A DNA stretch of 20,000 bases from assembly GCA_046539845.1 (NCBI GenBank), contig JBKHGE010000002.1, forward strand, positions 114,721 to 134,720. The letters are read 5' to 3'. Within the stretch, counting starts at the first letter, position 1, and every line of letters starts with the position of its first letter. The notes under the pieces are model-generated. The model did not search any database. It was not told the DNA's origin and saw only the letters and a program-made list of their open reading frames with translations. Both the position numbers and the translations under genes were made by a program. The DNA comes from Desulfonatronovibrionaceae bacterium (lineage in GTDB: Bacteria > Desulfobacterota > Desulfovibrionia > Desulfovibrionales > Desulfonatronovibrionaceae). Shown here piece after piece: positions 1 through 20,000 of the stretch.

Positions 1-727
1 CGCAGCTGCTCAGAGCTGCGGCCGCAGGAATAGAGTCCATGGTGAAAAAGGGGACTTGACTGCTGACCGCTTTTTTAACTCCCGGGTCCAGGGGTATGGT
101 CCCGGTCAAATCCAGGGATATGCCCTCCAGAAAGTGGTCGCAAGCGGCATAGAGTTTCTTGAATACCTCCTGGCCGTCCTTTTCCGAGCGACACATGTTT
201 ATAAGTACCCGGAAGCGGTGGATGCCGTGATTGTTGTTCAAAACCTTTATCAGGGCATAGGCGTCTGTGAGCGAGGTGGGCTCCGGGGTAATGACCACCA
301 GGAGTTCCTGCACCGCCAGATTGAAATAGATAACATTATCGCTTATTCCCGCTCCCGTGTCCACGATAAGGAAATCCAAAGAGTGGTCCAGCCGGTCCAT
401 GGCTTCCAAAAGCTCGAGCTTCTGCCCGGCGGAGAGACTGTTTATCTCTGTAGCCCCGGAAGAGGCCGGAAGTATGGTGAACCCGTAGTTGGTTCGGACC
501 AGGATTTCTTCCAGGGAGACCCCGGATTCGAAGAGGTGGAAGATATTGTATTTCGGTGTCAGGCCCAGAAGTACATCCACATTGGCCAGGCCCAGGTCAG
601 CATCGAGCAAAAGCACATTTTTGCCCATTTCGGATAGGCAGTGGGCCAGGTTCACGGCCATGTTTGTCTTGCCTACCCCTCCCTTGCCCGAGGTCACGGA
701 GAGGACGACAGGTAGATTATTATTCAT
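1..727 (-). CDS. flhG: MinD/ParA-family flagellar number regulator FlhG/FleN (3' end off the window)
   Basis: Not in the ORF track because it has no stop in the window. Manual translation from ATG at 727: MNNNLPVVLSVTSGKGGVGKTNMAVNLA...LLDADLGLANVDVLLG...IVDTGAGISDNV...TPEPTSLTDAYALIK. Deviant Walker A motif; start overlaps the flhF stop. Confidence 0.93.
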   Translation of the reverse strand, partial: MNNNLPVVLSVTSGKGGVGKTNMAVNLAHCLSEMGKNVLLLDADLGLANVDVLLGLTPKYNIFHLFESGVSLEEILVRTNYGFTILPASSGATEINSLSAGQKLELLEAMDRLDHSLDFLIVDTGAGISDNVIYFNLAVQELLVVITPEPTSLTDAYALIKVLNNNHGIHRFRVLINMCRSEKDGQEVFKKLYAACDHFLEGISLDLTGTIPLDPGVKKAVSSQVPFFTMDSIPAAAALSSC

Positions 728-1793
728 ACAGGATTCCGTTGTTGCCCGAAGGCATTTCATGTTTGAATATAAGCCGCCAGATATCCTTTTTGGCCACCCG
801 ATGCGAGCAGTCCCTGAGGCCGATGCCGAAGGAGAATCCGGATACCGGCAGGCCGGTCCTCCAAGTCGTATTCAGTATGCCCCCGAAGATACATGCCTCG
901 TCCAGTTTAGTCCAGATAAGGCTTTTGAGTTCCGGGTGGGAATATCTGCGGATATAGCTGTGCATATGGATGTCCGCATACACTGGACTCAAAACCAGGT
1001 GCAGGCCCATGTCTTCCGGATGGTCGCCGCGGGCCAAGAGCCAGTCTTTAAGGTCCTGGCCCGGAGTCATGCCCGGGATGTCCACCAGGACCAGATCGTG
1101 TTTTTTGCGCAGGCTTCCCAGCCGGCCCCAAAGCGCCCGGGAGGCGATTTCCTCATAGGCGAACCCGGAAAGGTCGCAGTAGTGCTTAAGAAACAGGCGC
1201 CCCCCGGCGTGCAGGGCATCCGCATTGGCCACGCATACAGAGATTTCCTTGTGCTTGCGTTTGCACTCCAGGGCGTAGCGGATGAGTGATGTGCTCTTGC
1301 CTGCTCCGTTGGGGCCGCAGAACCCGATGACTTCCTGCCGGGGGAAGTTCTGGGTCTCCAGCCCGCCGGTTTCCAGGAATTCGTCCAGGACCGCCAGAGT
1401 GGGGCGGCCGTTTTTGTGCAGCCTGTGCCATATGCGCATGATCAGTTCCGGGGCCACTCCCTCCTTTTCCAGGTGCTCCAATCCCAGGGCCTGCCTGGAG
1501 GTGAGCTTGGACTTGTCCAGGCCGGGGCGAATAAGATCAAAAATGCTTTTTTTGAAGGTTTCCCATTCCCGGCGCCACCCCGGGTCCACTGGATCGGAGC
1601 CCAGGGCAAAGTCCTGCGCGGTTCTGCCGTTGTCCGCATCTTTGTTCTCCAGGCCAGCGACCACCTCGCAGACTGGCTTGCCCTCGATTTTTTTGTGTTC
1701 CGTGCTCAAAATGGCCGCCTCTGAGCCCAATTCAGACTTTATTCTGCCCATGACCTCGGACAGGGTCCGGCCGGTATAGGTTTTAACCCGCAT
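720..1793 (-). CDS. flhF: Flagellar biosynthesis SRP-type GTPase FlhF
   Basis: N-terminus MRVKTYTGRTLSEVMGRIKSELGSEAAIL, P-loop GPNGAGKST, G4 TKLDE; lies between flhA and flhG. Confidence 0.9.
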   Translation of the reverse strand: MRVKTYTGRTLSEVMGRIKSELGSEAAILSTEHKKIEGKPVCEVVAGLENKDADNGRTAQDFALGSDPVDPGWRREWETFKKSIFDLIRPGLDKSKLTSRQALGLEHLEKEGVAPELIMRIWHRLHKNGRPTLAVLDEFLETGGLETQNFPRQEVIGFCGPNGAGKSTSLIRYALECKRKHKEISVCVANADALHAGGRLFLKHYCDLSGFAYEEIASRALWGRLGSLRKKHDLVLVDIPGMTPGQDLKDWLLARGDHPEDMGLHLVLSPVYADIHMHSYIRRYSHPELKSLIWTKLDEACIFGGILNTTWRTGLPVSGFSFGIGLRDCSHRVAKKDIWRLIFKHEMPSGNNGILYE

Positions 1794-3891
1794 CGTCCAT
1801 CCTCACTACCTTGGCCGATTCCAGTCTGATGTCCGGCGGGATCTCCGCCTGGGAGATAACCGGCAGAATGGGGATGAACCTCTGGATGAGCTGGGCCAGG
1901 TGAGGCCGGACCTGGGGGGAGACCAAGAGGGCCGGTTGTCCTTCCGTGACCGTGTTTTTCTCCATAAATTTGTTCAAGGCCTGGATGATCTTCTGCGCCC
2001 TGGCCGGTTCCAGGGCCAGAAATGTGCCCTGGTCCGACTGCCGGACACTGTCCTGGATGACCTTGTCCAACTGCTCGTCAAAGGTAATTATGGGCAGGAT
2101 GTTGTTTTCCGATAGATAAGGCTTGGTCACCGCCCGGCTCATTTTTTGGCGGATGAGTTCGGTTAACTGCTCTGCGTCCTTGGTTTGGGTCCCGAAATCA
2201 GCCAGGTTCTCCACGATGGTCAAAAGGTCGCGGATGGACACGCCCTCCCGGACCAGATTCTGCAGGACCTTCTGCACCGTGCCCAGGTTGAGCGTCCCGG
2301 GCACAAGATCTTCGACTGCCTTGGGCGCCCTCTGGGCGAGATTGTCCAGCAGGCTCTGGACCTCCTGTCTGCCCAGAAATTCGTGCAGGTTGCGCTTGAA
2401 GACCTCGGTCAGGTGGGTGGCTATCACGGTGGAGGGGTCCACGACCGTGTATCCAGCCATGGTGGCCTCTTCCTTGCGTTCTTTGGGTATCCATAGGGCC
2501 GGGAGGTTAAAGGCCGGCTCCAAAGTCTTCACCCCTTTTATCCTGTGTTTGACGTCTCCCGGGTCCATAGCCAGATAGTGGTCGATCATGATCTCCGCCC
2601 GGGTTACTTCGTTGCCCTTGATCTGGACCGCGTATTCCCCGGGTTTGAGCTGCAAGTTGTCCCGCAGGTGCAAAGAGGGGATGACCACGCCCATATCCAG
2701 TGCGAACTGTCTGCGGATGGATTTAATGCGTGAGAGCAGATTGCCGTTTTGTTCTTCGTCCACCAGGGGGATGAGCCCGTATCCGACTTCGAGTTCCAAA
2801 GTATCCAGGGGAAGCAGGCTCTGGACCTCTTCCGGAGTGTCGGCTGTTTTTTCTTCTGCCTTCTGGCCCTTTTGGGCCTCTTTTGCCTCCAGCATGGCCC
2901 GGTTTTTGGCGGACATGATCGCGATCATAAAAATGGCTGCGGACAGGATGCCGAAGGCCAGAGTGGGCATTCCCGGGACCAGGGCGAACATGAGCAGTAC
3001 GCCGCTGACCAAGCGCAATGCGCGGGGGTGGAATGTGAGCTGGCCGATGATCTCTTCGCCCATCTGTGCTTCAGCCGCGGCCCGGCTGACTATCATGCCC
3101 GCAGAGGTAGAGACTATGAGCGAAGGGATGGTGGAAACCAGTCCGTCGCCTATGGTCAGCAGGGTATAGGTTTGGGCCGCTTCCATCCAGGCCATGTCCT
3201 TCTGAAAAACGCCGATAAGCAGCCCGCCGACTATATTGATAACCGTGATCAATATGCCGGCGTTGACATCACCCTCCACGAACTTGCCCGCACCGTCCAT
3301 GGCCCCGTAGAAGTCCGATTCCTTACGCAGGGCCTCGCGCTCTTTCTTGGCTTCTTGTTCGTCAATCAACCCGGCGTTCAGATCGGCCTCGATGGACATC
3401 TGCTTCCCGGGCATGGCATCCAGGGTGAACCGAGCCGCGACTTCCGCTATGCGGGTGGTGCCTTTGGTGATGACCATTTTGTTCAGGGCAAAAAGGATAA
3501 GGAAGATGATTATCCCGATGGCAAAGCTGCCCCCGACAACAAACTGCCCAAAGGCCTCGATCACATTTCCGGCCGCCCCTGGGCCGCGTTCTCCGTGTAA
3601 AAGAATAAGCCGGGTGGAAGCCACGTTAAGGGCCAGGCGGTTCAGGGTGGTCACCAGGAGTATAGAGGGGAAAATGGAGAACTCCAGGGGCGACTTCATG
3701 AACATGGTGGTCAGGAGAATGACCAGGGAAAAGGAAATACTGAAGGAGAGCATAAGATCCAGGACGATGGTGGGCAGGGGAATGAGCATCACGAACAGGA
3801 TTATGACCACTCCTCCGGCCAGGAGGATGTCTCCCTGCTTGGCGAAGCGGGAGTAATCCAGGTTCATAATTGCTGATTGTTTTGATGCCAT
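1783..3891 (-). CDS. flhA: Flagellar export apparatus protein FlhA
   Basis: 702 aa; FHIPEP motif RIAEVAARFTLDAMPGKQMSIEADLNAG, FYGAMDGAGKFV, LELEVGYGLIPLVD. Confidence 0.98.
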   Translation of the reverse strand: MASKQSAIMNLDYSRFAKQGDILLAGGVVIILFVMLIPLPTIVLDLMLSFSISFSLVILLTTMFMKSPLEFSIFPSILLVTTLNRLALNVASTRLILLHGERGPGAAGNVIEAFGQFVVGGSFAIGIIIFLILFALNKMVITKGTTRIAEVAARFTLDAMPGKQMSIEADLNAGLIDEQEAKKEREALRKESDFYGAMDGAGKFVEGDVNAGILITVINIVGGLLIGVFQKDMAWMEAAQTYTLLTIGDGLVSTIPSLIVSTSAGMIVSRAAAEAQMGEEIIGQLTFHPRALRLVSGVLLMFALVPGMPTLAFGILSAAIFMIAIMSAKNRAMLEAKEAQKGQKAEEKTADTPEEVQSLLPLDTLELEVGYGLIPLVDEEQNGNLLSRIKSIRRQFALDMGVVIPSLHLRDNLQLKPGEYAVQIKGNEVTRAEIMIDHYLAMDPGDVKHRIKGVKTLEPAFNLPALWIPKERKEEATMAGYTVVDPSTVIATHLTEVFKRNLHEFLGRQEVQSLLDNLAQRAPKAVEDLVPGTLNLGTVQKVLQNLVREGVSIRDLLTIVENLADFGTQTKDAEQLTELIRQKMSRAVTKPYLSENNILPIITFDEQLDKVIQDSVRQSDQGTFLALEPARAQKIIQALNKFMEKNTVTEGQPALLVSPQVRPHLAQLIQRFIPILPVISQAEIPPDIRLESAKVVRMDDAG

Positions 3892-3908
3892 AAAATTGAC
3901 GTCCGGAC

Positions 3909-4973
3909 TTATCCGGGTTGCTTTTTGTATTTATAGAGTTCTGCCAGTATTGCGGCCACCGCCTTGTACATCTCTTCGGGTATGGACTCTCCTATTTCCA
4001 CACTCTTATACAAAGCCTGTGCCAAGGGCTTGTTCTCCCGGATGGGCACATCGTGCTCCCTGGCGATTTCTTTGATCTTTTCCGCCATGTAGTCCGCGCC
4101 CTTGGCCAGGACCAGAGGCGCCGGGGCCTTGCTAGGGTCATACTTCAGGGCCACGGCAATATGGGTGGGGTTGGTAATGACCACGTCCGCCTCCGGGACC
4201 TCCTTTCTCATCCGTTGCTGCATGGAAGAGAACATCTTCTGACGCTGCTCTTTTTTCATGGCTGGGTCGCCTTCTGCCTGCTTGCGTTCGTCCTTGATCT
4301 CGTCTTTGGTCATTTTCAGGTTTTCCTCGTAGTCCCAGCGCTGATAGACTAGGTCGATTATGGCAATTATGATCATGGGCACCAGGGCGTAGAGGAATGT
4401 CTTGTATCCCAGCTCCAGGATGTACACGATCACCCCCTCGATGCTCTGGTAAAATAGGGGCAAAAAATTGTGGATCTCAGATTTGATCACCAGGTACGGG
4501 GCCACGGCAATGACCGCGGCCTGAAAGATGCTGCGGACCAGCTTGATCGCGGAATTCAGGTTACATATCTTTCCCAATCCGCTTACTATATTAAATTTGG
4601 ATATCTTCGGCTTGAACGGCTTGAAGGTCCACAGGTGTCCGACCTGGGCCCGGATACAGACAACACAGGCCAGGAAAACAAAGAGCATTATCGGCAGCAG
4701 GATCAAGGCCATCTGCTGTATGCTGTAGACAAACACGGAGCGTATGGTGTCCGTGTTCAGGTCCATAAGGATCTGCTTGTCCAGGAAAAAGCGGCAGGTC
4801 TCGGTGAGTTTTGTGCTTATAAACGGAAAGGTAAGGCGGATGATGATCAGTCCGGCAACAATAGTTACCGCTTTGGGCATCTCCTCGCTTCGGGGTACAT
4901 TCCCTTCCTGGCGGGCCTTTCTCCTTTGTTTGGGAGTGGCTTTTTCCGTTCTGCTCGGGTCTTTTTGGGGCAT
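3909..4973 (-). CDS. flhB: Flagellar export substrate-specificity protein FlhB
   Basis: RTEKATPK start, KMTKDEIKDERKQAEGDP, autocleavage motif NPTH. Confidence 0.98.
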   Translation of the reverse strand: MPQKDPSRTEKATPKQRRKARQEGNVPRSEEMPKAVTIVAGLIIIRLTFPFISTKLTETCRFFLDKQILMDLNTDTIRSVFVYSIQQMALILLPIMLFVFLACVVCIRAQVGHLWTFKPFKPKISKFNIVSGLGKICNLNSAIKLVRSIFQAAVIAVAPYLVIKSEIHNFLPLFYQSIEGVIVYILELGYKTFLYALVPMIIIAIIDLVYQRWDYEENLKMTKDEIKDERKQAEGDPAMKKEQRQKMFSSMQQRMRKEVPEADVVITNPTHIAVALKYDPSKAPAPLVLAKGADYMAEKIKEIAREHDVPIRENKPLAQALYKSVEIGESIPEEMYKAVAAILAELYKYKKQPG

Positions 4974-4994
4974 TATTCAATCCGGGGTTGCATT

Positions 4995-5774
4995 TCAGCT
5001 TCCGGCCCTAAGCACTTGCAGGAACATGGAATCCAGATCCGCGACATAATCGGTTATATACACCGTCATTAATTTGAACAGCATGCCCAGGAAAATAAAT
5101 CCGACCATAATCCGGACCGGCATGCCCACGAACAATACGTTCATCTGCGGCGCGGCCCGGGCTACCAAGGCCAGGGCGATATCCACCAGGATGACCGTGG
5201 CCGTGACCGGGGCGGCTATCTTGACTGCCAGCAGAAATAGCATGGCCGAAAAGCTGAGCATTTTGTCCAGGAGCACCGGAGTGAGAAGGAACCCGCCCGG
5301 GGGAACGATCTCAAAGCTTTGGGCCAGTCCGGAGAGGAGATAGAGGTGCCCGTTTAAGGACAGAAAGATAAGCAGGGATATCATATACAGGAGATGGGCG
5401 GTGACCGCTTCTGAAATCCCGGTTATAGGATCGACCACATTGACTATGGCAAAGCCCATCTGGAATCCGATCAATTGTCCCCCGGTCTGAACGGCTGCGA
5501 ACAGGAAGTTGACTATAAGCCCCAGGCTCAGACCGAGCAGGAGTTCACCCAGGATCATGAGCAAAATCCCTAGGGGATGGTCCGGGAAATAGGAGGGGTC
5601 AAAGGAAAGAGCGGGCCACAGCCCCAGGGTAAGGACCAGGCACAGGGCGGCCTTGATTGTCCGGGGCAGGGCCTGCCCCCCGAAAAAAGGCAGAAGAAAG
5701 AGGACGATACTCACCCGGAAGAAGGTCAAAAAAAAGCTTGTCAGGGTTTGCTGATCCAAGTCAAAAAGGTCCAT
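4995..5774 (-). CDS. fliR: Flagellar export gate protein FliR
   Basis: 259 aa hydrophobic protein with GQLIGFQMGFAIVNVVDP, LNGHL and RAAPQMNVLFVGMP; directly upstream of flhB. Confidence 0.96.
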   Translation of the reverse strand: MDLFDLDQQTLTSFFLTFFRVSIVLFLLPFFGGQALPRTIKAALCLVLTLGLWPALSFDPSYFPDHPLGILLMILGELLLGLSLGLIVNFLFAAVQTGGQLIGFQMGFAIVNVVDPITGISEAVTAHLLYMISLLIFLSLNGHLYLLSGLAQSFEIVPPGGFLLTPVLLDKMLSFSAMLFLLAVKIAAPVTATVILVDIALALVARAAPQMNVLFVGMPVRIMVGFIFLGMLFKLMTVYITDYVADLDSMFLQVLRAGS

Positions 5775-5785
5775 GCATTGCCATG

Positions 5786-5801
5786 AGCAAAATGCGGACC
5801 A
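5786..5801 (-). promoter_or_regulatory. Sigma54 (-24/-12) promoter of the fliR-flhBAFG operon
   Basis: Minus strand TGGTCCGCATTTTGCT has GG-N10-GC spacing and is close to the TGGCAC-N5-TTGCW consensus; it lies immediately upstream of a flagellar operon. Confidence 0.7.
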
Positions 5802-6002
5802 GAGGATCGGGGACGGTTTGGCAGGCTTATGTATCCTGCCTGCAGGGTCAGGACCAGGCTGTACCTGTTAGCGGGCTGTTTTCCGGATCCGGCGGACAAG
5901 AGTGGAGACCTGTTTTGCCCACCCGGTAATGCATCCCGGCATTCAAGACAGCCTTGAAGCAGTCGGCCGGGCCTGAGTCAATTCCGCTGCGAAGAGGTAA
6001 GG

Positions 6003-6908
6003 CTAGTCCAGGATATAGCGCATGGGGTCTACCGGGACCCCGTTGTTGCGCACCTCGTAGTGCAGATGGGGGCCGGTGCTGCGACCGGTGTTGCCCACAT
6101 GGCCTAGGAGTTGCCCCCTTTCCACCTCCTGGCCGGGCTCGACCTTGTATCTTTTCAGGTGTCCGTAGCGGGTCTTGAGGCCGTTGCCGTGGTCCAGAAC
6201 CACGCATATTCCGTAGGCCCCGTCCTTGCCGCTGAAGACCACCTTGCCGTTGGCCGGGGAGTAAATTGGGGTCCCTGTGGGGCCGCTTATATCCAGTCCC
6301 TTATGGAATTCACGCCTGCCGGTGAACGGGGAAGTGCGATACCCGAAATCCGAGGATACCCAGCCCTGGGTGGGCCAGATGGAGGGAGTGGAGGCCAGGA
6401 TCTGCTTTTTGTCCTTCAGGTGGTCCAAAAGCTCCTTTTGCCTCATCTGTTCCAGCTTGGCGTCCGTGCTCAGCTCGTCCAGGAAATTGTGCATCTTGCG
6501 GGCCAAAAGCTCCTGGCGATGGCTGGAGAGGAAGGCCTCGGACAGCTTTTCTATTTCCGGACCGCCCAAAGAAGGTGAGAGGAAGGGCTGCCCGGAATCC
6601 AGATTGGCCATCACCCGCAGTTTGGAATCCAGGGCTTTGACCTTGGTCAGGTCTTTTTCCAGGGAGTTTATTTTCTGGGCCAGAGAAAGGAGCTGGCCTT
6701 TTTGCTTTTGTATAGTTTTCTGTGAATCCTGCATCTGGGTCTGCATAACCTGATATTTGTGATAGAAGGTCCCGAAATATACGCTGCTGCCAAGCAGTCC
6801 GATAATCAAAAATAAAATCACAGCCGGAGTCCAGCTGCGGATATGGAGCTTGCGGCAGCACCCCTGTTTTTCTTTGAAAACAATGATTTCGTATTTAGGG
6901 CCGATCAT
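6003..6908 (-). CDS. M23-family metallopeptidase (N-terminal TM helix, coiled coil, M23 domain)
   Basis: Zn ligands HKGLD (HxxxD) and TGPHLHYEV; PSIWPTQGWVSSDFGYR; hydrophobic N-terminal segment. Confidence 0.93.
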   Translation of the reverse strand: MIGPKYEIIVFKEKQGCCRKLHIRSWTPAVILFLIIGLLGSSVYFGTFYHKYQVMQTQMQDSQKTIQKQKGQLLSLAQKINSLEKDLTKVKALDSKLRVMANLDSGQPFLSPSLGGPEIEKLSEAFLSSHRQELLARKMHNFLDELSTDAKLEQMRQKELLDHLKDKKQILASTPSIWPTQGWVSSDFGYRTSPFTGRREFHKGLDISGPTGTPIYSPANGKVVFSGKDGAYGICVVLDHGNGLKTRYGHLKRYKVEPGQEVERGQLLGHVGNTGRSTGPHLHYEVRNNGVPVDPMRYILD

Positions 6909-6953
6909 GTCTGTCCCTTTTTATTTCGGGTTGTCTCTATTTTTAGACTTTGG

Positions 6954-6982
6954 AATCTAGTTTAACTGCGAATCCAAGTCAA
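6954..6982 (-). promoter_or_regulatory. Putative sigma70 promoter for the M23 gene, embedded in the 3' end of ttcA
   Basis: Minus strand TTGACT-N17-TAGATT; the -10 box includes the ttcA TAG stop. Confidence 0.55.
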
Positions 6983-7703
6983 GTTGCCATCTGGCAATGG
7001 CGTTAAAAATATTTTTTTCAATCATTTTGTCCCGGCCGGTCAGGGCCTCCAGGCGGGAGAGCACTTGCTTTCTTTTGTTCTTCCCCGCCGAAGGGCAGGG
7101 GTTTTCCCAAACCGGCAGCTCCCATTCCCGGGCCGCCTTTATGAGCCTGCTTTTTTCCGTAAGCAGCATGGGCCGAATGACTCGGAGTCTTCCGGAAAAA
7201 AAAGGTTCGTTGGCAGTCATCCCGCGTATGTTTCCGGTCTGGAGCATGTTCAAGAAAAAGGTCTCCACCAAGTCCTCCCTGGTATGTCCCAGGGCCAGGT
7301 GGGTCAGATGGTAGTCTCTACAGAGCTCGAACAGCCTTTTGCGCCGTTTCCAGGCGCATAAGAAACAGGGGGACTTTTTGCGGTTGGCCCGGGAATGGGC
7401 GTAATTGCCGATGTCGGTTGTCTCGGTATAAGCGGGCACCGGCTGTTTGTCCAGCCAGTCCAGAAGGGGCCGGTGATTGCCGGGGTCAAAACCGGGGTTT
7501 ATATGCAGGACCATGATCTCGAAATAAAAGGGGACCATGCGCTGCCTGGCCAAAAGCACCCTGAGCATGGCCCAGCTGTCCACTCCGCCGGACAGGGCCA
7601 CTCCCACCCTGGCCCCGGGCCAGAGCATGCCGGTGCGGTGCATTAGCTTTCCAGCGCTGGATATGCAGTTTTTCTGGGCGTAGGAAAGTCTTTTCCCGGG
7701 CAT
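6957..7703 (-). CDS. ttcA: TtcA-family tRNA thiolase (PP-loop ATPase)
   Basis: PP-loop VALSGGVDS, PCFLCAWKRRKRLF, LALGHTREDLVETFFLN, VIRPM, NPCP. Confidence 0.8.
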   Translation of the reverse strand: MPGKRLSYAQKNCISSAGKLMHRTGMLWPGARVGVALSGGVDSWAMLRVLLARQRMVPFYFEIMVLHINPGFDPGNHRPLLDWLDKQPVPAYTETTDIGNYAHSRANRKKSPCFLCAWKRRKRLFELCRDYHLTHLALGHTREDLVETFFLNMLQTGNIRGMTANEPFFSGRLRVIRPMLLTEKSRLIKAAREWELPVWENPCPSAGKNKRKQVLSRLEALTGRDKMIEKNIFNAIARWQLDLDSQLN

Positions 7704-7843
7704 GAAAATTGTCCTTTATTTTTGTTAGCCAGGTATGGTAATAAAAAGTTAAACGGACCAAACAATACTTAGACCCTTATTTATAGCGAAGACTTTTTAA
7801 TATCACCTGGCTACAGAGGTCAAACAGTAAAGAGGGAGGAAAA

Positions 7844-8143
7844 ATGGTGATAATCAACAGTCAAAAGTTCCCCAGTCAGGAACAGCTGGTGGCGCATGTG
7901 GACCGGACCAGATGCGACGGTTGCGCCATTTGTGTGGATATCTGCCCCACAAACGCGCTGGAGGTGCGGGAAAACAAGAACCGGCCCGGACACAGGGTGG
8001 TTTTTGTTTATCCCCGGTTGTGCGAGGGATGCGGAGTGTGTCAGGGGACCTGCCCCAAGGAGGCCATCTTTATCCCCGGGTTCAGCCTTATGGATCTGCG
8101 GCGGATGATAAAACAGGCCATTGAGTATAAAGAACCGGCCTGA
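7844..8143 (+). CDS. 2[4Fe-4S] dicluster ferredoxin-like protein
   Basis: Two CxxCxxCxxxCP motifs (CDGCAICVDICP and CEGCGVCQGTCP); GGAGGA SD upstream. Confidence 0.9.
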   Translation: MVIINSQKFPSQEQLVAHVDRTRCDGCAICVDICPTNALEVRENKNRPGHRVVFVYPRLCEGCGVCQGTCPKEAIFIPGFSLMDLRRMIKQAIEYKEPA

Positions 8144-8249
8144 TCCGGCTCATCGCTTTATATCCTGCTGCAAGCAGGTAATATATCCGAGTGTTTTAAA
8201 ATCCGCTCCAAGCTGGCAAGGCTTCCTGTCCTTCGCTTCCCCGACAGTG

Positions 8250-8277
8250 TTGACAATCCGAAAACCCGGTCTATAAT
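8250..8277 (+). promoter_or_regulatory. Consensus sigma70 promoter upstream of rpoZ-dnaJ-moaC
   Basis: TTGACA (8250-8255)-N16-TATAAT (8272-8277); both hexamers are perfect. Confidence 0.75.
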
Positions 8278-8502
8278 TCACAGTTGGGAGCAATACTCTT
8301 TCCGGGCCACGGCCGGCCCGGCTTTGCTTGGCAGTGCGGCGGATATTTTCCCTTGACCGATGCCGGGTTAACAGTCTAAATAATTCTGCTTTTCCAGTCT
8401 GCGCACTGGTGTGCAGGCAGCGGGTTGCCCCTTTCTTTTGTTGGCAGGGGGGATAGTACCGCGCTAATTCCGGCTTGAAAACAGTCTTATACGGAGAGAA
8501 TT

Positions 8503-8718
8503 ATGGCGAGGATTACTGTTGAGGACTGCCTGGCTCAGGTGGACAACAGGTTTATGGTGGTTCAGATGGCGATAAAGAGGATCAAACAGTACAATGACGG
8601 CTACGAACCGCTGGTGGAGTGCAAGAACAAGAGGGTGGTCACCGCCCTGCGGGAGATAGCCGCAGGCAAGGTAAAGCCGTCCAAGCCCATTGAACAGGCA
8701 GGACTGAATCTAGATTAA
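8503..8718 (+). CDS. rpoZ: RNA polymerase omega subunit
   Basis: [10 protein letters not shown]...NRF...KR...[13 protein letters not shown]. Confidence 0.96.
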
Positions 8719-8720
8719 AT

Positions 8721-9821
8721 ATGGCAAAAAGAGATTACTACGAAATTCTGGGGGTTTCCAGGGACGCTTCAGCTGAGGATCTCAAAAAGGCCTACCGCAA
8801 GCTGGCCATGAAGTATCATCCGGACCGTAATCCCGACGATCCGGAAGCAGAGGCCAGATTCAAAGAAGCTGCCGAGGCCTACGAAGTCCTGCGCGATCCG
8901 GAGAGAAAGGCCAGATACGACCAATTCGGACATGACGGAGTTAACGGGGACGGGTTCCAGAATTTCAGCTCTGCCGAGGATATATTCGGTGCGTTCAGCG
9001 ATATTTTCGGGGATTTTTTCGGGTTTGGTTCCCGCAGGGGTGGCCCGCGTCCCCGTTCCGGCGTGGATTTGCGCTATGACATGAGCATCACCTTCCGTGA
9101 AGCGGCCAAGGGAACGGAAAAGGACATTGAAATCCCCAAACGGGAGACCTGCGAGCGCTGCTCCGGATCCGGTTCCGAGCCCGGTCACAGGCCGGAGACC
9201 TGTGAACACTGCGGCGGGGCCGGGCACGTCTACCGTTCGCAGGGCTTTTTCCGGGTGTCCATGCCTTGTCCGGCCTGCCAGGGCCAGGGAACCATTATCA
9301 GGCATCCCTGTGCTCAGTGCCGGGGGCGGGGGTTGATAAACGTAAACAAGAAGATCAGCGTGCGCATCCCGGCCGGAGTAGACAGCGGCAGCCGGCTTCG
9401 CGTGCGCGGCGAAGGCGAACCCGGAGAGCACGGCGGTCCGCCTGGCGATTTGTATGTGGTTATCCATGTCGAGGAGGACAAGATCTTCAGCCGCCAGGGC
9501 GAGGACCTTTTGACCCAAGTGGAGGTTAGTCTGGCCCAGGCCGCGCTGGGGGACAAGATCGAGGTCCCCACCCTGGACGAGCCAGTGACTATGGAGATAC
9601 CCAAAGGGGTGCAGAGCGGGGATTCATTTAGACTTAAGGGCTTGGGGCTGCCCAGGCTGGGGAGCACCAAGCGCGGGGATCTGCACGTAGTGGTTCAGGT
9701 CCGGACTCCGACCAAATTGACCAAGAGACAGGAGGAGATCCTGCGCGAGTTCGAACAGTTGGAACGGGAAAAGAGCGGGCACAAGATGAAGAATTTTTTC
9801 CGCAAGGTAATGGGCGAGTAG
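8721..9821 (+). CDS. dnaJ: Chaperone DnaJ (class A)
   Basis: J domain with YHPD, G/F-rich region with DIF repeats, four CxxCxGxG zinc motifs, C-terminal GDLYV. Confidence 0.98.
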
Positions 9822-9855
9822 CCGGAAGTCGGAAGGGCTTTCGTAGTTGATCTGC

Positions 9856-10335
9856 ATGAGCAAAAACAAGCTTTCCCATGTGGACGCCCGGGGCCGGGCC
9901 AGTATGGTCGACGTCGGAGACAAGGAGGTCACTTCCAGGCGGGCCGTGTTTGAGGCCTGGATATGTCTTTCGGCCGAGACTTTTACCCTGGTGGAGGAGA
10001 ATCGTATCTCCAAGGGCGATGTTTTGTCCGCGGCCCGGATAGCCGGGATAATGGCTGCCAAAAAGACCTGGGAGCTGATCCCCCTATGTCACCCGGTTTT
10101 TTTGGACCATATTGATGTGGGCTTTGATATGCACAGGGAAAGTGGCCGCATCCGGGTCTGGTCCGAGGTCGGAGCCGCCGCCAGAACCGGGGTGGAAATG
10201 GAGGCCCTGGTTGCGGTGCAGACCGCATGCATGACCATCTATGACATGTGCAAGGCGGTGCAACGGGATATAAGTATTAAAGATTGCCGCCTGGTGCATA
10301 AAAGCGGCGGCCGGAGCGGGGTTTACGACCGCTGA
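9856..10335 (+). CDS. moaC: Cyclic pyranopterin monophosphate synthase MoaC
   Basis: LSHVD...MVDV, KGDVL..ARIAGIMAAKKT, LIPLCH, TGVEMEAL, TIYDMCKAV, KSGGRSG. ATG at 9856 preferred over TTG at 9847. Confidence 0.97.
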   Translation: MSKNKLSHVDARGRASMVDVGDKEVTSRRAVFEAWICLSAETFTLVEENRISKGDVLSAARIAGIMAAKKTWELIPLCHPVFLDHIDVGFDMHRESGRIRVWSEVGAAARTGVEMEALVAVQTACMTIYDMCKAVQRDISIKDCRLVHKSGGRSGVYDR

Positions 10336-10404
10336 CCGAACCGGGGCTGACCCCCGGCCGGATCTTTTATGCCTTACAGGGTTAACCAGCCCGGCCCTTT
10401 TTCG

Positions 10405-10692
10405 TTAGCCTATCTCCAGTACCTGTTTTAGGACCTCTTTCTCCCCGCCTTCCTCGTTCCATTCCATATCCATGAATTCTGCAGTCCATTTGTTCCGAAT
10501 GGGGTTAAACCAGGTCCCGCCCATATATCTTTCCTCCTCGTCCCAGACCACGGCCTGAAAGCGGTGCAGGCGCAGCCCCTCAAGCATTTTTATTGCCCGG
10601 TCCAGGATATTTCCGTTGTTCAGGACCTTGGTCACCACTTCTGCCTCGCAATGGGTCATGGACTCGATGGTCAATCTCTCAGGTGTTTTCAT
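10405..10692 (-). CDS. Hypothetical protein (95 aa) immediately downstream of hisF
   Basis: ATG at 10692, 1 nt after the hisF stop; MKTPERLTIESMTHCEAEVV...; no family recognised. Confidence 0.65.
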   Translation of the reverse strand: MKTPERLTIESMTHCEAEVVTKVLNNGNILDRAIKMLEGLRLHRFQAVVWDEEERYMGGTWFNPIRNKWTAEFMDMEWNEEGGEKEVLKQVLEIG

Positions 10693-10693
10693 C

Positions 10694-11473
10694 TTACCAG
10701 ACCATGCGCACAGGCACACCCTTGTCGTGCATGATTTTTTTGATCTCCGGCAGGGTATATTCCCCGTAGTGGACTATGGAGGCGATGAGTGCGGCCGAGG
10801 CCCGGCCTTTTGTCACTGCATCGACCATATGCTCCGGGCTGCCAGCTCCCCCGGAGGCGATGACCGGGATACGGACGTGATCGCAGACAAGCCGGGTCAG
10901 ATTCAGCTCGTATCCGTCCTTGGTCCCGTCCGCATCAATGGAGTTGAGACATATCTCCCCGGCGCCGAGCTCCTCCATTTTTCCCGCCCAGTTCAAAGCG
11001 TCCAGCCCGGTCTTTTTTCTGCCCCCGTGGATAACTATTTCGTATCCGGAAGGGATGTCCGTGGATCGCTCAACCCGCAACACATCCATGCCGACTACAA
11101 TACACTGCGATCCGAAGGCGGCTGCCCCCTCGGAGACTATGTCCGGGTTCTTAACCGCAGCTGAATTCACGGAGATCTTCTCCGCCCCGGCCAGGAGTAC
11201 GTCGCGCATGTCCTGGACTGAAGCCACTCCCCCGCCCACGGAAAAGGGAATGAATATTTTTGACGCGACTTCCTCCACCACCCGGAGCATTATCCCCCGG
11301 CCTTCGGCCGAGGCGGTGATGTCGTAAAAGACAATTTCGTCCGCCCCGTTTTCATAATACAGCCGGGCGGTTTCCACCGGGTCGCCTATGTCCACGTTGC
11401 CCTTGAATTTTATCCCCTTGGTCAGTCTGCCGTCCCTGACGTCCAGGCAGGGAATGATCCTCTTGCTAAGCAT
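10694..11473 (-). CDS. hisF: Imidazole glycerol phosphate synthase cyclase subunit HisF
   Basis: Start at [12 protein letters not shown] (ATG 11473); [33 protein letters not shown]. Confidence 0.98.
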
Positions 11474-12104
11474 AAAGCTCCCCCCGGCAGTAGGAATTGA
11501 AGTTGGCCAGTATGCGCAGTCCGGGACGGCCGCTTTTTTCCGGATGAAACTGCATGGCCCACAGCCCTTCGCGGCCAAGTACGGAGCAAAATTTGGTCCC
11601 GTATACGGTCTCACCCAGGATATATTCCTGTTTTGGCTGTGGATAATAGGCGTGCACAAAATAAAATTCCGCGCTGGGATCCACCCCGGTGAAAAGAGGG
11701 CAGGGAGCAGTCAGCTCCACGTTGTTCCAGCCCATGTGCGGGATATTGATTTCCTCCCCCTTTTCGTCGGTCCAATCCGGGTCAAAGATTCGGCATTCTC
11801 CGGGGATAAGGCCCAGGGTGGAAGTGTTGTTCTCCGGGCTGTAATCCAAAACAATCTGTGAGCCCAGGCAGATACCCAGAAGCGGTTTGCTGTTTTCCAC
11901 ACATTCAGCCAGGGCCTGATCCAGCCCGCTGGAGCGAAGATAATCCATGGCCGATCCGGCCGCGCCCACGCCGGGGAAGATTATCCCTTCGGCCCGGAGA
12001 AGATCCTGTATGTTTTCGGTTATCAGGTTTTGGATTTCCAGATAATCCAGGGCCCGCTTGACGCTGGTCAGATTACCGGCATTGTAGTTGACAATGGCCA
12101 GCAT
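11466..12104 (-). CDS. hisH: Imidazole glycerol phosphate synthase glutaminase subunit HisH
   Basis: Start at [15 protein letters not shown] (ATG 12104, AAGGAG SD); PGVG, LGICLG nucleophile, QFHPEKS. Confidence 0.97.
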
Positions 12105-12311
12105 TGATTCTCTCCTTTTTATTCCCTGCAGTTGATCAGGTGCTATTAGCAAAACCCGACGGGCCTGAAAAGGGTCTTTTTGTTCACCCGGGGGAGGCAC
12201 GGACTGTGTACTTTTGCCCTGCTTTGGGTTAGCAGGGTCCTGGCTTTGCCCCCCCGGCCGGGGCCCTGGGATTGGATATTGGCCGGGAAAAGCAAACACG
12301 GGAAAAGGGAA

Positions 12312-14074
<1,763 letters not shown>

Positions 14075-14160
14075 GCCGTAAGGTATGCCTTTTGTCCCCG
14101 CAGTCTCAGCATCCGGTTTTGTGTCGCTCTTTAACCGACCGAAAGCAGGGAGCAGGCCGC

Positions 14161-14186
14161 CGGTAAACCGGCCGGCCGGTTTACCG
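14161..14186. repeat. Perfect 26-bp palindrome downstream of tgt
   Basis: CGGTAAACCGGCC|GGCCGGTTTACCG is its own reverse complement. Confidence 0.85.
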
Positions 14187-14404
14187 CTGTTTACAATTTC
14201 TGTTTTGAGTGTTTATTTTACTCCCTGCCTGAGACAATAGATTTTGGAAGCCCCTGCAGGGCCGGGTGCAGAAGTAGGGAAAGACCGGAGGCTCTTGCTG
14301 ATTGTTTGCTGTGTTTTCGGCGGCCGGTGTCAATTACTTTCCCCGGGCTGGGGAAGACAGTTTCTTGCCTGCAGTTGTGGGCTAGAGCGAGGGTGCAGGA
14401 CGCT

Positions 14405-14710
14405 ATGGATACCTACAGACAGATAGCCGAGGCCAGAAGGGTCTTGGATCTCCCGGAAAGGGCGACCATGGAGGAAATCAAGTCCGCCTACAGGCGGGCG
14501 GTTTCCAGGTGGCACCCGGATAGATGCCGTGGAGACCGGGAAAAATGCCAGGAGATGACCCAGGAGATAAACGCCGCCTACCGGGTGATAAAAGACTATT
14601 GCGCCAATTACCAGTACTCCTTTGCCAAAGAGGAAGTGGAGAACTATATCTCCGAGGAGGAATGGTGGAAAAAGCGCTTTGGCAGCGGACCGCTCTGGGA
14701 CGAGGATTAG
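14405..14710 (+). CDS. Small J-domain protein (class C DnaJ-like)
   Basis: ARRVLDL...EIKSAYRR...WHPDRC...EINAAY, followed by a short tail YSFAKEEV...EEWWKKRFG. ATG at 14405 preferred. Confidence 0.85.
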   Translation: MDTYRQIAEARRVLDLPERATMEEIKSAYRRAVSRWHPDRCRGDREKCQEMTQEINAAYRVIKDYCANYQYSFAKEEVENYISEEEWWKKRFGSGPLWDED

Positions 14711-14866
14711 CGGCTTGCCTTTAATCTCTTAATGGCAGTAAAGCGGCAAAAAGATCAAACCCTTATATACAGATAAGCCCTTTTCCGCCCCTGATTTTTT
14801 TTGCGTCGTCCCTTGGGATTGGGAACGAACTGCAATATAGGGACTCTCAGCACTCAGCCAGCGAAG

Positions 14867-14904
14867 CCGGGCAAAGCCGCGGTCTGTCTTTTGGATTTGC
14901 CCGG
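14867..14904. terminator. Inverted repeat between the convergent J-protein and C69 genes
   Basis: CCGGGCAAA (14867-14875) ... TTTGCCCGG (14896-14904); no clear U-tract. Confidence 0.35.
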
Positions 14905-14930
14905 GCGATTGTGTTTATGTGTGCGCTCCT

Positions 14931-16670
14931 TTAATCTTGGTCCTGTTTCTCGTAGGCGGTGGGCCCGCTTTCATACCCGACTTCTTTGAGCCACCAAGCC
15001 GGATAGAACACTGCCTGGCCAATGCCGTTGCGGTCGTTTATATATCCGTCGTTGTATTTGATATACAGGTCTTTGGCCAGTTGATTCCAGGCGGAAAGCA
15101 CCTCTTCGGCGTGCCGGTCCGCATATTGGGTGAGCATTTCCCGAGCCTGGTTCTTGTCCCCGTGCTGCCATTTCCGCAACGCCTTTTCCTCCAGCTGCTT
15201 TGTCTCCTCAAAGGATCTGTCTTCAAATTCTGAACCTAGCTTGCGGATATCTTCGATCATGTACTGGTATTTGAGCATGGCGTAGTTGGCCACGTAGTTG
15301 AATGCGGTCCACATGCTGCCTGGATCGTATTTAAGGATGTCTGCCTTCTGGATACTTGCGGGCAGATCCTGCGCCCCGCAGTAAAAAGGCATCAAAACCG
15401 AAGTGGCTGGCCGGTCCGGACCGAACCAGACCCGCCCGCCTATGGGGTCCGGGAGCCAGGCCCGGGACTGGTTCACATAGGCGTAAACGCAGCGGTAGAT
15501 ATTCAATGGACGTTCAAAGGCGCCCTTTACCTCGCTCAGCTGCCCTTCCCGGTTGGCAATGCTTTCCGCTCCGCCCTCGAAGCGGTTGGGGTTGCCAAAC
15601 GCCCCGGCAGCCAGCCCTTTGGTCATGTCGAATTCAGTGCCCTGGTAGTTGTCCCGGTGGATGCGGAACAGATCCTTAACCCCCAGCTTTTCATCCGGCT
15701 TGATGCTGAACGGATATTCTTTGGTAAACGGGCCTTCGACCCAGGCGGAGAGATCCAGGGAAGGGGCGACAAGCGACTGCGCCCTCCATACCCGGCGCAG
15801 GGAGTAGTACGGATGGTGAAACTCCCCGTCTCCGTATACCCTGGCCCAGTCCAGAGGACCTTTTTCCGGGTCCCACCACCTCTTGTCCCGGGCGACATCA
15901 AAGATGTTTTCCGAATACATCATGTCCGCTGTCCCCTTTTTTACCTCCCGGATGCGGAACTGGTTGGCCGCGACAAAGAAATGCTCATCCGGGACCCGCT
16001 TGGCCACCCATACCCCGCTGTCCCCGTTGGGGTCGTATCCGCACATCTCCATTACCCAGGCCTCGTCCGGGTCGGCCACCAGCAGGGTTTCTCCGGTCCC
16101 GTAGTAACCGTATTCCCGGATCAGATCGCCCATGAGCCGCACGGCCTCCCGGGCGGTCGTGCATCTCTCCAGGGCCACATGGGACAATTCCGTGGAATAG
16201 AATATCCTTTTGCCCGCTTCCGGTTCGGGATGGACCTTGGCCTTGTCCGTGCATTCGCCTATGGAGAGCTGGTGTTCGTTCATGAGTCCGTAGTTGGCGT
16301 CAAAATAGGCATAGGTATGTCTTACCTGGGGAATATACCCCAGGGGTTTGGACTGCGGGAGATCCGGGTTTTTGTAGCCCGGTCCCCGGGTGTCTGTAAT
16401 CAGCCTTTGGGTCCGGCTCTTGTTCCATTTTTCCTTGTACCCCAATGAGCACGGGGTATAGTAGACTGTTCGCCTGGAGCCGGGCTCATGGTCCATGGCC
16501 GGGACATGGATTAGTCTGGCGTCCCCAAGCCCGTCATCAGAGTGGGAGACCATCACCGAACCGTCTTTTGAGGCCTTTTTGCCGACTATTGTTGTGGTGC
16601 AGGAATGGACTGGGCCGGAGAAAAATACCAGGATTAGGCTGCTTATGAGCAGGCTGGGCAGTATTTTCAT
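14931..16670 (-). CDS. Secreted C69-family dipeptidase (Ntn hydrolase)
   Basis: Signal peptide followed by N-terminal nucleophile CTTTIVGKKASKDGS; MNEHQLSIGE, ALERCTTAREAV, ANQFRI. AGGAG SD. Confidence 0.9.
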   Translation of the reverse strand: MKILPSLLISSLILVFFSGPVHSCTTTIVGKKASKDGSVMVSHSDDGLGDARLIHVPAMDHEPGSRRTVYYTPCSLGYKEKWNKSRTQRLITDTRGPGYKNPDLPQSKPLGYIPQVRHTYAYFDANYGLMNEHQLSIGECTDKAKVHPEPEAGKRIFYSTELSHVALERCTTAREAVRLMGDLIREYGYYGTGETLLVADPDEAWVMEMCGYDPNGDSGVWVAKRVPDEHFFVAANQFRIREVKKGTADMMYSENIFDVARDKRWWDPEKGPLDWARVYGDGEFHHPYYSLRRVWRAQSLVAPSLDLSAWVEGPFTKEYPFSIKPDEKLGVKDLFRIHRDNYQGTEFDMTKGLAAGAFGNPNRFEGGAESIANREGQLSEVKGAFERPLNIYRCVYAYVNQSRAWLPDPIGGRVWFGPDRPATSVLMPFYCGAQDLPASIQKADILKYDPGSMWTAFNYVANYAMLKYQYMIEDIRKLGSEFEDRSFEETKQLEEKALRKWQHGDKNQAREMLTQYADRHAEEVLSAWNQLAKDLYIKYNDGYINDRNGIGQAVFYPAWWLKEVGYESGPTAYEKQDQD

Positions 16671-16853
16671 CTTGCGCTCCTGTTGAAGTTGTTGCCTGGG
16701 GACTAAACGGGCAGACCGCAGCCCGGGGGGGACGGAAATTGTCTTTTACTCTCTAGAACACAGGGGCCGCCGATTAGCAAGCCTTATTCGGCCGGACCGG
16801 ACTTTTTCCGCCCTCCGCCGCTGTCAGGGAGCCGCTCCCAGAGTAAGCGGGGG

Positions 16854-16882
16854 TTGAAGAAGAGCCCTTTTCCCTGTAGACT
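16854..16882 (+). promoter_or_regulatory. Putative sigma70 promoter for fdhD
   Basis: TTGAAG-N17-TAGACT about 60 nt upstream of the fdhD ATG. Confidence 0.5.
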
Positions 16883-16941
16883 AAAGATTATTATGCCGAG
16901 GCGAGTGCTGGTTTGCGTCCGGCAAGCACGGGTGGAGAAGT

Positions 16942-17628
16942 ATGTCAATTACTGCTTTGAAATGCATTCAGTTTAAAGATGGCCATTTGCAGGAGATCAC
17001 GGACAAGGTGGCCTGCGAGGAGGAGATCGAGGTCTTCTGGCCCGGGGTGGAGCCGGTGCGGCTGTGGGCCATGCCCCGGGACCTGGAGGAATTGGTCCGG
17101 GGGTACTGTGGGACTGAATTGTGCCCGCCGCAGAGCAGGCCGGTGCTCGAGAGGCGCGAAGGACAGCGCTTTTATCTGCGTCCCGCCCCGTGGCCGGAGA
17201 AAGAGGCAGAGGAATCCGGCAGCCCGGGCCCTGATCTGGTGTTTTCCTGTATGCAGGATCTGCTCTCCAGATCCGGCTCCTGGGAAGAGACCGGGTGTTT
17301 CCATCGTGCGGCTGTTTTTGATAATCAGGGCAATATGTTGCGCATGACCGAGGACATAAGCCGGCATAATTGCATCAACAGGCTTTGCGGCTGGGCCATA
17401 GATACGGAGCAAAGTCTGGGTTCCGGACTCTTGTGCGTATCCGCTAGAGGGACGGCAAGCATAGTCCATAAGGCCCTGAAAGCCGGAGTAAGAACTATGG
17501 CCTGCAGGTCCGCGGTAACCACGGCGGCGGTGGAGCTGGCCAAAATGCAGGACATGGTCCTTATCGGTTTCGTGCGTCGAGACAGGCTCACTGTTTTTGC
17601 CGATCCCGGGAACCGGTTCACCGTCTGA
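16942..17628 (+). CDS. fdhD: Formate dehydrogenase accessory sulfurtransferase FdhD (short, divergent)
   Basis: DKVACEE, ETGCFHRAA, EDISRHNC, SARG...K, SAVTTAAVELA, LIGFVR. Confidence 0.85.
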   Translation: MSITALKCIQFKDGHLQEITDKVACEEEIEVFWPGVEPVRLWAMPRDLEELVRGYCGTELCPPQSRPVLERREGQRFYLRPAPWPEKEAEESGSPGPDLVFSCMQDLLSRSGSWEETGCFHRAAVFDNQGNMLRMTEDISRHNCINRLCGWAIDTEQSLGSGLLCVSARGTASIVHKALKAGVRTMACRSAVTTAAVELAKMQDMVLIGFVRRDRLTVFADPGNRFTV

Positions 17629-17792
17629 ATCCGGCGTGCTGTTTCTCGGCGCGGGGATTTTGTGGTCTGTTTTCCGGGTCGGGTGGATTTGGCGTGGACA
17701 CGAGCTCTGCTCCCGAGGGGGTATTTGGGGCGTTGACAGCCTGTCCCCGGGATTTGCAAAGCCGGGCAAACATTTTTTTTCAGAGGCAACCC

Positions 17793-18617
17793 ATGCAGCC
17801 GAGATTGTTCCATATTTTCCGCAACACCCCCTTCGGCCGGGAGACTCTCCTGCAGTCCATATATTTCTGCAAGGCGACCGGAGAGCGGCTTTATATTTAT
17901 ATCCCGACCAAAAAGCAGTTTATGCTCTATGTAGGCTCCAAGGCCATTCAGGTCGGGCTGGATTCCTCTTATCTATCCGATCCGGGCACAGCCGAGGACC
18001 ATTGCCGCCAGATATTGGATTACTCTGGATTTACAGCTGATTTTTTTCAGCCGGAAGAATACACCGCCTCTACTTTGCCGGATGTCCACCTTGATTACGA
18101 ATATCTGTGCTGTCCCCGGATTATAAGCGATTTGTCCACCAAGATCGGATTGGGCCAGATCGAGACCAAGGTGAGGCAGATCCTGAGGGAGGCCCCTTTT
18201 CCGGTGCTTATCCCCAGTCAGGTGTACAAGCCGTGGAAGTCGATCACTGTGTTTTTCGGCGGGTCAGAATCTGCAAAAAGCGCTCTTTTGTTCGCGGCCT
18301 CCCTGGCCGAGCGGGCCGAGGTCCCGTGCAGGATATTCACCCAGGATGAAGGCAAGGGGTGGGAGAGCTATGCTGACCAGATCAGAGAGCAATTGGGCGA
18401 GGCCTGGAGCGGGGAGTATGAATGGAAATTTTTCACCCAGGGGTCAATGCGGGACAATCTGTTCGAAGTGGAACACGATACCCTCGCGGTTATGGGCATA
18501 TTCGGTCATCCTCCGCTGAAAAAGGCGCTTTTCGGGAGTACAATGGAGCTTATTCAGTCCCATCTCCCAAACAGCCTTCTGCTGGTGGGGGATAAATGCT
18601 GCTTTCCGGGCGGGTAG
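17793..18617 (+). CDS. Universal-stress-protein-like protein
   Basis: USP-type motifs ILREAPFPVLIP, FFGGSESAKSAL, VMGIFGH...LFGSTMELI...LLLV; ATG at 17793 with GAGG SD. Confidence 0.7.
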   Translation: MQPRLFHIFRNTPFGRETLLQSIYFCKATGERLYIYIPTKKQFMLYVGSKAIQVGLDSSYLSDPGTAEDHCRQILDYSGFTADFFQPEEYTASTLPDVHLDYEYLCCPRIISDLSTKIGLGQIETKVRQILREAPFPVLIPSQVYKPWKSITVFFGGSESAKSALLFAASLAERAEVPCRIFTQDEGKGWESYADQIREQLGEAWSGEYEWKFFTQGSMRDNLFEVEHDTLAVMGIFGHPPLKKALFGSTMELIQSHLPNSLLLVGDKCCFPGG

Positions 18618-18632
18618 GCGTTCCCCGGGCAG

Positions 18633-18660
18633 AAAAAAAGCCCGAGCGATTCGGGCTTTT
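18633..18660. terminator. Bidirectional intrinsic terminator
   Basis: AAAAAAAGCCCGA-GCGAT-TCGGGCTTTT between convergent genes. Confidence 0.85.
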
Positions 18661-18665
18661 GTTGT

Positions 18666-18902
18666 TTATAGGCTTGCCTGGCCGGGTCTTATGGGTCTCT
18701 GGCAGGCCCGGATCTGAAGCTCCTGGACTATAAGCCGTTCGTAATCAACGGCTGGACGGGCCTTAAACCGACTGTTTTCGTTTTCCAGATAGGAATCCAG
18801 GAACTGACTTTCTTCCCAGAAATCCAGGAGTTCGTCCTCTTCCAGGATCCGCAGCTGTTCTTCCAAGGCATAATTTTCCGAGTGGGGAAAAAAGCTTCCC
18901 AT
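18666..18902 (-). CDS. Small acidic hypothetical protein (78 aa)
   Basis: Strong SD (AAGGAGG); LEEDELLDFWEESQ...YERLIVQEL; ends at the bidirectional terminator. Confidence 0.75.
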   Translation of the reverse strand: MGSFFPHSENYALEEQLRILEEDELLDFWEESQFLDSYLENENSRFKARPAVDYERLIVQELQIRACQRPIRPGQASL

Positions 18903-19004
18903 TCTGTTCTTATCCCTCCTTAGTTTTTACTGTCCGTACTTTCCCCCTAACGCGTCGGATAAAAGATGGCAAATGTTTTTTTCTCCGGGTCCCGGACAGG
19001 CCTT

Positions 19005-19188
19005 TCAGCCGGAGTAGTCCGGTCTGTGCGGGGGGCTGTGGTCTCCGTGTTCGTGGCCGGTATGCCCCAGCGGATGGGCGTGCTTATGGACGTGCAGAAG
19101 AGCGGCAGAGTTCTGTTCGAGCCGTCCGTTTCTGAGTTGAAAGAAGTCATCGCAGGTGCGATCCAGGAAATCATAGTCGTGCGAGACA
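19005..19188 (-). pseudogene. Stranded 3' fragment of an ABC/ECF transporter ATPase (CbiO/NikO-like), interrupted by the IS
   Basis: Manual translation 19187->19005: VSHDYDFLDRTCDDFFQLRNGRLEQNSAALLHVHKHAHPLGHTGHEHGDHSPPHRPDYSG*. This matches an ABC H-loop (SHD), the terminal strands (..NGRL) and a His-rich tail. No in-frame start; an in-frame TAG lies in the IS end at 19208-19206. Confidence 0.75.
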
Positions 19189-19330
19189 TTGACATCCTCC
19201 CCTCCCTAAAGGAAGGGGATTCCTGGCTATGCAGCCAGGACCGGTACTCTGTCGCCATTTCCCGGCGGTTCCTGCTTCCGACCGCTTGTGCGATTCGATC
19301 CACAGGCCATCCCCCTCTGCCCGAGGGTTT
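19170..19330 (-). ncRNA. Putative TnpB omegaRNA (reRNA) scaffold plus guide; boundaries approximate
   Basis: Overlaps the tnpB 3' end and IS right end. GCCTGTGGA...GAAGCAGGAA motif; hairpins ATCGC-ACAA-GCGGT, TCCTGGCT-GCAT-AGCCAGGA and the subterminal hairpin; guide expected from flanking DNA beyond TCAA. Confidence 0.6.
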
Positions 19331-20000
19331 TGATATTTATGGCAGCGTTATGATCCGCATTGATCTCAAGGCCGCAGGCCTCACACACGAACCGGCTCTG
19401 CGATCTCCGGTTGATCTTTGACACATGGCCGCACCAGCAGCAGGCCTGTGACGTATGGTGCGGAGGAACCTTGACCAGTTCCCCGCCACGCCAGTTCAGC
19501 TTGTAGCCGAGCTGGCGCATGAACTCACTCCAGCCTTGATCTAGGATGGATTTGTTCAACCCGGACTTGGCCCGGACGTTTTTGCCCGGCTTCTCCCTGG
19601 TCCCCTTTGCAGAATGGGACATGTTTTTCACTTGCAGGTCCTCCGCATACACCACGGCATAGTCCCGGGAAAGGGCCGTGGAATGCTTATGCAGATAGTC
19701 CAAGCGGGTATCCCGGATCTTACGGTGGACCTTGTTCACCTTCGCCTTTTGCTTCTTCCAGTTCTTTGAAAACTCCTTCTTACGGGAAAGTTTGCGGTGC
19801 TCCCTGGCCAGTTTCTTCTCCACTTTCCTGAAGGCGTTTAGCGGTTCGCCAAACGTACCGTCCGAGCAGGTGTAGAACCGGGAAATTCCCATGTCCAACC
19901 CTGTGCTTGGCTCTCGCACAGGACAAGGATCGGGGACTTCCTGCTCCACCTGCACGGATATATACCAATGCTTTCCGTCTCTGGATACAGTCACGTTCTT
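19189..20000 (-). mobile_element. IS200/IS605-family insertion sequence (IS609-like), right portion
   Basis: tnpB plus right end CAGGAATCCCCTTCC-TTTA-GGGAGGGGAGGATGTCAA: GAAT motif, subterminal hairpin (19219-19198) and terminal TCAA (19192-19189). Confidence 0.92.
19227..20000 (-). CDS. tnpB: RNA-guided endonuclease TnpB (5' end off the window)
   Basis: RuvC-I GLDMG, RuvC-II AEDL, zinc finger TSQACCWCG...CEACG, RuvC-III NADHNAAINI. The frame stays open to the window edge (KNVTVSR...). Confidence 0.96.
   Translation of the reverse strand, partial: KNVTVSRDGKHWYISVQVEQEVPDPCPVREPSTGLDMGISRFYTCSDGTFGEPLNAFRKVEKKLAREHRKLSRKKEFSKNWKKQKAKVNKVHRKIRDTRLDYLHKHSTALSRDYAVVYAEDLQVKNMSHSAKGTREKPGKNVRAKSGLNKSILDQGWSEFMRQLGYKLNWRGGELVKVPPHHTSQACCWCGHVSKINRRSQSRFVCEACGLEINADHNAAINIKTLGQRGMACGSNRTSGRKQEPPGNGDRVPVLAA

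Follow-up and report, generated by a model that had tools for sequence, protein, structure and literature searches.

The stretch of DNA analysed here (20 kb, hereafter the window) is the terminal part of contig C2 of an assembly of 2.34 Mb in 65 contigs, rated 98.91% complete and with a smallest contig of 5,961 bp, and the end of C2 coincides with window position 20000. DNA of the window is found in metagenome runs from microbial mats and a hypersaline lake. At the contig end an insertion sequence (IS), assembled only in its right part, abuts the last codons of a transporter ATPase gene, and the features on which the following argument turns are, in window coordinates:

17793 to 18617, plus strand: Usp-like gene, member of protein cluster P0252 (270/274 identical)
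18666 to 18902, minus strand: gene for a 78-aa protein, directly downstream of the cbiO remnant and used as a synteny anchor
19005 to 19188, minus strand: cbiO/nikO remnant, made up of the last base of a split Ile192 codon, residues 193-252 and the stop codon
19169 to 19188, minus strand: first 20 nt beyond the right end, predicted to act as guide in the omega-RNA of TnpB
19189 to 19226, minus strand: IS right end, with a subterminal hairpin at 19219-19198 and the terminal TCAA cleavage motif at 19192-19189
19227 to 20000, minus strand: 3' part of tnpB (257 codons), the 5' part lying beyond the contig end

The first-pass annotation had called the element a TnpB-encoding member of the IS200/IS605 family, and profile and structure matches, together with the hairpin at its right end, bear this out. 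The tnpB part is recognised by Pfam PF01385 (OrfB_IS605, E 1.6e-25) and PF07282 (Cas12f1-like_TNB, E 1.1e-23), both above their cut-offs, and by the NCBIfam model guided_TnpB (233 bits against a cut-off of 100); the solved TnpB 8bf8 matches it with E 8e-28, and the genome's complete copy on contig C23 has 85% amino acid identity to it. Three motifs (GLDMG, YAEDL and NADHN) keep the RuvC-type D/E/D positions, alongside a Zn finger. Features of the IS605 group of this family are thus present in the window element (subterminal hairpins, a right end in TCAA and a tnpB gene with RuvC and Zn finger parts), and insertion 3' of a fixed motif of 4-5 nt is found across the IS family to which it belongs. 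On the minus strand the junction reads ...GGAGGATGTCAA/T GTC TCG CAC GAC TAT (the slash marks the junction), window 19189 being the final IS base, and GATGTCAA terminates all 12 distinct right ends of the IS family in this genome and its relatives (12/12), with unrelated flanks beyond. For the hairpins of the right end the folding energy is -15.1 kcal/mol (z = -3.66), a value reached by none of 200 shuffled sequences (0/200). The fixed motif is TTAT, which precedes 8/8 distinct left ends examined, at a background density of 3.6 per kb per strand; a relative's intact gene, encoding a CbiO 67% identical, reads CTTAT/TGTC at the insertion site. Of the two targets proposed beforehand, TTAT is therefore upheld, and TTGAT has to be given up since the left ends follow TTAT.

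Outside the element, the unannotated frame without a start codon that had been described at the IS end was confirmed: it runs over 60 codons from 19187 to 19005 (VSHD...NGRL...LHVHKHAHPLGHTGHEH...YSG-stop), lacks a start codon in frame as far back as the stop within the right end of the IS, and is preceded by the T at 19188, the third base of the split codon. The codon of the H-loop His195 is at 19181-19179 and the His-rich tail at 19094-19047. A sister strain has an intact ECF ATPase of 252 aa, P0002, whose residues 193-252 are identical to the frame at 59/60 positions, and by this alignment the remnant is the part of a His-tailed CbiO/NikO ATPase from the H-loop to the C-terminus, as had been supposed. 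The frame also matches six of the 26 family genomes searched (E 5e-15 to 3e-9), and S194, H195 and six His residues of the tail are invariant across 13 aligned sequences. The bare 61-aa frame has no ABC match in Pfam, where SelP_N alone came up, with an E of 0.08 that we put down to chance. The single G-to-N difference of the remnant from P0002 fits strain divergence, and we do not read it as decay. P0002 reads ...PRLI/VSHD at the break, so that Ile is the residue broken up by the junction. It stands two before the H-loop His and is the one that had been predicted for the incomplete codon.

The sequence of P0002 contains the usual ABC motifs (Walker A GDNGAGKT, Q-loop FQD, signature LSGGQ, Walker B ILDEP and H-loop IVSH) and matches PF00005 with E 7e-31. 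Models of ECF ATPases rank first for it, all below their cut-offs; the curated cbiO model TIGR01166 gives 166 bits where 211.8 are required, and the CbiO/NikO name therefore rests on context. Its best solved relative is the cobalt ABC transporter ATPase 5x3x (E 5e-42), and in genome and metagenome collections no locus exceeded 67% identity to it, so that these yielded neither an intact nor a filled allele of the host species as DNA. The context comes from relatives, in which the ATPase closes an operon DUF4198(nikK)-cbiM-nikL-cbiQ-cbiO, established by profile scan in L047 and by the order of open reading frames in L046 and L126. From the start of nikK to the insertion site, three relatives have 3.3-3.6 kb.

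Because the IS is a high-copy repeat in the community, the junction itself might be a chimera made by assembly through the repeat. We regard this as highly improbable: in run X1 an independently built Logan contig spans the junction unbroken, at a uniform depth of 39.6 and with no letter differences, and the break falls exactly after the TTAT-homologous position of the intact cbiO. This comparison covered the contigs of four of the seven runs listed (X1, X3, X5 and X6), and in all four other contigs depart from the window sequence at 19185-19189. Run X3 has the host flank at a depth of 2.6-5.9 with no bridging contig listed, and X5 and X6 have coverage of the IS only; on empty sites these three runs are uninformative. 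The summed depth of the IS (window 19189-20000) is 92-1,561 as against 39.6 for the host, with many variants and junctions, and since it is abundant even in runs without the host flank, it is spread across other organisms. No empty-site joint was among those listed in the contigs of the four runs, contigs being assemblies that drop rare variants and X1 possibly being the source sample.

If the element were a simple insertion into cbiO, its left end would be expected to follow the 5' part of the ATPase gene, as the earlier annotation implied in reading the locus as a reversible knockout of Co/Ni uptake. A motif scan of the assembly returned two right ends (C2 and C23) and two true left ends (C21 and C23); a third left-end match, on C8, was set aside for being without the family hairpin sequence. 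The sole left end without a partner follows a TTAT, begins at C21:36574, is cut off by the contig end after 132 bp and has a weaker hairpin (z -2.25, with 6/200 shuffles as good). What precedes it is the upstream region of a divergent peroxiredoxin gene, which begins about 350 bp before the left end, and not the 5' part of an ATPase, a result that speaks against the reversible knockout and that, short of an unbinned middle piece, the earlier annotation had itself named as refuting it. The gene is:

L219:11492-12223, equivalent to G000:C21:35492-36223, minus strand: PrxU-type peroxiredoxin

An in-frame TGA in this gene, between FTFV and ATEI, is present in the congener G002 too and probably encodes selenocysteine.

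In G002, homologues of the genes at the C21 end (a PAS kinase and the peroxiredoxin) adjoin those at the C2 end (the 78-aa gene, Usp and a C69 peptidase) in matching orientation and about 300 bp apart, the 78-aa gene being there the divergent neighbour of the peroxiredoxin gene. The 78-aa protein is acidic and conserved throughout the family (46-79% identity among the loci compared, 77-79% in two congeners); profile searches of Pfam and NCBIfam gave no match to it, and in the protein atlas it hit only unnamed clusters, below 0.9. Peroxiredoxin and 78-aa genes are adjacent in one of the two congeners examined, G003 having a trpB-like gene there. From the synteny with G002 we infer that C21 and C2 carry the two sides of one element, and the nik operon would formerly have stood between the peroxiredoxin and the 78-aa gene. 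If the two contigs are so joined, what is assembled of the tnpA of the window copy is tnpA-like DNA on C21 equal to roughly its last 15 codons. The simplest map would then read peroxiredoxin, TTAT, one IS, cbiO tail, 78-aa gene. The join between C21 and C2 is not assembled, and the left end on C21 could stem from another event, the window element's own left end and the 5' part of cbiO being unbinned or separated by an IS-mediated rearrangement. The affinities of the two pieces lend this some weight, the C21 left end being closer to a copy in the genome G013 (105/124 identical positions, as against 97/129 to C23) and the tnpB part on C2 closer to C23 (689/812, as against 634/812 to G013). Still, the short type of right end on C2 resembles that of G013, as does the C21 left end, the assembly has exactly one unpaired left and one unpaired right end, and the flanks of these are adjacent in G002 with matching orientation; we hold a separate event to be very unlikely.

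The rest of the operon was looked for in several ways. In a tblastn search of the assembly P0002 found residues 193-252 alone, the next matches being paralogues at about 34%, so that the picture of an element flanked by both halves of its target gene did not hold up: the 5' 192 codons are not in the assembly, an outcome that an unbinned contig would change. CbiM, CbiQ and DUF4198/NikK have no match anywhere in the assembly, a relative's NikK, CbiM, NikL and CbiQ likewise gave none by tblastn, and the cbiM/Q-type neighbours by which a cobalt or nickel transporter might have been recognised are thus absent from it. The sister strain provides the complementary view. P0002, the Usp protein P0252 (270/274) and the C69 peptidase P0265 (578/579) each come from an NCBI contig of 6,715 bp, and these proteins and their shared contig size suggest, at the protein level, that the sister strain, about 99% identical at that level, carries an intact ATPase at the window locus.

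We consider it likely, on this evidence, that an IS605-family element replaces at least 3.3 kb, from the TTAT on the peroxiredoxin side to the TTAT in cbiO, and that its excision would not restore the transporter. Most likely, then, the locus records the loss of a Ni/Co ECF operon marked by an ordinary IS605 element in cbiO, and not a reversible switch. The alternative with the greatest weight is that two copies of the IS in the same orientation flank the operon, one at the peroxiredoxin TTAT and one in cbiO, and that a middle piece of 3.5-4 kb has remained unbinned. The insertion in cbiO would in that case be a simple one, and its precise excision could in principle restore the gene, an outcome that cutting of the empty site by TnpB would oppose. 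Such a piece would be shorter than the smallest contig of the bin (5,961 bp); the abundance of the IS family in the community (depth 92-1,561 against 39.6) breaks assemblies; precise excision of ISDra2 is described as restoring an interrupted gene (PMC2806898, in the portions available); and the NiFe hydrogenases and nikR are retained. We nevertheless think this arrangement improbable, if worth keeping in mind. The Logan assemblies contain proteins that neighbour the remnant in the host strain, and among protein searches that scored the best 8,000 word-sharing candidates each, no near-identical truncated CbiO of at least 138 aa was found in the protein collection; the best six CbiQ clusters (57-93% to the query) pair, through equal-sized contigs, with the CbiO of other species, which leaves none for the host species. 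Moreover, C2 extends 812 bp into the element without the stop at a fork that a second identical copy would be expected to cause.

A further argument against the two-copy arrangement comes from the copy on C23, which shows a deletion on a single contig. It is a complete IS605-type copy of 1,795 bp (C23:364-2158, locus L019), with a tnpA (PF01797, E 6.6e-45, and a match to NF033573) divergent from a tnpB frame of 415 codons, and it sits within an MscS-cNMP gene. On the left the flank ends in a TTAT that corresponds to residue 175 of the orthologue in G002, and on the right it begins at residue 293; about 352 bp of mscS around the copy are missing and are absent elsewhere in the assembly, and a TTAT stands just before residue 293 in three of four mscS orthologues. 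Judging from these alignments, excision of this copy would leave an out-of-frame deletion in mscS. The C23 copy thus certainly, and the window copy probably, replaces DNA between two TTAT positions. The lack of gain or loss of target DNA that goes with the IS605 group is accordingly not seen in either, the C23 copy being without about 352 bp and the window copy having, across the join proposed from synteny, a left flank that is not cbiO; we read such failure of the flanks to rejoin as secondary deletion and not as non-membership in the IS200/IS605 family. Judged from the filled site, a full copy in G013 has the look of a clean insertion, placed where a gene for a glycosyltransferase ends, and deletion is therefore not obligatory. 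Matches to the IS occur in 3 of 400 other genomes of the class, with one full copy among them.

On the proposed join, both junctions of the window element lie at TTAT positions and look TnpA-made, and two TnpA events would therefore be needed. Within the deletion reading, we lean slightly towards a pair of insertions in the same orientation, each at a TTAT of its own, with the two copies then recombining or being resolved. Only a little behind comes a route in which a single insertion in cbiO would be followed by a TnpA reaction that moves the left end, within one single strand, to a TTAT further upstream. After either route, an excised locus would have the TTAT of the peroxiredoxin side fused to the tail of cbiO, and nothing would be restored. 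TnpB may add to this. In the mechanism described in the available portions of a preprint (bioRxiv 10.1101/2023.03.14.532601), from which we took the position of the guide, TnpB cleaves the empty site and helps the element to be retained. The omega-RNA guide predicted here (19169..19188) would match the TTAT-adjacent sequence of cbiO, and, with the right flank as its guide, an active TnpB should on this prediction cleave the excision joint as well as any incoming intact cbiO. Such cutting would favour retention of the element and oppose the regain of an intact operon from the sister strain. It is tempting to go further and propose that TTAT-to-TTAT replacement, of which both copies in this genome would be instances, is regular in this IS605 clade, with TnpA re-targeting the left end of a resident element to an upstream TTAT and removing what lies between, and with TnpB, its guide still fitting the intact gene, making the loss lasting by cutting a re-acquired operon, which would turn a supposedly scarless element into a directional, self-guarding deletion agent; we offer this as a speculation that is probably too strong. 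A candidate self-target of TnpB was seen on C1, with 3 mismatches in 14.

Three NiFe-hydrogenase large subunits are kept in the host genome (G000:C8:12378-13682, C1:49638-50891 and C13:9878-11029), as is nikR (C4:26402-26632), and NicO and HupE/UreJ have no match in the genome; the loss of the operon therefore leaves the supply of nickel unexplained. Two of the three large subunits have an in-frame TGA and are possibly NiFeSe enzymes. The family as a whole points the other way, in that CbiM is present in 12 of 26 other genomes and in 10 of the 17 that are at least 90% complete, so that the system seems dispensable. Neither cbiO nor CbiM has a match in the congener G002, and G003 has a nik operon in another context, away from the site orthologous to the window. 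In L126 and L047 the region before nikK has NikR-box matches only at four mismatches; none precedes the C21 left end, and the genome has no NikR box at two mismatches or fewer.

According to the portions available of the papers cited, this locus resembles several known systems and departs from each. Like IS608/ISHp608 of Helicobacter pylori and ISDra2 of Deinococcus radiodurans, the family has tnpA and tnpB divergent in its complete copy and subterminal hairpins (PMC3201880, PMC2806898); its right cleavage motif TCAA is that of IS608, and like both it inserts 3' of a short motif rich in T. In these systems the motif 3' of which TnpA places the element is specified by a guide, and excision by TnpA neither adds nor removes DNA (PMC3201880); in the case of ISDra2 it can restore the interrupted gene (PMC2806898). 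The target here is TTAT, unlike their TTAC or TTGAT, and the flanks appear to come from two target sites, so that the original gene would not come back at the donor joint. With the TnpB-bearing ISGst elements the window element has in common a TnpB with a right-flank guide, predicted in our case, the TAM of ISGst TnpB2 being TTTAT (bioRxiv 10.1101/2023.03.14.532601); unlike theirs, the TnpB of the window, its 5' part unassembled, is a putative nuclease with a predicted TAM. ISs in general give rise to adjacent deletions whose end points lie at target sites (PMC9330008), and the IS605, IS606 and ISHp608 deletions of the H. pylori plasticity zone are alike in placing an IS at the broken end of truncated genes and in having the deletion attributed to the element (PMC2731543, PMC3120642). 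Both end points here lie at TTAT, at two loci of one sulfate reducer, unlike the H. pylori cases, for which the portions available of those reports do not describe motif-to-motif end points. The gene order in the relatives is that of NikKMLQO/CbiMLQO in Desulfovibrio, where nikKMLQO is predicted from NikR boxes to be a NikR-regulated nickel transporter (PMC545781); the transporter here may have served nickel or cobalt, and a difference is that only the last 60 ATPase codons are left in the host assembly. P0002 is itself related to the CbiO structures 5x3x and 5x40. Replacement of DNA from motif to motif by an IS605 element was not found in the literature we covered, which treats adjacent deletions in general terms and to which subscription papers and supplements would add, and we make no claim that it is unpublished; the available portions of PMC7290912, PMC2924317 and PMC3119063 held nothing decisive.

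A reversible switch should not, then, be read from the right end of an IS605 element within a gene, and what lies on the left needs checking before such a claim is made. The locus is a natural example of a sulfate reducer in which NikR and three NiFe hydrogenases are kept but the one recognised Ni/Co ECF uptake system has, it seems, been lost, while the sister strain retains the ATPase; the element also brings a TnpB to which we assign a putative TTAT motif. Should TTAT-to-TTAT replacement prove true as a direct reaction of TnpA, it would count as a deletion pathway within peel-and-paste transposition.

Other partial or reduced forms of the family were seen among the relatives. A non-coding mini element of 61 bp (L227:5519-5580, G016:C79, minus strand), with TTAT, one hairpin and an end in TTTCAA, looks like a PATE of the IS family with fused ends. 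In G013, a left end after TTAT (L226:1965 onward, on that genome's contig C21) is followed by no tnpA, tnpB or right end within the 8 kb examined and is possibly a remnant or the product of a right-side deletion. A 5'-truncated copy in G005 (L223:4727-5686, on its contig C8) consists of the 3' part of tnpB and a right end; the locus contains neither tnpA nor a left end. The remainder of the window has a housekeeping character, its Pfam matches at 720-7703 and 10694-12848 including an M23 peptidase, a PP-loop protein, a HisF/glutamine-amidotransferase pair and flagellar export genes that are flhF-, flhA-, flhB- and fliR-like.
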